The notes under the pieces: model-generated
What the model saw: the letters and a program-made list of their open reading frames with translations, nothing else
Told to the model about the DNA's origin: nothing
Databases searched by the model: none
IMG/VR virus record: IMGVR_UViG_2724679538_000004
Location: 32,001 to 96,000 of that record
Strand: one strand, 5' to 3'
From: a virus
Taxonomy: Duplodnaviria; Heunggongvirae; Uroviricota; Caudoviricetes
DNA: 64,000 nucleotides
Part shown: one piece after another, positions 1 through 64,000 of the stretch
How positions within the stretch are numbered: the stretch's first letter is position 1
How the letters are laid out: each line of letters starts with the position of its first letter
Made by a program: the position numbers and the translations under genes

Positions 1-53
1 AGAACGGATACGACGACTTTAAGGCAAAACTACTGACAGTTGGAGATCTGCGC

Positions 54-386
54 ATGGGCGATCTTTATGTCACGGGTGTTTGTAAGAAGGTTAAGGACAA
101 AGAGAAAGACTATACCAAAGACGAGATAGGCCAGTTCACAGACTTTATGCGGGAAGAAATTAATCTTGTACGACCAACCTACATTTTGACGTGTGGTAGT
201 CGTTCAACCGCACTATTTAACAATAAGAGTAAACCATCAGATCTGATTGGTCGTAAGGAGTACTTCCCAGAGCTTGATGCAACCGTCTTCTACGGATTTA
301 ACCCGAATATCCTGTACTTCCGACCGGAAGAAGGAGAGCGACTGGAGGCCATTCTGGCTGATATCGCGGAGACAATAAATAAGTAA
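54..386 (+). CDS. hypothetical protein; reading frame is open back to the window edge so the gene may begin upstream
   Basis: ORF with GGAG 8 nt before the ATG at 54; same frame has no stop between position 3 and 54; followed by hairpin plus T-run. Confidence 0.5.
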   Translation: MGDLYVTGVCKKVKDKEKDYTKDEIGQFTDFMREEINLVRPTYILTCGSRSTALFNNKSKPSDLIGRKEYFPELDATVFYGFNPNILYFRPEEGERLEAILADIAETINK

Positions 387-393
387 TAAAGAA

Positions 394-416
394 AACCCGC
401 CTGTTGGCGGGTTTAT
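394..416 (+). terminator. rho-independent terminator (CCCGCC-TGTT-GGCGGG followed by TTT)
   Basis: GC-rich stem-loop and T-run directly after the stop of 54..386. Confidence 0.6.
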
Positions 417-689
417 AAAGAATTATGGCGCTTGTTGAGGAAGTCACTCCTCTTACGCACTTTGTTTTGCCATGCCGGCAGTTAGCTTCTGCCTTTGACT
501 ATTCATGCGGCAACCCCGCATTTCGCCACAATGGGCAATTCACTTTAATGGAATAAACTGGCCGTTGTGTCGATTTAATTAGCATGGCCTTACCATGCTA
601 ATTTATTCAACTTGTACAATCCTACAAATCTATCCACTCAGGCTTACACCGTCTTCGTTATTGTAGAAATGAGGATCATCAGCGTTGAA

Positions 690-905
690 TCAGCTTAGAG
701 CAACGACATTTGCTGCTGCTGGGCCTTTAGCCCCATTCTCGATAGAGAATTCGACCTGCTGGCCTTCTTCCAAAGTGCGGAAATTATTACTCTGAATTGC
801 CGAAAAATGTACAAAAACATCTTTACTGCCATCAGCAGGAGAAATAAAGCCAAAGCCTTTATCAGAGTTAAACCATTTTACTAAACCAGTCATTTTATTA
901 GACAT
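690..905 (-). CDS. cold-shock protein, CspA family
   Basis: Product [23 protein letters not shown]...VFVHFSAIQ carries the RNP1/RNP2 motifs of the cold-shock domain; ATG at 905 preceded by AAGAAGG; the longer track ORF (to 1001) lacks an RBS. Confidence 0.85.
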
Positions 906-1209
906 AGATATTACCTTCTTAATTTTGTGAGCCACATAGTGCGGCGAGAATTTGATCTGTATAGATTGGGACTTACTTAGGCACTTAAGGAGGAGACTCA
1001 CGAAGAAGGGAAATCAGAAGATAACACTGAACTGAGACTGCTTTACTAAAACTGCTTACATAAGGTCTGTCTTGCAAACCAACGATGCTATTAACGCATA
1101 CCCTTTCTTTTCATGCAACCTTTATTTTTCAAAGATAACTAATTTTTGTCACCGTTGGTTTAGTAAACGTTAACGAACCAGACGATGACAGACACCTTTA
1201 CAGAGAACA

Positions 1210-1233
1210 GATGCCCGCCAATTGGCGGGCATC
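1210..1233. terminator. perfect 24-bp palindrome GATGCCCGCCAATTGGCGGGCATC, probable bidirectional terminator
   Basis: Perfect inverted repeat immediately after the stop of the minus-strand gene 1235..1798. Confidence 0.5.
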
Positions 1234-1234
1234 A

Positions 1235-1798
1235 TTATGCGCATTTCGCAATATCTTTGCGGCGTTTAATCAGTTTCTCAGCAATTTGCTCTATTTCGTT
1301 GAAATCTTTCGAGACGCTGTTTCGAAGCGCCAGATTCCATTTACTCAAAGTTCGGGCATTTTGGACAATCTGATCGCCCTCTTTAAGTCGTCCGTTATTC
1401 ATGAGCCATTCAGCCACATCAGCCCAATCCCACAGAGGCGACTGGCCTTTTATGCGTTGTACAGGGCAAGGGAAGTCGCCGCTTCCGCGCTTACCGTCTT
1501 TGAGCAACGCCACAGCCTGGCGAGACAGGTCTGTCAGTTCCGCGATATCGCTTAAGCCCACAAGAGCCGAGTCGACGGATTCAACAATTGCACCGATACC
1601 GGCTGATTCAATATTGTCGACCGCAGATGCGATAGCTGCATCAAGTGATTGTGCTTCGCGGTCAAATTCTACATAGACGGAGTTTCCATATGCGCAAATT
1701 AGCGCATCGTCACAGCCGTTTTGGTACAGCGCGTCTTCCAGTCCTTCCGTCTCATACGATACGCCTGAGAGCGTCAGAGTGAAGTTATAAAGCGCCAT
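1235..1798 (-). CDS. putative DNA-binding protein, possible antitoxin (C-terminal HTH-like segment SPLWDWADVAEWL)
   Basis: ATG at 1798 preceded by AAGGA; 24 nt downstream of the 74-aa gene on the same strand; HicB-like assignment is tentative. Confidence 0.4.
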   Translation of the reverse strand: MALYNFTLTLSGVSYETEGLEDALYQNGCDDALICAYGNSVYVEFDREAQSLDAAIASAVDNIESAGIGAIVESVDSALVGLSDIAELTDLSRQAVALLKDGKRGSGDFPCPVQRIKGQSPLWDWADVAEWLMNNGRLKEGDQIVQNARTLSKWNLALRNSVSKDFNEIEQIAEKLIKRRKDIAKCA

Positions 1799-1858
1799 AG
1801 TATTCCTTTGAAGATAGTTGGACAGTTTCTGCAAAAGGCGGCTATTGCCGCCTTGAAA

Positions 1859-2083
1859 TCATTTACAACGATCAACCGTTCGTTTGATCTGTTTGGCATG
1901 GTTTTCGGTATTACCCGGAGTCGACCATACGCTCATTTGGTGAGTTTTGTGTTCACCTTCTGGATTACCGCATCGCAGTCTGCAAAAACAATGCGCAGAA
2001 CCACCAGCTGCTACCCAGATCCAGCCTTTACTTAATGCATAGTCAATGGCTGCTTGAATATGCTTATTCGGATGTTGCTTCAT
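1859..2083 (-). CDS. small protein, tentatively HicA-like toxin (GW...GSAH segment)
   Basis: 74-aa ORF with GGAGG RBS, first gene of a two-gene minus-strand unit; similarity to HicA is by motif recollection only. Confidence 0.3.
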   Translation of the reverse strand: MKQHPNKHIQAAIDYALSKGWIWVAAGGSAHCFCRLRCGNPEGEHKTHQMSVWSTPGNTENHAKQIKRTVDRCK

Positions 2084-2114
2084 TCGCCTCCGATAATAGT
2101 ATTCTATTCACAGT

Positions 2115-2130
2115 GTTGACATCTGTCAAC
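2115..2130. promoter_or_regulatory. 16-bp palindrome GTTGACATCTGTCAAC, candidate operator upstream of the 2083..1235 operon
   Basis: Perfect inverted repeat about 30 bp upstream of the minus-strand start at 2083. Confidence 0.4.
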
Positions 2131-2338
2131 GGCGACTGAATTTCATCCGTTCATGCCACACCACCCATCCATCTCATGTATGTGACCTAAAGATGGTCAG
2201 CACAGCTTACCAAAATAAGACAACTACTTACCTTCGCCGATCTCAATATTTTCCCCTGAACAAAGTTGACATCACTCCATAAGCCCGTTCACTGTTTGAT
2301 ATAATTGATACAGATTTCATAAGTAGGAACCTATTAGA

Positions 2339-2770
2339 GTGAACACTGATATTTTTTCTAAAATCATGGCCGATCTGGAGTTCGACCGCGACAATCTTGA
2401 GGAAGTATGGCGTAAGCAGCCACGGCTTTTAATGGAGTATGGGTCAAAGCTAGCGCAGGCAGATCGAGATGTTGCAGAGGCTAAACTCTCACTCGAAGCA
2501 GTAGAAGCAAAGCTATATGACACAGAACGTAAGAACCTGAGTATGAACGGAATTAAATTCAATGAATCCGTTCTTGAGGCAAAGGTAAAGACTAATCCAC
2601 AGTACCTTTCTAAGCGACAAAAACTAGATGACGCCAGATACATTGCCGACATGTACAAACATGCCGTTGCTGCCTTTTCGCATCGTCGAGACATGATAGT
2701 CCAGGCGTCAAAAATGGCGATATCTGAGCTGGAACGCCTTGGCGCTGAACGCTTTATCAGCTCCCGATAA
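2339..2770 (+). CDS. hypothetical protein (possibly a recombination mediator, given position next to SSB and RecA-like genes)
   Basis: 143-aa ORF starting at GTG 2339 (alternative ATG 2366); a TATAAT hexamer lies upstream at about 2300. Confidence 0.5.
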   Translation: MNTDIFSKIMADLEFDRDNLEEVWRKQPRLLMEYGSKLAQADRDVAEAKLSLEAVEAKLYDTERKNLSMNGIKFNESVLEAKVKTNPQYLSKRQKLDDARYIADMYKHAVAAFSHRRDMIVQASKMAISELERLGAERFISSR

Positions 2771-2888
2771 AATAATCTAGATAATAAGTAAGTACTGATC
2801 TATTATTTTCGCGCTCGTGAGAGCCACGATGAAACCAACGCCCAAAGCGCTTAGCGCCATTGGCCAAAATCACAACAAGGAGAAACAC

Positions 2889-3890
2889 ATGTCAAAGTCA
2901 TTGCTTGATTTGCTTAACAAAACTCGTGAAGACATTGCCGCCAAACGTGGCAATAAAGTTGATTTAACTCGTTTAAAAGATGGTAACAACTACATTCGTA
3001 TCTTCCCGAATAAAGACGACCCAAACGGTAAGTTCTTCCAGACTTTCGGTATGCACTACGTTAAGTATCAGAACGAGGAAGGTAAAGAAGCAACCAACGC
3101 TTATATTTGTGAGCAACATACTCACGGTCGCGCTTGTCAGCTATGCGAAATGGTGATGGAAGGTCGCGCTCGTCACAAGGGTAACAAAGCAATGGAAGAA
3201 CGCATCGGTCAAATGCGTGCTACTCCTCGCTACCTGGTAAACGGCATTCTTTCAGCTCGTGAGGATTTCGCCGATGCAGAGAAATGCCAGTTAATCGAAC
3301 TGCCGTCAACTGTATTCGATGATATCTGCAAAGCAATCACCGAAGACATCGCTGACGATATCGGCAATCCACTTAGCAAAGAGGAAGGCTACGCATTCCT
3401 GATTAAGCGTACAGGGTCTAATCGTGACACCAAATATGATGTTTCACCGAAGCGGAAAGTCTTCAAAGGCGACATCGAGGATAAATTCTGGAACACCCAA
3501 CATGATCTGATCGCATACGCAAATCAGGCTGACGAAACTCGCCTTCTGTCGACTGTTCGCACTATGGGACGTCTGATTGGTATCGCAGCACCAGCCACCG
3601 CAGCATCTGCGCCAGCCATTGCATCCACGGCAAAAGCCTCTACTGCTGCATTACCAGGATTCGGCTCTGTAACTGGTCATACGGAAGGATCAGCTACTGT
3701 AGCCACCGCTCACACTCCAAAATCCGAACCTACCAGCCTGGTAGAAGAGGAAGTCATGCGTGCAGCTGAGGCTGAGTTTAAACCAGAAACCAGCGCAGTA
3801 TCTGCGGCCGTAACAGCAAGCGAAGCCGCTGAGTCTGTGCAGGAAGACGAAGGTCTGGATGACCTACTGAGAGAACTGGACTCTCTGTAA
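2889..3890 (+). CDS. single-stranded DNA-binding protein, T4 gp32-like
   Basis: AAGGAG RBS before ATG 2889; segment YIRIFPNKDDPNGKFF and Cys/His cluster CEQHTHGRACQLC resemble the gp32 core and zinc site; acidic C-terminal tail EDEGLDDLLRELDSL. Confidence 0.65.
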   Translation: MSKSLLDLLNKTREDIAAKRGNKVDLTRLKDGNNYIRIFPNKDDPNGKFFQTFGMHYVKYQNEEGKEATNAYICEQHTHGRACQLCEMVMEGRARHKGNKAMEERIGQMRATPRYLVNGILSAREDFADAEKCQLIELPSTVFDDICKAITEDIADDIGNPLSKEEGYAFLIKRTGSNRDTKYDVSPKRKVFKGDIEDKFWNTQHDLIAYANQADETRLLSTVRTMGRLIGIAAPATAASAPAIASTAKASTAALPGFGSVTGHTEGSATVATAHTPKSEPTSLVEEEVMRAAEAEFKPETSAVSAAVTASEAAESVQEDEGLDDLLRELDSL

Positions 3891-3906
3891 TCCCATTACG
3901 TGACCA

Positions 3907-3936
3907 GTAAGGCGTCTACGGACGCCTTACTTTTTG
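3907..3936 (+). terminator. rho-independent terminator (GTAAGGCGTC-TACG-GACGCCTTAC then TTTTT)
   Basis: Hairpin plus T-run after the SSB stop; overlaps the track ORF start at 3900, supporting the later GTG start for the next gene. Confidence 0.65.
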
Positions 3937-3950
3937 GAAGGAGTATACCG

Positions 3951-4895
3951 GTGAATTATCTCTTAGTTGACGGTAACAGTCTGGGCTATTACCACCAGCA
4001 ATCTGACAAGTTACATAACGGGGAAATGGAAGTACAAGCTGCGTTCGGCTTCGTTAAAAACGTTCGTCGCTATGCCTCCATCCTCCATGCCAGACCAATG
4101 ATTCTTTGGGACGGATTTAGCGACAAGCGACGCGACTTTTACCCTGATTACAAAGCAAATCGCGACGACGATCCTGATATGAAAAAGATGAAGGAAGGCT
4201 TTGCTGTCCAGAAGCCATACATCCTCAAAATGATGACCGCGCTTGGTGTTAACCAAATCATTGCAAAAGATGCAGAAGCGGATGATCTGGCTGGGATGCT
4301 GGTATCCCGTATGGCACCGCAGCCAACCGTTGAACACATCTATCTGTTAACAGGCGATAGCGACTGGCTTCAGTTAGTTCGCGAAAACGTAAGCTGGGTA
4401 AGCCTGCGTGAAGACGCCAAAAACAAGCAGGTTAATTTTGAGCAATTTGCGGAGCTGACAGGATTCGCTACACCTCGCGCATTTTTGGAAGCAAAAGCAT
4501 TACAGGGCGATAAATCGGACAACATTAGCGGTGTTGGTGGCATTGGGACTGGCGGCGCGAAAGAGCTGCTGCATGAATGGGGAAGCGTCGCAACGATGGT
4601 ACGCGGCATCAACGACGGCTCAATCGTTGTTGACAAAGGACGCCATAAAACCGCCTTCAACAAACTAGCGAAGAATGCCTTCAACGAGAAAACAGGCTGT
4701 CGAATGCTCGAAGCGTTCAAGAGAAACATCACGCTAATGAACCTGATTGAGACGAAGTTTCCGCCGACCGAAATCGAAACAATCAAAGGCAATCGTGACG
4801 TTAAAGCATTCGAACAACTGTGCTACGAGCTGAATTTTCGTTCGTTCCTTGAAGACCTTGAAGTGTTTGTTCTTCCATTCGAAAGGTATTGCTAA
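3951..4895 (+). CDS. 5'-3' exonuclease / flap endonuclease (T4 RNase H / T5 D15-like)
   Basis: GTG start at 3951 with GGAAGGAG RBS; LLVDGNSLGYY near N-terminus, acidic metal-binding cluster LTGDSDWLQL, and glycine-rich segment DNISGVGGIGTGGAKELL typical of the H3TH region. Confidence 0.8.
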   Translation: MNYLLVDGNSLGYYHQQSDKLHNGEMEVQAAFGFVKNVRRYASILHARPMILWDGFSDKRRDFYPDYKANRDDDPDMKKMKEGFAVQKPYILKMMTALGVNQIIAKDAEADDLAGMLVSRMAPQPTVEHIYLLTGDSDWLQLVRENVSWVSLREDAKNKQVNFEQFAELTGFATPRAFLEAKALQGDKSDNISGVGGIGTGGAKELLHEWGSVATMVRGINDGSIVVDKGRHKTAFNKLAKNAFNEKTGCRMLEAFKRNITLMNLIETKFPPTEIETIKGNRDVKAFEQLCYELNFRSFLEDLEVFVLPFERYC

Positions 4896-5161
4896 TGCTT
4901 AAATCAATTATTAATGGCGCTACAACCACCCCTGCCCAACTGGCAAAAGAGATTGTCTTTTATCATGGTGAGTACGCTGTCATCGCACTGCCATCAATTC
5001 TGGGAGCTGCCGGAATGAAAGCTACAGATCGCGAGTTTGGATTAGTCAGTGAGCAGGTCGTAAAAATCCTCGCTCGTGTATCCAGACTCCTTAACCATGA
5101 TGCGATTTCATTCGACGAATCCGCCGCTTTAAAACGAATCAACGAAACAAAAGGAGCCTGA
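4889..5161 (+). CDS. hypothetical protein
   Basis: 90-aa ORF overlapping the stop of the preceding gene. Confidence 0.45.
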   Translation: MLMLKSIINGATTTPAQLAKEIVFYHGEYAVIALPSILGAAGMKATDREFGLVSEQVVKILARVSRLLNHDAISFDESAALKRINETKGA

Positions 5162-5163
5162 TC

Positions 5164-6237
5164 ATGGCAAAAGGAAAATCCCCACTGGCACTTGCTCTTA
5201 AAAAGAAAATCGGTAGCAACGATGAAATTCAAAAAGTAACCCATTGGATTGATACAGGCTTTCCCCCGTTAAACAAAGCTATTTCTGGTCGTTACGATGG
5301 TGGTTTCCCATGTGGTCGTATCGTCGAAGTATTTGGTCCTCCAAGTGCAGGGAAAACGTTCCTTGCAACAGCAGCGATGATCTCCGCTCAAAAACAAGAT
5401 GGTCTGGCGGTATTCCTCGATCATGAAAACAGTTTTGACGTTGGCCTGGCTGTAGCCAATGGCCTGAACGCAGATGAGGATGACGGTCAGTGGGTATACA
5501 AGCAGCCAGATACCTTCGAAGACTCTGTAGAGTTGATCGGCACTATTCTTAAATTGGTTCGTGATGAAGAGCTTATCCCTGAATCAGCGCCTATCTGTAT
5601 CGTGGCTGACTCCCTTGCGTCTATGGTTCCGAACTCCAAAGCCGAGAAGTTCGAAAAGATGGCAGAAGGCACTGCCAAAGACAAAGATCAGCTAAACATG
5701 AACGACAATACGGCACTGGCTCGTGCGACGAGTGCGAACTTCCCTACTCTGGCTTTGTGGGCACGCAAATACAACGCCTGCATCATCTTCTTGAATCAGG
5801 TTCGCACAAAAATCGGTGTAATGTTTGGCGACCCTACTACGTCACCAGGCGGCGATTCACCGAAGTTCTACGCTTCTGTACGTATCCGTCTTGGTGCATC
5901 GGTGATGAAGGATGGTAAAGAGAAGATCGGCCAGGACGTAGGCGCAGAGTGCATCAAAAACAAAGTCGCACCACCGTATGGCAAATGTACCTGGAAATTC
6001 TACTTCGATCCTACTCGTGGCCTCGACGTTATCGAATCGCTCGTCGAGTACATGCTGGAAGAAGGATACCTGCCAAAGAACGCCAGCGGGCGAGTTGAAA
6101 TTGGTGACAAGAAATACACCAAATCGCAGATCGTCGAGATGTATCGGGAGAAGCCATTAGCAGAAATCATTTCTGCGTTACAGGCGATAGATGACCGACG
6201 AGAGAAGACATCACCAACAGAAGAACTAGAAGATTAA
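5164..6237 (+). CDS. RecA-family recombinase (UvsX/RecA-like)
   Basis: Walker A GPPSAGKT in GRIVEVFGPPSAGKTF; FLNQVRTKIGVMFGDPTTSPGGDSPKFYASVRIRL closely resembles the RecA L2 region. Confidence 0.85.
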   Translation: MAKGKSPLALALKKKIGSNDEIQKVTHWIDTGFPPLNKAISGRYDGGFPCGRIVEVFGPPSAGKTFLATAAMISAQKQDGLAVFLDHENSFDVGLAVANGLNADEDDGQWVYKQPDTFEDSVELIGTILKLVRDEELIPESAPICIVADSLASMVPNSKAEKFEKMAEGTAKDKDQLNMNDNTALARATSANFPTLALWARKYNACIIFLNQVRTKIGVMFGDPTTSPGGDSPKFYASVRIRLGASVMKDGKEKIGQDVGAECIKNKVAPPYGKCTWKFYFDPTRGLDVIESLVEYMLEEGYLPKNASGRVEIGDKKYTKSQIVEMYREKPLAEIISALQAIDDRREKTSPTEELED

Positions 6238-6242
6238 TTATC

Positions 6243-6267
6243 AGGCGTCCAAACGGACGCCTTTTTT
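6243..6267 (+). terminator. rho-independent terminator (AGGCGTCC-AAAC-GGACGCCT then TTTTTT)
   Basis: Hairpin plus T-run after the recombinase stop; same stem sequence as the terminator at 7384. Confidence 0.7.
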
Positions 6268-6330
6268 GTATGTTGAAAATGTATAAGTACTTACTTATTA
6301 TTAGCACACAATAACCACATAGGAAAACAC

Positions 6331-6531
6331 ATGATCAAACTCTATCTTATGGCAGTAGTTACAGGTCTATCTGTAGTTTTCATCTACTGTTTGCTGGTTC
6401 CGTCGCTGATCTCTGCTAAAAGCGACATTGCCGTAATGCTTGGAATCATCGTTGCTTTTGGTGCTCCTGTGATCGGGTTTATTGCAGGTCGTAAGTTTCT
6501 AAAGTCACTCATCAATTCGAAGGAGAAGTAA
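6331..6531 (+). CDS. small membrane protein (two hydrophobic segments)
   Basis: 66-aa hydrophobic ORF with AGGAAAACAC before the ATG; immediately upstream of the SPFH gene. Confidence 0.5.
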   Translation: MIKLYLMAVVTGLSVVFIYCLLVPSLISAKSDIAVMLGIIVAFGAPVIGFIAGRKFLKSLINSKEK

Positions 6532-6534
6532 GTA

Positions 6535-7365
6535 ATGAAGAAAGGTTTACTGGCAGTGATCGTGGCCGCTGTTTGCACAATGGGTCTTACTGGCTGTGAT
6601 CGCGTAGAGCCAGGATACGTTGGCATCAAGGTAAACAAATTAGGTGAAGACAAAGGGATTGGTGAAGTAGTTGGTGTTGGTCGCCAATGGACAGGTCTTA
6701 ACACCGAACTTTACGTATTCCCGACCTTCAAACAAATGAAGACCTACGACGAGCCGTTCACATTCCAGATGAGTGACGGTACTGCTATTGGTCACAAAAT
6801 TGGCGTTGCGTATCTGGTTAATCGTGACAAGGTAACGACGGTGTTCCAGACCTATCGCAAAGGCGTAGACGATATCACCGAATCAGATCTGCGTCAGAAA
6901 ATTGCCGACTCTCTAAACCGTTTGGCCAGCCGTATGACCACTGACGCATTTATCGACGGTGGTAAGGCACAATTGCTGGACAACGCACTGAAAGATATTC
7001 AGAAAGAGATGTCTCCGGTTGGTATTGAGGTACTGAGCCTGTCATGGGTTGGAAAGCCTGATTACCCAAAAACCGTCATAGAATCTATCAACGCCAAAGT
7101 AACGGCTAACCAGCGTACTCTGCAACGTCAGCAGGAAGTAGAACAACGTAAAGCTGAGGCGAATATGCTGCGTGAACAGGCTAATGGTGAAGCTGATGCT
7201 ATCCGTGCTCGTGCGCAGGCAGAAGCAGACGCCATTCGTCTGCGCGGTGAAGCTCTGCGTCAGAACCCTAACGTTATGGAACTGGAAGCCATCAATAAAT
7301 GGAATGGTCAGTTACCGCAGTACATGACTCAAGGCGCTAACACTCCTTTCATTACAGTGAAATAA
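6535..7365 (+). CDS. SPFH/band-7 domain lipoprotein (HflC/prohibitin-like)
   Basis: Signal peptide with lipobox LTGCD; long Ala/Glu/Arg-rich coiled region EQRKAEANMLREQANGEADAIRARAQAEADAIRLRGEALRQNP typical of SPFH proteins. Confidence 0.7.
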   Translation: MKKGLLAVIVAAVCTMGLTGCDRVEPGYVGIKVNKLGEDKGIGEVVGVGRQWTGLNTELYVFPTFKQMKTYDEPFTFQMSDGTAIGHKIGVAYLVNRDKVTTVFQTYRKGVDDITESDLRQKIADSLNRLASRMTTDAFIDGGKAQLLDNALKDIQKEMSPVGIEVLSLSWVGKPDYPKTVIESINAKVTANQRTLQRQQEVEQRKAEANMLREQANGEADAIRARAQAEADAIRLRGEALRQNPNVMELEAINKWNGQLPQYMTQGANTPFITVK

Positions 7366-7383
7366 CTCTACTTAAGAAGATCA

Positions 7384-7409
7384 GGCGTCCAGTTGGACGC
7401 CGTTTTTTT
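7384..7409 (+). terminator. rho-independent terminator (GGCGTCC-AGTT-GGACGCC then TTTTTTT)
   Basis: Hairpin plus T-run after the stop at 7365. Confidence 0.7.
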
Positions 7410-7461
7410 GTTGTTATTATCACCATCAAGAAAACAATTTGTTTAAAAGGAGAAGTAAACC

Positions 7462-7887
7462 GTGACAGCAATTAAGAAACTCTACGATGCCGCAAACGCA
7501 GCTCTGGATGTTATTGATGATGAAGTATCAAAAGGCTTTCCTGAACCTGATTGGGCGCATCAGCTACGAAACGCTATAGCTGAAATGAGTCCTCCAGAGC
7601 CAACGCCTGACGAGGCTGACTGGCAGCGATTCATCCGTATGTACGCTGAGGAAATCGGACCAACGCCAACGGCGGAACAAGCAATGCTACTGAAATACTT
7701 TAAAGAGGCTGGGGAAGATTTGCCAATCGACGAATCGGCACACTGGTTTCACTGCGCATGGCGCAAGTACGACGTGATCTACACCCGTGGAATGGGCAGT
7801 AAAGATATGGTTGTGTGGCATCTTCTACATATAGATAGAGCCGTTGATAACGTAATCGAAAAGTTCTTCCCTAATGAAGAAGATTGA
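7462..7887 (+). CDS. hypothetical protein
   Basis: 141-aa ORF with AAGGAGAAG RBS, GTG start. Confidence 0.55.
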   Translation: MTAIKKLYDAANAALDVIDDEVSKGFPEPDWAHQLRNAIAEMSPPEPTPDEADWQRFIRMYAEEIGPTPTAEQAMLLKYFKEAGEDLPIDESAHWFHCAWRKYDVIYTRGMGSKDMVVWHLLHIDRAVDNVIEKFFPNEED

Positions 7888-7941
7888 TGCCCTTTTTGGC
7901 GAGAAGATAATAAGTAAGTACAAATCACAAAAGGAAAGCAC

Positions 7942-8217
7942 ATGAAAACTCTGGTTCAAATTTCAGCAAGTTTAGGCTGCGCTACTCACCCAATGTTCAT
8001 CTTGAACTGCGAAGGTCTTGATGAAGGAGAGATTGACGCACTTGTCGACCGTATTCTCATTGAATACACGGGGCATGATGCGAGTAATGTTTTTGTTGAT
8101 AGTAACGGTGTCTACAGATGTAACAGTGATTGCTGGTATAGAGAAGACGTTAAAAACATTAGCGATGAAGATGCAGAGCACCTGGAGCGCATTCTTGGCA
8201 TTCCTACATTGAAGTAA
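7942..8217 (+). CDS. hypothetical protein
   Basis: 91-aa ORF with AAGGAAAGCAC before the ATG. Confidence 0.5.
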   Translation: MKTLVQISASLGCATHPMFILNCEGLDEGEIDALVDRILIEYTGHDASNVFVDSNGVYRCNSDCWYREDVKNISDEDAEHLERILGIPTLK

Positions 8218-8256
8218 ATTTACACTACGATATATATAAGTTAGCATTTACCTATC

Positions 8257-8436
8257 ATGAAGATATATTTAGAAGCCATCTTGCTTATATTATCAACAAT
8301 GTTTGTCTTGGATTGTATGTTTACAGGTGTAATCCGCAGCGTTCTTTCCCCTGTCAACGAAGTAGTAATCAATTCGTTGGCCGTTGTACTCCTCTTCAAT
8401 TCTGCTTTTAAGGTGATTTACGAGGTAGCTGCGTGA
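8257..8436 (+). CDS. small hydrophobic protein (about 59 aa; below the ORF-track size cutoff)
   Basis: ATG 8257; product MKIYLEAILLILSTMFVLDCMF... is predicted two-TM; stop overlaps the GTG start of the next gene. Confidence 0.3.
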   Translation: MKIYLEAILLILSTMFVLDCMFTGVIRSVLSPVNEVVINSLAVVLLFNSAFKVIYEVAA

Positions 8437-8768
8437 AGGCGATAACTTTCTCACTAGTGTTTCTATCATCTTTGGTAATGGCGGATACCTCTGTTTATGA
8501 GTGCGATATGTCAGTTGCCAGTATCAACAAAGGCGCGATCACCAACATCACAAAGGCGCCATATGGCGCAATGGTAGTGGACAGCGGTGACCAGTTTTAC
8601 GTCCTTCGTGATGATCGTGTTTTGTCATCTCCTCATCTTTCGGATCGGAATGGCAAACTGACCGGAGTAGGAGAAGACCACTTCACATACAACAAATACC
8701 AGGGCTTTTATGGCATTCACGCTTCTACAAAAAGCTACCTTTTCGATGACTGCAAGGAGATTGGATAA
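8433..8768 (+). CDS. secreted protein with N-terminal signal peptide
   Basis: MKAITFSLVFLSSLVMA signal-like N-terminus. Confidence 0.5.
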   Translation: MKAITFSLVFLSSLVMADTSVYECDMSVASINKGAITNITKAPYGAMVVDSGDQFYVLRDDRVLSSPHLSDRNGKLTGVGEDHFTYNKYQGFYGIHASTKSYLFDDCKEIG

Positions 8769-8980
8769 TGGCGGTGACACTGGCAGGTCTGGAAATCGAG
8801 AAAACAAGCGGATACTGGCGTTCCAAAGGATTCAAAAAAGCCAGCATACAAGATCGGCTAGAGCGTGAAGATGGATACATCATCCACCAGCGCAAGGAGT
8901 GGAGAATGGTTGATCCTGAGACTGGTAAGCTCGCAACGAAGGCTCAGACACTCTGGGGTTTATTGAAGAAAATTCACTGA
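8768..8980 (+). CDS. hypothetical protein
   Basis: 70-aa ORF coupled to the preceding gene (ATAATG overlap). Confidence 0.45.
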   Translation: MAVTLAGLEIEKTSGYWRSKGFKKASIQDRLEREDGYIIHQRKEWRMVDPETGKLATKAQTLWGLLKKIH

Positions 8981-9036
8981 TAACACCAACCACTGCGGTG
9001 AGTAGTCTGCTCACCGCATTCGTATCCAGCTCATTA

Positions 9037-9468
9037 TCCACTGTAGTCAGTAACAAAACCTTCCTACATATCTGCTAACCACTGTAGCGAGTAGACAGCC
9101 TTTCATTCGCATCAAACAACCACTATGGTGAGTATTGGAGTGAGATGTCCAGCGGGTATCCACTATGGTGAGTAAGCCTTTGCTGTTTTCAGTGGATATC
9201 CACTCGCCACAGTGGATACGCTCAAAGATGAGGGCGACAACAACCACTATAGACAGTAAATTTTCCAAGATACCCAGTGACCACTAACCTCGCAGCCCTT
9301 GTTTCATCAGTGTTAGTGATCACTAACATTTAATTCAGTATTTGCATTCTACTGCCTACAGTGGTTATCAACAGATAACGATACTCACTATAGTGGATAG
9401 CGAATTACAGATATAAGTAAGGCTCACTACAGTGGATAGTGAGCCTTACTACTAACTACAGTGGTTGG
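9037..9468. repeat. iteron array (about 10 copies, core CCACT(A/G)TAGTGG) downstream of repA; incA-like copy-control locus
   Basis: Repeated CCACTGTAG / CACTATAGTGGATA / CACTACAGTGGATAG units seen directly in the sequence. Confidence 0.75.
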
Positions 9469-9469
9469 G

Positions 9470-10525
9470 CTATTTGCGAGTCTTTGCCTTGCGCAACTCT
9501 TCGAGAAGCGCCAGTTCTTCTTTACTCAACATGACCATTTTGCCTTCTTTTTCGTCAGGCGCAACGTCGATAATGTCATCTTGATTCTCATCTGGGAGGC
9601 TATATTCCGTCTCATCATTATCGATTTTTGTTGATATTTGTGCCTGGCGTAACTTTGGCCGCCTATAGTGGATGACGAAGTAGACCGAGTTTCCGCGCTT
9701 AACTTCCGTGTAATCGAGATATCCTATCTCTCGCAGCTGTTCCATAGCCTTTCTTACCGTCGCATTCTGAGTAATAGTGCGACTTGTCAGATTAAGTCTG
9801 GCGCGTAAACGGGCTAGTGATATTGGTGCCGGATCAGGCGGCAAACTTTCAATAAAAGTATAAAGCGCCTGAGCGGATTCTTTTCTTGAGAGTTCGTTTA
9901 TAGCCCGGAGTTGCAGAAGAACCTTTTTGTCGAACTGGTAGAGTTCGAAAATCTTGGGATCTGCTTTCAGTTCGACCGTATCGTGCTTGACACTATATTT
10001 TGCCGTTTGCACAAGATGCGTTACGTAAAACTCATCAGAGCCTTTGCTACGGAACGAGATGGTATTTGTGGCAATACGGCTTAGCGAACTGTCCAGGCGT
10101 TTGCGTAACTTCGCTGATGACCTGGCGGTCGGAATGCCACACAGCCTTACAAACTCAACGAACGGCAACGTGACGGTATCGCCAACGACCTTGTGTTTGG
10201 CAAACGCGTGGATTATTCCCACCCACGTTTTAAAGTCGTTATCCATATCAAGCCGAAGGCCAGAGATCCTTATGTCTTCGTACCCTTCTGCTTTTGCCAG
10301 AGACAGCTGTTTGAGTTCAGCAGAGGCATCCATAGAGACCATTTGCCCCTTTCTTCCTCTGGATGTCGATTTCAGCGTCGGAACGAAGAGGCCCAGACGC
10401 ATCAAAGCAACAGGCTGAACAGTGTTATTAGTGTTAGGAACCAACGTAACAACTTCGCCTGTCTTTTTATCTGTTTCTGAAAATGCTTCAACGATCGCTA
10501 TGTTTTTATTGCCGTTTTCGCTCAT
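9470..10525 (-). CDS. repA: plasmid-type replication initiator RepA (iteron-binding, winged-helix)
   Basis: 351-aa protein flanked on both sides by iteron arrays; basic C-terminus; architecture matches P1/F-type replicons. Confidence 0.75.
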
Positions 10526-10570
10526 TCCAAATGTCTCTTGTTATTCGACGGCTTTGGTGGCCTTTGCTGA

Positions 10571-10695
10571 TTACAGTGGATAGTAGCACTCATCACAGCG
10601 GTTATCCTACCGTCTATAGTGGTTTTTCTCCTCTCTATAGTGGTTGCTTTGCTCCCTATAGTGGATTATTTGCTCTCTATAGTGGATATCGATCA
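10571..10695. repeat. iteron array, 4-5 direct repeats of about 21 bp (core CTCTATAGTGG) upstream of repA
   Basis: ctatagtggtttttctcctctctatagtggttgctttgctccctatagtggattatttgctctctatagtggatat. Confidence 0.8.
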
Positions 10696-10699
10696 TGTC

Positions 10700-10955
10700 T
10701 GAAGGCAGATGGCACAACGGTTTGAGGTGGGCGGGGATCTTATTGGGTCTTTATGGGTCTCTTTGGTTCTCTTTGTGATCTGAATTACTGGATCGGGCCT
10801 GTGGATAAAAATCAGAGGATTACAAGAACAGGTAACTCTACTCTTCTGTGGATATTTAAGGACATAAGAATCATGACTAAGAGTAGAGTTTAAAATATAT
10901 CTATGTGTATCAGTATGTTAATGAAGAATTAAGTCATTAAGTTATCCATAAAAGA
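10700..10955. promoter_or_regulatory. AT-rich origin spacer with DnaA-box-like 9-mers (TGTGGATAA at 10800-10808; TGTGGATAT at 10855-10863; TTATCCATA at 10942-10950) and GGGTCT(C)TTT repeats
   Basis: Matches to the DnaA box consensus TTATCCACA on either strand, lying between two iteron arrays. Confidence 0.55.
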
Positions 10956-10961
10956 CAATGT

Positions 10962-11075
10962 GCTCTACTCTCTACAGTGGATATATACAGCTCTCCAGAG
11001 TGGTTGTTTTACTCTTCATAGCGGTTATTCTGCTCTCTACAGAGGTTACTTTGCTCTCCATAGTGGATGGCAACA
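10962..11075. repeat. iteron array, about 5 direct repeats (CTCTACAGTGG / CTCCAGAGTGG / CTCCATAGTGG)
   Basis: Direct repeats at about 22-bp spacing. Confidence 0.75.
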
Positions 11076-11100
11076 CCCTTTCAGACCAGTAACCGCAACG

Positions 11101-11165
11101 CCTGGAGGCGATCGGGGATCTCTTTGGATCTTCTGTTTGATCTTACTTGGGATCTCTTATTTGGA
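11101..11165. promoter_or_regulatory. cluster of GATC (Dam) sites in short direct repeats, typical of oriC/P1 oriR-type origins
   Basis: GGGGATCTCTTTGGATCTTCTGTTTGATCTTACTTGGGATCTCTTATTTGGATCTATCC has five GATC in about 60 bp. Confidence 0.55.
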
Positions 11166-11268
11166 TCTATCCAGTGGATAACTGGGATAAGTAAAACAGG
11201 CAAATGCAGATTAAGGTATGCCTAATGAGTTATCGTAGCATCGGCTAATAACTACTGAAAAAACGATT

Positions 11269-11913
11269 ATGGATCTAAAACGCACGCGCTGGGTTCGTCG
11301 TCTTGAGGACGGCTCCTACACCATCGAATCAAATTCCAACCTGAATAAGCAGAAGTTACTTTGTGATATCTGCGGTATAGCAGCGAAGTGCCCGATCTAC
11401 GAAACCAGAATTAAACTTGATAAGGCTGGTGTGAACTTTCATTTGAATAGTTGTATCAGGTACGTTCCATTGCTCGCATTTCGTAAACCGATCATCGGAT
11501 TGGATGCGCCCTACTTCAACACACTCCGTTCAGGAGTAACGTGGCGAGATCGTTTATCACCAGACAAACTGATTTGCCTTGTATCCGCAGATACAGGAAA
11601 AATCATCCGTTTTGGGAAAGTAGACAAGGTTTACTCAGGCCCAGTTGACGAGATGTTGCGGAAACACAGCCGGTTTAATCACCTCTGCATGGGTGGTGAG
11701 AAAATCGAGAAAGTTGAAGAAGTGATCCGCAAATCCTACGGACACTTCCTGACCAAAGATAGCCTGCTCACTGCAATCTACATCAGACATGTAAAACGTG
11801 AGTTCGACCTTGAATACCATAGCGAAGAAGAACTGAACCTTGTCGATCCACGTCCTAAAGCTGGCGTCATAAACATAAACGCAGCGCGTAAAAAGCCCAC
11901 TGACGCACTGTAA
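11269..11913 (+). CDS. hypothetical protein
   Basis: 214-aa ORF; CDICG...C motif near the N-terminus; no fold recognised. Confidence 0.55.
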   Translation: MDLKRTRWVRRLEDGSYTIESNSNLNKQKLLCDICGIAAKCPIYETRIKLDKAGVNFHLNSCIRYVPLLAFRKPIIGLDAPYFNTLRSGVTWRDRLSPDKLICLVSADTGKIIRFGKVDKVYSGPVDEMLRKHSRFNHLCMGGEKIEKVEEVIRKSYGHFLTKDSLLTAIYIRHVKREFDLEYHSEEELNLVDPRPKAGVININAARKKPTDAL

Positions 11914-12167
11914 CCCTCCAGAACGCATAATGGCGTAGAGTTTAACTACGCCTCATCAAAATCGCTCTCATGACGTTCTACAGTGTCACTGTCTGATTTT
12001 TAGCCACATATAAAAGCAAAGTTACGCCATTTGGAATAGGTATATACTTACTTATAAATCTTGTATATTAAGGCGCTCGTTTCATTCCTAACATACCGTT
12101 ATGCATAGTTGTTTACCTTCTTATTACTCTTAAAATTTGTATCAAAATAACCACAAAGGAAAAACAC

Positions 12168-13253
12168 ATGACTTTGCCATACGGCGTCATTTCTGACTGC
12201 CACTACCACAAATGGGATGCGTTCTCCACGACGAACGCTGAGGGGCTTAACTCCAGACTTGAAATACAGTTGGAAGCAACGAAAGAAGCAGCCATCGCCA
12301 TGAAGAAGGCCGGTTGTAAGTACATGTTGGTTGCCGGTGATACATTTCACGTCCGAGGAACTGTGTCCCCTTCTGTTCTGCATTACGTAACTGAAACGTA
12401 CAAGTGGATTATCAATGAGCTTGATTTGACAGTAGTAATGCTGGCCGGTAATCACGATCTTGAAACTAACGATTCAGTATATAGCGCCAACGCAGCGGCA
12501 TCGCTGAGTTCTATCGGCGTGGTAATCGTATGTGGCAAGCGCCCACACTCAATCAAAATCGGTGATGTCACTGTTCATCTGATTAGCTGGCGTAACAATC
12601 ATGCGGAGCTTATCAGCGATCTGAAAGCATTACGCAAAAGCGTAGAAGGCGACAACCACGACGTGGTTATCCATACATCCATTAACAAAGCCATTCCAAC
12701 AATGCCTGACGTCGGTATCGACGCGCAGGAGCTAAAGGATATCGGTTTTCGTCTTGTACTTAGTGGGCATTACCACAATCACAAAGAAGTCATTCCTGGA
12801 GTTATCAGTGTCGGTGCACTGACTCATCAGAATTGGGGAGATGTTGGATCTCTGGCGGGATATATGATCGTAAACCCAGACGGCAGTTTCAGTCACTACG
12901 AAACCAGTGCGCCTAAATTCATTAACCTGGAAGATGATGTTGCTGATGACCAGATTCGCGGCAACTACGTGCGCTTCCGTGCCGTAATCGAGAACGACGA
13001 GGAAGGCATTAAGTACCAGAATATCCTCAAAACAATGGGTGCGAAAGGTGTTGTGTGCAACTTCATCCGTAAATCATCAATGATGGAAGGTACAGCCAGC
13101 ACAACTGAAACCAGCAAAATTGATAGCCTGGGAGAGTCTGTATCTGCTTACTGCAAAATTGTTCACGATACTGACGGTGGTTTTGAACTAAGCAAGCTGG
13201 ACACCTTGTGTCAGGAGATCCTTACCGAAGCTGAGAGTTCGGAGACCGTATGA
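12168..13253 (+). CDS. SbcD/Mre11-like nuclease (calcineurin-type phosphoesterase; T4 gp47-like)
   Basis: Metallophosphatase motifs GVISDCHYH, VAGDTFH, LAGNHD; AAAGGAAAAACAC before the ATG. Confidence 0.8.
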   Translation: MTLPYGVISDCHYHKWDAFSTTNAEGLNSRLEIQLEATKEAAIAMKKAGCKYMLVAGDTFHVRGTVSPSVLHYVTETYKWIINELDLTVVMLAGNHDLETNDSVYSANAAASLSSIGVVIVCGKRPHSIKIGDVTVHLISWRNNHAELISDLKALRKSVEGDNHDVVIHTSINKAIPTMPDVGIDAQELKDIGFRLVLSGHYHNHKEVIPGVISVGALTHQNWGDVGSLAGYMIVNPDGSFSHYETSAPKFINLEDDVADDQIRGNYVRFRAVIENDEEGIKYQNILKTMGAKGVVCNFIRKSSMMEGTASTTETSKIDSLGESVSAYCKIVHDTDGGFELSKLDTLCQEILTEAESSETV

Positions 13254-13468
13254 CCAGTAAATATTACGGAAGGATCAGATGGTGCACCGGGGCCATGACG
13301 CGTTTGCGCCGCGGCGAAGTCGTAATGGTTCAGAAATCGAACTTCAAAAATGATGCTCGTCTTTTGAAATATCTTAATAGCCTCGCCAGAAAAGGCCTGC
13401 TGGACAGCACTGATTTTCCTTCACACAAAGAATTTCGCATGACCGAAGAGCAAAAAAGTCGTTTCTGA
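13250..13468 (+). CDS. hypothetical protein
   Basis: 72-aa basic ORF between the SbcD-like and SbcC-like genes. Confidence 0.4.
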   Translation: MTSKYYGRIRWCTGAMTRLRRGEVVMVQKSNFKNDARLLKYLNSLARKGLLDSTDFPSHKEFRMTEEQKSRF

Positions 13469-13477
13469 GAGGCGTTA

Positions 13478-15394
13478 ATGAAATTTCTAAAACTCCAGGT
13501 AGAAAATTTTATGGCGCTGGCAAGCGCCGAAGTAGATTTAGACCAACGAGGCTTGGTACTCATTCAGGGTGTTAACAGCGGCGATTCTTCTGCGGCCAGC
13601 AATGGCGCTGGTAAATCTACTTTGATGAACAGCCTGATGTGGTGTCTGTATGGCGAAACTGCGCATGGAGTCAAAGGTGACGACGTGCTGTCTACAGGCT
13701 ACGAGAAAAACTGTCGTGTAATGGTGACTGTTGAGGATGAAGGCAAGAGATACGCGATCATTCGTCACCGTAAACACAAAGAGTTCAAGAACCGGCTGAT
13801 CATCCGCGGTGAAGACGGTGACATGACCAAAGGCAAGGACACGCTGACGCAGGAGTTCGTTGAACGTCTGATTGGTGCATCGAAAGAGGTGTTCATGGCG
13901 TCTATCTACGCCAGTCAGGAAGCAATGCCAGATCTACCTGGGATGTCCGACAAAAACCTCAAAACCATCGTAGAAGAGGCCGCTGGTGTAGACAGACTAA
14001 CACGCGCTTACGCCATCGCTCGTGAACGTGCTAATGCAGCTGCCGCACGAATGGATGTTGTCAAAACCAAAATAGAGTCGGCCATTTCCACTATTGAGTC
14101 CACACAGTCCGAAATTGATTCCGCAAAAGCCTCTTCTGAGTCATGGGAAAAAGAACGTTCTAAGCGCTATGACGATGCCCTGGCTGGGTTGGCCAGTGCC
14201 GAGGTCGAATTAACGGAAGTCGAGCTTGAGATCCGCACTCTTCCCGAGCAAATCCGTGATACCGAGAAGGCAATCGAAAGTGAGCGCAATAAATTGGCAT
14301 CAAAAGAAGAGCATGATGCTAAGTTGCTCAAAGTTCGAGGTGCGATAACTGACATTCGGTCCAGCATCAAAGCTACAGAAAGAAGCCAAAATGACGCGAT
14401 GAATCGTGCCCGTAGTTTCAAAAACAAAGCGGAAGAGGTCAACACTAAAGTTGGCGCTCCATGCCCAACGTGTGGCAAAGCTTACTGCGAGGAAGATTTG
14501 TCAACCGTGAAGGAAAGCTTCATCGAACAAGCGCGGCAGGAGATTGGGCAGGCGAAAACGCTGGCTGAGACTATGGCTAAGCACAAATCGCATCTTGAGA
14601 AAGCATTAGGCATCGAAGCTGCTCTCGTCAAAGCCACACCTGATGTGAGCGCCATCATTACCAGAATCGAAGAGCTTACGAAGCAACTTTCTTCTCTACG
14701 CCATCGGGAGAAAGAGGTTGCTGCTATTGAGTCGCTTGTTGCTCGTGCTCGTGCTGATGTTGAGCGGATCACCAAAGAGATTAACCCGTTTATTGCTCTT
14801 ATCGCGAGACACGAGGAAAGCCTTGCGACACGCAAATCAGCGTACAAGTCATTGAAAGACGAATTGAAGGCCATTCAGGAGCAATCATTGCTGTTAGAGA
14901 AAGCTCGTCAGGTTTATTCGCCAGCAGGGGTACGCTCTCACATTTTGACGTCAGTTACGCCCTTCCTTAATGCACGTACCGCTGAGTATCTCAATACGTT
15001 GTCTGACGGGAATATTACTGCTGAGTGGTCGACGATGGATGTCACTAAAAAAGGTGAGTATCGCGACAAATTCAACATTAGTGTGCAGAAGAAAGGTTCA
15101 AGTAAGTCGTTCCAGACCCTCTCTGGTGGTGAGAAGCGGAAGGTTCGCATTGCGTGTTCTTTGGCATTGCAAGATCTGGTCAGTAACCGGGCGAGTAAAA
15201 ACATCGATTTGTTTATCGGCGACGAAATTGACGATGCACTCGATACAGCCGGTCTTGAGCGCCTCATGGGTATTCTGGAGTCCAAAGCTCGCGAGCGGGG
15301 TACTGTGCTGATTATCTCCCATAAAGAGATGAAGTCATGGTTCCGGGAAACGATCACTGTCGAAGTTAAAGAGGGGCGCAGCTATGTCGTTTAA
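13478..15394 (+). CDS. SbcC/Rad50-like ATPase (T4 gp46-like)
   Basis: Walker A NGAGKST, central coiled coil with zinc-hook CPTCG, ABC signature LSGGEKRKV, Walker B DLFIGDEIDDALD. Confidence 0.85.
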   Translation: MKFLKLQVENFMALASAEVDLDQRGLVLIQGVNSGDSSAASNGAGKSTLMNSLMWCLYGETAHGVKGDDVLSTGYEKNCRVMVTVEDEGKRYAIIRHRKHKEFKNRLIIRGEDGDMTKGKDTLTQEFVERLIGASKEVFMASIYASQEAMPDLPGMSDKNLKTIVEEAAGVDRLTRAYAIARERANAAAARMDVVKTKIESAISTIESTQSEIDSAKASSESWEKERSKRYDDALAGLASAEVELTEVELEIRTLPEQIRDTEKAIESERNKLASKEEHDAKLLKVRGAITDIRSSIKATERSQNDAMNRARSFKNKAEEVNTKVGAPCPTCGKAYCEEDLSTVKESFIEQARQEIGQAKTLAETMAKHKSHLEKALGIEAALVKATPDVSAIITRIEELTKQLSSLRHREKEVAAIESLVARARADVERITKEINPFIALIARHEESLATRKSAYKSLKDELKAIQEQSLLLEKARQVYSPAGVRSHILTSVTPFLNARTAEYLNTLSDGNITAEWSTMDVTKKGEYRDKFNISVQKKGSSKSFQTLSGGEKRKVRIACSLALQDLVSNRASKNIDLFIGDEIDDALDTAGLERLMGILESKARERGTVLIISHKEMKSWFRETITVEVKEGRSYVV

Positions 15395-16112
15395 ATTAAG
15401 CCGCTCGCAGTTTTTGCAGGTGTTTGCGGTGATGCAGTCAATAAAACTGATCAATGAACATACCTACAATGGTGCGGCACCAGGCATTATGTGGGGCAGC
15501 AATAATATCGACAAAGCGCAATTTGCTCAGTTGATTGGCCTAATATCCGAGACACCATTGATGCAAAGTTTGAAATCCCTGCCGTCTGGATGTACTGCCC
15601 CGATCTTGATCAATCCTTTTGTTGAAGGTGGATATATTCCCGACACCGGACCTGGGTTTATTGCAACCCATGAAAATGAAGGTCTTAACATTAAAAGCGA
15701 CGCGTACTTTGGGGCAATGGATGCACATATCTGTATGGCTTTCACGAACCTTATTCGATTTGCCAATAAGCGAGCGGATAGTTTGGCATCGCCAGGTGAT
15801 GGTTTTACCGGTTTCCTTATCGAAAGAAGGGATAAAAAGTACAGTGCGGACAAACTACAGTTCATTGGGAAGTATGGAGAAAATGCAGAAATCGAACTAC
15901 AGCTACCTCATGTTTTAGCAAACAATAGCGCAGACAGTAGGCTGTTGATGGATATCATGCGTCATTTCATTCTGGAAAGCGTTAAACATGTCGACGATAA
16001 GGCCGTCGCGCACAATACCGAATCTTTTGACTTCGCAACATTGCAAACGGCAACAGTGGTCAAATCGTTAGAGACGAGATTATTGGAAAACCCTGTATGG
16101 GGAACATGGTAA
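15384..16112 (+). CDS. hypothetical protein
   Basis: 242-aa ORF overlapping the SbcC-like stop. Confidence 0.55.
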   Translation: MSFKLSRSQFLQVFAVMQSIKLINEHTYNGAAPGIMWGSNNIDKAQFAQLIGLISETPLMQSLKSLPSGCTAPILINPFVEGGYIPDTGPGFIATHENEGLNIKSDAYFGAMDAHICMAFTNLIRFANKRADSLASPGDGFTGFLIERRDKKYSADKLQFIGKYGENAEIELQLPHVLANNSADSRLLMDIMRHFILESVKHVDDKAVAHNTESFDFATLQTATVVKSLETRLLENPVWGTW

Positions 16113-16121
16113 GGAGGCCAT

Positions 16122-16691
16122 ATGAGTAAAAAAATCAGCGTAGTTGGTGTAGACCCTTCAATGAGCAACTTTGGGCTTGCTGTGGGCACTTTAGACCTTG
16201 AAACGGACGAACTTGAGATTCAAGGCCTTACTCTTGTGGAAACTAAAGCGGGAAGCAACAAAAAGACGGTCCGCGTAAACAGCGACGATCTGCGCCGCGC
16301 GAACGAAATCTGGCGTGCAGCCAAGCCCATAATCGAGAAGGCTCAGATGGTGTTTTGCGAATTGCCGGTTGGTAGCCAGTCCAGTCGTGCGCAAACTTCA
16401 TACGGCATCTGCATTGGCGTACTAGCGTGTGTGGACAAGCCATTGATACAGGTCACACCAAACGAAATCAAACATTTTGTCGGTAACAAACTTACTACGT
16501 CGAAAGAAGAAATTATCCAGTGGGCTACGAAAAAACACCCTAAAGCACCGTGGTTGCGTCGTAAGCAATCTGGACAGGATGTGCTCGTGAATAAAAACGA
16601 ACATTTGGCTGATGCTGTGGCAGCCATCCATACCGGTATGCAAACAGATCAGTTCCGTCAGGTACGTGAAATGCTCAAGTCACTTATATAA
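16122..16691 (+). CDS. RuvC-like Holliday-junction resolvase
   Basis: VVGVDPSMSNFGLAV (RuvC motif I-like), FCELPVGSQ, and C-terminal EHLADAVAAIHTG resembling the RuvC catalytic Asp region. Confidence 0.6.
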   Translation: MSKKISVVGVDPSMSNFGLAVGTLDLETDELEIQGLTLVETKAGSNKKTVRVNSDDLRRANEIWRAAKPIIEKAQMVFCELPVGSQSSRAQTSYGICIGVLACVDKPLIQVTPNEIKHFVGNKLTTSKEEIIQWATKKHPKAPWLRRKQSGQDVLVNKNEHLADAVAAIHTGMQTDQFRQVREMLKSLI

Positions 16692-16699
16692 ACCAGATT

Positions 16700-16720
16700 G
16701 ATAGGTAAGTACTTATCTAT
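16700..16720. repeat. intergenic palindrome GATAGGTAAGTACTTATCTAT (family member)
   Basis: Between the RuvC-like gene and nrdA. Confidence 0.75.
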
Positions 16721-16765
16721 TAACATGGGCCACTACATTTAGTGGCCCTTTTTATTTGGTGATAC

Positions 16766-19081
16766 ATGATAAGCATCGTAAAACGTAACGGCCAAACAGA
16801 GCCGTTATCCGAAGAAAAATACAACCGCGTCGTAATGTATGGCGTAGAAGGTATTCGTGGCGTAAGCGCATCAGCTGTAGCAATGGGAGCTGCGGCCAGT
16901 ATTTTTGATGGGATGACCACCAGCCAGTTGCATGAGGCTTTGGTTAAATCTGCTGCGGACCTAATCTCTCCAGAGACACCAAACTACTCACAAGTAGCCG
17001 CACGTCTGAACATTTTCAAAATCCGCAAGCATGCATTCGGTCAATACGACTATCCGAATTTCTATCAACACATTGTTAAAAATGTCAACAAAGGCGTTTA
17101 TGACGCAGATCTACTGAAATACTACTCGGTCGAAGAAATAGAGGAGCTTGGCATATACATTAAGCCTAAGCGTGATGAGCTTTTTGGTTATGCAGCTACT
17201 GTTCAGCTACATAGCAAATACCTTGTCCAGAATCGTGTGACTGGAGAAATCTACGAGGGGCCACAACATATTTATATGCTGGTGGGCATGTGTCTGTTCC
17301 AGAATTGGGAAGACGACTGCGCTGGCAAAACTCGTATGGAGATGGTCAAAGGCTTCTATGACATCACCAGTACGTTCAAATTGTCCTTGCCGACCCCAAT
17401 CATGGCAGGCGTTCGTACTCCTACTCGCCAGTTCTCCAGTTGTGTGCTGATTGAGTCTGGGGATAGTCTGAAAGGGATTAGTGCAGCTTCAGCCGCAATT
17501 ATCGACTACGTTTCACGTCGTGCTGGAATTGGTATTGGTTTTGGCCGCATACGTGCGCTGGGAAGTGAGATCCGCAATGGTGAAGCCACCCATACCGGAG
17601 TTCTTCCATTCCTGAAGCATTTCCAGACTGCTGTTAAATCTTGCTCGCAAGGTGGTGTTCGTGGTGGAGCAGCAACAGCGTTTTACCCGATCTGGCATCT
17701 TGAAGTTGAAAGTCTGCTGGTGGTGAAAAACAACCGAGGTATCGAGGAAAACCGTGTTCGCCATCTTGATTACGGAGTAATGATCAATCGCCTCATGTAT
17801 CGCCGACTTGTTCGAGGCGAGAACATTACTCTGTTCAGTCCGCATGATGTGCCTGATATGTACGAAGCCTTCTTTACAGATCAGGATCTGTTTGAAAAGC
17901 TGTACCATAAATACGAAGCCGATGATTCAATCCGCAAGAAGTCAGTACCTGCCGTTGAGCTGTTTTCATCTCTGATGCAGGAACGAGCGTCCACTGGCCG
18001 CATTTATATTGCGAACGTCGACCATATTAATGAGCATGGTGCTTTTATTCCTGCTCTTGCACCTGTTCGTCAGTCAAACCTGTGCATGGAGATCACCCTA
18101 CCCACTCGTCCACTGACATTTACCGACGATCCGAACGGTGAGATCGCGCTGTGCACTTTATCAGCTTTTAACCTAGGAGCCATCCGTTCACTGGAGTCTC
18201 TTAAAGAGGTTGCGTTCTATGCCGTGGCTGCACTGGATTCGCTACTGGATTATCAAGACTATCCGATGGATGCAGCGAAAGTGCCTGCCAAAGCTCGTCG
18301 TAGCCTGGGGATTGGTGTAACCAACTTTGCTTATTACCTGGCAAAGAATGGCGTTCGTTATTCTGATACCGCTGGCAATAAACTGGTGCATGAAACGTTT
18401 GAAGCTATCCAGTATTACCTTCTTGATGCCAGTTGCCGACTTGCGGAAGCAAAAGGTGAATGTGACTGGTTTGAGCAGACCAGGTACGCAATTGGCCAGT
18501 TGCCGATCGACCACTACCGTTCTTCATTAGACGAAAGTGACGAAACTAACTTTGAATTAAAGATGCCGTGGGAAGAACTGCGTGAACGAATTGCAAAACA
18601 CGGCCTTCGCAATTCCACGCTGACGGCACAAATGCCATGTGAGACTTCCAGCCAGATCACTAACTCCACCAACGGCATTGAACCGCCTCGTGGCCCGGTG
18701 TCAGTGAAATCTTCTAAGGACGGCATCGTCAAGATGGTCGTGCCTGAGTTTGAAAAATTGAAGGAACAGTATGAATACCTGTGGGATATGCCGGACAACC
18801 GCGGCTATCTGACAAAGGTGGCGATCATCCAGAAGTTCTTCGACCAGGCTATTTCAGCCAATACCAACTATGACCCTTCTCGCTTTGAAGGCGATAAAGT
18901 TCCAATGATGACGCTACTGTCAGATTTGCTTCTTGCCTACAAGATGGGAGTTAAAACGCTTTACTACCACAACACCAGAGATGGTGCAGGAAAGCGTGAT
19001 GACGACGAACCGCAGAATCCACTGGCGCAAGCTGTAGCCGTCGAGCCAGAAGATGAGTGCGACGGAGCCTGCAAAATCTGA
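16766..19081 (+). CDS. nrdA: ribonucleoside-diphosphate reductase large subunit (class Ia NrdA)
   Basis: 771 aa; N-terminal ATP-cone-like IVKRNGQTEPLSEEKYNRVV; directly upstream of the NrdB-like gene. Confidence 0.9.
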   Translation: MISIVKRNGQTEPLSEEKYNRVVMYGVEGIRGVSASAVAMGAAASIFDGMTTSQLHEALVKSAADLISPETPNYSQVAARLNIFKIRKHAFGQYDYPNFYQHIVKNVNKGVYDADLLKYYSVEEIEELGIYIKPKRDELFGYAATVQLHSKYLVQNRVTGEIYEGPQHIYMLVGMCLFQNWEDDCAGKTRMEMVKGFYDITSTFKLSLPTPIMAGVRTPTRQFSSCVLIESGDSLKGISAASAAIIDYVSRRAGIGIGFGRIRALGSEIRNGEATHTGVLPFLKHFQTAVKSCSQGGVRGGAATAFYPIWHLEVESLLVVKNNRGIEENRVRHLDYGVMINRLMYRRLVRGENITLFSPHDVPDMYEAFFTDQDLFEKLYHKYEADDSIRKKSVPAVELFSSLMQERASTGRIYIANVDHINEHGAFIPALAPVRQSNLCMEITLPTRPLTFTDDPNGEIALCTLSAFNLGAIRSLESLKEVAFYAVAALDSLLDYQDYPMDAAKVPAKARRSLGIGVTNFAYYLAKNGVRYSDTAGNKLVHETFEAIQYYLLDASCRLAEAKGECDWFEQTRYAIGQLPIDHYRSSLDESDETNFELKMPWEELRERIAKHGLRNSTLTAQMPCETSSQITNSTNGIEPPRGPVSVKSSKDGIVKMVVPEFEKLKEQYEYLWDMPDNRGYLTKVAIIQKFFDQAISANTNYDPSRFEGDKVPMMTLLSDLLLAYKMGVKTLYYHNTRDGAGKRDDDEPQNPLAQAVAVEPEDECDGACKI

Positions 19082-19142
19082 CATATGGTGGGGGATATCC
19101 CCACCTTCTCTTTGATTTGTAAGCCTTGTTTAAACACATAAG

Positions 19143-19160
19143 ATAACAACTTGTTTAAAC
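19143..19160 (+). promoter_or_regulatory. promoter/operator motif ATAACAACTTGTTTAAAC upstream of nrdB
   Basis: AAACAA-N-TTGTTT family member. Confidence 0.45.
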
Positions 19161-19186
19161 ACACCAAAAAGCAAAAGGAAAAACAC

Positions 19187-20329
19187 ATGTCATATTCAAC
19201 GTTCCGTTTGGGTGCTAATGATGCAACCAAAGAGCCTATGTTCCTCGGACAATCTGTCAACGTGGCACGTTACGATCAGCAAAAGTACCGTGATTTTGAA
19301 AAGTTGATTGAACGTCAATTGTCTTTCTTCTGGCGGCCAGAAGAAGTTGATATTTCAAGCGATCGCATCGACTTCAATACGAAGCTGCGGGACCACGAAC
19401 GTCACATTTTCCTGAGTAATCTCCGTTATCAAACGTTACTCGATTCAGTTCAGGGACGTAGCCCAAATGCAACGCTGCTGCCGCTTATCTCTATCCCTGA
19501 ACTGGAAACGTGGATTGAAACGTGGTCTTTCTCTGAGACTATCCATAGCCGCAGCTACACCCACATTATTCGTGGCATGGTGGATGACCCTAGCATTGTT
19601 TTTGACGGTATTGTTACGGATGAAGAAATCATCAACCGAGCGATCAGTATCTCTGCTGAATATGACAGGCTTTATGGGATGACCTGCGATCGCCAGTCGT
19701 TAGGTGAGAAGGAATTTGAGCGTCTGTACGTAAATGAATATGGCTGGGAGCCATACCCTTTGCAACGTCAGCTTTTCCGCACGTTGGTGTCTATTAATGC
19801 GCTTGAGGCGATCCGTTTCTACGTAAGTTTTGCATGTACGTTTGCCTTTGGCGAACGGAAGTTGCTTGAGGGTAACACCAAAATTATGCGCTTTATTGCC
19901 CGTGATGAAGCTCTGCATTGCGAGGGAACAGAACGTATGATCCGCTTCATGCGTACAGGTCGCGAAGGTTTATTGTGGAAAGAGATTGCTGCTGATGAAG
20001 AAAATGTCATTTACGACACCATGAAATCAGTCGCCGAACAAGAAATGAACTGGGCAGACTATCTCTTCAAAGATGGCTCAATGATTGGTTTAAACGCAGA
20101 GATTCTCAAAAGCTACGTAAAGTACCGCACCAATCTGGCTATGAATCGTCTTGGCCTTAAGGCGTTATTCCCAGAAGTTACCAGTGATCCGCTGGTCTGG
20201 ATGAATAAGTGGCTATTGACCGACACACTGCAAATCGCACCACAAGAGGCAGAGCAAAGCACATATCTGGTAGGTCAGATCGATTCTACCGTAGACAAAG
20301 CCTCACTGAGTCAGTTCGCGGACCTGTAA
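19187..20329 (+). CDS. nrdB: ribonucleoside-diphosphate reductase small subunit (NrdB)
   Basis: ATG 19187 with AAAAGGAAAAACAC RBS context; ferritin-like protein of NrdB size immediately downstream of the large-subunit gene. Confidence 0.9.
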
Positions 20330-20407
20330 GCCTATAAATTGCGTTATGTGGCCTGGTAACGCTGGGCCACAATGGAGCACAAGTTCTAATAAAGGAAAGA
20401 AAACGAT

Positions 20408-21283
20408 ATGAATTTTACCAAACTGAAAGACCACCTAAAGATTGCCACGGATCGTCTCGTTGGTTTCAAGGCTGAACCATATGAAATCAATGAAGGTCAC
20501 GTTATGGCGACGGAAGCTATTTACCAAATGGTCGATCAGTTTCATGAACTCTTTCAACACCCGCGTCGTGTGGTGCCAACACCGGAATTACTTCGTCTCC
20601 GTGCCAGATTGATTCATGAGGAAGCTGTAATAGAAGGCATCCCAGCCGCACAAAAAGGAGACATTGAGCAGCTGCTGGATGCAATGGCTGATTTTCTCTA
20701 TGTAGGTGTAGGCACAATGGTCGCAGTTAAAGGTGGTATTTCTACAGGTATGACTTACTACACGCAGGAACAAAGCATTGATCGCTTTATTGAGACATTC
20801 TTTGTGCCTCAGAATACTGTGTTCGATGACATGGCTATTCCATTCAAAGAAGCTCAGCAGGCGGCTGTGATGCTTGAAGAGTTGGCTGACAAACTTGAAA
20901 AGAAAACCATGAGAGATCCTGAACTGATTCAGGAGCTACGCCGTGTAATGAATAAAATTTACGTCGCGTGCATGATGACATATCGACTCGCTGATTTCTT
21001 GGGTGTCGATGTTGTTGAGCTGGTACGTGAGATTCATCGTTCCAACATGACTAAATTATGGCCTGCGGATATGGAAGAGCGCCAAAAGGCTGTAGAGAAC
21101 TGCAAATACGACAAACACGATCTAAGTTTTCGCCATGCGGACGGGACAGACATGATGATAGGCTTTCGTGTTTCAGATGGAAAAATACTCAAATCGCCAA
21201 CATACAGTGACGTTGATCTTACTGCGTTTGTAGCGCAGGCGAAGTCTTCTGCAATATATGATGAAGTTAAAAAATTATTGTAG
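20408..21283 (+). CDS. MazG-like nucleotide pyrophosphohydrolase domain protein (N-terminal), C-terminal part unknown
   Basis: EAIYQMVDQFHE and HEEAVIEGIPAAQKGDIEQLLDAMADFLYV resemble the EExxE...D helices of all-alpha NTP pyrophosphatases. Confidence 0.45.
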   Translation: MNFTKLKDHLKIATDRLVGFKAEPYEINEGHVMATEAIYQMVDQFHELFQHPRRVVPTPELLRLRARLIHEEAVIEGIPAAQKGDIEQLLDAMADFLYVGVGTMVAVKGGISTGMTYYTQEQSIDRFIETFFVPQNTVFDDMAIPFKEAQQAAVMLEELADKLEKKTMRDPELIQELRRVMNKIYVACMMTYRLADFLGVDVVELVREIHRSNMTKLWPADMEERQKAVENCKYDKHDLSFRHADGTDMMIGFRVSDGKILKSPTYSDVDLTAFVAQAKSSAIYDEVKKLL

Positions 21284-21465
21284 GTAGTTACTTATGTGTG
21301 TATATTAATTTTGTGTACTAACTACACCTGGTAAGAGAATCTTCGTATATTTTGGTGGCCATGTGCCACCATTTTTTTTGTCATCTGGTCTTGCCTGGTT
21401 TTCGCGTGTAAACTCTCACTTATGAATAATAGGTATGTACTTATCTATCTTTTTGTGGGGTTTAT

Positions 21466-22569
21466 GTGTCTCTTCTATTGAATGGTGAGCATACGAATGG
21501 CCAGGTGGCTAATACATCGTATGCAAAAGTAATTGAAACGGTACTTAAATCAGGCGTGAAAGCAGGAGATCGGACTGGTACTGGCACTACGAGTGTTTCT
21601 TACGTTCCATCCTACTACTTACTGACTGGCGGCTCTGTTCCGTTGATTTCAGGGAAGGCTGTGAATTTAAAACCGCTTCTGGTTGAGCTGGAGTGGTATC
21701 TCAAAGGAACAGGCAACATCCAGTTCCTGAAAGACAATGGCGTCAAAATTTGGGATGCCTGGGCTGATGAAAATGGCGATTTAGGACCGGTTTATGGCAA
21801 GCAATGGCGTCGGTGGGAAGACACCCGCATCGTTAGCAATAGTGAGTATTTAAAAAAAATCGACACGTTGCGTGAGCGCGGATACAAGGTCGAGGGGTAT
21901 CTGGGCATAAGTGAAGATCGCGTTGTGTTGTCCCGTGAAATCGACCAGCTACAGCGTATCGTCGACACACTGCGTACCAATCCTACCGATCGTCGTATTC
22001 TGCTTAATGCGTGGAATGTTGGCGAGTTGGAAGATATGAAGTTGCCACCTTGTCACTTTGTCTTTTCTCTGTGGAGTCGTGAGCTGGACTTTAAGACCCG
22101 GCTGACGATGGCCACCGACATAGGCATCCAACACAATCGCTACGGCCACGAATCCATTTACACCCAGATGCTGTGTCTTCTGGAACGTGATGGAGGTATT
22201 ACAGAGAACATGCTGGACGAGCTGGGCATCCCGAAACGTATTCTGAACTCCTGTCTTGTGCAGCGTAGCGTCGATACTTTCGTTGGTATGCCTTTCAATA
22301 TCGCTGGTTATGGCATTCTCACTCACTTCCTCGCAAAGATCACCGGCCATATGGCTGGCGCATTCGTACATTTTGGTTTTGACGTTCATTTATACGACAA
22401 CCATATGGAAGGCGTTGAGGAACTGCTGAATCGCGAACCGCCAAAAGAGTCCGACCCTGTTGTCATCTTCCCGCATGAGTGGGCTGAGTTAGATGACTTC
22501 AAGTGGGAAGGTGTTCAGATTCTTGGCTATTCACCACTTCCGTGGATCAAGGTTCCAGTGGCGGTGTGA
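21466..22569 (+). CDS. thyA: thymidylate synthase (ThyA family) with two insertions relative to E. coli ThyA
   Basis: DRTGTGT, IWDAWADENGDLGPVYGKQWR, RRILLNAWNVGELEDMKLPPCHFVF and QRSVDTFVGMPFNIAGY are near-identical to canonical ThyA motifs; GTG start. Confidence 0.9.
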   Translation: MSLLLNGEHTNGQVANTSYAKVIETVLKSGVKAGDRTGTGTTSVSYVPSYYLLTGGSVPLISGKAVNLKPLLVELEWYLKGTGNIQFLKDNGVKIWDAWADENGDLGPVYGKQWRRWEDTRIVSNSEYLKKIDTLRERGYKVEGYLGISEDRVVLSREIDQLQRIVDTLRTNPTDRRILLNAWNVGELEDMKLPPCHFVFSLWSRELDFKTRLTMATDIGIQHNRYGHESIYTQMLCLLERDGGITENMLDELGIPKRILNSCLVQRSVDTFVGMPFNIAGYGILTHFLAKITGHMAGAFVHFGFDVHLYDNHMEGVEELLNREPPKESDPVVIFPHEWAELDDFKWEGVQILGYSPLPWIKVPVAV

Positions 22570-22570
22570 T

Positions 22571-22984
22571 ATGGCCAGAGGGATGTATGTACTGTGTGAA
22601 ATCGATGATGTGCTGGCGAACGTCAGCCATCGTAAGTCGGTGCCTGAATCTGATGCAGGGGCTTTTATTGCAGGTGATGAACTCATCTTTCCAACCAGCC
22701 GCATGTTGCGTGGTTTTGCTCGCTCTGGTGCTGAGATCGTGCTTATCAGCCGTCGCTCCGAGTCTCTTGAAGGCCAGACAAAACGCTGGTTGAAAGACTT
22801 TGGTGTTGATTACGACTGGCTTCACCTTGTTCCTGATGGTGTCAGTTTTGAAAAGCACATCAAACGCACGCTTGCTGAGCACAAGGGTGAGTTGCTGATA
22901 GCTGCGCTGATCCACGATCCGCGATTGCGATCGACTTTAGCCAATTATCACCAACGCCCCATTATTTATGAGGTAAGCCAATGA
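22571..22984 (+). CDS. hypothetical protein (possible HAD-like 5'-nucleotidase; tentative)
   Basis: ATG 22571 overlaps the thyA stop; YVLCEIDDVLAN loosely resembles HAD motif I. Confidence 0.4.
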   Translation: MARGMYVLCEIDDVLANVSHRKSVPESDAGAFIAGDELIFPTSRMLRGFARSGAEIVLISRRSESLEGQTKRWLKDFGVDYDWLHLVPDGVSFEKHIKRTLAEHKGELLIAALIHDPRLRSTLANYHQRPIIYEVSQ

Positions 22985-23457
22985 GGATGATTGCAGCTGT
23001 AGGACGCAACTATGAAATTGGCATAGGAAACGTACTCCCCTGGCGTTGCCCAACAGACATGAAATTGTTCAAGCGGCTAACTCAAAACGCAAGTGTAGTG
23101 ATGGGGCGTAAGACGATGGAAAGTCTGAAACGCCCACTGCCTGAGCGCCACAACCTTGTATTAACGCGCTCACAAGGTCATATGCCGAATGGGTTTTACT
23201 CTGCTTGCGTGGAAGACGTGCTAAAGCTTCCAGAGCCTATCTGGGTAATTGGAGGCGGGCAGATTTATTCAACTCTTATGCCTTACGTAGAAGAAATATG
23301 GCTTTCACATATAGGTGTTGATGTGCCAAACGCAGATGCATTCTTCCCTGTAGAGCTGATGCGCACATTGGGATTTGCTCCAGTGGAGACGGCATATACG
23401 CAACGACAGAGTGAGGAAGAACCTGGATTTTTGCAGATTGTATACAGAAGGGCGTAA
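22981..23457 (+). CDS. dihydrofolate reductase
   Basis: MIAAVGRNYEIGIGNVLPW...VMGRKT...VWVIGGGQIYSTL matches the DHFR fold signature; adjacent to thyA. Confidence 0.8.
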   Translation: MRMIAAVGRNYEIGIGNVLPWRCPTDMKLFKRLTQNASVVMGRKTMESLKRPLPERHNLVLTRSQGHMPNGFYSACVEDVLKLPEPIWVIGGGQIYSTLMPYVEEIWLSHIGVDVPNADAFFPVELMRTLGFAPVETAYTQRQSEEEPGFLQIVYRRA

Positions 23458-24101
23458 TGGATTACCGAATTGGGATCACTGGTGTACAGGGCAGTGGTAA
23501 AACAACCCTGGCAAAATACATCGACAAACACTTTGGCATTCCGTATGTGGATGCCGGGGTTGGCAGACTTATGAGTAGCTTAGGTGTGAAGGTTGGCGCA
23601 AAAATGCCGCTTTACGAGCGTCTTCAAATTCAGATGGAGATTGCAAAGCACATCGAAGTGATTACCCGTGGGGTTGAAGGCTTTGTGATTGATCGAACTC
23701 CTGCTGATGTTATGGCTTACACGCTAGATCTTGTTGGGCAAACCAATGAAGAGAGGTGTATCGAGTTAGCAATCGACATTGAAAGGTTTTGCCACGATAC
23801 GGCAATTTCAAATTTCAATGCCATAGCTGGTTTACGCCCGGGAGTCACATTGACCGACGACGACTTCAAACGTGAACAGAGAGGTTCTCTTGATCGTCTC
23901 TATGTTGCTCGTATAGACGCTCTTATGTGTGGGGAATTAACCAAAATCCACCTGCATCCGCAGAGGGGAGATCTGCAAACATTTATTATTTCAGAGCGGT
24001 ATCGAACAGTCGAAGCAAGAGCCAGATCCGTGTTCAGGATGATTGATAACGCCGTTGAAAAAATTGAAAAAAGATTCAGTGGCCGCGTGACCGTTCATTG
24101 A
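23457..24101 (+). CDS. P-loop nucleotide kinase-like protein (possible dNMP kinase)
   Basis: Walker A GVQGSGKTT at the N-terminus; located in the nucleotide-metabolism cluster. Confidence 0.5.
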   Translation: MDYRIGITGVQGSGKTTLAKYIDKHFGIPYVDAGVGRLMSSLGVKVGAKMPLYERLQIQMEIAKHIEVITRGVEGFVIDRTPADVMAYTLDLVGQTNEERCIELAIDIERFCHDTAISNFNAIAGLRPGVTLTDDDFKREQRGSLDRLYVARIDALMCGELTKIHLHPQRGDLQTFIISERYRTVEARARSVFRMIDNAVEKIEKRFSGRVTVH

Positions 24102-24162
24102 AAATTGTTCGCCTCTCCAATATTGCAACAATAGAACTCTCAAAATGGATTAAGGATAAAAA

Positions 24163-24582
24163 ATGTTTACTGAAACGCTGCTGGAAGATGAGCTTGATCG
24201 GAAAACGACAGAGGCTCTTATTCGCGTGGCAGACGAACATTCCAGGTCGCTTCTAAGTGATCGAGAGGCTCGTTTGGTAATTCGCGCCATATTTGAAACG
24301 GTGCAAGGACTTGTTGGAGCGCAAGTTGGTGAAGCCGTTAATTTTGCAATGAATCAATTCAGTGGCGAAGCCAAGAAGCCACTGTTCCCTATGCATCTGA
24401 AGCTCGCGAATGGAACGGTGTTGTATGTTTCTGTTTGTCTTGATAATAACCAAATAAACGTACTCAATGTGACATCTGGCGAATGGCGCGATCCGGTTGT
24501 TTGCGAAAGTGGTGAAGAAGCATTGAAGAAAGCAGCTCAGTTTGTGCGTAGCGCATTGCTGAAAGGCGCGAAGAAGTTGTAA
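24163..24582 (+). CDS. hypothetical protein
   Basis: 139-aa ORF with AAGGATAAAAA before the ATG. Confidence 0.5.
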   Translation: MFTETLLEDELDRKTTEALIRVADEHSRSLLSDREARLVIRAIFETVQGLVGAQVGEAVNFAMNQFSGEAKKPLFPMHLKLANGTVLYVSVCLDNNQINVLNVTSGEWRDPVVCESGEEALKKAAQFVRSALLKGAKKL

Positions 24583-24591
24583 GGAGTATTA

Positions 24592-25149
24592 ATGGCTACG
24601 TTAGTCGCTGGTATCGATATTGAGTCTACAGGGCTGGATTTCAGATCTGGTCATAAAATCATTGAAATTGCCATTACTCGTTATGAACTGGAGTCGCAAT
24701 CACACATCGATAACCTTGTAATGCGTTTTAATCCGCGTCGCAGCATTGATCCAAAAGCCCAGGCGGTTCATGGCATTTCTCTCGAAGATCTGGCAACCGA
24801 ACCGTTGCTGTCTGACCATGCAAAAAAGATTGCCGATTACATGGGTACATGTAGTGCATGGGTTGCGCATAACGGCGAAGCGTTTGACATTCCATTCATT
24901 CGTCACGAGTTTTCAGGGTATGGGATTGTATTATCGGACATACCACTAATAGACACTATGCTATCAGGTTTATGGGCTACCGAAGATGGCAAGCGTCCTC
25001 GTCTGGAAGAATTGGCGTTTTCACTTGGTTTTATTTATGACCATAAAAAGGCACACAGTGCATTGTATGACACTGATCTGATGATGAAGTGTTTCTTTAA
25101 GGCAAGAGATAAATACGGTTTTTTCAAACTGCCTTTTGAATCAGTATAA
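24592..25149 (+). CDS. DnaQ-like 3'-5' exonuclease (DEDDh family)
   Basis: Exo motifs GIDIESTGLD, HNGEAFDIPFI, HSALYDTD. Confidence 0.7.
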   Translation: MATLVAGIDIESTGLDFRSGHKIIEIAITRYELESQSHIDNLVMRFNPRRSIDPKAQAVHGISLEDLATEPLLSDHAKKIADYMGTCSAWVAHNGEAFDIPFIRHEFSGYGIVLSDIPLIDTMLSGLWATEDGKRPRLEELAFSLGFIYDHKKAHSALYDTDLMMKCFFKARDKYGFFKLPFESV

Positions 25150-25157
25150 CTTTAAAC

Positions 25158-25185
25158 AAAGCCTACTTTTTACGGAGTAGGCTTT
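25158..25185 (+). terminator. hairpin AAAGCCTACT-loop-AGTAGGCTTT after the exonuclease gene
   Basis: 10-bp inverted repeat just after the stop. Confidence 0.5.
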
Positions 25186-25461
25186 GTCAATACTAAAAGT
25201 ATGCAACAAACAGCCTGGCGTATTCTACAACTGCAACAACACATTTAATTATAAAACTGCCTATGTTACCTTTTTGCGACGGGATTCCAAAAATACAGTT
25301 CTTGTGGGCCTGATGGTATATTTACAAGCCAAAAATTGCGAACAGGACCAACAATGCGCCTTCTATTTATTTCCTGCCTGTAATTAACACTTTTCCGCCT
25401 GATAGGTTTCATCAAAATATACACAGTGACGAAACAACTTAACAACTGACAGGAGCACGAA

Positions 25462-26253
25462 ATGAGTGTCGTTGAAAATGCAGTATTGAAAGATGACCTT
25501 GATGAACTGACAGCAATGCTTCAAGCGCTTGATGAACCAGTGCAAAAGGCGTCGCGGGTAGAAAATACAGATGAAATTGACAACTTACTTGAAGGACTGG
25601 ATTCAGGTATTGCAGTAAGTTCCGATGACATTGTAGGGGAAGTGATAGACGCTGAGGTCTCTGGTGATTTTAGCTTTGCGTTAAATGAGTTAGAAATTGA
25701 ACATGAGTCATTAAATGTAAACGATAAAGAAGAAGAGGAAAAAATTGAGTCTGATATATCTCAAAATAAAATAATTTCTGTTTCAGAGGAACAAATTAGC
25801 AGGTCAGATAAAGGAAAAAATAACAACAAAAAAATCCGTTCCACAAGAGGTCCACGCTTTACACTGGACGACAAAGAACAGTCATTTTTTGAAAATGCAG
25901 GCCTCGATAAAGAATCATTCCTTGCAGCTTATGAAAAAGCACCAGTTAAGGCAAAGGATAAGGTTTTGAATTTATTAAACTGGTTTAGTGGTGGTCCAGA
26001 TATTAGTGTTTATACAGTAATATCATTGCGTCACATTATTGAGGCTAATGTGGCTACAAGTAACAGTATTAAAATTGCTTTGATGAGCAATCCTGAAAAA
26101 CCTTATCCACTCAACACAGCATCAACGCAGGCCGGTCAGATGATGGCTGTTTTTCCTGCTACTGGAGTCGCTTTACGAGAAGGTGGAAATCTTACACTGA
26201 ATGTGGAGTCGCCGATCATTAAGAAGTTTAAAGCGGAGTACACTATTGGATGA
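25462..26253 (+). CDS. hypothetical acidic protein
   Basis: 263-aa ORF with CAGGAGCACGAA RBS; highly acidic N-terminal half. Confidence 0.5.
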   Translation: MSVVENAVLKDDLDELTAMLQALDEPVQKASRVENTDEIDNLLEGLDSGIAVSSDDIVGEVIDAEVSGDFSFALNELEIEHESLNVNDKEEEEKIESDISQNKIISVSEEQISRSDKGKNNNKKIRSTRGPRFTLDDKEQSFFENAGLDKESFLAAYEKAPVKAKDKVLNLLNWFSGGPDISVYTVISLRHIIEANVATSNSIKIALMSNPEKPYPLNTASTQAGQMMAVFPATGVALREGGNLTLNVESPIIKKFKAEYTIG

Positions 26254-26405
26254 AGTTCCCCTACTCAAAATAAAGCCCATAGAGAGCATTTTGTTGCTGG
26301 GTAAGCCAATCGCATACCCAGCACTAAAAAAACGCGTCAGAAAGCTTCTCGTGCACGTTCTGACGCGTTTTTTATTGGTTGATATGCATTTGAGGAAATG
26401 AAAAA

Positions 26406-26425
26406 ATAGGTAAGTAGTTACCTAT
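26406..26425. repeat. intergenic palindrome ATAGGTAAGTAGTTACCTAT (family member)
   Basis: Immediately upstream of the Dam-like gene. Confidence 0.75.
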
Positions 26426-26438
26426 ACGGAGTGATTCA

Positions 26439-27032
26439 ATGATAGCGGCTGAGAAAATTAAAAAACGAGAGCGTGACCCTTCTCTTAGAGATCTATGGCG
26501 CACACCTCAATGGTTGTTTAACGCTATCCAGAAATACTTAGGTGTTCAATTCGATGTGGACGTTGCCTGCAACAAAGACAACGCTCTTCTTGCAAATTAC
26601 ATAGGCGTGGAGCGTGATGCTTTGAAAAGCAACTGGGGAGAACCGGGCACTATAGCATTCCTAAACCCGCCCTACTCGAAAATTTCCCCGTGGATCGAGG
26701 CCGCAATACGCGAACAAGCACGAGGTGTCACTACAGTTATGCTTATACCACAATCCCTTGATACAAAATGGTATGAGCGGGCCACTGAGCACGCAAACGA
26801 AACGGTTATTCTGTCTGGAGGTCGTGTGGCTTTCGTGGAACCAGACGTTAATTTGGGATTTGTGGAGGTAAACATTAACCCTGGTGGAAGTATGCTTCTG
26901 ATTTTTAGAGGCTTTTGTCAGGGAGCTGGACACACGATTAGAAAAATTCCTCTGGCGGTGTTGAAACAGCTGGGGGGTTATGATCCTGCCAATGTTTCCA
27001 GAAAGAAAAGAACATACAAGAAGGCAGCTTAA
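26439..27032 (+). CDS. DNA N6-adenine methyltransferase (phage Dam-like)
   Basis: Catalytic motif IV NPPYS within FLNPPYSKISPWIE; small size typical of phage orphan Dam enzymes. Confidence 0.8.
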   Translation: MIAAEKIKKRERDPSLRDLWRTPQWLFNAIQKYLGVQFDVDVACNKDNALLANYIGVERDALKSNWGEPGTIAFLNPPYSKISPWIEAAIREQARGVTTVMLIPQSLDTKWYERATEHANETVILSGGRVAFVEPDVNLGFVEVNINPGGSMLLIFRGFCQGAGHTIRKIPLAVLKQLGGYDPANVSRKKRTYKKAA

Positions 27033-27056
27033 GTTCTGTCTGGGAGTGTTCTTGGA

Positions 27057-27114
27057 CCTGCTTCTGTATAAATAAATACATACTAATATATTAATATACA
27101 GATGCAGGTTTTTT
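27057..27114 (+). terminator. long hairpin CCTGCTTCTGTATA-(AT-rich loop)-TATACAGATGCAGG followed by T6
   Basis: 14-bp inverted repeat plus T-run after the Dam stop; a related element occurs at 56601-56703. Confidence 0.55.
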
Positions 27115-27214
27115 GTAGCAAACGTGCCAGACCTTGACAACATCCCAGAACCCACTAGAAACCCTCCCCAGACGCTCTAGAATCAATTTTGAGTAGCAAA
27201 GTAAGGAAACACAC

Positions 27215-27445
27215 ATGGTCTATCAAACAAACGTTGTAGCGCTCGTTGAGAGCGATTTTCTAGCCCAGGCGCGTGAAATGCTTAAAGATCGCGAGCGGGC
27301 GTTTAATTTGTATGAATGGGCACTCAAATGCCTACATCTTGGCGAGCATAAAGAACTTGTTGAACAGCTGTTAGGTGAGTTGATTAATGAGGTGTTTGCC
27401 TTAAACGTCCAGCTACATGGGCGAGAAAGTAACCAACCCCAATAA
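27215..27445 (+). CDS. hypothetical protein
   Basis: 76-aa ORF with AAGGAAACACAC RBS context. Confidence 0.45.
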   Translation: MVYQTNVVALVESDFLAQAREMLKDRERAFNLYEWALKCLHLGEHKELVEQLLGELINEVFALNVQLHGRESNQPQ

Positions 27446-27469
27446 TAGATAAGTACCTACTATTCATAT

Positions 27470-27990
27470 TATTTATCTTAAGTGATAGGATACTATAGTT
27501 TTCAGTCCATGTACTGGAGACTCGACCTGATGGGTGGAGGGTAGCGTCACTGGCGTCAGGTTTAAAAAAAAGCTCACTACCAGCGTAGAACCGGTGCCGT
27601 TTAGGCGCTGGGGAAGGGGGAACCAGAGTGAGCAGAGACAAGGGTCACTTTATGATTGTCGAGTCTGGGAAGTTCGAGAGGTTGAATCCAGTACTCCCCT
27701 TCATAAAGTGTGGGAAGATCTCGGTTCTGGGATGCTGTCATCCATAACTTCCCAAGCTTAAGCTGGCAGTAGACTTAAGCCATAACTTTTCAGGTTATGA
27801 AACGACCAGGTTGGTGAGGAACTTTTGTACTCACCTCCCTGGGAGGATATTACCTGAAAAGACAACCTCTCACTTCGTTCGAGGTGAACTTCACTCACTT
27901 CGTTCGTTCAGTTCAGATTAATTAAAAACCTCTTCTGGGAAGTAAGGTTTTAAAAAATAAATTTATTATTAATAAGTTATAACACGCACG
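27470..27990 (+). ncRNA. candidate structured non-coding region (consecutive hairpins, short repeats, alternating purine-pyrimidine GC tract)
   Basis: About 520 bp without a convincing ORF; hairpins GCTTAAG...CTTAAGC, CATAAC...GTTATG, GGTGAG...CTCACC; repeats CTGGGAAG x3 and CACTTCGTTCG x2; CACGCACGCGTGTGCGCACGCGCG at 27975-27998. Confidence 0.3.
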
Positions 27991-28044
27991 CGTGTGCGCA
28001 CGCGCGAGGAAAAAATCGGCGCGGCGCTTGATTCAGGAGTTTAT

Positions 28045-28641
28045 ATGACGACGAAGACACCAGCCCGATCGCAAGCAAAAACTCTCAAAAAAGCCAAAAA
28101 CAAAAATTCTCCCCGCACCAATCACACAACGCCTGTCGTAGAGTTCAATCCCCAGCTTAAAACCGTGAAAATCTTTAGTGATGGCTCTTGCCTTAAAAAT
28201 CCGGGTGGTCCTGGCGGTTACGGTATCGTTCTCCAGTATCGTGGTGAGGAACGCGAGTTCTCAGATGGTTTTCATAGCACCACTAATAACCGCATGGAGA
28301 TGATGGGCGCACTCATCGGGCTGGAGCGTTTGAAATATCCATGCAACGTTATTTTGTACTCTGATAGCCAGTATCTGAAAAACGGCATGACACAGTGGAT
28401 GAAATGGTGGAAACGAAATGGATGGATGACTTCTGATAAAAAACCGGTAAAGAATGTTGATCTGTGGAAGCGTCTGGATGAGGCCGCAAGTCGACATAAT
28501 GTTCGCTGGAAGTGGGTTAAAGGCCATGCGGGACATCGTGAAAACGAGATCTGTGATCGTCTTGCTAAGATTGCAGCATTCACTGCCGCTGATACTCCAT
28601 TTAAAAAAGATTTAGGTTTTTTGAATCAAAATAGTAAGTAA
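28045..28641 (+). CDS. rnhA: ribonuclease HI with basic N-terminal extension
   Basis: [71 protein letters not shown] closely match E. coli RNase HI; ATG 28045 with GGAG RBS (track ORF starts at GTG 27994). Confidence 0.9.
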
Positions 28642-28783
28642 GTATTTACCTATTATTTAGATTAAGGTATTCTGATCACCGTCAGGATGACAATGTGTCG
28701 GTGAGACACAGTTCCAGGATGGAACGGGAAAGGCGGCTGGTTAATGCCAGCCGCAACTCTTTCTGACACTGGATGGAGTCCTA

Positions 28784-29281
28784 ATGGCACGTCAAACCTA
28801 TTTCACTTCTGCAACTAAAAGCAAACGCCCACGCTCTTTACGTCAAATTTTGGCCGAGCTATTTAGCGGTCGCGCTTTGTCACGCCTTGATGAACTGGAG
28901 TCTACCGTTCAGTTGCTGACGAAACGTTTAGATGATCAAGCATCAGTCGTTGCGAATATGGGGGCGATTGTTACCTCTCGTTCTTCACGCGAGGCGAAAA
29001 AAGTACGTCCTTTAGTGAAGGAGAAAAATAACAAGGACAGTTCGAATGGAAAATTTTCAAAGAAAGAGGCTGAAACCAATGGCCTACGCTCTCATTTTGC
29101 TTTCACTGGCGACGGTAGCCGTCCCAGCAGGCCAGAGCCTTTTGATGCAGGATTCTTCCACCACACGTCAGCCGACGACAATTTCCACCGCTCCAGTGGA
29201 GCGTCCTGTCTCTCTGGATGGGATGTCGGTGGATGCGATACCTCAAGTTCATCCAGTTACTCTGGATCATGCTGCGATTAA
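28784..29281 (+). CDS. hypothetical protein (C-terminal third is Ser-rich low complexity and overlaps the next ORF; true 3' end uncertain)
   Basis: 165-aa ORF; N-terminal 90 aa look protein-like. Confidence 0.3.
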   Translation: MARQTYFTSATKSKRPRSLRQILAELFSGRALSRLDELESTVQLLTKRLDDQASVVANMGAIVTSRSSREAKKVRPLVKEKNNKDSSNGKFSKKEAETNGLRSHFAFTGDGSRPSRPEPFDAGFFHHTSADDNFHRSSGASCLSGWDVGGCDTSSSSSYSGSCCD

Positions 29282-29294
29282 GGCTGTTGCATGA
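29046..29294 (+). CDS. putative membrane-anchored or secreted small protein
   Basis: Hydrophobic N-terminus MAYALILLSLATVAVPAGQS; overlaps 28784..29281 in another frame. Confidence 0.3.
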   Translation: MENFQRKRLKPMAYALILLSLATVAVPAGQSLLMQDSSTTRQPTTISTAPVERPVSLDGMSVDAIPQVHPVTLDHAAIKAVA

Positions 29295-29479
29295 ACTGGC
29301 TTTCAAATCACTTTGGAAAAATTTGGCTGGTTATTGTGGCTCTCATGGCCGCAGGTTGGGTGTCAAACATTGTAAAACTCGTTTGCTCTGGGGATCTCCA
29401 GTTTCAGGCTGGAATGACTCTGGCTCGTGTAGTTGGGATTTTTATGTTTCCAGTCGGTTCGGTGCTTGGCTATTTCTAA
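29291..29479 (+). CDS. small membrane protein
   Basis: 62-aa ORF with two hydrophobic segments. Confidence 0.4.
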   Translation: MNWLSNHFGKIWLVIVALMAAGWVSNIVKLVCSGDLQFQAGMTLARVVGIFMFPVGSVLGYF

Positions 29480-29580
29480 TGCGTGTCGGAGTTGAGGCTT
29501 TAGAAGCCATAGTTCATGTAATTCTGTTTACTTCACTTAGAAAACAACTTGTTTTGACAAATAACATATAGGAAAAACAC

Positions 29581-30006
29581 ATGTTAGGTTTCTTTAAAAA
29601 GAAAACTCGTAAAGCTGTTATCGAAGTCAAAAAAATGGAGAACCGTGATGCGGTTGAAGCCACTGTGTGGGGCGCGTATATGATCTCCTATTCCGATGGC
29701 ACATGCGATGCAAAAGAAATTTCCATTCTTGAGAAAACAATTGCAGCTCTGCCTGCGTTTTCTCCGTTTGCTGCTGAGATAGCCCAGATGAGTGCCAATA
29801 TCCGCGCTCAATACGAAGCCTCACCACGCCGAGCTAATGCTCAAGCTTTACGTGAACTGGCTGATGTGGCCGGGACTAATGATGCAGTAGATGTTCTGTG
29901 TCTGTGTATTGATATTGCCGATCAGGACGGTATTGGCGAGGAGGAAGAGTTGGTGTTGAAAAAAATCGCTCAGGCGCTCCAGCTTTCACTGGATGCTTAT
30001 CTCTAA
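29581..30006 (+). CDS. hypothetical protein (TerB-like fold suspected)
   Basis: 141-aa ORF with GGAAAAACAC RBS context; acidic C-terminus. Confidence 0.4.
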   Translation: MLGFFKKKTRKAVIEVKKMENRDAVEATVWGAYMISYSDGTCDAKEISILEKTIAALPAFSPFAAEIAQMSANIRAQYEASPRRANAQALRELADVAGTNDAVDVLCLCIDIADQDGIGEEEELVLKKIAQALQLSLDAYL

Positions 30007-30164
30007 TGCTTGAGAGATTCCGGCTTGTGATCGTCATTGCTCTTTTGGTGATGGCGGTGCTGGTGGATTTTACGGGAAAGATCATGTCTGTCATTTCTGA
30101 TGGCGTTCTTGTTGGTCTGGCGATCTACTTCGCTCGCCCTCTAATCCGTAATGCAAAGTGTTAA
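30006..30164 (+). CDS. small hydrophobic protein (about 52 aa; below the ORF-track cutoff)
   Basis: ATG overlaps the preceding stop; product MLERFRLVIVIALLVMAVLVDF...; followed by a terminator. Confidence 0.3.
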   Translation: MLERFRLVIVIALLVMAVLVDFTGKIMSVISDGVLVGLAIYFARPLIRNAKC

Positions 30165-30170
30165 TAACAA

Positions 30171-30190
30171 GGGCCGACTATGGCCCTTTT
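30171..30190 (+). terminator. rho-independent terminator (GGGCC-loop-GGCCC then TTTT)
   Basis: Hairpin plus T-run; overlaps the track ORF start at 30180, supporting ATG 30207 for the next gene. Confidence 0.6.
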
Positions 30191-30206
30191 GTTTCATGGA
30201 GCGCGT

Positions 30207-31022
30207 ATGTTTGAGATTTCAACACTCACTTCTACTACCAAAGGTTTTCACGATAAGCCTTCAATGACCAGTCAGGAGATTGCCGAGTTGGTTGGCAGTC
30301 GTCACGACAGCGTTAAACGCACCATAGAACGGCTGGTAAAAACTGGCGTCATTACTTTTCCACCAATGGTGGAAAAGCCCACCGCAGGTCGCCCTTCGAC
30401 GATGTACCTGTTTGAAGGCGATCAGGGCAAACGAGACAGCATTGTCGTAGTTGCGCAGCTGTCGCCGGAATTTACGGCACGTTTAGTTGATCGCTGGAGA
30501 GAGTTGGAGTCCATATATGGCGCAGCTGTGACTCCAGCGATACCTCGTACCTACAAAGAAGCTCTTGTTCATTTGCTTCATCAGGTTGAAGAAAACGAGC
30601 GCCTTGAAAAGAAAAATGAGGCTTTGGAAGTAGCGCTGTCAAATGCAAAGCCAAAAGCCATTCTGATGGATACGATTTGCGGAACCGCAAATGAACTTTA
30701 CGGGCTTAATGAAGCTGGGCGCATTCTCGGTACATCTGGTGTTGTTATGGGGGAATTTCTGGATTCTCTTGGCGACGTTTATGTAAAGCGCAAATACACA
30801 ACTATCAATCGTCAGTTCTTGAAGGCTTTCATTGACCGTGGCTATGGGAAAAATGTCGTGATCGGAACTGGACGTAACCAGGCAAAATTCACCTTTAAGG
30901 GGCTTTGCTTTGCGGCTGTGAAGCTGATTGCCGCAGGAAAAATAACCGTCAACTCCATCGAATATGAACCGTGCCGGGAACATGTTGAGCGTGAATTGAA
31001 GGGCGCAAAAAGTCTTCATTGA
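30207..31022 (+). CDS. phage antirepressor-like regulatory protein (Rha N-terminal domain plus KilA-C-like C-terminal domain)
   Basis: MTSQEIAELVGSRHDSVKRTIERL matches the Rha family N-terminus; GGAG RBS before ATG 30207. Confidence 0.65.
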   Translation: MFEISTLTSTTKGFHDKPSMTSQEIAELVGSRHDSVKRTIERLVKTGVITFPPMVEKPTAGRPSTMYLFEGDQGKRDSIVVVAQLSPEFTARLVDRWRELESIYGAAVTPAIPRTYKEALVHLLHQVEENERLEKKNEALEVALSNAKPKAILMDTICGTANELYGLNEAGRILGTSGVVMGEFLDSLGDVYVKRKYTTINRQFLKAFIDRGYGKNVVIGTGRNQAKFTFKGLCFAAVKLIAAGKITVNSIEYEPCREHVERELKGAKSLH

Positions 31023-31093
31023 TTTTCAACGTGGACACTCACCTTTTCATTGCGATTGTTCCCCTCTCCTAATCAGACACAATAAAGCCAATA

Positions 31094-31110
31094 AGAAAAC
31101 AACTTGTTTA
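31094..31110 (+). promoter_or_regulatory. promoter/operator motif AGAAAACAACTTGTTTA
   Basis: AAACAA-N-TTGTTT family member upstream of 31129. Confidence 0.45.
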
Positions 31111-31128
31111 ATCATCAAGGAAAAACAC

Positions 31129-31698
31129 ATGTGCGAGAAATGCAAAGCGATAGCTGATGAACAAAATGCCCTATTTGAAGAAATGGGTGCTAATGAGCTG
31201 GTAAAAATGTTAGCCATTCTTCGGGGAATAGAAGACGTTTCCATATTTGAGAGAGTGCTAACAGCACATAGTTTTAAGTCTACCTTTGAAGAGCCAATTC
31301 AGGTTGTCGCTTTGGCGCACCATTTTGGTGTTCATTATCTTGCTGAAAAAGAGCGAGCTAAAAAGTTGCAGGCGACTTTGGATATGGTGAGCGAGCCTCA
31401 ACGAACTCATGACGATAACAAGAGTGAGACGATTATTGCTGACAAAGATCGTGAAATTGCCGGACTCAAATCCTCTCTAACAATGTTGATGTCCGCAATG
31501 AACCTGGTGTCATCTCAGGCTGGCTTAAAAATGCCATCACTAAATAGCTATGATCCGATGGCAGTGCGCCAGCTGCTTGGTGCAATGGCTGATCAGCTTG
31601 ACGACACGAAAAATCGTATTGAAGATATGATGCGGGAACTTAGTCATCGTCATAATCTGACAACTCAGCCACATAAAGCTTTTCAAGTATCACATTAA
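31129..31698 (+). CDS. hypothetical protein
   Basis: 189-aa ORF with AAGGAAAAACAC RBS context. Confidence 0.55.
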   Translation: MCEKCKAIADEQNALFEEMGANELVKMLAILRGIEDVSIFERVLTAHSFKSTFEEPIQVVALAHHFGVHYLAEKERAKKLQATLDMVSEPQRTHDDNKSETIIADKDREIAGLKSSLTMLMSAMNLVSSQAGLKMPSLNSYDPMAVRQLLGAMADQLDDTKNRIEDMMRELSHRHNLTTQPHKAFQVSH

Positions 31699-31700
31699 TA

Positions 31701-31725
31701 AAAGGGGATTCGTCCCCTTTTTCCT
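31701..31725. terminator. hairpin AAAGGGGA-TTCG-TCCCCTTT with T-run, probably bidirectional
   Basis: Lies between convergent genes 31129..31698 (+) and 31769..32212 (-). Confidence 0.6.
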
Positions 31726-31768
31726 TACCTAAGTGAAATTTTAAAAATATTATTCTTTTTATATTATT

Positions 31769-32212
31769 TTAAATACCAGGATTAGATAAATTGTCTATGA
31801 ATGTGCGGGTGGTATTGACAAATCCAGACCCAGAAAAGCGCATAATGAAGCCGTTTTCATCAAAAGTTACGCTCTTTTTATTCATAAATTCATTAAAAAT
31901 ATGATTTGTGCCTGCTCTTGTTGAGGGATACCAATATATTCCCATATCACTGTCGCAGTCCTGATGCATGCGAACCTTTACACCGTTTATTTGCATGGGG
32001 ACTGACTCGCCTGTTGTAGTGCATTTTTGTGATCTGTATGGTGTTAAGTATAAACCAGGTTCATTACCCTTTGATCTGGCAATAAAAATATACCAATTGC
32101 CGTCATCTGACAGTACTGCCGGAAGACTGTTCTTGGCTATATACCATCCTTCGGCGTTTGCCACAGATATTGAGCCGAATGTCAGAAGCATTGCGGCGAT
32201 AAATTTATGCAT
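31769..32212 (-). CDS. secreted protein with signal peptide (isolated reverse-strand gene)
   Basis: MHKFIAAMLLTFGSISVANA signal peptide; AAAGAGG RBS. Confidence 0.55.
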   Translation of the reverse strand: MHKFIAAMLLTFGSISVANAEGWYIAKNSLPAVLSDDGNWYIFIARSKGNEPGLYLTPYRSQKCTTTGESVPMQINGVKVRMHQDCDSDMGIYWYPSTRAGTNHIFNEFMNKKSVTFDENGFIMRFSGSGFVNTTRTFIDNLSNPGI

Positions 32213-32461
32213 CGTTTTACCTCTTTAAAGAAAGGCTATTAATTTAATGGTTAAGGTGCAGTCACAGGCATTCAATTGAAGTGTAGAAAAAATTGAAGGC
32301 GCTAAGCGATAAGCGCTAATCAATGTAGCATAATACGTTGTTGTTGTAACAATAAAACAACATGTAATTTTGACGTCCATCGCCTTAATAACATCTTTAT
32401 CCCCTTTTTAACTTATTCATAATTAAACCAATTAGAAAATAATTTGTTTACTGGTTTGATT

Positions 32462-34147
32462 ATGACAACTGCCCTTTCAATCACTGACACCTTCAAAACA
32501 AGTTCAGAAGTTGACTATCGAAAAGAGCTTAACCTCATCCATAAAATCGTTGCAGAGTGCGAACGCGAGATCGCTTTCATGCGCCAGGTACATGATTACG
32601 TATATGGCGATGAACGCCATAAGATGATTAATCGTTTGTTACGACTTAACTACCGTCCAGATGATGAGAACGCTCGTTTTAATAACATTGTACTGGACAA
32701 GGCTGATCTCGAATGGGTGAAGCAGAACATCTGGGCTGAATACTGGAAAAAGGTCACTGATATGACTAACGTTCTGCTGATCATGCCAGCTTCCCGTCGC
32801 GAGGAGTGGCGTGAGCAATTTATCGAGGGCAAGCAGGAAATCACCAAAACTGACAGAACTGGCTACCAGATGAAGGTTAAGGAGTTCGTTGGAGTACCCG
32901 AGTTCAAGGTAGAAACTGTCATACCAACGATGATTAGCCTTCTAAATGACAGACATAAATATCTTTCTGAGCGCGTGTACGGTTTGTTTAAGGTGCTGAG
33001 TCCTGCACATAAGACCAACAAAACGAACGGCTTTAGCGAACGTTTGATCATTGCCAATTGCATTACTGATTTTTGGCGGGATAGCGTAAGTGTTAATTAT
33101 AAGCTTGAGGACTACATTGACGATCTGCGGGTATTGCTGCATTTCTTCGCGCACAAAGAGTTCATTACTATTAATCGCAGTTCGCAGATGCTATCCCTGG
33201 CATACAGAGCTAATGGCTGCAACACCGGTGAGTGGGTGAGCGTCGACGGCAATTTAATGCGTGTGAAGATGTTCAAGAACGGTAACGTTCACTTCGAAAT
33301 CCACCCTGACGTGGCCTGGAAGTTGAATGAAGTTCTGGCGCACAGTATGCCATCAGCCATACCTGCACCATGTCGTACCGCGCCAAAAACGCGAGCGCCA
33401 AAAGAGTTTGGCACTATTCATAAGATTATTTCAGACCCTGTACGAATCGCTTTGCGAGACGGACGACGTACCCGTAATCAAGAAGCCTGGTACTTTTCTG
33501 ATTCATGTTTGCAGAAAAATCAGGTGGAAGAGTTGGAGCGTACATTAAGTTTTATTGGAGGAGTACGGGAGAACAGTCAGTGGACGTTCCCCTATGATGC
33601 GACACAAACAATAAACAGTATCGTTGATACGGGGCTAGTTCCAGAAGCGAAATCACACCAGTTCTATCCAACACCGCATGTAATCGCTGAGTATGTGGCG
33701 AGAGCGATCGATCATAAGCCTGGAGAAACTCTTTTGGAACCGGAAGCCGGGCGTGGTGATTTGTTGTCCTGTATTGACGCTAACCGGGAAGATATTACCT
33801 GCATAGAATTAGCTCCCCTTTTTGCGGATATCCTCCGTTCAAAGGGGTACGCGAATACGATTTGTTGCGACTTCTTGAAATGGTCAGAGAGTAATGCAGG
33901 CTATCAATTCGACAAAATCGTTATGAATCCCCCCTACTCTTTTAATCGCTATAAAGAGCACACGCTATCTGCTCTTGGGCATCTGAAAGTTGGAGGCAGG
34001 CTGGTGGCCGTGTTGCCGGGAAACTCGCCTTCGCTTAATTGGATGACTTTGGATAATTACGTTTATGCAAAGGGGAAATCTTTCACTGGTGAGTTCGCTG
34101 ATACGGGGGTTACTGTCAGCGTGTATGTCTTCAAACGCGTAAAATAA
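32462..34147 (+). CDS. DNA methyltransferase with large N-terminal domain of unknown function
   Basis: C-terminal region has AdoMet motif I LEPEAGRGDLL followed by catalytic motif IV MNPPYS; ATG at 32462 (track ORF begins at TTG 32444). Confidence 0.75.
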   Translation: MTTALSITDTFKTSSEVDYRKELNLIHKIVAECEREIAFMRQVHDYVYGDERHKMINRLLRLNYRPDDENARFNNIVLDKADLEWVKQNIWAEYWKKVTDMTNVLLIMPASRREEWREQFIEGKQEITKTDRTGYQMKVKEFVGVPEFKVETVIPTMISLLNDRHKYLSERVYGLFKVLSPAHKTNKTNGFSERLIIANCITDFWRDSVSVNYKLEDYIDDLRVLLHFFAHKEFITINRSSQMLSLAYRANGCNTGEWVSVDGNLMRVKMFKNGNVHFEIHPDVAWKLNEVLAHSMPSAIPAPCRTAPKTRAPKEFGTIHKIISDPVRIALRDGRRTRNQEAWYFSDSCLQKNQVEELERTLSFIGGVRENSQWTFPYDATQTINSIVDTGLVPEAKSHQFYPTPHVIAEYVARAIDHKPGETLLEPEAGRGDLLSCIDANREDITCIELAPLFADILRSKGYANTICCDFLKWSESNAGYQFDKIVMNPPYSFNRYKEHTLSALGHLKVGGRLVAVLPGNSPSLNWMTLDNYVYAKGKSFTGEFADTGVTVSVYVFKRVK

Positions 34148-34208
34148 TAGGTAAATACTTACTTAAAATATGTAAGAATGTAGTTAGTTGAAGACGAGAG
34201 AAAAGCAC

Positions 34209-34904
34209 ATGACAAATTACAGATTTACGGCATGGGATGATTCACGGCCCCCCTTCAAATTCTGTATGAGAGGAGAACTTGATCAGCCTGCTGGAGCAAT
34301 CATCATCGATAAAGATGTTGTTAAGTTTGAGGGTGACTTTGATACATCAGCAAAGCTTTTCGTTGAACATGTTGCCAAACGCTGGAGTAAGCAGTGGAAA
34401 AGCCTTGAAAAACGCGCTCTTGGATTTGATGTATTTATGGCTGGCATTGATACAGCAAAAAAGGCTCTGGCTGCCGGAAATCCATTAGATCTTGAATCAC
34501 TTTTCAAAGGTGAAATGGCCTCAGCCATGTTCGCCACTATGTTCGCGGGTGAGTTCGTCCGTAGCGGTGCCAGAAACTATCTGGAGCTGTTGTACAACGT
34601 TCCTGAAATGGGTGATTTTACCGTCACTATTCAACGCAAAGAAGGTAAGACTCCAGGCGAACGTATCGCTGAACTTGAGGCTGTGGTGGACCAGCGTAAC
34701 GGAGAATGTGATCGTTTGGTCAACGAACTTAATGCTCTCCGGGAAGAAAAAATTGGAACGGGTAGCAATACACGCAATGCTGCGGATATCTACTTCCAGT
34801 TAGTCGAGGAATGCCAGATTCCACCAGGCGGATCTCTTGTCGATTACGTCAGACATTTAATGGAGCAAGTGGATTCCAAAGATAAAGATAGTGAGGGACG
34901 CTAA
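34209..34904 (+). CDS. hypothetical protein
   Basis: ATG 34209 after purine-rich GAGAGAAAAGCAC. Confidence 0.5.
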   Translation: MTNYRFTAWDDSRPPFKFCMRGELDQPAGAIIIDKDVVKFEGDFDTSAKLFVEHVAKRWSKQWKSLEKRALGFDVFMAGIDTAKKALAAGNPLDLESLFKGEMASAMFATMFAGEFVRSGARNYLELLYNVPEMGDFTVTIQRKEGKTPGERIAELEAVVDQRNGECDRLVNELNALREEKIGTGSNTRNAADIYFQLVEECQIPPGGSLVDYVRHLMEQVDSKDKDSEGR

Positions 34905-35182
34905 TGTTTGGCGTTGATGCAGGTCGTATTGCTGCTTTTGTACAAAAGCCACTTGAAAACCCACTGTCTCGCAGTGAGCAAATGGAACTTGCAAGGCTGT
35001 TTCTGCATATCAAGGAACAGATGGATTCCTTCAACAGTCTTCCAGAACGGCCTATTTCTGACGTTCATGTTCAGATGGTCATTGATAGCCACGAAAAGGG
35101 TTGGGCGACGATTGTTCCCTGCAAAATCACTTATGAACTTGCAAAAGAAGTAAAGGAATTACGAGGTAGTAAAAATGACTGA
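34904..35182 (+). CDS. hypothetical protein
   Basis: 92-aa ORF, start overlaps preceding stop. Confidence 0.4.
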   Translation: MFGVDAGRIAAFVQKPLENPLSRSEQMELARLFLHIKEQMDSFNSLPERPISDVHVQMVIDSHEKGWATIVPCKITYELAKEVKELRGSKND

Positions 35183-35495
35183 TCGAAAACGATTTGAGGC
35201 ATGGTGTTGTAAGAATTTAAGGAAGTGCAATCTTTTAAAAATTGGCGGATCAAATGGTGAGTACATTTCGCCAACAATGCAGGCTCGTTGGGAGATTTGG
35301 AAGGCAGCCTCGCAGGAAATGCGTCGAGTAGCCTCCGCATTCAAAACAGGTGAAGCTGTGTCCGCTAAAGCTGCAATAGATACGCTTGATCGCATGGGGT
35401 TTACGTGGGAAGGGGGTGTCTACTGGAAGCCTCCGGTTGGATTAATTCCCTCATATCTCATCCAGCAGCTTAATGCCGAGCACAACCCATCGTAA
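35175..35495 (+). CDS. hypothetical protein
   Basis: 106-aa ORF, start overlaps preceding stop. Confidence 0.45.
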   Translation: MTDRKRFEAWCCKNLRKCNLLKIGGSNGEYISPTMQARWEIWKAASQEMRRVASAFKTGEAVSAKAAIDTLDRMGFTWEGGVYWKPPVGLIPSYLIQQLNAEHNPS

Positions 35496-35523
35496 ATAAA
35501 TAAAGGCCATAAGTTATGGCCTT

Positions 35524-35580
35524 AAATAAATTGTTTTCTACCTTTTCTTATTTGTGAAAATAACCACAACTAGAAAACAA
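35524..35580 (+). promoter_or_regulatory. conserved ~55-bp promoter/operator block (AAATAAATTGTTTTCTACCTTTTCTTATTTGTGAAAATAACCACAACTAGAAAACAA); near-identical copy at 41449-41514
   Basis: Two near-identical copies upstream of different genes; related shorter versions at 44260, 45200, 45920, 46745. Confidence 0.5.
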
Positions 35581-35591
35581 TGGAGTTAAGA

Positions 35592-36233
35592 ATGTCTCGC
35601 ATTTCCGAAGCACACATGTTCGCCGCTGGCGCTCATGGTGGCGTTGGCCAGAAAAGAAAATATACCGGTGAAGATTATATCAATCACCCGGTTGCTGTCC
35701 GAGAGATTGTTGCATTGCATGACGGAACCGTGGAGATGCAGATCGCGGCGCTTCTGCATGATGTGGTCGAAGACACCAATGTAACCACAGAGATGGTACG
35801 TGATCACTTCGGTGAGCGCGTAGCTGAAATGGTTCAGGCTCTGACCAATATTGCAAGGCCAGAAGACGGCAATCGAATACAGCGTTTCATCATCAATGTC
35901 CGGGAGCTGGAGCAAAATCTCGACATGCAGACGCGCATGATCAAGCTGGCTGACCTGCTCGACAATACCTCTTCTATCGTGAGTCGCGATCCTGAGTTTT
36001 CAGCTATCTACCTTGCAGAGAAAGAGCTGATGCTGGACGTACTTTTTAACGGGAAGGAGATTGGTACCAACGCTGATGTTGTCGAGTACATGGAGAGGAT
36101 AGGTATAGAACACCCGTTGCTATTAAGCGCAATGGCGAAAGTCACTGAAGGTATTGCGCTTCTGAAACCGGTACTCATCAAACGTTATGAAAAACACAAA
36201 TCGCTGATCTGGAGCGCGTGGGAGGCTGCATGA
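35592..36233 (+). CDS. HD-domain phosphohydrolase, RelA/SpoT hydrolase-like (small alarmone hydrolase-like)
   Basis: AALLHDVVEDT matches the HD motif of (p)ppGpp hydrolase domains; GGAG RBS before ATG 35592. Confidence 0.65.
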   Translation: MSRISEAHMFAAGAHGGVGQKRKYTGEDYINHPVAVREIVALHDGTVEMQIAALLHDVVEDTNVTTEMVRDHFGERVAEMVQALTNIARPEDGNRIQRFIINVRELEQNLDMQTRMIKLADLLDNTSSIVSRDPEFSAIYLAEKELMLDVLFNGKEIGTNADVVEYMERIGIEHPLLLSAMAKVTEGIALLKPVLIKRYEKHKSLIWSAWEAA

Positions 36234-36772
36234 AGGTCGAAAAAATAGATGTTCTTTCCTTTGTGTTGACAGATCTGGAACGTCTCGATCCGGTTCGAGT
36301 GATGATTGAAAACTACGAATCTGGTAAGGGAAGAATCACCATCACCTGCTACGGAAAAGCGTGGACTGCGGCTTGGTTTGCTATGGGCGGTGATGATGTG
36401 CAGACGTTCATCAAGCGAGTCAGCAACGACTATCTAATCGACAATTTCGACCCTCAACTGCCAAGAACGGTCGACGATGACAACGATGCAAATCTGCTTT
36501 TCGTGAAGTCAGAAATAATAAAGTTACGAAGAGAGAGAGAAATCGACGCCGTACTGGCTCGTGAAATGTGGGACGAGGCGGAAAACGCCGATGACGTAAA
36601 AGAAAGCTGCTGTTGTTTCGGCGTCGGTAACAAACTGCTGAATCTCTTTGGCGATGATCCGTGGTATGCCTCCTGGCCAACGATACCAAACCCGAAATAC
36701 CAGTATCTTGAACGCATTGTGAACGCGGTACGTGAAGGGTTGAAAGAGTTAGACAAGTTAGAGGCATCGTAA
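36230..36772 (+). CDS. hypothetical protein
   Basis: GGGAGG RBS before ATG 36230; overlaps preceding stop. Confidence 0.5.
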   Translation: MKVEKIDVLSFVLTDLERLDPVRVMIENYESGKGRITITCYGKAWTAAWFAMGGDDVQTFIKRVSNDYLIDNFDPQLPRTVDDDNDANLLFVKSEIIKLRREREIDAVLAREMWDEAENADDVKESCCCFGVGNKLLNLFGDDPWYASWPTIPNPKYQYLERIVNAVREGLKELDKLEAS

Positions 36773-37266
36773 TGAGAGAGAAAATCAAGAACCCGGTCGT
36801 CGTATTGTATAAACGGGAAAACAGCGATTCTTATGCGGTATCCATCACTGATGGAAGCCAGAACATGCACGATGGCCTGCTAATGGCCTCAGTGTCTCCT
36901 GATGAGTCGGACTATCCCTTCGCCACCTTCGCTATGGTTGGTTACTACATGGCTGCCGAAATTGAGAAGTTACGGGCGCAGAGAGACGCATTGGCGGCGG
37001 AGAATGTGGCATTGAGGTCTAAGGCTGAGGAACTGGCAAATGAAGCGTCAAAAATTTACTCGGCATACAACGCCACTATCACAGAGCCTGACGGGGATTT
37101 TATAGACATGCAGACACTGCATGAAATGCAGTGCATAGAAACTCCAGCTACCGACGCTTTCCTAGTTGAAGTACGAGCGCAGGGCGTAGAGGTGTTTGCT
37201 GAGTGCGCATACACACTTGAACATCATGATCACGCAGTGGCCTTCGCATCAAAGGAGAGTGAGTGA
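36772..37266 (+). CDS. hypothetical protein
   Basis: 164-aa ORF. Confidence 0.5.
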   Translation: MREKIKNPVVVLYKRENSDSYAVSITDGSQNMHDGLLMASVSPDESDYPFATFAMVGYYMAAEIEKLRAQRDALAAENVALRSKAEELANEASKIYSAYNATITEPDGDFIDMQTLHEMQCIETPATDAFLVEVRAQGVEVFAECAYTLEHHDHAVAFASKESE

Positions 37267-37267
37267 T

Positions 37268-37465
37268 ATGGATAAAAATACCCCTGCTTACTGGAGTCTA
37301 TCACTTGATACCGAATGCCCGAAATGCGGTATCAATTTCGATCTACTTTGTGATGCTGATTTCTGGGAGTTTTCTGGAGCAAAACAGGCATGTGAAGAAA
37401 TAACAGGTTACGAAACATGCTGTCCAGAATGCAACCATGAATTTAAAACAGATTTTGTGTATTGA
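37268..37465 (+). CDS. small zinc-ribbon protein
   Basis: CPKCG ... CPECN pair of CxxC motifs; AAGGAGAGTGAG RBS before ATG 37268. Confidence 0.5.
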   Translation: MDKNTPAYWSLSLDTECPKCGINFDLLCDADFWEFSGAKQACEEITGYETCCPECNHEFKTDFVY

Positions 37466-37475
37466 AGCATAGCAA

Positions 37476-38105
37476 ATGACCACCTTTACTAAAGAACAAC
37501 TAATTGATCATATTAATGATCGCAAAGATGTCCGTCAGAGAATGTTGGAAACTGCGACGATTTCTTCTGGATTCAGAGAATATCTTGAAAGAGAGCTTGC
37601 CACCGATCGGATTGCCCTGGCGTCGCTGGAAGCAAAACCAATAGGTGCATTCCACATTGCAGAACAGCAAGTTGAAGGCACAAGTGACTATCTCAAGGAT
37701 GGAGAATGGCCTATTGATAATGGAATTATTGAGGTCTACGCCGCTCCACCCGTTCCAGTAGTACCGGAAGAAAAACCAATGCCTAATCCTCTTAGCATGT
37801 ACGCGGTTGATGCTGTTGCCGCTATTGCAGAGGTGAGAGGATGGAACGCCTGCCGCGCAGCCATACTTCAGAGTCAAGATAGGGGCATTAAGGATGCATG
37901 GATAAGCTGTAGTGAGCGAATGCCAGATGATGGTCAGCACGTAATTATTTTATGTGATGGCGCATTTGTTCTTTATGCGCAATATCGAGACGGTGAGTTT
38001 TTTGATGTCGTCCGTGATGGTGATGAATTTTTCGAAACGCAGAGCCGCAACGTCACACACTGGATGCAGCTACCAGAACCGCCGCAGGAGTCGAAGAGTG
38101 AATAA
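37476..38105 (+). CDS. hypothetical protein
   Basis: 209-aa ORF. Confidence 0.5.
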   Translation: MTTFTKEQLIDHINDRKDVRQRMLETATISSGFREYLERELATDRIALASLEAKPIGAFHIAEQQVEGTSDYLKDGEWPIDNGIIEVYAAPPVPVVPEEKPMPNPLSMYAVDAVAAIAEVRGWNACRAAILQSQDRGIKDAWISCSERMPDDGQHVIILCDGAFVLYAQYRDGEFFDVVRDGDEFFETQSRNVTHWMQLPEPPQESKSE

Positions 38106-38319
38106 AGCAGAGTTATTTCAGAAAATATCGGCTCTCGCGGCTGAATGCCACGCTATAGCATCTGAGCTTGATGTTGGCGACGAACGAACCGAGATGTTCG
38201 AAATATACAGTGTACTGCGCAATCTCTCTCGGCGTGGCTACGCCATTCAGGTAGGGCGAGTGACTAATCCACTACTCACATCATGTGATGAGGATGACCC
38301 GGATGAGGATGACGAATGA
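38098..38319 (+). CDS. hypothetical protein with acidic C-terminus
   Basis: GTG 38098 with GGAG 7 nt upstream; the longer track ORF would overlap the previous gene by 150 nt. Confidence 0.4.
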   Translation: MNKAELFQKISALAAECHAIASELDVGDERTEMFEIYSVLRNLSRRGYAIQVGRVTNPLLTSCDEDDPDEDDE

Positions 38320-38699
38320 TGAATAAATCAGTAGCCGGTGAGTTTCAGAAGGAAGTCGATAATACCACTGTTCTATTGGACGATATTTTAAGCATTCTCG
38401 CGCTGCTTGAGGCTGGAGAATGGTCAGAACATTGCACCAAAACAGAGCTAGGCGGTCGGCTTGAAAGAGAGATTACACGGCTGATTAGCGATGCCCAAAA
38501 TTATTTGTCACCTGAGAACCTCCCTTGCGATGTAGTCCTTGTGCCAGGGATGAGGATACACGAAGGTGTCAGAACGAAAACATTATTGACCGCATTACAG
38601 AGAAGAGCCGAATTAAAGTCGCGGGTTAAGTTGATGCCATCGAAAATGCTTGATGCCATCAAATTTACGCAATCGCAACATACTGAGAGAGATAAATGA
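38316..38699 (+). CDS. hypothetical protein
   Basis: 127-aa ORF, ATGA overlap with previous gene. Confidence 0.5.
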   Translation: MMNKSVAGEFQKEVDNTTVLLDDILSILALLEAGEWSEHCTKTELGGRLEREITRLISDAQNYLSPENLPCDVVLVPGMRIHEGVRTKTLLTALQRRAELKSRVKLMPSKMLDAIKFTQSQHTERDK

Positions 38700-39325
38700 G
38701 CACGGTAGCGAAAGATCTCACAGAAGATATTCTCAATGAAATTATTGCTGGCGCGAATACCTCGCTTGAACAATATCTTGCGTTGGCGCTAAGAGCCGAA
38801 CGTCGAGACAGAAAGCATTTTTATGAGCGATTACCAGGGAAGCGACCAGATAGATCAGATGAAGAAGGTAGCGATATAGACTACATGGAACCTTTAGATG
38901 TTTATCAACTTGGTAAAGATGATGGCTGGAACGCTTATCACGATGCTGTGTTGAAGTTGGATGAAAAAGTGAAACCTCTTTCGCGACCAGTAGATCACGG
39001 TTTTCGCGATAACTGCGAGTGCTCTAGTTGTCAGATCACGGCTCGTATTTGTTCCGAATTAACAGATAAGTCCACCCTAATCTACGAAGTTAATGTAGGC
39101 GGTAATACATGGGTCGAATGCACAAGAGCTGCATACGTAAGAGCAAAAGACAACGGCGAATTGACCAGAGTTGTTACCCATCACCCAAATAATGTGCTTA
39201 AAGATCACCAGATTCGAGAACTAGTGAATGAATTGCGGGATATTGCGGTTACGTATCACGGAACGCAGCAATTGCGGGAGAAGATTGCCAGAGCAGTGAA
39301 CAACTCAATCCGTCCAGAAAAATAA
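38696..39325 (+). CDS. hypothetical protein
   Basis: 209-aa ORF, ATGA overlap with previous gene. Confidence 0.5.
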   Translation: MSTVAKDLTEDILNEIIAGANTSLEQYLALALRAERRDRKHFYERLPGKRPDRSDEEGSDIDYMEPLDVYQLGKDDGWNAYHDAVLKLDEKVKPLSRPVDHGFRDNCECSSCQITARICSELTDKSTLIYEVNVGGNTWVECTRAAYVRAKDNGELTRVVTHHPNNVLKDHQIRELVNELRDIAVTYHGTQQLREKIARAVNNSIRPEK

Positions 39326-39329
39326 GTAA

Positions 39330-39795
39330 TAGTACGATAAAGAGGCCCCATGCTCTTGATGGGGCCTGTAGCAACAAGCGTTATGGACGTTGGTTTACGT
39401 ACTCAATGATCGCTTTGATAATCGCGAACATCGGCGGCACGATTTTGAAAAGTAAGTTAAGCATAACAGGCCTCACTTAGTTTTATCGCGCCTAGCTGCA
39501 AATACCTTTGAGCTTGCCTTTGCAGTTGCAATATCTGTAGTCGCCAGATACTTACGGCACGATTTCGAGTTAAGGTAAGGTTTGAGAGTCACCAAAAACC
39601 TGGACTTAAATCTTCTTTGAGAACAATGATGTTTAGTAAATGGTCATTGTTACTAGGTATGACCACTCTACGTTTCTTGATGAATCCAGTACATTCGGTT
39701 AATCTTAACTCAGTCGCCAGATACTTATGGCTCAGGAACAGAGACGCAAACTCCGTTTCCTTTTAAAAAGCCCGGTCTAGTCAACTGGGCTTTTT
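39330..39795 (+). ncRNA. candidate non-coding RNA locus ending at a rho-independent terminator (hairpin 39769-39791 plus T-run)
   Basis: No ORF of 60 aa or more in any frame; direct repeats AGTCGCCAGATACTTA(C/T)GG at about 39537 and 39712; hairpins at 39341-39367 and 39495-39526. Confidence 0.3.
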
Positions 39796-40090
39796 AATGT
39801 CTGCTTTTTAACCAAACATACCCTCAATACTGCAACATCAGTGTCTTGCGAATCAAGATAGTGTGTATAGATTTTTCATGCAAGTGCATAAGTCTGTGGA
39901 TAACTCAGGAAGGAAAAAGTGACTTCCGCGCACTTTAGGCCGGACAAGGCCTTCGAAAAAGTCAATGGGAAGAAAAAATTTGTTAAAAATAACGTTTGTT
40001 TGAATTGTATATTTTATACCTGTCAATAGTTAGCATCTTATTAACATCTTTTTTAAGAGACAGAGTTTAAAAACATGTCGCTCCAACATA

Positions 40091-40110
40091 TACTGTATGT
40101 ACATACAGTA
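40091..40110 (+). promoter_or_regulatory. LexA operator (SOS box) TACTGTATGTACATACAGTA
   Basis: Perfect CTGT-N8-ACAG palindrome 17 bp upstream of the humD-like start. Confidence 0.85.
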
Positions 40111-40126
40111 TTAAGAGGCGAGTATT

Positions 40127-40516
40127 ATGGGATTCCCATCTCCTGCAGCGGATTATGTTGAAAGCCGTATTTCTCTTGATCGGCAGATAATTAGACATCC
40201 TTCAGCGACCTACTTCCTGCGAGCGGCTGATAGCCATCACCGCGAAGGAATATTGCAGGGGGCGCTGCTGGTGGTCGATTCTTCACTAACTCCGGTTGAT
40301 GGTTCACTGCTTGTATGTGCTATTGATGGGGAATTTCGTGTAAAAAAATACCGTAAGTATCCGCGTCAGTACCTGGAGGATTTAAGAACTGGCAAGAAGG
40401 AAGCATTGCCAAAGGATGACGATGGATGCACTGGCAGTACTGCCGTGTTTGGTGTCATCACTCACATTATCAACGACGCAAGAAGTGGCGAATTTGATGA
40501 TTGTCCTGTGATGTAG
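40127..40516 (+). CDS. humD: UmuD'-like protein (P1 HumD-like; begins at the position equivalent to the UmuD cleavage site)
   Basis: N-terminus MGFPSPAADYVE matches UmuD residues immediately after the Cys24-Gly25 cleavage site; conserved VDGEF(R/T)VKK; preceded by a LexA box; no umuC neighbour. Confidence 0.8.
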   Translation: MGFPSPAADYVESRISLDRQIIRHPSATYFLRAADSHHREGILQGALLVVDSSLTPVDGSLLVCAIDGEFRVKKYRKYPRQYLEDLRTGKKEALPKDDDGCTGSTAVFGVITHIINDARSGEFDDCPVM

Positions 40517-40560
40517 ATAGAAAGCCCTCGTTTGTATGAGGGCTTCTAGGTAAACACAAA

Positions 40561-41304
40561 TCACTGCATGTTGCCGAATTTTTTGTTAAGGCTTTTTCGT
40601 ATTGTCTCTATGGTTTTCTCCCTATCTGAATATAGTTCGCTAACTACATAGTCCATAATCTCAAAAGCACCTTCGATATCTTTGATCCGAACTTCATCAA
40701 ACGTATGACTGCCTGCATTCCCCAAGAACTTTATCGCCAAAAGATTTTGAGCAAGTTTGCTGCCCTCTTCCGGGATTTTTTCGATACGATGGTGCAATCG
40801 GATTGTCTTACCTTTATCATTTTGCGTAGGTATCCCCATAGAGGTAAGGATATTTTCTACAGCGATTCTGATTAGGTTTGCTGCGGCACCTTGCTGCATT
40901 AAAAAAATGGAAAAAGCAGCTTTCAGGGGGCCACTTACTTCATCCGGGCAGTTCTCTGGAATTTGAAAAACATTCAAGGAAGGAACAAAGCAAAGAGGTT
41001 TGTACCATTGATAATATTCGTCTGCCATTTCCTCTGGTTGGTAATCTCTATCCCATCCTGCCTTTCCTACGCAGGCAACCGCTTCGCCACATTTTGCTCG
41101 TGAACATTTGGCCATACAGCTGAAATAGGACTCAGACATATCGTAATCAAACCAATCTTCATTTTGTGCTTTCCTGGTACCTAAAGACTCCTCTTCAACA
41201 AAACTATCTTGCATGATTTCCAGAGTCTTTTGTCCGCAGACCGGACAAGGCCAGTCCACATGTTTATCGCTGTAAAATCGATGGGAAATTTTATGAATAG
41301 CCAT
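40561..41304 (-). CDS. zinc-ribbon protein with C-terminal HEPN/DUF4145-like segment (tentative)
   Basis: N-terminal CPVCG ... CMAKCSRAKCGEAVAC zinc-ribbon pattern; C-terminal LLAIKFLGNAGSHTFDEV resembles the R/K-x-x-G-N-x-x-x-H helix pair of DUF4145-type HEPN domains; only reverse-strand gene in its neighbourhood. Confidence 0.5.
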   Translation of the reverse strand: MAIHKISHRFYSDKHVDWPCPVCGQKTLEIMQDSFVEEESLGTRKAQNEDWFDYDMSESYFSCMAKCSRAKCGEAVACVGKAGWDRDYQPEEMADEYYQWYKPLCFVPSLNVFQIPENCPDEVSGPLKAAFSIFLMQQGAAANLIRIAVENILTSMGIPTQNDKGKTIRLHHRIEKIPEEGSKLAQNLLAIKFLGNAGSHTFDEVRIKDIEGAFEIMDYVVSELYSDREKTIETIRKSLNKKFGNMQ

Positions 41305-41448
41305 TTATTTCGCTCCATGCATATTGGCCGAAATGAGTTCAAACGATACCAATATGAATAATAGATGCGTTACTTTAAGACACTGTGGATTAAATACAAA
41401 GCATGGCTACCAACAGAAGGAACAAAAGATACTGGTTACAAATACCCG

Positions 41449-41514
41449 TAAATAAATTGTTTTCTACCTTTTCTTAATTGTGATAATAAACCACACAAGA
41501 AAACAAATTGTTTA
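41449..41514 (+). promoter_or_regulatory. conserved promoter/operator block (second copy of the 35524-35580 element, ending in AGAAAACAAATTGTTTA)
   Basis: Near-identical to 35524-35580. Confidence 0.5.
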
Positions 41515-41526
41515 GGAGTGGCAAAA

Positions 41527-41826
41527 ATGCTGAACATTACCCAAGCCTACCAGGTGGCATTGATTAGTGCATCTCATACATCAGAGGAAGATGCTCGCCG
41601 ATTCATGATCGCAAGCAATGAGCTGGATTGGGTTTCACAAATTGACGGCGGTTGTATTGTCCACGCCTGGTTACAGGATGATGTCTGGAAAGACAACTTG
41701 CGTCGATATGGTATATCCGAAGGCGCAATTGCTAACATTCAGAAAGTACTTGATGTAGGCTTTGACTCTGTACATTTCGATTGTGGCGCACCGGTCGTTG
41801 AAGGGCTTGAGTGCTGGAACTGGTAA
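41527..41826 (+). CDS. hypothetical protein
   Basis: AGGAG 8 nt before ATG 41527. Confidence 0.5.
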   Translation: MLNITQAYQVALISASHTSEEDARRFMIASNELDWVSQIDGGCIVHAWLQDDVWKDNLRRYGISEGAIANIQKVLDVGFDSVHFDCGAPVVEGLECWNW

Positions 41827-41862
41827 TCCGGCAAACGTTCCATACTATGTAACGGAGAATTT

Positions 41863-42048
41863 ATGCTTAAAGAGGACTCATATCTACTAAAGGCGCTTGA
41901 AATGCGTGGCGTTGAACCTACAGTGAAAAACGCTCACGATATCTACCTTCAGTTTTCACCGGAGCTGAAACGGCTCATAAATCAATACGGGGTTAATGAC
42001 TCAAGTGTTAAAGCAATGATAGATGATGAATTAGACCATCTCATCTAA
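41863..42048 (+). CDS. hypothetical small protein
   Basis: GGAG 6 nt before the ATG; 61 aa. Confidence 0.45.
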   Translation: MLKEDSYLLKALEMRGVEPTVKNAHDIYLQFSPELKRLINQYGVNDSSVKAMIDDELDHLI

Positions 42049-42200
42049 TCGTTTCCTATGATAATGGTTTTCACTTTGAGATTGTTATTTTTCATAGCCA
42101 AAGCTGATGTTTGTGGAAGGTGGATTGATAAACGGATGCGTATTTAGGTTATACAAGTGAGAAAATTGATAATATATAAACGCGATTTTTATGTGATGGA

Positions 42201-42770
42201 ATGGATGTAATGGAAACCCAGAACCAACAAACAAAACCTCTGAATAACATTTATGCGTGGATTCTAGCGTTCATGCCTTTCTTCTTTGCAGTATCGCCGG
42301 AAGAGTATACCAATTACGCTATTATAATTGGGGGTGTAACTACCATCGGTTTGTTAGTAGCTGACAGAATGGCTCTATCGGAGTCTGGCTGTGAACCACC
42401 TTCAATTCTATGGGGGGTATTCCTCCTGCCTGTCTATCTCTGGAAGCGCGCGACTATTACAAAAGGCAGCAGAGTGCCATTTATCATAATCGTTGCGTCG
42501 CTGGCTTGGGTTATCTTCATCGGCATCCCACACAAGGACGAGGTTGCTCTTGAAGAAGCAGCCTGCCCTCTCGTGACAACTATTCTGAAAGAGAATAACG
42601 GTTCGACTGCACCAAAATGTATGAAGGTGACAATAGAGGACAAGGTGACGGATAAGTTCTATAGAGCAACGGCTACACTAGACAATGGTAATGACATTAA
42701 CATTACTCTGGAACTTACCGGCGACAGGAACTTCTACGTCCGTGTTCCAAATGTTTATCTGAACAACTAA
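42201..42770 (+). CDS. integral membrane protein (about 3 TM segments) with C-terminal soluble domain
   Basis: Hydrophobic segments IYAWILAFMPFFFAV, AIIIGGVTTIGLLV, FIIIVASLAWVIFIG. Confidence 0.5.
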   Translation: MDVMETQNQQTKPLNNIYAWILAFMPFFFAVSPEEYTNYAIIIGGVTTIGLLVADRMALSESGCEPPSILWGVFLLPVYLWKRATITKGSRVPFIIIVASLAWVIFIGIPHKDEVALEEAACPLVTTILKENNGSTAPKCMKVTIEDKVTDKFYRATATLDNGNDINITLELTGDRNFYVRVPNVYLNN

Positions 42771-42889
42771 CGGTTGCAACTTATTGATAATGGCGGTCAC
42801 AATTTGATTCTTTTCTATAAGAATCCGTTGATCGCCACTACTCCCCTTCCATACCTGCAACCACATCCTTAAATATCAATTAGTTATAG

Positions 42890-43766
42890 TTGTTTATACC
42901 AATAAGAAAACAACTAAATAACAGATCAACGAAATGTCAATGCTTTCGCCCGATTTGGTCTATAAAATTGACGTTTTCACACATCACTTCTTATACCCGC
43001 AATCCTACGCAGCAGACAGCGCCACAGCGTCCAATTTTCACCACAGATGACCCAACAACTACCAATAAAAACACACGCTCAAAATCGCTCCCGTTGCGTT
43101 ACACAACCATATAAACAACTTGTTTTCAGGCATAACAAAACAACTAAATAACACATATGCCATTCCCCAAAACAACCAACCTCTTTATGGCAGGCTACCG
43201 AAAAGACCCACCTCTTCTTCCCAGGCTACCGGACAACCAACCTAACTTTCACAGGCAATTCGAAACCTCCATACGCGCGATACCCACGACACGCCATTCC
43301 CCAAATAGCGAAGAACCACCGAAACCCCAACGAAGCTTGTAACCGCAAGGATTTCCTCAATCCCAAAAGACACGAAACAGAACATTCGAGGGAAACGCCA
43401 TTACCCAATACACGAATAACTACAAAAGCCTTTCACGCACTCCATACAAGCAACTCAAACACAATAACGAAAGGAATCGCCCACCTGCCATTACTCCATA
43501 CACGGAGAAGAACAATCACCAAAACGTCGAGAACAACCCAGAGAAGAACCACCGCAAAACGAACGAAACCATATAAACCGACAGAGAGAACTACACACCC
43601 AATTCACCAACAGAAATAGTCGCCGTATAGAACGTTCAGGGAGGAGTGAGTATTAACGCCTATAGAGAGCTTGAGACAGATAAAACACGAAGAAAACACA
43701 ACATGTATAACGGAGAAGCCAGGTATGTATAAGTGGGGAGTGGAGGAGGGGTGTCGCCTCCTTTTT
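42890..43766 (+). ncRNA. A+C-rich, G/T-poor tract with ~100-bp-spaced GCCATT(A/C)CCCAA-type repeats; candidate long non-coding RNA(s) ending at hairpin GGAGG-loop-CCTCC plus T5 (43742-43766)
   Basis: Strong strand-asymmetric composition; promoter-like AAAACAACTAAATAACA at about 42913 and 43138; only low-complexity ORFs without RBS. Confidence 0.3.
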
Positions 43767-43830
43767 CGTATTTATTCAACTCCTGATTTTATCCCCCCGT
43801 AAAACCCCTACGGTCAGCCTTCGGTCCATA

Positions 43831-43970
43831 CAGGGAAAAGGTTGCATCCCGCTACAGAAACGGCTGGGTTGCCTTCGGGGAACGGCTGGAGGTTTTCAGG
43901 GAAACGGTCGAGTTGCCTGTGTGGGTTTCGGGAAAAGGCTCGATGCCGGTTCAGGAACGGTGGCGTACCG
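43831..43970 (+). repeat. array of about six ~21-bp direct repeats with core (C)AGGGAAA(A/C)GG / GGGAACGGCT (GGA-rich)
   Basis: cagggaaaaggttgcatccc, cagaaacggctgggttgcc, ggggaacggctggagg, cagggaaacggtcgagttgcc, cgggaaaaggctcgatgcc, caggaacggtggcgtaccgg. Confidence 0.6.
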
Positions 43971-44295
43971 GTATAGCGAGAGGGAGAGTTGCGGCTACCC
44001 ACCTGTAATGTGCGGGAAGAAGGGAGACTCTCACGTATAGGCGAACCTACTTCCCGCTGGATTCCCTCTGAATGCCCAGCTACAGCGTAATTGTGCCAGA
44101 CAGTCCGCGGGTCACAATCGATTTCAGTAGGTTTTCGGGGAGAGGATTATTCTGCCCACCAGCTCCCTGCGGCCAGTAAATCAGAATAATGTAAAAAGTG
44201 CCCACGGTACTGAACCTGAAAAGTCACTACTAAAACTGCATTTACCGGAATAAAACTCTTTTTCACCTATGTGTTATTGCGATAATAACACCAAC

Positions 44296-44313
44296 GAGAA
44301 AACAAGTTGTTTA
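44296..44313 (+). promoter_or_regulatory. promoter/operator motif GAGAAAACAAGTTGTTTA
   Basis: Palindromic AAACAA-N-TTGTTT core immediately upstream of RBS GGAG. Confidence 0.45.
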
Positions 44314-44323
44314 CGGAGTGGTA

Positions 44324-44635
44324 ATGAATACCTCATTGGTTCTTGGTCTTGCAGAAGGTCAGGACAGAAAAGAAAAGCCAACTTTGATGGGACACCTCAC
44401 ATTGTTGGATATCGTAGCGAACGGAACTTCTATTCGACTGTTTCGTGAAAAAGCTATTACCTTCGACAAAGTGAATTTAACGCGCTATGTGATGGTTGTT
44501 CGTCGCCAGCGAGGAAGAGGGTGGATGTCAGTTCAGAAAATGTGGCCAGAGGACCAGCTTGAACTGGCACTGATGGAAGTGAACCGCGTAGCCCAGCAAG
44601 AAATCCAACGAGCTTCTGTTCAGGCAGTGGCTTAA
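44324..44635 (+). CDS. hypothetical protein
   Basis: GGAG 5 nt before ATG 44324. Confidence 0.5.
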   Translation: MNTSLVLGLAEGQDRKEKPTLMGHLTLLDIVANGTSIRLFREKAITFDKVNLTRYVMVVRRQRGRGWMSVQKMWPEDQLELALMEVNRVAQQEIQRASVQAVA

Positions 44636-44761
44636 GCATGTGCAAGCAGTAGTTAGTCGAGTGTACGACAGCCCTGATTCCTTACAGGGCTTTTTTGTAT
44701 TGTAAGTAACTACTTACAATAATAGAATTACCTCGTTCGTTAACTTACATACAGGGAGAGT

Positions 44762-45160
44762 ATGATGAGCGTAAAACGCGAAAACCTGACAATCGATATG
44801 TACTATGCCTCTGAAAAAGCAGAAGACGAAGCGGTTGCAAAAATTACCGTGATGATTCGTGACAATGAATCTGGTGCAGAGGTACAAACAAGCACTCTTG
44901 TACGCACAGGAACAGGCGAAGAGGCGACTTATGCCGTCGGCTATCAGAATATCAACGATGCCACGGACCCGCTGTTACTTAAACTGGAAAACCACTTCCG
45001 CAGTGTCGATAAGGTGCTTTTTGAGAAGCTGATGGAAGCCGTGGATGAGGTGTATACCTCAAACCTCAACAGCAATACTACCTGGATGGGACAGTATGGC
45101 CTGCGAATTACCACCGGCGCTCAAGTAGAAACCGTCATCCCCGAAAGCGTATTCGCTTAA
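44762..45160 (+). CDS. hypothetical protein
   Basis: GGGAGAG RBS; 132 aa. Confidence 0.5.
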   Translation: MMSVKRENLTIDMYYASEKAEDEAVAKITVMIRDNESGAEVQTSTLVRTGTGEEATYAVGYQNINDATDPLLLKLENHFRSVDKVLFEKLMEAVDEVYTSNLNSNTTWMGQYGLRITTGAQVETVIPESVFA

Positions 45161-45277
45161 TCCTCTTTGAATGGCGCGTAAACCGCGCCATTTTCTTATG
45201 CCCGATAACAATTTGTTTTCTGCCTTATCTGATTTGTGAAAATGATTTCACTGAAGCAACTTAATAAGGAAACCATC

Positions 45278-45652
45278 ATGGAACTTGATATCTATATCGA
45301 GACGCAGCCTAAAAACGATCTGAATAACGAGGAATCCAGAAGACAGGTTGCTTACTTCCGCAAGTTCAATGCGCTCGTTGGGTGGATGGAGCGCAACGTA
45401 GGTGAAGTCGAAAATTGTGAGCTTTTAGAATTAACGATGAATGACATTTGTTTTCTGAAAGCTCATTTGATGCACATAAACGAAAGTAATTGCGAAGAGT
45501 ACTTACCTACACAGGAAGGGTTTTTCTTCGGCAGTCAGGAGTACGATGAAGGTTACTGGCATGACGTGGATAAGCTGAAAAAACTGGTGGAAGACCTGAT
45601 TAGGAACCACGACTTCCACAATAACAGACTGACATTTTGCGCCTGGTGGTAA
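45278..45652 (+). CDS. hypothetical acidic protein
   Basis: AAGGAAA RBS before ATG 45278. Confidence 0.5.
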   Translation: MELDIYIETQPKNDLNNEESRRQVAYFRKFNALVGWMERNVGEVENCELLELTMNDICFLKAHLMHINESNCEEYLPTQEGFFFGSQEYDEGYWHDVDKLKKLVEDLIRNHDFHNNRLTFCAWW

Positions 45653-45989
45653 ATATGGGGGATTTTAGAAAGCGTCTTAAGGAAAGAACTGAGCAGGCCA
45701 GGAGGCAAAACGCGTTTTCTGTTATCCGGTACGCGAAACAATTCAGTCGGAACAACAAGTCAGTTGAGGAAAAGATCCTCAGCGTAATAGGACGATAATT
45801 ATTGAGGCTACCAGCATGGATAGCCTCACTGACTTTTCTTATAACCGAAGGTTAGTTTTGAAACCTGGCTAATGACTTCCAGTACCTGTCTTGATAATTC
45901 AGCCTGCATTAACTTCTTTTCTGCCTTATCTACACTGCGATAATTACACCAACAAGAAAACAACATGTTTACGCAGTGAGGATATGCAC

Positions 45990-46271
45990 ATGACTGATTT
46001 CACCATTACTACCAAAGCACAAAATGTATTCCTTGAATCATGGCTGGACTTGCCGGAAACAGAACAGCAAGAAATGGATCATGTGGAATATGACGAGCAG
46101 GTAAGCACGCGATTCTTCCACTTTGAGGGCTGCGTTTACGATATTGCCGACTTCATGCGAGATGACCGCTTCCCTGAATGGCACGCAAGCTATCCACTTA
46201 ACGCCTTCGCCATGCTGATGATCCGTGTGGATGACTCAGGGGATACCATCGATGTCGGTTTGCTCCACTAA
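45990..46271 (+). CDS. hypothetical acidic small protein
   Basis: GAGGA RBS 8 nt before ATG 45990; 93 aa. Confidence 0.5.
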   Translation: MTDFTITTKAQNVFLESWLDLPETEQQEMDHVEYDEQVSTRFFHFEGCVYDIADFMRDDRFPEWHASYPLNAFAMLMIRVDDSGDTIDVGLLH

Positions 46272-46301
46272 ATAATAAGGGACCACCAGCATTGGTGGCT
46301 C

Positions 46302-46574
46302 TTATATCATTTTTGCGAGCTTATTCATTTTGGTGAAGTCAATTGGCAATTCGGCCAAAGGTATCAAATAGTCTTTTTGTGCCCAGAAGTTTGGAGATCT
46401 GCCCACTACATACGAAAGCCGATAAGCGTCTTCATCGGTAATCGGCTTTCTTTGTTCTAGTATAGCTTCAGCATAGTCGATACTAACCGCCATGCTGCGA
46501 GCCAATAATTCAACCCCAATACCGTAATCGTCATAAATGGCATCAAGAAATTTTTTCACATCAAGTTGGGACAT
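46302..46574 (-). CDS. XRE/HigA-like helix-turn-helix regulator (tentative)
   Basis: GRSPNFWAQKDY resembles the G-x-S-P-x-F-W motif of HigA/VapI-type HTH proteins. Confidence 0.45.
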   Translation of the reverse strand: MSQLDVKKFLDAIYDDYGIGVELLARSMAVSIDYAEAILEQRKPITDEDAYRLSYVVGRSPNFWAQKDYLIPLAELPIDFTKMNKLAKMI

Positions 46575-46769
46575 ATGATTATCTCCTCAAATAAGCCAAG
46601 TTTTTATTATATAACGATATTTTTCGATTGTGGGTAATATGATTACACCCGCAGGCTAAAAACACCAACCTCTTACCTCCAGGCTACCGATTAACCCACC
46701 TGTTCCCGTCCGGCTACCGCAACTTTCCACTTTGACGCCTTATTCGTACAACGATAATTAACACCAACA

Positions 46770-46786
46770 AGAAAACAATTTGTTAT
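46770..46786 (+). promoter_or_regulatory. promoter/operator motif AGAAAACAATTTGTTAT
   Basis: Same element family as 44296, 45204, 45954. Confidence 0.45.
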
Positions 46787-46805
46787 TTACGATAAGGAAT
46801 TAATC

Positions 46806-47288
46806 ATGAATTTTATCGTTACTGTAAACGCACCCGCACATGGCAATATCGCTGTAACGTTCTCTGACATTGAAAAACGAGTACTTGGTGCATGGCGCGA
46901 CAATGAGACGGTAGAACTGTCAGCACAAGAAAAATGCATTATTGCACGCGACATCATTGGTAATCGTCGTTACTCGCGGGTATTTGAGAAAGCGTATGTG
47001 GTAAATTCTGGATTCGGAACGTTCGTCTTTCCGGTGCGCTCCGGGCGATTCTGCCAGTCCAAGCTGATTGAGTTCGCTACGCAGATTTCTGTCTGGATTA
47101 AAACTCAATCGTCGTTCAAATTTTCCGACGATGAAGCAGTATCGCAGGGGATGCGGATCGCCAACAATGCGATAAAATGCAAAAACATTACGTATGCCGC
47201 TGGCGTTGACACATGGAAACTGTTTTGCGCTAACTTTATGCTGAATGTATACGCAAGCAACCGCATCCACATCCTTGATGGCGTGTAA
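46806..47288 (+). CDS. hypothetical protein
   Basis: AAGGAAT RBS; 160 aa. Confidence 0.5.
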   Translation: MNFIVTVNAPAHGNIAVTFSDIEKRVLGAWRDNETVELSAQEKCIIARDIIGNRRYSRVFEKAYVVNSGFGTFVFPVRSGRFCQSKLIEFATQISVWIKTQSSFKFSDDEAVSQGMRIANNAIKCKNITYAAGVDTWKLFCANFMLNVYASNRIHILDGV

Positions 47289-47294
47289 CTGAGA

Positions 47295-47320
47295 AGAGGG
47301 CCAGAAACGGCCCTTTCTCT
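47295..47320 (+). terminator. rho-independent terminator (AGAGGGCC-AGAAAC-GGCCCTTT)
   Basis: Hairpin with T-rich tail after the stop at 47288. Confidence 0.6.
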
Positions 47321-47324
47321 ATAG

Positions 47325-47455
47325 CCACCAGCTGCCGCAGGGAAATTTTCAGAAACGGCGAGGAACGCATTCATGAACCGACGGGAAACGGCCAAGATTT
47401 TTTCGGGAAACGGCTGCATTCGCCTTTATGTAGAAAAACATCGGGAAGCTGGTGG
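47325..47455 (+). repeat. second GGA-rich repeat array (GGGAAATTTTC, AGAAACGGCG, GGGAAACGGCC, GGGAAACGGCT) enclosed by 9-bp inverted repeat CCACCAGCT / AGCTGGTGG
   Basis: Same core motif as the 43831-43970 array; flanking inverted repeat about 110 nt apart. Confidence 0.6.
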
Positions 47456-47880
47456 AATCCAACCAGCGGTTGTCGGACAGGTGAGCGCGGAAAATAATGA
47501 TGACTTTCGTCGCCTGAGACATACAGATTTCTTTCATAGCGTAATCACATACGTGATTAAGTAGTGTGATTATGTGAAAAATCACGCGCACATAATACGC
47601 GAGCGGATAAAGAACAACACAAAATGCCGATCCGCGCCGACAAATAAACGCGGATCACATAGCAAGACTAATAACCAATGATTAGCCATACATTATAACG
47701 CAATATAACGCGATTTAAGCGCGTTAATGTGTTAAGTAATGGGTATGTACTGGTAAGGATGTAAAAGCGCGTCTATGGTGTTATTTTGGCGCTTATTTTT
47801 ATGTTGTTGGAGTGAGTCAAAGACAATAAAAAAACGCGCCATTGATGGCGCGTTATTGTGGAAGTATTGGAAACGAAAAA

Positions 47881-47899
47881 AGCGCCCATAGTGGGCGCT
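47881..47899. terminator. hairpin AGCGCCCATAGTGGGCGCT flanked by A-run and T-run (bidirectional)
   Basis: Identical copy at 48151-48168; lies at the 3' end of the minus-strand gene 47904..48134. Confidence 0.6.
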
Positions 47900-47903
47900 C
47901 GAT

Positions 47904-48134
47904 TTATTTATGTAAACTGATTTCAAATCCCATTTCTACAAACGCTTTCAGCATTAAAAATATATCAGCGTCGTTCACCTCAGCTTTTTTGCGCTCCTGG
48001 TCGCTCAATAAGTCAATTTTGCGCGTCGTTTCATCTATAAGCTCGACTGCGCGCCCAGCGTAACCAGCGATCCCAGCGATCCGATTTACATAATATTCAT
48101 TGTGGACGTTAACGCCAGCGATAAGAATAAACAT
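47904..48134 (-). CDS. hypothetical protein
   Basis: 76-aa ORF bracketed by two copies of the same terminator hairpin. Confidence 0.4.
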   Translation of the reverse strand: MFILIAGVNVHNEYYVNRIAGIAGYAGRAVELIDETTRKIDLLSDQERKKAEVNDADIFLMLKAFVEMGFEISLHK

Positions 48135-48150
48135 GATTAAGCTCCTTAAA

Positions 48151-48168
48151 AGCGCCCATAGTGGGCGC
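48151..48168. terminator. hairpin AGCGCCCATAGTGGGCGC (second copy)
   Basis: Between minus-strand genes 48182..48832 and 47904..48134. Confidence 0.55.
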
Positions 48169-48181
48169 CAGATTCCATTAA

Positions 48182-48832
48182 TTACGCTTTGAAAGCATCA
48201 GCCAGATAGTTATAGAAATCATTTTTAATAAAGCGATATTGCTGCGTACCAGCTTTTGCGCTTCCCATTCCTTTGACTTTCTCAACAAGTCCAAGACGTT
48301 CACAAAGATTAATTAGCTGATTAGCTTGAGTATAGCCAGCGTCAAGTTTAATCTCACACGCTTTTTTAGCTTCATTCATTAAATCGAAAACAGCGCCATT
48401 TGTGAACGTCTCGATCTCGTCGTTAATCATATCGATTAAAGCGAATACACGAGATCCTGACATATCAGCGACGGAATATACACATGTTCCAGCTTTAATA
48501 GATTTAACAAGATAAACCAGCTTTTCCAGTGAATAACTATTAGTCATAGCGTCACGGAAAAATACTTCTGGGGCTTGTTTACTTGCTTTAATCGCATAGT
48601 AGAAAACAGAACATAATTTATCGTCTTCTACTGCGTTAACCACGTTGTTGATGAAGTAAGCAAGCTTAGTGGTCGCAGCTTGCATATTTGCTTTGTCTGC
48701 TTTAGTGTGCGTACCATTTTTATAATGTTCGTTATATGTTTGAGTTGCCAGATCTGCTTTTTCGCGCAGCTCATCGGATACAATGGAAGCAGCTTCAATG
48801 ATGGATTTTTTAGAAATGATAATGTTAGCCAT
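48182..48832 (-). CDS. hypothetical protein (AT-rich codon usage)
   Basis: 216-aa ORF with GGAAAATTATC RBS context. Confidence 0.55.
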   Translation of the reverse strand: MANIIISKKSIIEAASIVSDELREKADLATQTYNEHYKNGTHTKADKANMQAATTKLAYFINNVVNAVEDDKLCSVFYYAIKASKQAPEVFFRDAMTNSYSLEKLVYLVKSIKAGTCVYSVADMSGSRVFALIDMINDEIETFTNGAVFDLMNEAKKACEIKLDAGYTQANQLINLCERLGLVEKVKGMGSAKAGTQQYRFIKNDFYNYLADAFKA

Positions 48833-49115
48833 GATAATTTTCCTTATGTAAATTTAAAATTTATTGTCGTTAGCGTCTTCGCTTTCGACGAGTTCAATTA
48901 TCGATACGCGAAAAAAGATTTCAAGTGTTTTTTTAAATTTTTTTGCAGGGACGAAAGTCCTAGAAATAAAAGCGAGATCGTCGAAGGTGTTCCCTAAATA
49001 AATAATCGATTCCGGCTTTTGACCTTATATATATTTAGGTTATTTAATTTATAGAATATAAAGAAGTGACATGAAAAATAATAACCGGACTTAGCCGGTT
49101 ATTAACCTTATAGAT

Positions 49116-49424
49116 TTATTGGACAGACTCTACAGCCTTACGATTGGTGTCAAATAGCGCATCAACGAACTGTGCCGATGACTCGCTAGATTCGCAATCC
49201 AACATTGCCCGTTCTTCATTTGCCACTTTCTTACACAGTTCCACATTCTCACCTATCGCTTTTCCTGCTTTTACGGCTGCCGAAAATTGATACATGCAAA
49301 CTGATACATTCTGAGACGTTGAGCACACGTCATTCATCAGCGACTGAATGACAGGCTTATAGTCCATTGCATTTGCCGCAACTGAGCAAAGTAAAAATAA
49401 TGGTGGTAACAATATCGATTTCAT
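49116..49424 (-). CDS. small secreted Cys-containing protein
   Basis: Signal peptide MKSILLPPLFLLCSVAANA. Confidence 0.5.
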   Translation of the reverse strand: MKSILLPPLFLLCSVAANAMDYKPVIQSLMNDVCSTSQNVSVCMYQFSAAVKAGKAIGENVELCKKVANEERAMLDCESSESSAQFVDALFDTNRKAVESVQ

Positions 49425-49427
49425 AAC

Positions 49428-49952
49428 TCAAAAAGGCAAAATTCGTTCAACCCAATCGAACAAAACAACTATTTTTCTACCGTTCTCGACACGTAGTGTA
49501 ACCTGACAAGCATCTGCGCCTGCTGACACCCCCTCAATTTCACGGCCATCCGCCATGTACACCCTTATAGATTTGTTTGCTTTATGGGCCTGGTTGCAAA
49601 TTGCAAAAAAATCACGGCGTGATGGCCGATTGTCAACATAATCAGGGTGAACTGTTAATCGACCTTTGAAATCGTGAGCGATACCGTCAACCACACCTGA
49701 TTCAATTGTACTAATGCGTTCAAGTGGAAGCCTTATACGATTTTCTTTGTCAAAAGGGGCTGGGCAAAGATCAACTTTGTTACGAGATGGCATGAGACCA
49801 TAAACGTACATGCAAAACGCCTGGCCATCTTCGAGAGTGGCCCTTACAGGAATTTGTTCTCTGCGCCAGAACATCAGGAGGTTTTCAATATTCTTATAAT
49901 CTCGCGGCCAGACCTCCGCTGGCACGCCGTAGGTGATGTCTTTAGTCGTCAT
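49428..49952 (-). CDS. hypothetical protein
   Basis: ATG at 49952, 4 nt after the lipoprotein stop; the longer track ORF would overlap the upstream gene. Confidence 0.5.
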   Translation of the reverse strand: MTTKDITYGVPAEVWPRDYKNIENLLMFWRREQIPVRATLEDGQAFCMYVYGLMPSRNKVDLCPAPFDKENRIRLPLERISTIESGVVDGIAHDFKGRLTVHPDYVDNRPSRRDFFAICNQAHKANKSIRVYMADGREIEGVSAGADACQVTLRVENGRKIVVLFDWVERILPF

Positions 49953-49956
49953 GTCA

Positions 49957-50376
49957 TTATAAAGTTGTTGGCAATATATCCATTGTACCATCCCAGGTTG
50001 TGAAGACCCGATATGTTTTAGCATCGTTTTGTTTTAGCCTTATTTCTCGCTCCATCCGAGAAGGGTTAAATGCGCAAAGCCCTGAGCTTTCAATTGATGT
50101 GCCAACTATCCACTCACCTTCATTAAGAAAGAAGGTGACTTTTTCTCCTGGTTTCAACTTGGCGGATGTCTCACCATTGATAAAAATGGAGGCATAACAG
50201 CCTGAGCCTACAAGACCTTTGTCTCGAACAATCGTTAATGTTGATACATTTGGCGTCTGGTATTTGAAGATTCTTTCTTGAGGCGCAACTTTCGCTTTTG
50301 AAACTGAGATAGAGGAGGATGAACACCCAATTAGAGAGGCCCCAAACATTAAAATAATGAATTTTGTAGCTTTCAT
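49957..50376 (-). CDS. lipoprotein
   Basis: MKATKFIILMFGASLIGCSSS is a signal peptide with lipobox LIGC. Confidence 0.6.
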   Translation of the reverse strand: MKATKFIILMFGASLIGCSSSSISVSKAKVAPQERIFKYQTPNVSTLTIVRDKGLVGSGCYASIFINGETSAKLKPGEKVTFFLNEGEWIVGTSIESSGLCAFNPSRMEREIRLKQNDAKTYRVFTTWDGTMDILPTTL

Positions 50377-50400
50377 AGTACCTAACATATTAATTCATCG

Positions 50401-50943
50401 TTATTTATTGATTAGTGTTCTCTTGTAAATATCTACCAGAAGATCGTCTCTTTTAATATCGGTGCAGATATCATCGAATGTCAATGTTTTCGATAATATG
50501 CTTGCATTGTACTTTTCTATGAAACATTTTAGCGCCAGGTGGTCCTTGAAAATGAATGAAAAACCATATGATGAATCGCTATCATCTATGTATCTTTTGG
50601 CTTTAGGATAACCGTATAAATTTGAATGTAATTCTAATTTACCAGGCGACACACCATCACATGAATTCATAATCGAGAACAAACACGATAAATTGTATGG
50701 GTAAAATACAATACCGCAATTGGTTTTTACCCCCTCAATATCTTTAACATATATATAGTGTTCATAATCGTCTTTATATGAAGCCTTAAGCTTATATCTG
50801 ATTAGTTTATGTTCGCCATTTTGTATTGGAGATAGATATGCCTGTTTTGCTAAACAAGATTTTTTTGACTTATAATATGTATGAATGCATTCTTTAATCT
50901 GCCTTGCACTCAAATAGTTATTGTCAATATTTAGCTTTCCCAT
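50401..50943 (-). CDS. hypothetical protein (Lys/Asn/Tyr/Ile-rich, AT-rich codon usage)
   Basis: 180-aa ORF, first gene of a four-gene reverse-strand cluster. Confidence 0.5.
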   Translation of the reverse strand: MGKLNIDNNYLSARQIKECIHTYYKSKKSCLAKQAYLSPIQNGEHKLIRYKLKASYKDDYEHYIYVKDIEGVKTNCGIVFYPYNLSCLFSIMNSCDGVSPGKLELHSNLYGYPKAKRYIDDSDSSYGFSFIFKDHLALKCFIEKYNASILSKTLTFDDICTDIKRDDLLVDIYKRTLINK

Positions 50944-51043
50944 ATAGCTCTATAAACTGAAACCAAAACGCTTGTTAATAGCCTACAAACCTCGTTCAGC
51001 CAATCAAGTTTTTTTCTCAGCCGGAGGCTTGCGCTTATAAAAA

Positions 51044-51059
51044 TGTGATCAATATCACG
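51044..51059. promoter_or_regulatory. CRP-like site TGTGATCAATATCACG upstream of the reverse-strand cluster
   Basis: Matches TGTGA-N6-TCACA at 9 of 10 positions; about 100 bp upstream of the start at 50943. Confidence 0.35.
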
Positions 51060-51262
51060 CATTGTCGCTCACTACATACACGTGAACTCTCACAATCTTC
51101 TAGTTACGCCTGATTGATTTATAGCCTTTTTGGTGAAAACAAGAGCAAATTGTGAATTTTATTTAATATCAGAGGATAATTACTTCAACAACATCATTGA
51201 TGTGCCTCTTTTGACAAGTAAGCACATCATAATCTTAGTAATTAGAGGAAGAAGATAGAACG

Positions 51263-51559
51263 TTACGGTAGCCTGCTAAGGATTTCGTCCAGATCTTCCT
51301 TAGTCAAATTTGAGTTTTCATAAATCTGCATAATCCTTTCGCGAGCTTTAGCAGAAGCTTTTGCAGTTGCGCCCAAAGAAGAAGCAATTTTGTCAAACTC
51401 GGCCATCGGCATCTTTTCAAGTACAACATTGATGATTTCAGACTTTGACAGTTTTAGGTTTTTGTCTTTCAGTTTGGCTTTAAATTTTGTTAGTTTGTTG
51501 TTCGCCTGTTCAGTTAATGCGACCTGACAATACGTTGTTTTTTTCTCGCTCATAGTCAA
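51263..51559 (-). CDS. hypothetical protein
   Basis: 98-aa ORF immediately downstream of the helicase gene on the same strand. Confidence 0.45.
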   Translation of the reverse strand: MTMSEKKTTYCQVALTEQANNKLTKFKAKLKDKNLKLSKSEIINVVLEKMPMAEFDKIASSLGATAKASAKARERIMQIYENSNLTKEDLDEILSRLP

Positions 51560-53115
51560 TCTCGTTTCAAAATCCCAAAATCAAAAGTACCACCTACTGG
51601 CAAAACGCCTTCCGCAAAACCTGGTGTTGTATCGATAATATGCTTCCGTTCGTAAGAATGAGACAGTAAGTATTTATTACTAACGTCAATAAAATCACTG
51701 ATAAAGCACACATTGGCTTGATTTTTCTTGGCTCGAAGGCCGCGACCAACACGTTGCCTCATCTCAACTTCGGCCTTTCCACCACCAGCCAGAATCACTG
51801 CCCCAACACTCGGTACATCAACACCAACATCCAGAATAGTCGACCCTATTAAAACATCTATTTCGCCGGACGCTAAACTATTCAATTTTGCTTGCCTTGT
51901 CGATTGGTTGGACTCGCCATAAATGAAGTCAACTTTCAGACCGGACTCCTTCATCATTTCCATTAAGATCTGCCCGTGGCGCTTAAGGCGAACTAGAGTC
52001 ATACAGTTCAGAGAATGCTTTTTATACATTAACGCTTCTCGAACTATGGCCTCGTTACGACTTAGATTATATACGATCCCCAACTGATAAGCCTTTTGGT
52101 AGGCGGTACTCATGCCAACCCTAAAATTTAGATGCTTATTAGCGAGTTCAGCCTTGATTCGTGCCTCGTCTGGAATGTAGGCAATTTTATGATAGAGGAA
52201 GTATGGTTTGGCCAAAATACCTTTATCAATTAGATATTTTTCTGTGACCTTGATTTCTATGCGACCAGCCACGGCCATCAGGCGCATGTTGGCTTCGGTA
52301 GAGTCCTTCATGAAAGGGGTTGCAGTCAGCGCAAGACGATAATCTGCGTTCACACAAAGACGGGCGATATCATAGAAGTTGGAGCCGGAAGACTCATGGG
52401 CTTCTTCAAGAATGAGAAGAGAAACGCTAGAAAGAAAGCGCTTTACCAAATCTCGGCGTTTTAGATGGTAGTTTTTCTTATCTGCCGATGCGTCTCGTGG
52501 CGGCTCTTCAAGGAAGCTTGCCAATGTCTGTACCGTGGCGACGTTGATATGACGTGAAACCTGAAACTCACCAGATCCAATTACTCCAACTTTCTGACCT
52601 TTTAGCCATGATTCGCCATTTTCTGCACGGTAATCGATAGATTTCTGAAAGTTTTCTGCCATTTGATACATCAGAACAGAACGAGTGGTTAAAAATAGCG
52701 TCATGCGGCCAATTCTTGCAGCTGCTTTACATGCAACGTTAGATTTCCCGCCACCAGTTGCGATCTGCGCAATCATCATCCCTTCTCGTACTAGAGTTTC
52801 TACCGTCTGATCCTGATATGCATAATCTGGGTTATATGGGAAAGGGTTAACAACTGGGTTTGGTTTCCCAAGTGCAGGGGCTTTGTCCTTTCGAATATGT
52901 AAGCATTTGATGCCTGCTTTATTCAGATTCGAGGCTACAGGCTTCGCGAATCCAGCGGGGAACGAGTTTTTGCTCCAGTTGAACATGGTGCTTGTGCCTT
53001 TCCAATCACCAGCTTCAACTTCATAGCTCAGCATCTCTTGCACGAGTCGTTTTACATTGTCATCAGCGCCAGAAATCAGTGCGTTTACAGCATTAGATAC
53101 AATCCGAACTGTCAT
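51556..53115 (-). CDS. superfamily 2 DNA helicase (DEAD/DEAH-box, type III restriction res-like)
   Basis: Walker A TGGGKS (motif I), motif II LLILEEAHE, C-terminal helicase domain. Confidence 0.75.
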   Translation of the reverse strand: MTVRIVSNAVNALISGADDNVKRLVQEMLSYEVEAGDWKGTSTMFNWSKNSFPAGFAKPVASNLNKAGIKCLHIRKDKAPALGKPNPVVNPFPYNPDYAYQDQTVETLVREGMMIAQIATGGGKSNVACKAAARIGRMTLFLTTRSVLMYQMAENFQKSIDYRAENGESWLKGQKVGVIGSGEFQVSRHINVATVQTLASFLEEPPRDASADKKNYHLKRRDLVKRFLSSVSLLILEEAHESSGSNFYDIARLCVNADYRLALTATPFMKDSTEANMRLMAVAGRIEIKVTEKYLIDKGILAKPYFLYHKIAYIPDEARIKAELANKHLNFRVGMSTAYQKAYQLGIVYNLSRNEAIVREALMYKKHSLNCMTLVRLKRHGQILMEMMKESGLKVDFIYGESNQSTRQAKLNSLASGEIDVLIGSTILDVGVDVPSVGAVILAGGGKAEVEMRQRVGRGLRAKKNQANVCFISDFIDVSNKYLLSHSYERKHIIDTTPGFAEGVLPVGGTFDFGILKRD

Positions 53116-53179
53116 AAATCTCTTTCCTTCGTGCCTTTTGTGTGTTATTTGGCTATCATAATAAGTAAGTGCTTATCTA

Positions 53180-53878
53180 ATGGATTGTATCAGCAAAATG
53201 GATGTGAAAATCACGATTTTGCAGGTTGAAGTGGCCAACCTGCGTCCAAATTCATGGAACACCAACTCAGTAGGTGCTCAAAACTTCGAAAAACTGAAAG
53301 GATCTATCGAAAAATTGGGCTTTTTTAAGCCTATTTTGGCGCGTGAGCTTAATGACGGCATTTATGAAATCCTCGGCGGCGAACATCGCTGGCGTGCGGC
53401 CATTGAACAAGGAATTTCAACGGTTCCAGTGCTATCGGTTGGCAAAATTAGCGACTTAGTAGCGAAACAGATGTCACTCGTGGACAACGAACGCTACGGC
53501 GAAGACGATCAGATTGCTTTGCAGCGCTTTATTGAAGAAATTCAGTCTGAACTCGATTACCAGTTGTCAGAAATTGCCCCTTATGACGATGAAATTTCTA
53601 TGGTTCTTGCAAAAGAGGCTGCAATTGACCTCGAAGCTCTTGAGGCACTGTCGCGTGGGGAGGATGAGCCTGTAGATACTGACAAGCGTGAAAAAATCGA
53701 ACGCGCCGGAACAGATCATCAGACCATGCGTTTCAAAGTTACCTTTGATGCGTCAGATCGTGTTGCCGACACAATAAAAAACATCATCAAAGAACAAGCA
53801 ATTAACACTGGCAATGAAATGGAGAACGCTGGTGAGGCTTTGGTGTGGCTGGTCGACTACTACAAGGAGCGTATGTAA
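53180..53878 (+). CDS. ParB N-terminal domain (ParB/sulfiredoxin-fold) protein
   Basis: ILGGEHRWRAA resembles the ParB box II GxxRxxA motif. Confidence 0.6.
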   Translation: MDCISKMDVKITILQVEVANLRPNSWNTNSVGAQNFEKLKGSIEKLGFFKPILARELNDGIYEILGGEHRWRAAIEQGISTVPVLSVGKISDLVAKQMSLVDNERYGEDDQIALQRFIEEIQSELDYQLSEIAPYDDEISMVLAKEAAIDLEALEALSRGEDEPVDTDKREKIERAGTDHQTMRFKVTFDASDRVADTIKNIIKEQAINTGNEMENAGEALVWLVDYYKERM

Positions 53879-54546
53879 TGACCAAAAAGTTTGAAATCGT
53901 ATATCGCAATCCGGCAGATCTCATTCCTTACGAGATGAATGCCAAAAAGCATGATGAACAGCAGATCCGAGATCTGGCCGCAGCCATTAAAAAGCGCGGA
54001 TTTGACCAGCCAATTACGGTCGATAAGAACGACGTAATTATTACTGGCCACGGCCGCCGTGAGGCTGCAATTTTTGCTGGGCTTGAGCGCGTACCAGTTA
54101 TTGTTCGCGATGATCTGAGTGATGACGAGGTTCGTGCGAAGCGCCTTGAAGATAACCGACTCGCCAGCATTGATTACGATGCAATTAAGCTACAGAAAGA
54201 GCTTGAGTCGCTTGTTCTGGACGATATCGAGGTTTTCGGCTTTGAAGAGCGAGAGTTGAATGTTCTCGTTGGCAGCATGACTGAGGAAATGGATACCGAC
54301 TCGTTAGTTATCGATCTGGGCGAAGAAACCAAACGACAGAAGGATGAGCACACCGAAATCAGTCGTGAAGTTGCAGCGGAAGAAGTGCGCGTTGTCGACG
54401 TATTGGGCTTTAAAACGCTCCCTGCTGGCTCTGCCATTGTTGTTGGTGATTTGCTTGCCCACATGGAAGAAATGACTGGAGAAAGCGGGGTAGACGCATT
54501 TGTGGCATATGCGGAGAAGATCTCTTCCGGGGAGATGACTGCATGA
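53878..54546 (+). CDS. second ParB N-terminal domain protein
   Basis: ITGHGRREAAIFAGL ParB-box-like motif; AGGAG RBS before ATG 53878 (TAATG overlap with previous stop). Confidence 0.6.
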   Translation: MTKKFEIVYRNPADLIPYEMNAKKHDEQQIRDLAAAIKKRGFDQPITVDKNDVIITGHGRREAAIFAGLERVPVIVRDDLSDDEVRAKRLEDNRLASIDYDAIKLQKELESLVLDDIEVFGFEERELNVLVGSMTEEMDTDSLVIDLGEETKRQKDEHTEISREVAAEEVRVVDVLGFKTLPAGSAIVVGDLLAHMEEMTGESGVDAFVAYAEKISSGEMTA

Positions 54547-55181
54547 GCAAATACATCATCAACGTATCGTTTCAGACTCGCGTAAATAAAACCACGCGCA
54601 CGTTGGAAATCGCCGAGTCGTTCGGGCTTGGCCTTGACGAAAAAGAGTGGACGCTTTACGACAATCTGGAGCTGGAAGTTAAGCAGGGCGATGTAGTGTA
54701 CATCACCGGCCAATCCGGTTCAGGCAAATCAGTTGTGCTGCGCGAACTGCAACGCCAGATGAAAGATGAAGGGCTTTCTGTGGCCTCCATCGATGATTTT
54801 ACATTCGACAATGATGTTAACGTCATCGACCAGCTAGGGAAAACAACCAGCGAAGCGCTGGGGCTGCTGTCTATGGCCGGATTGAATGACGCCTATCTCT
54901 TTGTGCGCAAACCTTCCGAAATGTCTGACGGTCAGAAATATCGTCTCAAGATCGCCAAGCTAATTGAGTCAGGCGCAAAAGTGTGGGCTGCGGACGAGTT
55001 CGGTGCTGTTCTTGATCGTGTAACGGCGCAGGTCGTGGCGTCCAATCTACAGCGTGCAGCCCGTAAAGTTGGGGCGACGGTGATGGTTGCGACAACTCAT
55101 GAGGACCTTAAAAACGCTCTTCGTCCTGATATGCAGATCACTAAGCACTATAAAGAGCGAGTGAAGGTGGAATATGCCTGA
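54543..55181 (+). CDS. stand-alone ABC-type ATPase
   Basis: Walker A GQSGSGKS, signature-like MSDGQKYR, Walker B VWAADEFGAVLD, H-loop TTHE. Confidence 0.7.
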   Translation: MSKYIINVSFQTRVNKTTRTLEIAESFGLGLDEKEWTLYDNLELEVKQGDVVYITGQSGSGKSVVLRELQRQMKDEGLSVASIDDFTFDNDVNVIDQLGKTTSEALGLLSMAGLNDAYLFVRKPSEMSDGQKYRLKIAKLIESGAKVWAADEFGAVLDRVTAQVVASNLQRAARKVGATVMVATTHEDLKNALRPDMQITKHYKERVKVEYA

Positions 55182-55428
55182 TTTGAAGATTGTAGAGCTG
55201 AAGCCATCGAAAGAGGATGACAATAACAATGTTGAGGTCATCCGCTTGCTGGAAGAAGCACTCCAGTACGCCAGAGAAGGCAAATCCCAGAGTCTGGCGC
55301 TGCTGATGATCAATAACGACGGCAGTGTCATGGATTGCTGGCATAACGGTGGGCGTCCTTACGTCATGGTTGGGGCGATGGAATCGCTTCGCCTGGACTT
55401 CATCAATGCCAATATAGAGCGCAGGTGA
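55174..55428 (+). CDS. hypothetical small protein
   Basis: 84-aa ORF overlapping both neighbours. Confidence 0.45.
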   Translation: MPDLKIVELKPSKEDDNNNVEVIRLLEEALQYAREGKSQSLALLMINNDGSVMDCWHNGGRPYVMVGAMESLRLDFINANIERR

Positions 55429-56324
55429 TCGACATGACAGACATCATCATCAAACGCTACCGCCTTGAAGAGTTTCCGCGTCATCTGGACTTTCTGGAGC
55501 GAATGACTGTCACAAAGGGGACTGTAGAGGACTGGCACGCTCTTAAGTCGCTTCACTACAAAACTGACGGCAAACCTTTCGCACCAACTTATTATCGCTG
55601 CGAACTGGATGGCCGTCTGGTGGGCGTCGTGGTAATGGCTTACCCGAAACTTTTGCTGGCACCTCGCCATCGCATGTTTCCTAAGTTGAAACCAACCACT
55701 AACACCACCGTGGCGAACCAGTACTGGGGGCGATACGTGAATAACAACTTTGCGGTGATCAGTCGCTCAGTTGTGGATACTCAGTACCGTGGCGTTGGCG
55801 TCTCTTATCGAATGATTAACCTGGTTAGCAGGATGCATGATCGGCCAATAATTGAGATCCAGTCCTCAATGAGCAAATACAATCCCTTCGCCATGAAAGC
55901 AGGGTTCAAGTTCATCCGCCCTGAGCGACCGAAGAGCTATGAAAGTGCACTGCGTGTGTTCCAGCGCCATTTCCGCTCCGACCCGGGAGATAACGAGGCG
56001 ATCGTCAAAGAGTTGTTCGCAATGAGCGAGTCCCGTCGTCGCCGTGCACTGCGTGATCTGGTGGCGGACTACCACAAGAACAGTTCCCTGGCAAAAGCTG
56101 GGCGGAATCGTGGCACGACGATTCAGGACATTGCCGACAGTCTCGTGGACGAGGCCAGCATAGTGAAGCTGCTCAAGGACATTCACAACCTGAGCTTTAC
56201 GTCTCCGTTGTATGGTGTGTACCGAAACCCTGACTTTGGCCGTCGACTGCCTGATTCGCTGCCACTGCTGGCATTCGACAAACAACCTTTGGATAAACCG
56301 TTAGAAATTGCTTTACCGGCATAA
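55425..56324 (+). CDS. GNAT-like acetyltransferase-fold protein with C-terminal extension (tentative)
   Basis: VVDTQYRGVGVSYRMINLV fits GNAT motif A (R-G-x-G); GTG start 55425 or ATG 55434. Confidence 0.45.
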   Translation: MIDMTDIIIKRYRLEEFPRHLDFLERMTVTKGTVEDWHALKSLHYKTDGKPFAPTYYRCELDGRLVGVVVMAYPKLLLAPRHRMFPKLKPTTNTTVANQYWGRYVNNNFAVISRSVVDTQYRGVGVSYRMINLVSRMHDRPIIEIQSSMSKYNPFAMKAGFKFIRPERPKSYESALRVFQRHFRSDPGDNEAIVKELFAMSESRRRRALRDLVADYHKNSSLAKAGRNRGTTIQDIADSLVDEASIVKLLKDIHNLSFTSPLYGVYRNPDFGRRLPDSLPLLAFDKQPLDKPLEIALPA

Positions 56325-56333
56325 GGATTTGCC

Positions 56334-56600
56334 ATGACGTTAACCGATAAACAAAAGGACATTATCAAAACGCTCAATCTCGGTTATGAACGAGGACATC
56401 TACTTGATCTGGACGAATTGCTTGAAGTTTTGCCCTACAAAACATCTAAGCAAAGTATCCAGTTCTCTATTCGCGCACTGATCAAAAAAGGGCTGGTGGA
56501 GAAAGGAAACACTCGCCAGCGCAGTGATACTCGATATCACCGTCGTACTCTTGGGTTAACTACTTTAGGTCGAGCACGAGCCAAATTACTGGTGATGTAA
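56334..56600 (+). CDS. small basic protein, probable winged-helix DNA-binding protein
   Basis: 88-aa ORF with GGAT RBS; basic C-terminus. Confidence 0.4.
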   Translation: MTLTDKQKDIIKTLNLGYERGHLLDLDELLEVLPYKTSKQSIQFSIRALIKKGLVEKGNTRQRSDTRYHRRTLGLTTLGRARAKLLVM

Positions 56601-56703
56601 TAGGTCTGGGGTGCTTATTTAAAGCCTGCGTCTGTATATATAAATAATAAATAACTTATTAAATATATACGGAAGCAGGTTCAATAAGACACGCCCAGAC
56701 CTA
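56601..56703. other. nested inverted-repeat element (outer TAGGTCTGGG / CCCAGACCTA; inner CCTGCGTCTGTATATAT / ATATATACGGAAGCAGG) around an AT-rich core, directly upstream of terS; candidate packaging or terminase-binding site
   Basis: Inverted repeats seen directly; position between the ParB-like operon and the small terminase subunit. Confidence 0.35.
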
Positions 56704-56716
56704 ATTTGACACCCCA

Positions 56717-56758
56717 GAAAACAAGTTGGTTAGTGAATGCAATAAACAAGTTGTTTTA
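56717..56758 (+). promoter_or_regulatory. two copies of the AAACAAGTTG(T/G)TT promoter/operator motif upstream of terS
   Basis: AGAAAACAAGTTGGTTA and AATAAACAAGTTGTTTTA. Confidence 0.45.
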
Positions 56759-56796
56759 GAGCGCATGGACGCGCTCTGTGTGTTTTAGAGGGATCT

Positions 56797-57429
56797 ATGA
56801 CTGTCGAAAAAGACGAGGGAAAAACTCGCCTGACACCAGCGGAGTGGGCCGAAGCAGAAGCCAAATGGACGTCAGGCGAATATACACTCTCAAAGCTGGA
56901 GGAAGAGTACGGCATTCGCCGTGAAACACTCTCCAGACATTTCAAAAAGCGAGGATTGGAGAAAGGCGCAGACTCTGTTGGGAAGATGGTTCGCGAGTCT
57001 CTCAAATCTGACGCAGAGCTTCGTGCTAAAGCCCGTGCAGAAAAGATAGAAGAACGTCGTACACGTTATGACGGCTGGGCATATGCCTTGGGGCAGATGG
57101 TGATGGTCGAAGTCACTACTGCTAAACGTGAGGGAAAACCTTTAGGGGGGATTGAGGATTCTCTTAAGAGCTTACAGAGAGCAAGTAATACCCTTGCAAA
57201 ATGCTTTGAAATTTCGTCCAAAGCGTTGGGCATGGATCATGCGGAAAATGACGAGGAAGAAATTCCTAACCTGGTATTTGGCGAACTTACGCCTTCTCAG
57301 GTGGCGAAATTACGTCAGGAAGACGATGAGCCTGAAATCATCGATGACGAATTGCTTGAGGCACTAGAGGAAGAAGCTCTTAGCGAACTGGACGCCAGTG
57401 AGGAGGAGAGCGAAGGGGGAGATAAGTAA
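56797..57429 (+). CDS. terminase small subunit (putative)
   Basis: N-terminal HTH-like TLSKLEEEYGIRRETLSRHF, acidic C-terminus; immediately upstream of the large terminase. Confidence 0.6.
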   Translation: MTVEKDEGKTRLTPAEWAEAEAKWTSGEYTLSKLEEEYGIRRETLSRHFKKRGLEKGADSVGKMVRESLKSDAELRAKARAEKIEERRTRYDGWAYALGQMVMVEVTTAKREGKPLGGIEDSLKSLQRASNTLAKCFEISSKALGMDHAENDEEEIPNLVFGELTPSQVAKLRQEDDEPEIIDDELLEALEEEALSELDASEEESEGGDK

Positions 57430-58685
57430 TGTCGATCCCGTCTTCTCTGAGTCTTGTGCAGCTGCATTCTGGGCAGATGAAGGTGTTCCAGTCGCCACAT
57501 CGATTTAAGGTGGTATGCGCAGGTCGTCGCTGGGGTAAGTCCAGGTTGTCGATCTCAACCATAATTCGTGCGGCAGCAAAGAGCAAAAAGCAAAGAGTCT
57601 GGTACGTAGCGCCGACCTATCAAATGGCACGCCAGATTCTGTGGGATGACCTACAGGAAGTTCTGCCTCGCAAGTGGGTTCGTAAAAAGAACGACACCAC
57701 GATGACAATCGTGTTGAAGAACGGTTCTGAGATCGCCCTCAAAGGTGCTGATAAACCTGACACTCTGCGCGGCGTAGCGTTGCATTTTGTAGTGCTTGAT
57801 GAATTTCAGGATATGAAGGCTGATACCTGGTACAAGGTATTACGACCTACTCTTTCATCGACACGAGGCGGTGCACTGATCATTGGTACGCCAAAAGGAT
57901 TCTCGGAATTTCACAAACTGTGGACCATCGGCCAGAACATTGAGCTGCAAAGAAAAGGACAGTGGAAGAGTTGGCAGTTTGTTACCGCTGATTCTCCGTT
58001 TGTGCCTACTGCCGAAATCGAAGCGGCAAAGAACGATATGGACCCGAAGTCCTTTGCGCAGGAATACCTGGCCAGCTTCGAAAACATGTCAGGTCGTGTT
58101 TATTACCCGTTTGATCGTAACGTGCATGTGAAGCCACTCCAGTTCAATCCGAAACTACCTATTTGGGTTGGGCAGGATTTCAACATAGACCCGATGTCTT
58201 CTGTAATTTTGCAACCACAGCCAAACGGTGAACTATGGGCAGTTGATGAGTTGGTACTCTTCTCATCAAACACGGCAGAAGTGTGTGACGAACTGGAACG
58301 ACGCTATTGGCGATGGAAATCGCAGGTGACGATTTTTCCTGACCCCGCTGGGGCATATCGTCAGCACGCGCGAGGTGAATCAGATGTCGATATCTTTAAA
58401 GAAAAGGGATTCTTACGTGTTGACTATTCGAAGAAGCACCCGCCGATTGCAGATCGTGTGAATGCTGTAAACCGTATGCTGATGAGCGCATCAGGTGAAG
58501 TTCGTCTCTATGTCGATCCTAAGTGCAAGCACCTCATAGATTCTCTTGAAAAGGTTATCTACAAGCCCGGATCTCGTGACATGGATAAGTCAGGTGGGGT
58601 TGAGCACAGCGCAGACGCATTGGGCTACCCAGTTCATCGTAGGTATCCGGTGAAAAATCGTGTTATTCTTGGTGGATCTAGATAG
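57429..58685 (+). CDS. terminase large subunit
   Basis: Walker A-like VCAGRRWGKS, Walker B VVLDEF, C-terminal nuclease-like region; ATG overlaps terS stop. Confidence 0.8.
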   Translation: MSIPSSLSLVQLHSGQMKVFQSPHRFKVVCAGRRWGKSRLSISTIIRAAAKSKKQRVWYVAPTYQMARQILWDDLQEVLPRKWVRKKNDTTMTIVLKNGSEIALKGADKPDTLRGVALHFVVLDEFQDMKADTWYKVLRPTLSSTRGGALIIGTPKGFSEFHKLWTIGQNIELQRKGQWKSWQFVTADSPFVPTAEIEAAKNDMDPKSFAQEYLASFENMSGRVYYPFDRNVHVKPLQFNPKLPIWVGQDFNIDPMSSVILQPQPNGELWAVDELVLFSSNTAEVCDELERRYWRWKSQVTIFPDPAGAYRQHARGESDVDIFKEKGFLRVDYSKKHPPIADRVNAVNRMLMSASGEVRLYVDPKCKHLIDSLEKVIYKPGSRDMDKSGGVEHSADALGYPVHRRYPVKNRVILGGSR

Positions 58686-58701
58686 GTAAGTACTTACCTA
58701 T
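58682..58701. repeat. intergenic palindrome ATAGGTAAGTACTTACCTAT (perfect copy of a dispersed family)
   Basis: Family members also at about 2785, 6283, 7906, 12035, 16700, 21283, 21425, 26406, 27443, 28631, 34146, 44701, 53161, 62118. Confidence 0.8.
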
Positions 58702-58719
58702 GAATATGGAGAAATTCAA

Positions 58720-60294
58720 ATGGAATTGGATGACAAACAAATTAAAGATTTAGTGGCAAGACGCCACCCTGAATACGAAAAGAAAAAGACACATTGGGAC
58801 TTCCTCGCCAGCACTTACGCTGGTGGGCGTGGTTGGTTCGCTGACAACATCTTTCGTTATTTCAAAGAAGGCGATCAGGAGTTTAAGGAACGTCTTGAGC
58901 GTGCTTACCGCTTCAATCACACCCGTGAAGTAGTAAACCTCATTAATAAATACCTGTTTAAAGAAGATATCCATCGAAACACAGAGGAAGCGCCTGAGCA
59001 GATCCGTAACTTCTGGAAAAGAGCGACACGCCAGAATGCATCTATCGACTCATTTATGGCTGCTATCGATTTGCAATCGTCAATCTATGGCCGTATTTGG
59101 GTTGTTGTAGATAGCACAATGAATGGTGATGTGGAGTCAGTCGCTGATGAGAAGAGGAAGAATGCACGTGCCTATGCCTACTGGATTTCCCCTCAACAAA
59201 TGCTGGATGTGGCATGGGATGATGACGGCAATATGTTATGGGCGTTAATTGTGGAAGTTGCTCGTGATGATGCAGATCCATTTACTTCAACCGGTCAGGA
59301 ATACCAACGTTATCGTCTGTGGACACAAAACGAGTGGTATCTGTTCCGTGAAGAAGTTAAGAAGAGCGCTGGCGGAGCCGGTCGCCGTCAGGCAAAAGTT
59401 ATTTTAGAGGATAGCGGTGAACATAATCTCGGCGTAGTTCCCGTGTTTCCTGTTGATTGTATTGGAGAAAGCGAATCACCGTATTTCAGTCCATCGTTAA
59501 TCGATGACATCGCATATCTTGATCGTGCTGTAGCCAACTATTTGTCTAACCTTGATGCCATTATTCAGGATCAAACTTTCAGTCAGTTGGCTATCCCCGT
59601 GCAGTCGATGATGCCTGGTGATGAAAGCCATAGCAAGGTGCTGGAAATGGGCACAAAACGAGTTTTCACCTACGATTCTGAAGGTGGAAACCAGCCGTTT
59701 TATCTTTCTCCAGATCCAAAACAAGCTCAGATGATCATCACTACGATTAAGACGGTGATTAATGAAATCTACCATTCAGTTGGTGTTGCTGGCGAACGAA
59801 CGAAGCAGGATAACGCACAGGGAATCGATAACTCTTCTGGTGCCGCTAAGATGTATGACTTCCAGCGAGTTAACAGTCTGCTGGTCACAAAAGCAGAGCG
59901 TCTTGAAAGGGCAGAGCGACAAATTATGCAACTTGTCGCTAAATGGATGGGAGTCGAGCTGGATGAAGACCATTCTCTAATTGCTTACCCTGAGAGTTTT
60001 GATATTCGCGGTCTTACTGACGAATTTGCTGTTGCTGAGAAGCTGTCAATGCTTCAAGCGCCTGATTCTGTACGTCGTCGTCAGATGGAAATGCTCATCG
60101 AGAAGATTTTCCCGAATATCACTGAGGCGATGAAAAAGGAATTTGATAAAGATCTCTTGAATTTTCCGCCAAAAAATGATCTAAATACCCTTGAAAATAA
60201 GTCAGTACTTACTTATCATCGAGATACAGCTCAAGAAACCGAGCAAGATCAACCCCGAGGGAGTGGGGACTCATCTACTCAAGAAACCGAGTGA
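58720..60294 (+). CDS. portal protein (putative, by position and size)
   Basis: 524-aa protein between the terminase and scaffold genes. Confidence 0.6.
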   Translation: MELDDKQIKDLVARRHPEYEKKKTHWDFLASTYAGGRGWFADNIFRYFKEGDQEFKERLERAYRFNHTREVVNLINKYLFKEDIHRNTEEAPEQIRNFWKRATRQNASIDSFMAAIDLQSSIYGRIWVVVDSTMNGDVESVADEKRKNARAYAYWISPQQMLDVAWDDDGNMLWALIVEVARDDADPFTSTGQEYQRYRLWTQNEWYLFREEVKKSAGGAGRRQAKVILEDSGEHNLGVVPVFPVDCIGESESPYFSPSLIDDIAYLDRAVANYLSNLDAIIQDQTFSQLAIPVQSMMPGDESHSKVLEMGTKRVFTYDSEGGNQPFYLSPDPKQAQMIITTIKTVINEIYHSVGVAGERTKQDNAQGIDNSSGAAKMYDFQRVNSLLVTKAERLERAERQIMQLVAKWMGVELDEDHSLIAYPESFDIRGLTDEFAVAEKLSMLQAPDSVRRRQMEMLIEKIFPNITEAMKKEFDKDLLNFPPKNDLNTLENKSVLTYHRDTAQETEQDQPRGSGDSSTQETE

Positions 60295-60316
60295 TAAGTA
60301 ACTGAAAGGAATTTTT

Positions 60317-61204
60317 ATGTATCTGTGGCAAATGCTTATGGCCCAACGTGGGCTTATGAATGTGGCCGAAGCGCATGAGCGTGGAGGTGCAGGCGTTGCT
60401 CCTGCTGAGAATGATCAGGGTGCACAAGTCCTTGACAATCAGAATGAGCAAAAAGAGCAGCCGAAGGGCGATGACGAGTTTGCTGGCATGACTCAGGAAG
60501 AGTTGGTGGCCGAGCTTCGTAAGTCCAAAAAAGCTGGTGCTGAACTACTGAAAGAGAACATGAAGCGCAAAGAGAAAGAGCGCACATTGGCCGATCAGCT
60601 TGCTCAGTACGGCGATATTGATCCGGCGCGTGCTCGTCAGCTTTTAGAAGCTGAACAGGCCGCAGAAAACGCACGTCGTGAGGCGGAGCAGGCTGAGCTT
60701 GAGCGTCGTGGTGAGTTCGATGCTGTTAAGAAGCAGATGATCGAAGCACATCAGGCAGAGCTGGCACAACGTGACGAACGCTATGCCGCACTGGAGAGTG
60801 AGAACACCGCACTGAAATCTCAATTAGTTGAGATGACAATAGGCGCTTCTTTCAGCAACTCAACATTCCTACGTGACAAAGTTCTGATGACTCCGGCAAA
60901 AGCTCGCGTTGTCTACGGTTCTCATTTCGAAGTTGGTGAAGACGGTAGTGTTGTGGGCTATGACAAACCGGCAGGTCATAAGGAACGAACTGTTCTGGTT
61001 GACGGTGAAGGTAAACCGTTGCCGTTTGAATCCGCGATTGAACGCATTGTGCGGGCAGATCCGGAAGCTGACGCATTGATGCGCAGCGAAGCCAAGCAGG
61101 GTGCTGGTTCTAATACTAAACCAACCCATAAAGTTACCCAGCCGAAGAATAAGTCAACTATGGATAAGTTGGCGTCAGGTCTGGGGAAAATCGGACTTAA
61201 GTAA
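60317..61204 (+). CDS. head scaffolding protein (putative)
   Basis: Ala/Glu/Arg/Gln-rich predicted coiled coil; immediately upstream of the major capsid gene. Confidence 0.55.
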   Translation: MYLWQMLMAQRGLMNVAEAHERGGAGVAPAENDQGAQVLDNQNEQKEQPKGDDEFAGMTQEELVAELRKSKKAGAELLKENMKRKEKERTLADQLAQYGDIDPARARQLLEAEQAAENARREAEQAELERRGEFDAVKKQMIEAHQAELAQRDERYAALESENTALKSQLVEMTIGASFSNSTFLRDKVLMTPAKARVVYGSHFEVGEDGSVVGYDKPAGHKERTVLVDGEGKPLPFESAIERIVRADPEADALMRSEAKQGAGSNTKPTHKVTQPKNKSTMDKLASGLGKIGLK

Positions 61205-61229
61205 CATCTTAATCAAAGGGAATTGATAG

Positions 61230-62111
61230 ATGCCATTACTGCGTGAAGAAGCTGAAAAGCTGTCTAATAACGAACTTGAACAGGGCGTGATTGAAACCAT
61301 CATCGATCGCGATGACTTGTTCGCAATCCTGCCGTTCATGAAGATTAATTCCAAGGCGTACCTGTACAATCGTGAGGCTACCCTGAGCGAAGCAGAGTTC
61401 ATCGACGTGAACGACACCATCACCGAAGGTGCAGCAACCTTCACTGAACATGTAGCGAAGCTGCGTATTCTGGCGGGTGATGTAGACGTCGACAAATTCC
61501 TGGCAACCACGATGGCAGATACCAACAACCAGCTGGCTATCCAGGTTCGTCAGAAAGTAAAAGGTCTGGCTCGCGCATTCCGTCGTAATCTGATTCTGGG
61601 GGACTCCAGTTCCAACAATAAGGCGTTTGATGGCATTCCTCGCCTGATGCACGCCGATCAGAAGATCGATATCGCAAAAGCCGCTATGACCTTCTCAATG
61701 TTCGACGAACTGGTCGATGCGGTTAAAGATCTTGGTGCTGACTGCATCATGATGCGCTCAGAACATCTGCGTGCATATCGTGCACTGCTGCGTACCGTTA
61801 ACGTTGGTCCGTCTGAAATTATGATGGAGAATTTCGGTCGTCCGATGCTGTGCCATAACGGTGTGCCGTTCATCGTAAACGACTTTATTCCGCTGACCAC
61901 CGAGAAGGATGCAGCAGACATCTACTGCCTGCACCTGTCGGAAGAAAATGGTGTAACTGGTCTGTATGGCGGCGACAACGCAGGTATTGTCGTAGAGAAT
62001 ATTGGTACTGTTCAGAACAAAGACGCTACGCGTACTCGTGTGAAATGGTACTGCTCTCTGGCGAACAAGCACGACAAGGCTATCGCTGCGCTGACCAATG
62101 TAAAAATTTAA
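61230..62111 (+). CDS. major capsid protein (putative)
   Basis: 293-aa protein following the scaffold gene; GGGAATTGATAG RBS region; followed by a strong terminator. Confidence 0.65.
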   Translation: MPLLREEAEKLSNNELEQGVIETIIDRDDLFAILPFMKINSKAYLYNREATLSEAEFIDVNDTITEGAATFTEHVAKLRILAGDVDVDKFLATTMADTNNQLAIQVRQKVKGLARAFRRNLILGDSSSNNKAFDGIPRLMHADQKIDIAKAAMTFSMFDELVDAVKDLGADCIMMRSEHLRAYRALLRTVNVGPSEIMMENFGRPMLCHNGVPFIVNDFIPLTTEKDAADIYCLHLSEENGVTGLYGGDNAGIVVENIGTVQNKDATRTRVKWYCSLANKHDKAIAALTNVKI

Positions 62112-62117
62112 CCTAAA

Positions 62118-62139
62118 TAATAGGTAAGCACTTACCTAT
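62118..62139. repeat. intergenic palindrome AATAGGTAAGCACTTACCTAT (family member)
   Basis: Immediately after the capsid gene stop. Confidence 0.75.
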
Positions 62140-62148
62140 GCTTTCAAG

Positions 62149-62175
62149 GGGTGGGCTTTGCGCCCACCTTTTTTC
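62149..62175 (+). terminator. rho-independent terminator (GGGTGGGC-TTTGC-GCCCACC then TTTTTT)
   Basis: Hairpin plus T-run after the capsid gene. Confidence 0.7.
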
Positions 62176-62200
62176 AAGGTGGAAACGGAGAGAGCGAACG

Positions 62201-62632
62201 ATGAAACCAGCGAAAATACGCCTAATTGAACCATCCTTCATCGGCTATACAGGTGTCTTATGTGGAGTGCAGTTCAAAGACGGTATTTCTGTAAAAGATC
62301 TGCCTTTTATTGATCAGCAACGAATTTGCGCTTCAATGCGTGCCATGACCCTTGAAGGTGAGAACGCATCTCCCTCTGCTGCTTATGGTGCTCGTCACAC
62401 ATTATCTGCCGATAAAGTCGTTGAAAAAGAAGCCCCAGAAATTGTGCCGTTGAAGCGCGGTAAGTCAGAGGAAGAAAAGAAAGTTCAGCATTTTTCTCGT
62501 GAAGAATTGGAGTCAATTGCTGACAGTGAAGGAATTGCAGGTCTTCGTATCATTGGCAATCAGTTTGGCGTGAAAGCGAAAGGTATTGTTGAAATGATCG
62601 AAGGAATCCTGAAAGCGCAAGGCGGTGAGTAA
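62201..62632 (+). CDS. hypothetical head-module protein
   Basis: ATG 62201 with GGAGAGAG RBS; the track ORF start at 62138 would run through the terminator. Confidence 0.5.
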   Translation: MKPAKIRLIEPSFIGYTGVLCGVQFKDGISVKDLPFIDQQRICASMRAMTLEGENASPSAAYGARHTLSADKVVEKEAPEIVPLKRGKSEEEKKVQHFSREELESIADSEGIAGLRIIGNQFGVKAKGIVEMIEGILKAQGGE

Positions 62633-63465
62633 TGGCGCAGATCGACACCTACCGAGGCGGGGAGACGGTTTCCCTGTCATTTGCATTTAATGTGCTGGAT
62701 ATCCAGTCGGCCACATATACAGTTCGAGATGGAGCCGGGACTGCACTCGTTGAAGACGAGCCGATTGATATTACAGAAGGTCAGATGGCAATTCCGGTCG
62801 TCGTGTCGGCTGAACATAACCAACTTGCGGATAAAGAGCGCGATCTGCGTTACGTCATCGTCAAAGCGGTGGCATCAGGACTCACGCATGAAGAGCGTAG
62901 AATGTATGTTCTGCTAAACAGCTTTGAGCTGGCAATACCAGAACAATCATTTGCAACCATCGCTGATGCACAGATGCAGGCCATTGATATGTTGAATGGT
63001 GACACTTTGCTGGCAGATGGTGAAGGTTTGATGCGTAAACGTCTCATAGAAGCCACCAGACGAATAAAAACATTGCCATTCTCAGTTCGTAAAATTCTTC
63101 GAATCGACTTCGACAGATATGACCGTCCTCAGAACATGTTAAACGTGTACGACATCCCGTGGGGTGCTGATGGGGCATATCGACATGATTTGGTCGATTG
63201 GGAGCAAATGACGCATGAGAAGTTTGAAGAATTTCCTGAATACTTCAAAGAAGCGTTAATGCTGGCCGTTATCAACGAAGCGTGCGAAATCGCTAATGGT
63301 AATGATGTAGCAGCAGCTCGCGAAGACGGTATTTTGTCTGAATCAATTGGTGAAACAACCAACATGTACCGAACAGGTAAAGCGGCAAATACCCATGTTG
63401 CTCGTAGCACCTGGAGGCTGCTAGTTAGTTATATCAACAATCGGATGATTATCCGTCGTGCGTAA
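62632..63465 (+). CDS. hypothetical head-module protein
   Basis: 277-aa ORF, TAATG overlap with previous gene. Confidence 0.5.
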   Translation: MAQIDTYRGGETVSLSFAFNVLDIQSATYTVRDGAGTALVEDEPIDITEGQMAIPVVVSAEHNQLADKERDLRYVIVKAVASGLTHEERRMYVLLNSFELAIPEQSFATIADAQMQAIDMLNGDTLLADGEGLMRKRLIEATRRIKTLPFSVRKILRIDFDRYDRPQNMLNVYDIPWGADGAYRHDLVDWEQMTHEKFEEFPEYFKEALMLAVINEACEIANGNDVAAAREDGILSESIGETTNMYRTGKAANTHVARSTWRLLVSYINNRMIIRRA

Positions 63466-63907
63466 CTCTCGTCGCACCATTTACTTCTGGTCGAATGGCT
63501 TAAGACGTGAACACGCGCCTTCGCCTGGTAATGCGTGCGGCGATCTTCACGAGGGAGAGTGGATGAACGTTTCATGGCAAACAGAAATTTCAATATACCG
63601 TTTTGGCGTAAAAAACGTTTACGGTGAGGCTCAGCTGCAATTTGTCAGGAAGACAAATGTTGGTGTTGTTAAGTTCGAGCAGAGCAATGAAAAGTCTTCT
63701 GTTCGTGCAGATAGCTCTGGTAGCCGTGGTAAAGCCAATCTGGAGTTGTTTGACGCGGTATTAGTAATACCACTTGAAGCGGCGGTGCAGCTCGACGATG
63801 TACTGATACTTGAAGGGCAGAAATTAAAAGTCTCAAGTGTGCATCGTAGATGGGGATTGCGTGGTCGACCTGGGCATCTTGAGGTTGGTGCAAATATATG
63901 GGTCTGA
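63458..63907 (+). CDS. hypothetical head-module protein
   Basis: 149-aa ORF overlapping the previous stop. Confidence 0.5.
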   Translation: MRNSRRTIYFWSNGLRREHAPSPGNACGDLHEGEWMNVSWQTEISIYRFGVKNVYGEAQLQFVRKTNVGVVKFEQSNEKSSVRADSSGSRGKANLELFDAVLVIPLEAAVQLDDVLILEGQKLKVSSVHRRWGLRGRPGHLEVGANIWV

Positions 63908-63910
63908 AAT

Positions 63911-64000
63911 ATGATGCGCACCAATTCAAACGTGCAGGAGAGAGACTTAACAACAGTCAGAAAGCCTTTAAGCGCTATCTCATCAGAGATATGGAAAGAC
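63911..64000 (+). CDS. hypothetical protein, 5' fragment running off the window end
   Basis: ATG 63911 opens a frame with no stop before the window end. Confidence 0.3.
   Translation, partial: MMRTNSNVQERDLTTVRKPLSAISSEIWKD

What the first reader, a model, noticed from the sequence alone, without database searches (positions are those of the whole stretch)
40091..40516. SOS-controlled, pre-cleaved UmuD' homologue without umuC
The protein begins MGFPSPAADYVE, the UmuD sequence immediately after the RecA-mediated cleavage site, so it is made directly in the activated UmuD' form, as known for P1 HumD. A perfect LexA box (TACTGTATGTACATACAGTA) lies 17 bp upstream and no umuC homologue is adjacent. 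The Ser-Lys dyad region is altered (ADSH in place of GDSM) and there is an insertion relative to UmuD before the C-terminal strand, so it may have diverged from the P1-type function.
Basis: partly seen in the sequence, partly recalled or inferred. Interest (0 to 1): 0.45.

Follow-up and report, generated by a model that had tools for sequence, protein, structure and literature searches.

The report
Ordinary phage humD gene, LexA-controlled
This is a normal copy of humD, the already-characterised phage P1 gene for a ready-made UmuD' subunit that is switched on by DNA damage and borrows the host's UmuC polymerase; it sits here in an SSU5-like phage-plasmid of Escherichia and is not a diverged variant.

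Summary
A 129-codon ORF (40127..40516, +) starts MGFPSPAADYVE. A perfect 20-bp LexA-box palindrome (40091..40110) ends 16 nt before its ATG. No umuC homologue occurs anywhere in the 64 kb.

The protein is 88% identical over its full length to P1 HumD. It scores 217 bits (cut-off 120) on NCBI's curated equivalog model 'HumD family translesion DNA polymerase'. The identical protein is already in NCBI, and 328 PLSDB plasmids and at least 459 IMG/VR contigs carry close copies.

The ADSH motif, the 4-residue insertion and an 11-residue C-terminal tail are all present in P1 HumD itself. dN/dS against P1-type copies is about 0.06.

All 80 close viral relatives keep a LexA box 16-19 nt upstream and none has umuC nearby.

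The most likely mechanism is that LexA represses the gene. After DNA damage it yields a UmuD'-like dimer without RecA-mediated cleavage, and this dimer pairs with host UmuC.

Verdict: already known, low interest.

One side observation may be worth a look. Across the wider family the Ser-Lys dyad decays, while an acidic C-terminal tip (EFDDCPVM) that loosely resembles the SSB tail is conserved and confined to these orphan, pre-cleaved proteins.

The parts
40066..40094 (+). sigma-70 promoter-like site: TTTAAA, 17-nt spacer, TATACT. The -10 hexamer overlaps the left end of the LexA box.
   Evidence: Consensus scan, 9 of 12 matches. This is no more than the chance number for the region, so the site is inferred from its position relative to the box and from its conservation in relatives.
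40091..40110 (.). LexA box TACTGTATGTACATACAGTA, a perfect palindrome
   Evidence: It matches the recA operator at 18 of 20 positions. A box lies 16-19 nt before the ATG in 80 of 80 IMG/VR relatives, with 13 spacer variants. P1 has an annotated LexA site at the homologous place.
40113..40118 (+). Shine-Dalgarno-like AAGAGG, 8 nt before the ATG
   Evidence: Read directly from the sequence. Invariant in the SSU5-like relatives.
40127..40516 (+). humD coding sequence, 129 aa: a UmuD'-like protein made without the N-terminal pro-arm
   Evidence: Pfam Peptidase_S24, 3e-10. PDB UmuD', 4e-24. NCBIfam NF051876 HumD equivalog, 217 bits against a cut-off of 120. 88% identical to P1 HumD. dN/dS about 0.06.
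40481..40513 (+). Codons for the C-terminal tail DARSGEFDDCPVM-COOH (from residue 119), absent from UmuD/UmuD'
   Evidence: Alignments. An acidic-Pro-hydrophobic C-terminus occurs in 50 of 68 family members and in 0 of 407 other ORFs of the same loci. It occurs in 0 of 70 full-length UmuD-like representatives.
40523..40544 (.). G+C-rich hairpin between the convergent humD and DUF4145 genes; a likely two-way terminator, with weak U-tracts
   Evidence: RNA fold: -18.2 kcal/mol (z = -3.75) on the + strand and -16.9 kcal/mol (z = -3.24) on the - strand. Not called by the terminator scan.

Best explanation
The gene is a humD orthologue carried by an SSU5/pSLy3-like phage-plasmid of Escherichia. In undamaged cells host LexA binds the palindrome, which overlaps the -10 region and the transcription start, and keeps the gene off. 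When DNA damage activates RecA and LexA cleaves itself, the gene is transcribed. Its product already has the length and N-terminus of UmuD', so it needs no slow RecA-mediated self-cleavage. It dimerises and joins the host's own UmuC to form a Pol V-like translesion polymerase. This gives the element, and the host, earlier or stronger lesion bypass and SOS mutagenesis.

Shown here: homology, architecture, operator conservation, absence of umuC and purifying selection.

Inferred from the P1 work (McLenigan et al. 1999, J Bacteriol 181:7005; recalled from memory and cited in PMC4713147 and PMC9603915): dimer formation, UmuC and RecA binding, complementation of UmuD' and LexA control.
For: - The protein is 87.6-88.4% identical over its full length to P1 HumD. 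The P1 record annotates that protein as functionally complementing UmuD' and annotates a LexA site 19 nt upstream.
- It scores 217 bits on the NCBIfam HumD equivalog (cut-off 120), covering positions 1-129 of 129. It falls below the UmuD model (89 against 110).
- UniRef names the identical protein 'HumD family translesion DNA polymerase'.
- It aligns to residues 1-114 of UmuD' (1umu) at E = 4e-24.
- The LexA box matches the consensus at 18 of 20 positions and differs from the recA operator only at the centre.
- All 80 close relatives keep a box 16-19 nt upstream. The CTGT/ACAG arms are fixed while the spacer varies.
- There is no umuC in the window, none within 4 kb in 80 relatives, and umuC is adjacent in only 2 of 79 species-level relatives.
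- HumD-bearing Escherichia phages are essentially absent from the phage records that hold a UmuC homologue.
- dN/dS is 0.056-0.084.
- Homology with differently arranged phage-plasmids starts at 40089 and stops at 40516, so the box plus the ORF travel as one module.
Against: - Nothing here tests function. LexA binding, expression and partnership with UmuC are all carried over from P1.
- By my recollection of the P1 paper, HumD was poorly expressed and complemented well only from a high-copy plasmid. Its natural role may therefore not be mutagenesis as such.
- Across the wider family the catalytic dyad is not conserved, while an extra C-terminal tail is. This hints at a function not fully described by 'UmuD' surrogate'.
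- The promoter call is no better than chance.
Confidence: 0.8

Rival explanations
1. HumD acts mainly as a modulator of the SOS response rather than as a polymerase subunit. It might bind RecA filaments, or form mixed dimers with host UmuD/UmuD'. That could cancel the UmuD-dependent checkpoint or recombination effects, or alter UmuD' turnover, to the element's benefit.
For: - The gene is always an orphan.
- The N-terminal arm and core are conserved while the catalytic Ser/Lys are often lost in the family.
- By recollection, P1 HumD binds RecA filaments and is weakly expressed (McLenigan 1999).
Against: P1 HumD restored mutagenesis and UV survival in umuD-defective backgrounds (title and citations in PMC4713147 and PMC8460599). 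That result requires productive pairing with UmuC. Nothing in the sequence separates this rival from the best explanation, and the two are not exclusive.
Confidence: 0.12
2. The conserved acidic C-terminal tip (GEFDDCPVM-COOH) is a docking motif of the SSB C-terminal type. It would tether HumD, or HumD2-UmuC, to proteins that normally read the SSB tail, or compete with SSB for them. That would give orphan HumD proteins a partner that UmuD' lacks.
For: - The tail occurs in 50 of 68 family members, including ones only about 30% identical, and in none of 407 other ORFs in the same loci.
- It is absent from all 70 full-length UmuD-like representatives.
- It is absent from phage UmuDs that sit next to umuC; their matches end at about residue 118.
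- E. coli SSB ends MDFDDDIPF. DDDIPF is the known interaction motif (PMC5872125).
- Some members end in ..EFDDTPF..DWPF or ..NAPF.
Against: - The resemblance covers about 8 residues and could be convergent or meaningless.
- Most members end P-V-M rather than P-F, which shifts the Pro by one position.
- There are no binding data and no structural test.
- The AlphaFold model was of too low confidence to say anything about the tail (pLDDT 54.7).
- The tail could equally contact UmuC, RecA or the HumD core.
Confidence: 0.1
3. It is an active S24 peptidase or a LexA/CI-like regulator, as some database names say ('LexA family transcriptional regulator', 'S24 family peptidase').
For: It hits the Pfam S24 family, and several NCBI records use these names. 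Ser36 and Lys73 are intact in this copy.
Against: - At 129 aa there is no DNA-binding domain, and the LexA model scores 32 bits against a cut-off of 111.
- There is no cleavage-site arm to process.
- The dyad is replaced or deleted in most family members: the Ser column is T in 25, S in 12, deleted in 17 and other in 16; the Lys column is K in 29, R in 16 and other in 25 (70 aligned rows, including the window and E. coli UmuD). N15 gp26 has Thr in place of the Ser.
- Peptidase activity is therefore not what selection maintains.
Confidence: 0.03

Closest known systems
Bacteriophage P1 HumD (AAQ14073; McLenigan et al. 1999)
   Same: Both are 129 aa, and the two are 88% identical. They share the M-GFPSPAADYVESRISLD start, the ADSHHREG motif, the insertion and the SGEFDDCPV tail. 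Both have a LexA box just upstream and no umuC.
   Different: The host element differs: SSU5/pSLy3-like rather than P1-like. The flanks also differ. P1 has lxr upstream (divergent) and phd-doc downstream. Here there is a conserved 400-bp non-coding block upstream and a convergent DUF4145 gene downstream. The box-to-ATG spacing is 16 nt rather than 19, and the spacer bases of the box differ.
E. coli UmuD / UmuD' (Pol V accessory subunit; PDB 1umu, 1i4v)
   Same: It belongs to the S24 family by sequence. It aligns from UmuD Gly25 to the end of the core at 44-46% identity. Ser60 and Lys97 equivalents are present, and the gene has a LexA-box-controlled promoter.
   Different: The 24-residue pro-arm is missing, so no RecA-mediated cleavage step is needed. 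There is no umuC in an operon with it. It has a one-residue deletion before the Ser, a 4-residue insertion and an 11-residue acidic C-terminal tail. It scores below the NCBIfam UmuD cut-off (89 against 110).
N15 gp26, phiKO2 and HK639 'UmuD-like' proteins, and prophage HumD-family genes of Citrobacter, Enterobacter and Klebsiella
   Same: They share the pre-cleaved start, the tail, orphan status and usually a LexA box.
   Different: They are 60-70% identical. Many have Thr or another residue in place of the catalytic Ser.
Plasmid, ICE and phage UmuD homologues with a partner polymerase (MucA/MucB, RumA/RumB; phage PHB10, Oslo, ENT39118 umuDC)
   Same: They are S24 UmuD-type proteins on mobile elements, associated with the SOS response.
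   Different: By general knowledge for MucA/RumA, they are full-length, need cleavage and are encoded next to a umuC-type gene. In the phage examples the similarity stops at about residue 118, with no tail, and umuC is adjacent.

Membership tests
HumD family (NCBIfam NF051876, equivalog) | Full-length match to the curated family model above its trusted cut-off | tested here: met
   217 bits against a cut-off of 120, E = 6e-65, protein 1-129 on profile 1-129 of 129.
HumD family (NCBIfam NF051876, equivalog) | Protein starts at the position that follows the UmuD Cys24-Gly25 cleavage site (made as UmuD') | tested here: met
   Met1-Gly2 aligns with UmuD Cys24-Gly25, and GFPSPAADYVE is identical to UmuD 25-35.
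HumD family (NCBIfam NF051876, equivalog) | No cognate umuC-type polymerase gene alongside | tested here: met
   tblastn with UmuC gives a best E of 3.2 in the 64 kb. 0 of 80 close relatives have one within 4 kb.
HumD family (NCBIfam NF051876, equivalog) | LexA operator at the promoter | tested here: met
   The sequence criterion is met: 18 of 20 to the consensus, conserved in 80 of 80 relatives, and homologous to the annotated P1 site. Actual LexA binding was not testable.
HumD family (NCBIfam NF051876, equivalog) | Substitutes for UmuD' in SOS mutagenesis; binds UmuC and RecA filaments | not testable with these tools
   Known only for P1 HumD (McLenigan 1999, cited in PMC4713147). Carried over here on the strength of 88% identity.
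UmuD proper (Pol V autoproteolytic subunit, NCBIfam NF007621) | N-terminal arm with the Cys-Gly (or Ala-Gly) self-cleavage site; score above the family cut-off; operon with umuC | tested here: not met
   There is no arm. The score is 89.4 bits against a cut-off of 110. There is no umuC.
LexA / phage CI-type S24 repressors | N-terminal DNA-binding domain joined to the S24 domain | tested here: not met
   The 129-aa protein consists of the S24 core only. TIGR00498 scores 32 bits against a cut-off of 111, matching only the C-terminal domain of the model.
Peptidase S24 (Pfam PF00717) | Domain match above the gathering score; Ser-Lys dyad | tested here: met
   40.1 bits against 23.3. Ser36 and Lys73 are present. 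The dyad is not conserved across the HumD family, so catalytic activity is doubtful and untested.

The most novel reading that the evidence does not exclude
Orphan, pre-cleaved HumD proteins are more than a short-cut to UmuD'. As a family they have let the Ser-Lys dyad decay. They have fixed a new acidic C-terminal tip (E-F-D-D-C-P-V-M-COOH) that resembles the SSB C-terminal interaction motif (M-D-F-D-D-D-I-P-F-COOH). The tip would dock HumD, or HumD2-UmuC, onto SSB-tail-binding replication and repair proteins, or compete with SSB for them. This would be a mode of polymerase recruitment or interference not described for UmuD'.
Probability: 0.1. Interest if true: 0.55.

Novelty: already known. 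Interest (0 to 1): 0.1.

Why it matters
As it stands it matters little. The gene shows that the humD plus LexA-box module of phage P1 is also standard equipment of SSU5-like phage-plasmids, which are common in E. coli. It appears to be exchanged between phage-plasmid families as a unit.

It is relevant to how mobile elements tap the host SOS mutagenesis machinery, but it adds no new principle.

The only forward-looking point is the family-wide pattern: a dispensable catalytic dyad and a conserved acidic C-terminal tip confined to orphan copies. If the tip proves to be a real interaction motif, it would refine the accepted view of what HumD proteins do.

Tried and rejected
Rejected by direct alignment, the equivalog score and dN/dS.
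- **A divergent lxr-like gene sharing the LexA box, as in P1.** There is no conserved minus-strand ORF between 39326 and 40090. The only one is a 57-aa TTG ORF. A direct search with the P1 Lxr protein was not run. P1-like contigs do keep lxr.
- **Structure prediction.** A 26-sequence alignment gave mean pLDDT 54.7 and pTM 0.50. This is too poor, so no fold search was run and nothing is claimed from it.
- **Rfam.** No family matched the non-coding block upstream or the A+C-rich block downstream.
- **Motif scan of IMG/VR with GTCGCCAGATACTTA.** It recovered only copies of the same element plus single chance hits.
- **Key papers.** McLenigan 1999 (PMC94175) and the P1 genome paper (PMC523184) are not held in the library. 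What I say about them beyond title and citation context is from memory.
- **Replication gene near the iteron-like repeats.** The Pfam scan of neighbouring ORFs found none.

Full report
**What is there**

The ORF at 40127..40516 on the + strand encodes 129 residues beginning MGFPSPAADYVE. A 20-bp perfect palindrome, TACTGTATGTACATACAGTA, lies at 40091..40110, with dyad symmetry extending to 40090..40111. Sixteen nucleotides, not 17, separate it from the ATG, and they include an AAGAGG Shine-Dalgarno-like sequence 8 nt from the start.

The palindrome is the only CTGT-N8-ACAG in the 64 kb. It is also the only match to the 20-bp LexA consensus within 3 mismatches; it has 2, and no such site appeared in 100 shuffles. 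It differs from the E. coli K-12 recA operator TACTGTATGAGCATACAGTA only at the two central bases, and from the umuDC operator at three positions.

A promoter-like TTTAAA-17-TATACT (40066..40094) places its -10 hexamer across the left edge of the box. That scan is no better than chance on its own.

A G+C-rich hairpin (40523..40544, about -18 kcal/mol, z = -3.75) separates the gene from a convergent gene.

**What the protein is**

- Pfam assigns Peptidase_S24 (3e-10).
- Against solved structures the best matches are UmuD' (1umu, E = 4e-24). The alignment runs from residue 2 to 118 of the query and 1 to 114 of UmuD'.
- Residue Gly2 aligns with UmuD Gly25, the first residue after the RecA-mediated cleavage site.
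- tblastn against phage genomes gives 87.6-88.4% identity over all 129 residues to HumD of phage P1 and P7, 89% to RCS47, 87% to D6 and 67% to N15 gp26.
- The NCBIfam equivalog model NF051876, 'HumD family translesion DNA polymerase', scores 217 bits against a cut-off of 120 and is matched end to end. The UmuD model (89 against 110) and the LexA model (32 against 111) are not passed.
- The identical protein is already in NCBI ('MULTISPECIES: S24 family peptidase [Escherichia]') and UniRef names it as HumD family.
- dN/dS against the P1, RCS47, Cyrano and L087 copies is 0.056-0.084. This is a functional gene under purifying selection.

A direct alignment of the window protein with P1 HumD, RCS47 HumD, the Cyrano protein, N15 gp26 and E. 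coli UmuD shows three things.

- RA-ADSHHREG (against KASGDSMIDGG in UmuD) is identical in P1, RCS47 and Cyrano.
- The 4-residue insertion near residue 100 is present in all HumD-type proteins.

The Ser (S36, equivalent to UmuD S60) and Lys (K73, equivalent to K97) are both present. These are therefore the features of P1 HumD itself, not departures from it.

**Operator and orphan status in relatives**

The P1 record annotates a LexA binding site 19 nt upstream of humD, and it aligns with the window's box.

In 80 IMG/VR contigs carrying close relatives (88-95% identity; at least 459 such stretches exist), every one has a ..CTGT-N8-ACAG.. box 16, 18 or 19 nt before the ATG. There are 13 different spacer sequences but the arms are fixed. 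None has a UmuC homologue within 4 kb, and all proteins are 129 aa.

A scan of one genome per species gave 79 loci, 28-93% identical and almost all in Enterobacterales chromosomes, presumably prophages. Of these, 37 have a CTG-N10-CAG box within 100 nt upstream and only two have an adjacent umuC, one in a Chitinophagaceae MAG and one in a Pseudomonas.

The window itself has no UmuC-like sequence at all (best tblastn E = 3.2).

Phage records that do carry umuC (PHB10, Oslo, ENT39118, IME1369_01 and ST846-OXA48phi9.2) match the query only to about residue 118-124, so they lack the tail.

**Where it sits**

The window is part of an SSU5/pSLy3-like phage-plasmid of Escherichia. It is 87-90% identical over long stretches to phages Cyrano, CMS-2020a and PhiR41_1 and to many ~109-kb non-mobilizable E. 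coli plasmids, and about 79% identical to Salmonella phage SSU5.

Copies of humD at 80% or more nucleotide identity occur in 328 PLSDB plasmids. The closest (99.3%) is pHNAH968, where the gene is annotated 'S24 family peptidase'.

Homology with differently organised relatives starts at 40089 or 40126 and ends exactly at 40516. The box plus ORF therefore behaves as a module set in variable surroundings.

- Downstream is a DUF4145 gene here, an apbC/MinD-like gene plus metG in Cyrano, and phd-doc in P1.
- Upstream is a 400-bp non-coding block here and a 187-aa ORF in L019.

**Mechanism**

The best-supported account is the one established for P1 HumD. I recall McLenigan et al. 1999 (J Bacteriol 181:7005) as showing dimer formation, binding to UmuC and RecA filaments, and restoration of mutagenesis and UV survival when well expressed. 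The paper is not held here. It is cited with that title in PMC4713147, PMC8460599 and PMC11541004. PMC9603915 describes humD as a LexA-regulated SOS gene.

LexA represses the gene. DNA damage lifts repression. The product is UmuD'-like from the start and pairs with host UmuC. With 88% identity, an equivalog-level model match, a conserved operator and strong purifying selection, I put this at about 0.8. Nothing about function was or could be tested here.

**A family-level pattern**

In 70 aligned rows (68 full-length pre-cleaved proteins from different species, plus the window protein and E. coli UmuD), the catalytic dyad is not conserved.

- The catalytic Ser column is Thr in 25, Ser in 12, deleted in 17 and something else in 16.
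- The Lys column is Lys in 29, Arg in 16 and something else in 25.

The dyad is therefore not what selection keeps, as expected for a protein that no longer cleaves itself.

By contrast, 50 of the 68 family members end in an acidic-Pro-hydrophobic tip with consensus E-F-D-D-C-P-V-M-COOH. This includes members only about 30% identical, which were found through the N-terminal search pattern and so were not selected for their C-terminus. None of the 407 other ORFs of 100 aa or more in the same loci ends that way.

In an unbiased HMMER search of 1.84 billion cluster representatives, none of the 70 full-length UmuD-like proteins among the top hits has the tip. It appears only in HumD-type sequences: pre-cleaved ones and a few fragments or mis-called starts.

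E. coli SSB ends MDFDDDIPF, and DDDIPF is its partner-binding motif (PMC5872125). The likeness ([DE]-F-D-D, then Pro and a hydrophobic C-terminus) is suggestive but short. I offer it only as the most novel reading not excluded (probability about 0.1). The AlphaFold model was too weak to help (pLDDT 54.7).

**Verdict**

The 'diverged' suggestion is not supported. The feature is a routine, already catalogued humD gene, so interest is low.

Noticed in passing
window 39395..39800: A ~400-bp stretch just upstream of humD has no credible ORF. The substitutions among relatives in the only 49-aa ORF are mostly non-synonymous. Yet the stretch is nearly invariant across SSU5-like relatives and more conserved than the flanking genes. 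It contains two direct repeats: AGTCGCCAGATACTTAYGGC, 173 bp apart, and CGGCACGATTTYGA, 120 bp apart. It ends in a strong two-way hairpin at 39763..39797. The minus strand folds better than chance (z = -4.4, against -2.0 for the plus strand). It occurs in 114 of 5426 complete E. coli genomes and is never annotated. Distant (67-76%) homologues lie in unannotated gaps of Citrobacter, Enterobacter and Klebsiella plasmids, twice about 0.8-1.6 kb upstream of a RepA/RepB initiator gene. No Rfam family matches. It could be an ncRNA or a protein-binding or replication-control region.
   Followed up: partly
window 42890..43770: About 750 nt has an extreme strand bias: A 38%, C 31%, G 13%, T 17%, with GC skew down to -0.45 and AT skew up to +0.51. 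There is no ORF of 120 aa or more. GCCATTNCYCA occurs four times, at 43159, 43293, 43397 and 43487. A conserved TTGACG-17-TTATAC lies at about 42969..42997 (read from the sequence; not called by the promoter scan). A terminator-like hairpin lies at 43740..43769. The block is conserved at 87-93% in E. coli relatives and at 67-73% in Salmonella SSU5 and Klebsiella phage-plasmids. No Rfam hit at E <= 1. It is a candidate long G-poor non-coding RNA, possibly a Rho or RNA-binding-protein target, or a DNA site array, and is core to the SSU5 group.
   Followed up: partly
window 43800..44160: A G+C-rich stretch follows the A+C-rich block. It has GGGAAA(A/C)GG(C/T)-type repeats roughly every 18-33 bp; exact copies lie at 43833, 43899 and 43930, and looser ones lie between them. 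It also has many short hairpins with GAAA or TTCG loops. It is conserved in SSU5 and Klebsiella relatives. It looks like an iteron array or a structured RNA. No replication initiator gene was found among the neighbouring ORFs scanned.
   Followed up: partly
window 40561..41304 (-): The convergent neighbour of humD is a 247-aa protein with a Cys-rich N-terminus and DUF4145 (Pfam 4e-15). It matches PHROG 1305 and gives a weak hit to the PADLOC defence model PD-T7-4 (3.9e-5). This slot holds different cargo in relatives: an apbC/MinD-like gene in Cyrano and phd-doc in P1. It may be a defence or accessory hot spot.
   Followed up: partly
L041 2306..2542 (also L076, L082, L063 and other P1-like IMG/VR contigs): P1-like contigs carry a degraded second copy of the SSU5-type humD upstream region about 1.5 kb upstream of their own humD. 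It is 81% identical to window 39876..40128. An 11-bp deletion runs through the LexA box and the start of the ORF is broken. Reference P1 lacks it. This is a trace of past exchange of the humD module between P1-like and SSU5-like phage-plasmids.
   Followed up: partly
window 665..1083 (-): A full-length match to the cspA thermoregulator RNA (Rfam RF01766, 186 bits against a gathering score of 78). This implies a cold-shock-protein gene with its 5' UTR thermosensor on the phage-plasmid.
   Followed up: no
window 51556..53115 (-): A 519-aa protein with ResIII/DEAD helicase and Helicase_C domains. It was seen only while scanning neighbours.
   Followed up: no

What the first reader, a model, noticed from the sequence alone, without database searches (positions are those of the whole stretch)
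42890..43766. A+C-rich, G/T-depleted tract with periodic repeats, promoter-like motif and a terminator: candidate long non-coding RNA
Across roughly 0.7 kb the + strand is made almost entirely of A and C, which is very unusual for this otherwise balanced genome. It contains repeats of GCCATT(A/C)CCCAA-type units at about 100-bp spacing (near 43160, 43290, 43395, 43487). It is preceded twice by AAAACAACTAAATAACA (about 42913 and 43138), a variant of the element found upstream of protein genes here, and it ends at a GGAGG-loop-CCTCC hairpin followed by TTTTT. The only ORFs are low-complexity Pro/Thr/Asn-rich frames without ribosome-binding sites. An unstructured CA-rich transcript could act as a protein-binding or decoy RNA; a DNA-level role such as a single-strand initiation site or protein-binding array is the alternative.
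Basis: partly seen in the sequence, partly recalled or inferred. Interest (0 to 1): 0.7.

Follow-up and report, generated by a model that had tools for sequence, protein, structure and literature searches.

The report
Conserved unstructured A+C-rich non-coding tract
A 0.6-0.8 kb stretch with no genes, rich in A and C on one strand, is kept in every intact SSU5/pHCM2-type phage-plasmid examined; it most likely acts as a one-way barrier to transcription between a variable cargo region and the phage's early genes, but no experiment has tested this.

Summary
Window 43000-43630 is 72% A+C on the + strand, against a window mean of 50% (sd 3%). It is also the longest C>G run in the 64 kb on either strand. 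The window is an SSU5/pHCM2-like phage-plasmid.

The tract lies in a 1.55 kb gene-free gap (42771-44317). All 61 intact relatives have it, and its composition is kept even where the sequence has turned over. It is not protein-coding, and its + strand RNA would have almost no structure.

One repeat type (31 bp) also sits between two divergent promoters 3.5 kb away, so it is a DNA operator. Published RNA-seq of a 94% identical relative shows more than 97% loss of transcript right after the upstream cargo gene, and near silence in lysogens.

My best reading (confidence about 0.35) is a Rho-loading transcription barrier with embedded operators. The rivals are a lytic-phase RNA that soaks up a host factor (0.2) and a purely DNA-level protein-binding array (0.2). 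The tract is unannotated, matches no Rfam family, and did not turn up in my literature searches.

The parts
42771..42845 (+). Left-border block. Conservation among relatives starts sharply here, right after the stop codon of whatever cargo gene lies upstream. It contains a hairpin at 42806-42825 (GATTCTT-TTCTAT-AAGAATC) with no U-run after it.
   Evidence: Alignment of 8 lineages. A hairpin around UCUAUAAGA can form in almost every lineage variant, but with different stems; the 50-nt segments fold at -4.8 to -11.7 kcal/mol, except one variant, L050, at -1.3. These energies are not clearly above chance.
42826..42999 (+). G-poor, C-rich leader between the hairpin and the A+C-rich core. It holds the strongly conserved 'block 2'.
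   Evidence: G is 0.07-0.17 in 60-nt windows from 42800 onward. One search lists many invariant columns here.
42904..42923 (+). Operator-like half-site A (AAGAAAACAACTAAATAACA).
   Evidence: Exact 17-mer match. The hexamer at the position where family promoters carry their -10 is GTTGTT, matching 2 of 6.
42968..42997 (+). Invariant TTGACG-N18-TATACC. It could be a sigma-70/sigma-S type promoter with C at -7, or a protein-binding site. It overlaps the right arm of the inverted repeat GTCAAT (42936-42941) / ATTGAC (42967-42972).
   Evidence: Invariant in 8 lineages (columns T198-T207 and T219-C228). T depletion starts just downstream. The consensus promoter scan does not call it.
43000..43630 (+). 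A+C-rich, G/T-depleted core: non-coding, with a nearly unstructured + strand.
43113..43153 (+).
   Evidence: The palindrome has 35 matches in the window against 3.7 expected. It sits just downstream of the -10 at many small-gene promoters. Site C has no -10.
43167..43258 (+). Three tandem 31-nt repeats (ACCnACCTCTT-N5-CAGGCTACCG-N4). I infer they are DNA operators.
   Evidence: The same unit occurs at 46651-46720 between divergent promoters, in the E. coli, Salmonella and Klebsiella lineages, always in the same orientation.
43159..43515 (+). Four GCCATTMC-headed units, at 43159, 43293, 43397 and 43487. The last three extend to about 29 nt (GCCATTACnCnATACACGGAGAAGAAC). The binding partner is unknown.
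   Evidence: Every lineage has 3-6 copies, all on the + strand, with spacings that show no helical phasing. No other copy exists in SSU5 or Cyrano genomes.
43742..43769 (+). Hairpin plus T-run, an intrinsic-terminator-like element that closes the tract.
   Evidence: Homologous hairpins fold at -7.8 to -17.5 kcal/mol in six lineages. The U-rich tail is present in the E. coli, Klebsiella and Cronobacter lineages but not in the Salmonella/Citrobacter lineage.
43833..43975 (.). Six iteron-like GGGAAAMGG repeats spaced 22, 22, 22, 31 and 22 bp. They flank the tract and are probably a separate DNA-level element of the same regulatory region.
   Evidence: A second cluster lies at 47304-47425. The region shows no significant RNA structure (z = +1.2 and -0.1).
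46651..46720 (.). Second cluster of the 31-bp repeat, between the HTH gene 46302-46574 (-) and the promoter of gene 46806 (+).
   Evidence: The HTH assignment comes (phrog_1381, 'plasmid antitoxin with HTH domain').

Best explanation
The tract is a conserved, non-coding element that acts in cis, and its functional form is the + strand transcript.

Any RNA polymerase leaving the variable cargo genes upstream has just passed a stop codon. In 9 of 11 annotated relatives those genes are + oriented and end within about 25 nt of the conserved border. The polymerase then transcribes a small hairpin (42806-42825) and about 800 nt of untranslated, G-poor, C-rich and almost structure-free RNA. That is the defining substrate for loading of the host termination factor Rho.

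Rho ends the transcript, and exonucleases trim the RNA back to the hairpin. The hairpin plus U-run at 43742-43769 stops any polymerase that escapes. The result is an insulator that works whatever cargo is present. It keeps cargo transcription in the lysogen from running into the operator-controlled early genes that start at 44318.

DNA operators are embedded in the same stretch: AAGAAAACAA half-sites, the AAACAAnTTGTTT palindrome and the 31-bp repeats. They tie the region into the phage-plasmid's repressor network.

Shown: the composition, the non-coding status, the conservation, the lack of structure, the operator duplication, and the drop in transcript. Inferred: Rho involvement, the insulator role, and which proteins bind.
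For: 1. The tract is the most extreme C>G, A+C-rich stretch in the window.
2. It is not translated.
3. The + strand RNA folds at -0.11 to -0.18 kcal/mol per nt, against about -0.28 for controls and -0.23 to -0.31 for the - strand, in 10 relatives.
4. Composition is kept in variable columns and in all 61 intact relatives.
5. The layout is stop codon, then a hairpin without a U-run, then C-rich RNA. E. coli Rho-dependent 3' ends are reported to have this architecture (PMC6061677).
6. In E. coli LF82 carrying Cyrano, which is 94% identical, CYRAN_102 gives 45-590 FPKM while CYRAN_103 (about window 42890-43246) gives 0-14 FPKM. That is a drop of about 87% or more in every sample and more than 97% in nine of ten (PMC9928086, S1 Table).
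7. The upstream genes vary (type I R-M, DUF262, GIY-YIG, Ivy and others) and mostly point into the tract.
8. The downstream genes carry their own TGnGATAAT promoters with operators.
Against: - A Rho-loading (rut) site needs only about 80 nt, not 600-800.
- U depletion and the conserved GCCATTAC repeats are not needed for Rho loading.
- The transcript drop is already complete in the first 350 nt, so the core may be redundant for this role.
- The block-1 hairpin is weak and its stems are not homologous pair by pair.
- Two lineages have a - oriented gene upstream.
- There is no direct evidence that Rho acts here.
- Whether the RNA-seq counting was strand-specific is unknown to me.
- A 208-nt C>G stretch at 46601-46807 lies largely in the untranscribed spacer between divergent promoters, so DNA motifs alone can give some skew in this genome.
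Confidence: 0.35

Rival explanations
1. A non-coding RNA made in the lytic phase and acting in trans. A + strand transcript of about 750 nt would start near 43004, from the invariant TTGACG-N18-TATACC, and end at the 43742-43769 hairpin. It would be kept free of structure so that it can act as a lattice or sponge for a factor that binds single-stranded RNA. Candidates are Rho itself, the phage's gp32-like SSB, Hfq, ribosomal protein S1, or a G/U-rich small RNA such as GcvB. The GCCAUUAC units would be the specific binding sites.
For: - The candidate -35/-10 is invariant exactly where T depletion begins.
- Hairpins rich in G-U pairs form only on the + strand at the 3' end.
- There are 4-6 direct GCCATTAC copies, all on one strand, without helical phasing.
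- Depletion of both G and U is what abolishes all base pairing.
- Silence in lysogens is compatible with lytic-only expression.
Against: - The -10 has C at the critical -7 position, and the promoter scan does not call it.
- No expression data exist for the lytic cycle.
- GGA, ARN and YC motifs are not enriched beyond composition.
- The only 10-nt match to the complement of the GcvB R1 region (that sequence recalled from memory) lies in an insertion specific to the E. coli lineage (read).
- The 31-nt repeats inside the tract are DNA operators.
- A fully unstructured RNA should be very short-lived.
Confidence: 0.2
2. A purely DNA-level nucleoprotein region. It would be an array of directly repeated binding sites for phage regulators or replication proteins: the 31-bp units, the GCCATTAC units, the operator half-sites and the adjacent 22-bp iteron-like repeats. 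It might pair or loop with the second copy of the same motifs 3.47 kb away, or serve as a lytic origin or centromere-like site. The strand bias would be a by-product of same-orientation A+C-rich motifs and their degenerate copies.
For: - Both the 31-bp and the 22-bp repeats occur in two clusters about 3.47 kb apart in all lineages. The 22-bp spacing is identical in the E. coli and Salmonella lineages.
- The second 31-bp cluster lies between divergent promoters.
- Spacings of 31 and 22 bp correspond to about 3 and 2 helical turns.
- There is no significant RNA structure in 43770-44240.
Against: - Double-stranded binding sites do not explain why variable spacer columns stay 65% A+C, or why the bias spans 600 nt.
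- GCCATTAC spacings (41-144 bp) show no helical phasing.
- GC content is 47%, so the tract is not an easily melted unwinding element.
- RepA and its own, different 21-bp iterons lie 33 kb away.
- No initiator or partition gene is recognisable nearby.
Confidence: 0.2
3. A low-complexity Pro/Thr/Asn/Lys-rich protein, or several small ones, is encoded in the tract. The Cyrano record annotates it this way (CYRAN_103, CYRAN_104).
For: Open frames of 61-155 aa exist in the window, and of 97 aa in several Salmonella/Citrobacter-lineage relatives. GenBank record OV696614 calls two CDSs here.
Against: - There is no third-position excess of substitutions in four clades (p = 0.18-0.95). Four flanking genes give p = 1e-14 to 3e-4.
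- Frame boundaries shift from 27 to 221 aa among close relatives, and most frames have no ATG or NTG start.
- Indels of 8 and 11 nt separate lineages.
- PGAP calls no gene across most of the gap: none in the window-lineage records or in 243 E. coli plasmids, and only isolated small ORFs (51-81 aa, - strand) in three relatives.
Confidence: 0.02
4. The tract has no function of its own. It is a relic of amplified A+C-rich repeats, or the result of a local strand-biased mutation pressure.
For: The tract contains several families of degenerate direct repeats. Within-clade diversity (pi = 0.029) falls between neighbouring genes' codon positions 1-2 and position 3, so purifying selection is not demonstrated by that test.
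Against: - The tract is present in all 61 intact relatives across at least 8 lineages that share only 51-83% identity, with the same boundaries and blocks of invariant sequence.
- The skew (GC skew -0.45) is far larger than known mutational strand biases (from established knowledge).
- The only loci without the tract are 12-29 kb deletion derivatives.
Confidence: 0.05

Closest known systems
Rho utilisation (rut) sites of Rho-dependent terminators (for example lambda tR1, and E. coli terminators mapped by Term-seq, PMC6061677)
   Same: Untranslated, C-rich, G-poor RNA with little structure, lying immediately downstream of a stem-loop that has no U-tract. Transcript abundance drops sharply there.
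   Different: The tract is about ten times longer than a rut site needs to be. It is also depleted in U and rich in A. It carries conserved repeated motifs and DNA operators. Dependence on Rho is untested.
Protein-sponge RNAs: CsrB/CsrC/RsmZ (CsrA) and Pseudomonas CrcZ (Hfq/Crc 'CA motifs')
   Same: A non-coding stretch of several hundred nt with one short motif repeated 4-6 times on one strand, ending at a terminator-like hairpin.
   Different: GGA and ARN motifs are not enriched beyond composition. The motifs are not presented in hairpin loops. The tract has no demonstrated promoter, is silent in lysogens, and matches no Rfam family.
Immunity-region control in other phage-plasmids and satellites (P4 CI RNA with premature termination in the leader, which I recall as Rho-dependent; P1 c4; N15 CA RNA)
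   Same: A long untranslated leader in a regulatory region, with repeated sequence elements and premature termination used to keep lytic genes off (from my own knowledge of these systems).
   Different: There is no sequence similarity. No small processed RNA or pairing partner was identified here, and the repeats that recur elsewhere lie in untranscribed DNA.
Paired operator clusters that loop (lambda OL/OR, coliphage 186 flanking sites) and iteron arrays of plasmid origins
   Same: The same binding motifs occur in two clusters 3.47 kb apart, with spacings of 22 and 31 bp between direct repeats.
   Different: These features do not explain the 600-nt strand bias. No binding protein has been identified. 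The RepA iterons of this element have a different sequence and lie elsewhere.
Rho-antagonising RNA element (RARE) of Salmonella mgtCBR
   Same: An RNA that engages Rho in order to change termination (recalled from the literature, not checked here).
   Different: RARE is short and structured and prevents termination. There is no evidence that the tract traps Rho.

Membership tests
Rho-dependent terminator / rut region | C exceeds G over at least about 80 nt of the transcript | tested here: met
   C/G = 2.37 over 42830-43640. This is the longest C>1.5G run in the window on either strand.
Rho-dependent terminator / rut region | RNA with little secondary structure | tested here: met
   -0.116 kcal/mol per nt, against about -0.28 for three control segments. 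The same holds in 10 relatives.
Rho-dependent terminator / rut region | Not translated | tested here: met
   No codon periodicity and no conserved ORF or start codon.
Rho-dependent terminator / rut region | Transcribed on that strand, with RNA 3' ends at an upstream protective stem-loop | tested here: inconclusive
   The upstream + gene is expressed, and signal falls by more than 97% in nine of ten samples within about 110 nt. A hairpin is present. No 3'-end mapping or per-base strand data are available.
Rho-dependent terminator / rut region | Termination relieved by bicyclomycin or rho mutation | not testable with these tools
   This needs an experiment.
CsrA/RsmA sponge RNA | Many GGA motifs, mostly in hairpin loops | tested here: not met
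   5 GGA observed against 3.7 expected from composition. The tract has almost no hairpins.
Hfq-binding sponge (CrcZ-like) | Repeated A-R-N / AAnAAnAA tracts above background | tested here: not met
   ARNx3: 3 observed against 3.9 expected. ARNx4: 1 against 0.8.
Any curated RNA family (Rfam 15) | Covariance-model match | tested here: not met
   No match at E<=1 in 40000-47000, on either strand.
Protein-coding gene | Excess of third-position substitutions and a conserved frame with a start codon | tested here: not met
   with positive controls.
Promoters of this phage-plasmid family (TGnGATAAT-N9-AAGAAAACAAnTTGTTT) | Extended -10 hexamer 9 nt upstream of AAGAAAACAA, and the palindromic right half | tested here: not met
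   Sites 42904 and 43134 have GTTGTT and CTTGTT (2 of 6) at the -10 position, and CTAAATAACA in place of nTTGTTT.
Intrinsic terminator | G+C-rich hairpin followed by a U-run | tested here: met
   43742-43769 in the window. The hairpin is kept in all lineages, but the U-run is not kept in the Salmonella/Citrobacter lineage.
Iteron-type replication origin | Tandem 17-22 bp direct repeats next to an initiator gene, an A+T-rich unwinding element and DnaA boxes | tested here: inconclusive
   The 22-bp repeats at 43833-43975 meet the first criterion. No initiator was recognised nearby. The tract is 47% G+C, so it is not A+T-rich. The RepA iterons differ. DnaA boxes were not searched systematically.

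The most novel reading that the evidence does not exclude
During lytic growth the phage-plasmid makes a + strand RNA of about 750 nt (about 43004-43769) that is deliberately free of structure and rich in C and A. This RNA would titrate a host factor that binds single-stranded RNA. The most attractive candidate is Rho itself, which would give genome-wide anti-termination without a protein such as Psu or N. The GCCAUUAC repeats would be the high-affinity sites. This would be a new class of phage-encoded RNA decoy, present in several hundred plasmids of E. coli, Klebsiella, Salmonella and Enterobacter.
Probability: 0.12. Interest if true: 0.8.

Novelty: new variant of a known kind. Interest (0 to 1): 0.55.

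Why it matters
SSU5/pHCM2-like phage-plasmids are common in clinical Enterobacteriaceae. The tract was found in 835 PLSDB plasmids and in 243 of 5,426 complete E. coli genomes. These elements carry defence and resistance cargo in a hotspot that ends exactly at this region.

If the tract is a universal insulator, it would explain how arbitrary cargo can be expressed in the lysogen without switching on the lytic genes. It would also be a portable, orientation-dependent genetic part. If it is instead an RNA decoy or part of a lytic origin, it would reveal an unknown control layer of this family.

Either way, 1.5 kb of strongly conserved DNA in these plasmids currently carries no functional annotation. 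Annotation pipelines either leave it blank or call spurious ORFs.

Tried and rejected
- Rfam scan of 40000-47000: no match.
- Tandem Repeats Finder: nothing found, because the repeats are too diverged.
- Protein-coding reading: rejected.
- CsrA, Hfq and YC motif enrichment: none beyond composition.
- GcvB-sponge idea: the only 10-nt match to the complement of the R1 region (a sequence I recalled from memory) is in an E. coli-specific insertion, so I did not pursue it.
- Conserved RNA structure in the 5' part (42895-43165): alifold gives only -1.8 and -2.9 kcal/mol on the + strand.
- Structured RNA in the G+C-rich 43770-44240: z = +1.2 and -0.1.
- RepA iterons as the identity of the 22-bp repeats: the sequences differ.
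- A shared 'TATAAG' late-promoter-like motif: no common context.
- Helical phasing of the GCCATTAC copies: none.
- Test for purifying selection by within-clade diversity: inconclusive, because neighbouring genes differ five-fold, probably through mosaic recombination.
- Chi plus GT-rich RecA-loading model: the orientation of the Chi site at 44156 does not fit, so I dropped it.
- Pfam and PHROGs on ten neighbouring proteins: only an HTH antitoxin-like hit, DUF5983 and a generic 'DNA binding protein' hit (phrog_1305) for the DUF4145-like gene 40561-41304.
- Literature: I found no lytic-cycle transcriptome of an SSU5-like element. A 2026 preprint on phage-plasmid heteroresistance could not be opened.
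- Natural variants without the tract turned out to be large deletion derivatives, so they say nothing about dispensability.

Full report
**What the window is**

The region matches Escherichia phage Cyrano (OV696614, 94%), Salmonella phage SSU5 and several hundred IncFIB(pHCM2)-type plasmids. The window is therefore an SSU5/pHCM2-like phage-plasmid. It encodes a Rep_3 initiator at 9470-10525 (-), flanked by its own 21-bp iterons. It also encodes T4-like gp32, RecA-like and SbcCD-like proteins.

The finding lies in a 1.55 kb gap, 42771-44317. NCBI's annotation pipeline calls no gene there in the window-lineage records and at most one small - strand ORF (51-81 aa) in three other relatives. The Cyrano record calls two short hypothetical CDSs there.

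The + strand of 43016-43615 is 72.2% A+C. The 600-nt windows of the whole 64 kb average 50.0% (sd 3.1%), and no other window departs by more than 8.5 points. G is depleted from about 42800 and T from about 43000, and the core ends near 43630.

The stretch 42907-43641 is the longest run with C>1.5G in the window on either strand. The four GCCATTMC copies, the two exact 17-mers and the hairpin plus T-run at 43742-43769 are all present.

**The tract is conserved as a composition, not only as a sequence**

I collected 60 distinct homologues from annotated plasmids, one-genome-per-species assemblies and IMG/VR. They fall into eight lineages that share 51-83% identity: E. coli, Salmonella/Citrobacter/Enterobacter/Kluyvera/Buttiauxella, Klebsiella, Cronobacter and others. 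All have 63-75% A+C over the homologous 500 nt.

In five full-length lineages, invariant columns are 76% A+C and variable or indel columns are still 65% A+C. Among 67 further loci found through a downstream gene, 61 have the tract 1.7-4.7 kb upstream. The six that lack it, fully or in part, include four that I examined and found to be deletion derivatives missing 12-29 kb of phage genes; the other two were a truncated contig and a near-duplicate locus. The tract is on plasmids in 243 of 5,426 complete E. coli genomes, and no feature is annotated under the match in the eight records listed.

**It is not a gene**

Variable columns show no three-base periodicity in four clades (p = 0.18-0.95 for the tract). 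Four neighbouring genes tested the same way give p from 3e-4 to 1e-14. The open frames change length from 27 to 221 aa among close relatives, and most have no ATG, GTG or TTG. Indels of 8 and 11 nt separate lineages.

**The + strand would be almost unfolded as RNA**

The predicted folding energy of 43160-43630 is -0.116 kcal/mol per nt on the + strand. It is -0.258 on the - strand and about -0.28 for control segments. Ten relatives behave the same way. The energy is what the composition predicts (z = -0.5). The composition itself is therefore the 'design': removing both G and U removes G-C, G-U and A-U pairs. This points to a single-stranded form of the + strand as the functional molecule.

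The palindrome AAACAAnTTGTTT is eight-to-nine-fold over-represented in the window (35 matches against 3.7 expected). At real promoters it follows an extended -10, in the form TGnGATAAT-N9-AAGAAAACAAnTTGTTT, then an SD sequence and ATG. That position is typical of an operator.

The two 17-mers keep only AAGAAAACAA. At the -10 position they have GTTGTT or CTTGTT, and they lack the right half of the palindrome. I read them as auxiliary operator half-sites.

A different promoter candidate exists. TTGACG (42968-42973)-N18-TATACC (42992-42997) is invariant in all eight lineages and sits exactly where T depletion begins. However, it has C at the critical -7 position.

**Some of the repeats act on DNA**

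The 31-nt unit ACCnACCTCTT-N5-CAGGCTACCG occurs three times in the tract (43167-43258). It recurs at 46651-46720, in the spacer between the promoter of an HTH antitoxin-like gene (46302-46574, - strand; its TATAAT lies near 46606) and the TTGAC/GATAAT promoter of gene 46806. The orientation is the same, and the arrangement is found in the E. coli, Salmonella and Klebsiella lineages. That spacer is not expected to be transcribed, so this motif is a DNA operator.

Just right of the tract are six GGGAAAMGG repeats spaced 22, 22, 22, 31 and 22 bp (43835-43975). A second cluster lies at 47304-47425, and the spacing is identical in the Salmonella lineage. Both motif types thus occur in pairs 3.47 kb apart.

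The GCCATTAC units are different. There are 3-6 direct copies (4-6 in most relatives), all on the + strand, spaced 41-144 bp without helical phasing, and found nowhere else in SSU5 or Cyrano.

**Expression data**

The LF82 study re-mapped RNA-seq onto Cyrano (PMC9928086). The cargo gene CYRAN_102 ends 4 nt before the conserved border and gives 45-590 FPKM across ten samples. CYRAN_103 corresponds to about window 42890-43246 and gives 0 FPKM in both LB samples and 1.5-14 FPKM elsewhere. CYRAN_104 (the hairpin and 22-bp repeat region) and the early genes beyond it are at background.

Two conclusions follow. The region is silent in lysogens, and transcripts from the cargo gene disappear within about 110 nt.

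**Context**

The sequence left of 42771 differs completely between relatives. It carries type I R-M, DUF262, a GIY-YIG nuclease, Ivy, MetRS and others, and conservation begins abruptly at CGTTGACATTGGCGGTCAC. In 9 of 11 annotated relatives the last cargo gene is + oriented and stops within about 25 nt of that border.

Directly after the border, almost every lineage variant can form a small hairpin around UCUAUAAGA with no U-run after it. C-rich, G-poor sequence follows. E. coli Rho-dependent transcripts are reported to end just downstream of such stem-loops, with the rut site immediately beyond (PMC6061677).

**Interpretation**

The best-supported model is a transcription barrier that does not depend on the cargo. 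Polymerases leaving the cargo hotspot transcribe untranslated, unstructured, C-rich RNA. Rho loads and terminates. The RNA is trimmed back to the hairpin, and the hairpin plus U-run at 43742-43769 is a backstop. The embedded operators link the region to the repressor network.

The composition, the non-coding status, the conservation, the lack of structure, the DNA nature of the 31-bp repeats and the drop in transcript are shown. Rho involvement and the insulator role are inferred. I give this model 0.35.

It does not explain the length of the tract, the U depletion or the GCCATTAC repeats. Those features keep two rivals alive at about 0.2 each:
- A lytic-phase RNA of about 750 nt acting as a sponge or lattice, made from the invariant -35/-10 candidate.
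- A purely DNA-level array, serving as looping operators, a lytic origin or a centromere-like site.

Protein coding (0.02) and 'no function' (0.05) are unlikely.

**Novelty**

No Rfam family matches. No paper found by my searches describes the tract. Databases leave it unannotated or call spurious ORFs. If it is a rut-type barrier, it is an unusually large and elaborate variant of a known kind. If it is an RNA decoy, it would be a new kind of phage-encoded RNA.

Noticed in passing
window 43833-43975 and 47296-47425: Two clusters of iteron-like GGGAAAMGG direct repeats. The first has six copies spaced 22, 22, 22, 31 and 22 bp. The second has four copies. They lie 3.47 kb apart, and the spacing is identical in the Salmonella lineage. 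They differ from the RepA iterons, and their binder and role (lytic origin, looping or centromere) are unknown.
   Followed up: partly
window 46640-46760: A second cluster of the 31-bp ACCnACCTCTT-N5-CAGGCTACCG repeat lies between divergent promoters of an HTH antitoxin-like gene (46302-46574, - strand) and gene 46806-47288. It looks like the operator region of a local regulator. The HTH gene is missing in some relatives (L125, L140, L147), while the repeats remain.
   Followed up: partly
window, at least 12 sites (for example 7428, 19140, 29538, 31093, 41497, 44296, 45954, 46769, 56715/56744): A family-wide promoter/operator module, TGnGATAAT-N9-AAGAAAACAAnTTGTTT, sits in front of many small genes of unknown function. 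The palindrome has 35 matches against 3.7 expected. Some promoters also carry an inverted copy (AAATAAATTGTTTTCTA) at about -35 to -50 (35524, 41450, 45206).
   Followed up: partly
window 8980-9470 and 10560-11090: The plasmid replicon. A Rep_3 initiator gene at 9470-10525 (-) is flanked by about 25 copies of a 21-bp-spaced iteron (CTCTCTATAGTGGATA), in opposite orientations on the two sides.
   Followed up: partly
window, whole (for example 44156 -, 47325 -, 47448 +): There are 16 Chi octamers (GCTGGTGG), eight per strand, in 64 kb, where about 2 are expected by chance. This density is similar to that of the E. coli chromosome. One inverted pair brackets the second 22-bp repeat cluster.
   Followed up: no
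window about 38000-42770, with the left border at 42771: A cargo hotspot. The genes left of the conserved border differ completely among relatives (type I R-M, DUF262, a GIY-YIG nuclease, Ivy, MetRS/ApbC, S24 peptidase, DUF4145). A fragment carrying DUF262, R-M genes and the first about 450 nt of the non-coding region has also moved to large non-phage Klebsiella plasmids (L012).
   Followed up: partly
loci L125, L140/L144, L147: These IMG/VR contigs are deletion derivatives of SSU5-like elements. They lack 12-29 kb (window about 16.7-45.9 kb, 28.0-44.3 kb and 31.7-43.7 kb). One deletion endpoint (43727) coincides with the right end of the tract.
   Followed up: partly
window 47430-47900: Another gene-free stretch of about 470 bp. 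It has nested inverted repeats (AATCACATACGTGATT, GTGTGATTATGTGAAAAATCACGCGCACATAA) and two terminator-like GC hairpins. It is probably a further operator or regulatory region.
   Followed up: no
window 43653-43715: A purine/A-rich insertion of about 40-60 nt is specific to the E. coli lineage of the tract. It contains AACACAACAT, which is complementary to the G/U-rich R1 region of the host small RNA GcvB as I recall that sequence. Because it is not conserved, this is probably coincidence.
   Followed up: partly

What the first reader, a model, noticed from the sequence alone, without database searches (positions are those of the whole stretch)
43170..46735. Duplicated ~70-bp segment (CAGGCTACCGA ... 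CCCACCT ... GGCTACCG) at 43170 and 46665 bounding the accessory cassette
The sequences around 43170-43250 and 46665-46735 align over about 70 bp with roughly three-quarters identity, each containing two AGGCTACCG units about 30 bp apart. Each copy lies upstream of one GGA-repeat array, so the accessory region appears built from two related units (repeat - body - GGA array), one with a non-coding A+C-rich body and one with a protein gene (46806..47288). This looks like duplication and divergence of a cis-acting module, or paired recombination sites.
Basis: seen in the sequence. Interest (0 to 1): 0.5.

Follow-up and report, generated by a model that had tools for sequence, protein, structure and literature searches.

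The report
Conserved phased repeat boxes, phage-plasmid
The two similar ~90-bp segments are real: they are tandem 30-bp boxes kept in the same two places in the whole SSU5/pHCM2/pMT1 family of phage-plasmids. They most likely work as a binding array next to a promoter rather than as recombination sites, and what binds them is still unknown.

Summary
Window 43169-43262 and 46659-46746 align far above shuffled background. Each segment is a run of 30-31-nt units, ACC[A/C]ACCTCTT-N5-CAGGCTACCG: three units at site 1, and one half box plus two units at site 2.

The window is an E. coli SSU5-like phage-plasmid. Both sites sit at the same two positions in relatives from Escherichia, Salmonella (pHCM2, phage SSU5), Klebsiella, Enterobacter, Kluyvera and Buttiauxella. 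Yersinia pMT1 keeps site 2 only. One complete 112-kb relative has no other copy. A relative whose neighbouring gene is only 51% identical still has three units at a 29-nt period.

Site 2 ends 12 nt before the -35 of the promoter of a conserved orphan 160-aa gene, and it stays attached to that promoter whatever lies upstream. Site 1 lies inside a conserved 1.5-kb non-coding region with an extreme A+C-rich strand.

Each site lies about 600-650 bp upstream of a GGGAAACGGC repeat array, so the "two related modules" idea holds. The "recombination sites bounding the cassette" idea does not: none of 893 related plasmids shows the deletion product, the units have no dyad core, and the integrase gene is distant.

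Best reading, by inference: phased protein-binding boxes. An RNA-level role is the main rival. The binder is unidentified.

The parts
43174..43203 (+). Site 1, unit 1 (AACCAACCTCTTTATGGCAGGCTACCGAAA)
   Evidence: Conserved in relatives as ACCCACCTCTTCCTG[T/C]CAGGCTACCG.
43205..43234 (+). Site 1, unit 2 (GACCCACCTCTTCTTCCCAGGCTACCGGAC), 31 nt after unit 1
43235..43262 (+). Site 1, unit 3, degenerate (ACCAACCTAACTTTCACAGGCAATTCG). It is degenerate in the same way in all relatives (ACCCACCTAATCTTCCCAGGCAA[T/C]CG).
   Evidence: (D7).
46651..46662 (+). Site 2, leading half box (GCAGGCTAAAAAC). It marks the left edge of family-wide conservation.
46663..46692 (+). Site 2, unit 1 (CACCAACCTCTTACCTCCAGGCTACCGATT), the best-conserved unit in the family
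46693..46722 (+). Site 2, unit 2 (AACCCACCTGTTCCCGTCCGGCTACCGCAA). It is weaker in non-E. coli relatives, which carry a 7-nt insertion here.
46732..46760 (+). Sigma-70-like promoter of the 160-aa gene: -35 TTGACG (46732-46737), -10 GATAAT/TAATTA (46753-46760). It is followed by the 5' leader box ACCAACAAGAAAACAA and the palindrome AAACAATTTGTT.
   Evidence: Read from the sequence. Both hexamers are invariant in 6 relatives while the spacer varies.
46806..47288 (+). Conserved orphan gene (160 aa, phrog_1641), the 'body' of module 2
42771..44317 (+). NC1, a conserved 1.5-kb non-coding region that contains site 1. Its A+C-rich body runs about 42780-43650.
   Evidence: A+C 0.69, z=6.8; no conserved reading frame.
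42968..42997 (+). Candidate rightward promoter of the A+C-rich body (TTGACG-18-TATACC). The weak -10 makes it tentative.
   Evidence: Found at the same position in all 6 relatives scanned. Also TTGACA-N17-TTATAC in the divergent L130.
43740..43769 (+). Hairpin closing the A+C-rich body. It has a T-run in E. coli and Klebsiella types.
   Evidence: 96% of cells paired, 22 of 80 cells G-U, covariation score reached by 12 of 500 shuffles.
43826..43975 (+). GGGAAACGGC-type array 1: six boxes spaced 22, 22, 31 and 22 nt
   Evidence: (D1). No conserved RNA structure.
47334..47420 (+). GGGAAACGGC-type array 2: boxes at 11- and 22-nt steps
   Evidence: (D1).

Best explanation
The two segments are paralogous copies of one cis-acting array of phased boxes. 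Each unit holds an ACACC[C/A]ACCT half and a CAGGCTAC half, and units repeat every 29-31 bp, about three turns of the DNA helix.

I infer that they act on double-stranded DNA as cooperative binding sites for one still unidentified protein, encoded either by the phage-plasmid or by the host. Site 2 would be the upstream regulatory element of the sigma-70 promoter of the conserved 160-aa gene. Its last box ends 12 bp before the -35, and the boxes span roughly -45 to -115. Site 1 would be a second landing pad for the same factor inside the conserved non-coding region NC1. Together the two sites would tie two parallel modules (boxes, about 0.5-kb body, hairpin, GGGAAACGGC array) to one regulator.

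Shown: the repeat, its unit structure and phasing, its family-wide conservation at two fixed places, its position next to the promoter, and the absence of recombination products.

Inferred: that the boxes are bound as DNA, that binding controls transcription, and that one factor serves both sites.
For: - The alignment is far above chance and the unit structure is clear.
- Both sites are kept in orientation and position in E. coli, Salmonella pHCM2, phage SSU5, Klebsiella, Enterobacter, Kluyvera and Buttiauxella. Near-identical 26-mers persist although the surrounding non-coding DNA is only about 68-77% identical.
- The unit blocks are among the best-conserved 10-nt bins of NC1, at 0.81-0.96.
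- Only two loci exist in the complete 112-kb relative pCTX.
- The most divergent relative, L130, whose 160-aa protein is 51% identical, still has three units at a 29-nt period in NC1 although the sequence between the boxes has changed. It also has GGCTA boxes in front of the same gene. So phasing and boxes are selected, not just sequence inherited.
- Site 2 stays fused to the promoter in both known upstream contexts. One is the terminator hairpin of a co-directional gene. The other, in the window, SSU5 and Buttiauxella, is a divergently transcribed HigA/Xre-like gene, where no upstream gene reads into the site. In both, conservation begins just before CCCGCAGGCTAAAAAC.
- Y. pestis pMT1 has lost NC1 but keeps site 2 with its gene.
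- The plasmid RepA iterons lie elsewhere and have a different sequence, CCACTATAGAGAG.
Against: - No binding protein is identified. The 160-aa neighbour has no recognisable fold. The adjacent HTH gene is present in only a handful of family members.
- The distance from the best unit of site 2 to the -35 differs by 7 bp between the E. coli group and the others, which does not fit strict helical positioning of an activator.
- Site 1 has no convincing promoter just downstream.
- Site 1 lies in a region whose A+C bias persists at non-conserved positions (0.635). That region ends in a hairpin that pairs well only as + strand RNA. Both points suggest a strand-specific, possibly RNA-level, constraint.
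- Both sites have the same orientation as transcription.
Confidence: 0.4

Rival explanations
1. The boxes work in RNA. NC1 would be transcribed rightward into a roughly 0.75-kb A+C-rich, G-poor, unstructured non-coding RNA. The units would be single-stranded protein-binding motifs in it. They could be loading or anti-termination signals: C-rich, G-poor stretches are what Rho binds, and CCUCUUAC resembles lambda boxA, CGCUCUUAC. Or they could be sites for an oligomeric RNA-binding protein. Site 2 would be the same motif in read-through transcripts entering the 160-aa gene.
For: - The strand bias is extreme (A+C 0.69, z=6.8) and persists at variable alignment columns (0.635).
- No frame is conserved.
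- A candidate promoter, TTGACG-18-TATACC, is conserved in every relative, including L130.
- The closing hairpin is 96% paired with 22 of 80 G-U cells, so it pairs well only on the + strand.
- Units are C 0.36-0.43 and G 0.13-0.15.
- Both sites lie in the sense orientation.
Against: - In the window, SSU5 and Buttiauxella, site 2 lies between divergent genes, downstream of a T-run terminator. No known transcript covers it, yet it is intact.
- The boxA-like CUCUU is not kept in unit 3, in Klebsiella unit 2 or in L130, whereas the CAGGC[T/A] box and the period are.
- No boxB-like hairpin follows.
- The ORF called over site 1 in phage Cyrano is at the floor of RNA-seq signal in the lysogen.
- The -10 of the candidate promoter lacks the conserved final T.
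- Rho needs composition, not near-invariant 26-mers.
Confidence: 0.3
2. The two copies are directly repeated sites for site-specific (or efficient homologous) recombination, which lets the 3.4-kb segment between them be excised or exchanged as a cassette.
For: - The copies are direct repeats about 3.5 kb apart.
- The gene content between them differs among relatives.
- The left edge of site 2 coincides with the presence/absence junction of one gene.
Against: - Among 893 plasmids matching a synthetic deletion junction, none has the two halves adjacent.
- No inverted repeat falls within or between the units.
- The only integrase in the relative pCTX lies about 55 kb away on the circle.
- The variable genes start about 1 kb to the right of site 1. 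Each carries its own conserved promoter/leader element, which is a better substrate for shuffling (D4, 32).
- The breakpoint seen in large Klebsiella plasmids is an IS insertion elsewhere in the body.
Confidence: 0.05
3. The similarity is a neutral relic of an old segmental duplication and has no present function.
For: - Faint similarity continues past the units into a decayed promoter-like stretch (AACTTTC(C)AC ... GCGATA), as expected after duplication of a promoter region.
Against: - Near-identity of the boxes across genera where neighbouring non-coding DNA is 68-77% identical.
- The 29-31-nt period is retained in a lineage where the spacers have diverged.
Confidence: 0.05

Closest known systems
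Arrays of operator or activator sites upstream of phage and plasmid promoters (for example the tripartite OR/OL operators of lambda, or helically phased upstream activator sites)
   Same: Several similar boxes in tandem sit immediately upstream of a -35. The same box type is reused at two places in the genome. In SSU5 and in this window, site 2 lies between divergent genes, as OR does.
   Different: The units are direct repeats, not palindromic. The period is about three helical turns. No cognate regulator is known, and one copy lies inside a long non-coding region rather than at a recognisable promoter.
Plasmid iterons and incompatibility arrays (P1 oriR/incA, RepFIB)
   Same: Directly repeated, helically phased boxes occur in two clusters separated by a gene-sized segment.
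   Different: The family's RepA and its 21-bp iterons (CCACTATAGAGAG) lie about 35 kb away. The period here is 30 bp, there is no AT-rich unwinding element, and pMT1 replicates without site 1.
Lambda nutL/nutR (boxA plus boxB) and rut sites
   Same: Two related short elements occur in the sense orientation on C-rich, G-poor sequence. CCTCTTAC resembles boxA CGCTCTTAC.
   Different: There is no boxB hairpin, and the boxA-like core is not the conserved part. Site 2 lies upstream of a promoter rather than downstream of one.
T4-type PeSL elements (early promoter plus stem-loop cassettes that flank small variable genes). This comparison is from my own knowledge, not a tool result.
   Different: This comparison applies to the 43-nt promoter repeats, not to the 30-nt units, which occur only twice.

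Membership tests
Site-specific recombination sites (att/res/dif type) | Core with inverted recombinase-binding arms around a short spacer | tested here: not met
   The units are direct repeats. No inverted repeat falls within or between them.
Site-specific recombination sites (att/res/dif type) | Recombination products (deletion or hybrid site) in natural relatives | tested here: not met
   None of 893 matching plasmids has the two halves of the synthetic junction adjacent.
Site-specific recombination sites (att/res/dif type) | Cognate recombinase gene nearby | tested here: not met
   The only integrase in pCTX is at 18.2-19.3 kb, against the region at 73-78 kb.
Replication iterons (Rep_3/RepFIB type) | Repeats match the Rep protein's iteron sequence and flank the rep gene | tested here: not met
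   RepA iterons are CCACTATAGAGAG-type with a 21-bp period at the rep gene. No such sequence occurs here.
Replication iterons (Rep_3/RepFIB type) | Needed for plasmid maintenance | tested here: not met
   Y. pestis pMT1 lacks NC1 and site 1 yet is a stable plasmid. This holds for site 1 only.
Lambda-type nut site | boxA (CGCTCTTA) followed by a boxB hairpin, located downstream of an early promoter | tested here: not met
   The boxA match is only partial (CCTCTTAC) and is not conserved in unit 3, Klebsiella unit 2 or L130. No hairpin follows. Site 2 is upstream of its promoter.
Rho utilisation (rut) site | C-rich, G-poor stretch of 70 nt or more | tested here: met
   Site 1: C 0.36, G 0.15. Site 2: C 0.43, G 0.13. 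NC1 body: C 0.30, G 0.14. RNA folding of the stretch was not tested.
Rho utilisation (rut) site | Lies in an untranslated transcript and causes Rho-dependent termination | not testable with these tools
   No transcript maps exist. The lysogen RNA-seq is per gene only.
Upstream promoter regulatory array | Fixed position just upstream of a conserved -35/-10 | tested here: met
   Site 2 ends 12 nt before TTGACG. The promoter hexamers are invariant in 6 relatives. The linkage is kept in both upstream contexts.
Upstream promoter regulatory array | A protein that binds the boxes and changes promoter activity | not testable with these tools
   No candidate was identified. The neighbouring 160-aa protein is an orphan fold.
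Known RNA families (Rfam 15) | Match to a curated covariance model | tested here: not met
   An E-value scan of 40000-50000 gave only two chance-level hits near 47820-47900.

The most novel reading that the evidence does not exclude
NC1 encodes an induction-specific, roughly 0.75-kb A/C-rich, G-depleted, unstructured non-coding RNA. Its periodic 30-nt units and other repeated blocks (GCCATTACCC five times, AAGAAAACAA boxes) would load or sequester an RNA-binding machine. Candidates are Rho/Nus factors, Hfq, the family's FljA-like regulator, or G/U-rich host sRNAs such as GcvB, by analogy with prophage anti-sRNAs. The same unit in front of the 160-aa gene would couple that gene to the RNA's target. 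This would be a new kind of long phage-plasmid regulatory or sponge RNA, shared by pHCM2 of S. Typhi and widespread Klebsiella and E. coli phage-plasmids.
Probability: 0.2. Interest if true: 0.75.

Novelty: new member of a known kind. Interest (0 to 1): 0.42.

Why it matters
SSU5/pHCM2/pMT1-type phage-plasmids are common in clinical E. coli, Klebsiella, Salmonella Typhi and Yersinia pestis, and they carry resistance genes. Their regulation is essentially unstudied.

This work defines a pair of family-wide cis elements that are not annotated in any record examined, and the 1.5-kb conserved non-coding region that holds one of them. It gives exact boxes to mutate and to use as bait. It also separates them from the promoter/leader repeats that more plausibly drive cassette shuffling.

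If the boxes turn out to control the lysis-lysogeny or early programme, they would be a handle on induction of these elements.

Tried and rejected
- Rfam E-value scan of 40-50 kb: nothing relevant.
- Coding potential of the A+C-rich body: long stop-free stretches exist in all frames because T and G are rare, but no frame or start codon is conserved.
- RepA iteron hypothesis for the boxes and for the GGGAAACGGC arrays: rejected. The iterons are CCACTATAGAGAG and sit at the rep gene.
- Antisense partner for the units anywhere in the window: only the trivial self-antisense. The next best match, site 2 against GGA array 1 (an 8-nt ACCTCCAG/CTGGAGGT match), is not conserved in relatives.
- Conserved RNA structure in GGA array 1: none; the covariation term is unfavourable.
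- Hairpin at 42793-42840: conserved, but with no compensatory pairs in close relatives. L130 has a different stem around the same TTTCTATAAG loop.
- The adjacent HigA/Xre-like gene as the binder: it is present only in the window, SSU5, one Enterobacter plasmid and a Buttiauxella contig.
- Homology break at the end of unit 2 in large Klebsiella plasmids: an artefact of BLAST sensitivity. The real break is an IS insertion about 300 bp further on.
- Scan of species-representative genomes with a 16-base pattern: mostly chance hits. Only Enterobacterales phage-plasmid contigs carried the full arrangement.
- Literature: no paper found that describes these elements. One 2026 preprint could not be opened.
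Full report
IDENTITY OF THE WINDOW. The region 42600-47800 is about 90% identical to Escherichia phage Cyrano (the phage-plasmid pLF82) and to many E. coli plasmids of about 110 kb typed IncFIB. It has weaker matches in Klebsiella, Enterobacter, Salmonella (pHCM2, phage SSU5), Citrobacter, Cronobacter and Yersinia pestis pMT1. The window is therefore part of an SSU5-type phage-plasmid.

In the relative pCTX (NZ_CP047004), repA and its iterons lie about 35 kb away on the circle. The region studied here sits between a block of small early or accessory genes and an oppositely oriented block that holds an FljA-like regulator and a UvsW-like helicase.

THE OBSERVATION. The local alignment of the two segments scores 50. 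One thousand dinucleotide shuffles give 16.2 +/- 2.6 and none reach 50. No other part of the window scores above 23 against site 1. The similarity spans 43169-43262 and 46659-46746.

The segments are tandem units of 30-31 nt, ACC[A/C]ACCTCTT-N5-CAGGCTACCG (D3/D5/D7). Site 1 has two good units and a third degenerate one. Site 2 has a leading CAGGCTAAAAAC box, one strong unit and one weaker unit. GGCTACCG is about tenfold over-represented in the window.

CONSERVATION. Both sites are found at the same positions and in the same orientation in these relatives:
- Cyrano and pCTX (E. coli)
- pHCM2 of S. Typhi
- phage SSU5
- Klebsiella and Enterobacter phage-plasmids
- Kluyvera and Buttiauxella contigs

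Pestis pMT1 has lost the first non-coding region next to IS1541 copies but keeps site 2 with its gene.

The boxes are nearly invariant although the surrounding non-coding DNA is only 68-77% identical. The third, degenerate unit of site 1 is degenerate in the same way everywhere.

The complete plasmid pCTX has no further copy. In the most distant relative recovered, L130, the neighbouring protein is 51% identical. Its first non-coding region still carries three units, ACACC...CAGGCA, at an exact 29-nt period, although the sequence between the boxes has changed. GGCTA boxes also precede the same gene. So the boxes and their phasing are under selection.

CONTEXT OF SITE 2. Twelve nucleotides after the last box comes TTGACG, then GATAAT/TAATTA 15-17 nt later. 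A leader follows with the box ACCAACAAGAAAACAA and a palindrome, then the start of a 160-aa gene. Both promoter hexamers are invariant in six relatives while the spacer between them varies.

The gene belongs to a family restricted to these phage-plasmids. It has no Pfam or NCBIfam match. Its confident AF2 model has no structural neighbour.

Upstream of site 2 there are two arrangements:
- In most relatives, the terminator hairpin of a co-directional 93-aa gene abuts the site.
- In the window, phage SSU5, a Buttiauxella contig and one Enterobacter plasmid, a 90-aa HigA/Xre-like gene is inserted in the opposite orientation, so site 2 lies between divergent genes.

In both arrangements conservation begins just before CCCGCAGGCTAAAAAC. 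Site 2 therefore belongs with the promoter on its right.

CONTEXT OF SITE 1. Site 1 lies in a 1.55-kb stretch (42771-44317) that is not annotated in RefSeq records.

Its first 870 nt are the most A+C-rich part of the window (0.69 against 0.50 +/- 0.03). No reading frame or start codon is conserved. The region is a mosaic of conserved 10-70-nt blocks and variable spacers with indels. The A+C bias persists at variable columns (0.635).

A candidate rightward promoter, TTGACG-18-TATACC, is present at the same place in every relative, back to back with a leftward TTGACA. The body ends in a hairpin that is 96% paired across eight relatives, with many G-U pairs and modest covariation. These features suggest a rightward non-coding transcript. 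However, in an LF82 lysogen the ORF called over site 1 is at the floor of the RNA-seq signal (PMC9928086, supplementary table).

THE TWO-MODULE IDEA. A GGGAAACGGC-type array with 11- and 22-nt steps follows each module after a hairpin (43826-43975 and 47334-47420). Such clusters occur only there, both in the window and in the relative pCTX. These arrays are not RepA iterons and show no conserved RNA fold.

RECOMBINATION. I built the sequence that unit-by-unit recombination would leave behind and searched 72,556 plasmids with it. Of these, 893 records match, but none has the two halves adjacent. No inverted repeat falls within or between the units, and the integrase gene is far away.

The variable genes begin about 1 kb to the right of site 1. 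Each has its own 43-nt conserved promoter/leader repeat (D4), which is the likelier substrate for shuffling. A suspected breakpoint at unit 2 in large Klebsiella plasmids proved to be an IS insertion further on. The recombination reading is not supported.

MECHANISM. The evidence fits phased binding boxes best. The supporting points are:
- the period of three helical turns
- conservation of the boxes and their spacing
- fixed attachment to a promoter
- survival in a divergent intergenic context where no transcript is expected

I rate this reading at 0.4. The binder is unknown, the distance to the -35 varies by 7 bp between lineages, and site 1 has no clear promoter downstream.

The main rival, at 0.3, is an RNA-level role inside a long A/C-rich transcript, as Rho or Nus loading signals or as sites for another RNA-binding protein. 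The strand bias, the candidate promoter and the strand-specific hairpin support it. The context of site 2 and the poor conservation of the boxA-like core weaken it.

A neutral relic and recombination sites each get about 0.05.

NOVELTY. I found no description of these elements in the records or papers searched. They are a new example of a familiar kind of feature, repeated cis-acting boxes. They sit in an unusually composed conserved non-coding region that deserves transcript mapping.

Noticed in passing
window 42771-44317 (body 42780-43650): A conserved 1.5-kb non-coding region. Its + strand is 69% A+C, the extreme of the window (z=6.8), and the bias persists at non-conserved positions. It contains GCCATT[A/C]C[C/T]C four times, a candidate rightward promoter (TTGACG-18-TATACC, -10 at 42992) back to back with a leftward one (TTGACA-16-TTTAGT, -10 at 42918), and a closing hairpin at 43740-43769. 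It may be an unrecognised long non-coding RNA.
   Followed up: partly
window 43826-43975 and 47334-47420: Arrays of GGGAAACGGC-type boxes with 11-, 22- and 31-nt steps, present only at these two places in the window and in the relative pCTX, and conserved even in the most divergent relative. They are not RepA iterons. As I recall the CsrB sequence (not checked with a tool), some boxes (ACAGGGAAAAGG, TTCAGGGAAAC) resemble CsrA-binding motifs of CsrB, but no conserved hairpins were found.
   Followed up: partly
window 44278-44320, 45936-45978, 46751-46793 (degenerate copies at 42890 and 43120; also 7422 and 31087): A 43-nt conserved promoter/leader element, TGCGATAATnACACCAACAAGAAAACAAnnTGTTTACG, precedes each small variable gene and is nearly identical across genera. 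It resembles the promoter cassettes that flank shuffled early genes in T4-type phages, and it is the likelier driver of cassette mosaicism.
   Followed up: partly
window 7432, 19144, 29542, 31097, 41501, 43113, 44300, 45206, 45958, 46773, 56719, 56744 and others: The 13-bp palindrome AAACAAnTTGTTT recurs about 15 times across the window, often just after a -10. It looks like the operator of a global repressor.
   Followed up: no
window 49428-50024 (-): The gene annotated 'transcriptional regulator' is an FljA-type protein (Pfam Flag1_repress, E=2.5e-83) with a weak C-terminal Hfq-like match (E=0.005). From my own knowledge, FljA in Salmonella binds an mRNA leader. The A-rich conserved leaders here could be its target.
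   Followed up: no
window 46302-46574 (-): A 90-aa HigA/Xre-like gene inserted between the 93-aa gene's terminator and site 2. It is found otherwise only in phage SSU5 (SSU5_116, 83% identical), one Enterobacter plasmid and a Buttiauxella contig, out of roughly 890 family plasmids.
   Followed up: yes
window 47421-47903; L130 6725-6811: A second non-coding region lies after array 2. It has ATCACA/TGTGAT and ATAACGC repeats and convergent terminators at 47833-47899. A 12-bp inverted repeat (47325-47336 and 47444-47455) carries Chi in both orientations and brackets array 2. The divergent relative L130 has about ten tandem 8-bp CTAAAnnG units here.
   Followed up: no
L003 (NZ_MN543571) 8001-8744; L006 1-6662: In Klebsiella phage-plasmids, a type I restriction-modification system and a DUF262 gene lie directly upstream of the non-coding region. 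Large IncFIB/IncHI1B Klebsiella plasmids carry this block plus an IS-truncated piece of the A+C-rich body, which includes site 1.
   Followed up: partly
L005 (Y. pestis pMT1) 5821-8641: pMT1 lacks the whole first non-coding region and the small-gene block. IS1541 copies flank the retained segment of the 93-aa gene, site 2 and the 160-aa gene. The first region is therefore dispensable for plasmid maintenance.
   Followed up: partly
window 43989-44005: GCGGCTACCCACCTGT joins the two halves of the unit (GGCTACC + CACCT) without the spacer, just after array 1. Only CACCTG is conserved in relatives, so this may be chance.
   Followed up: no
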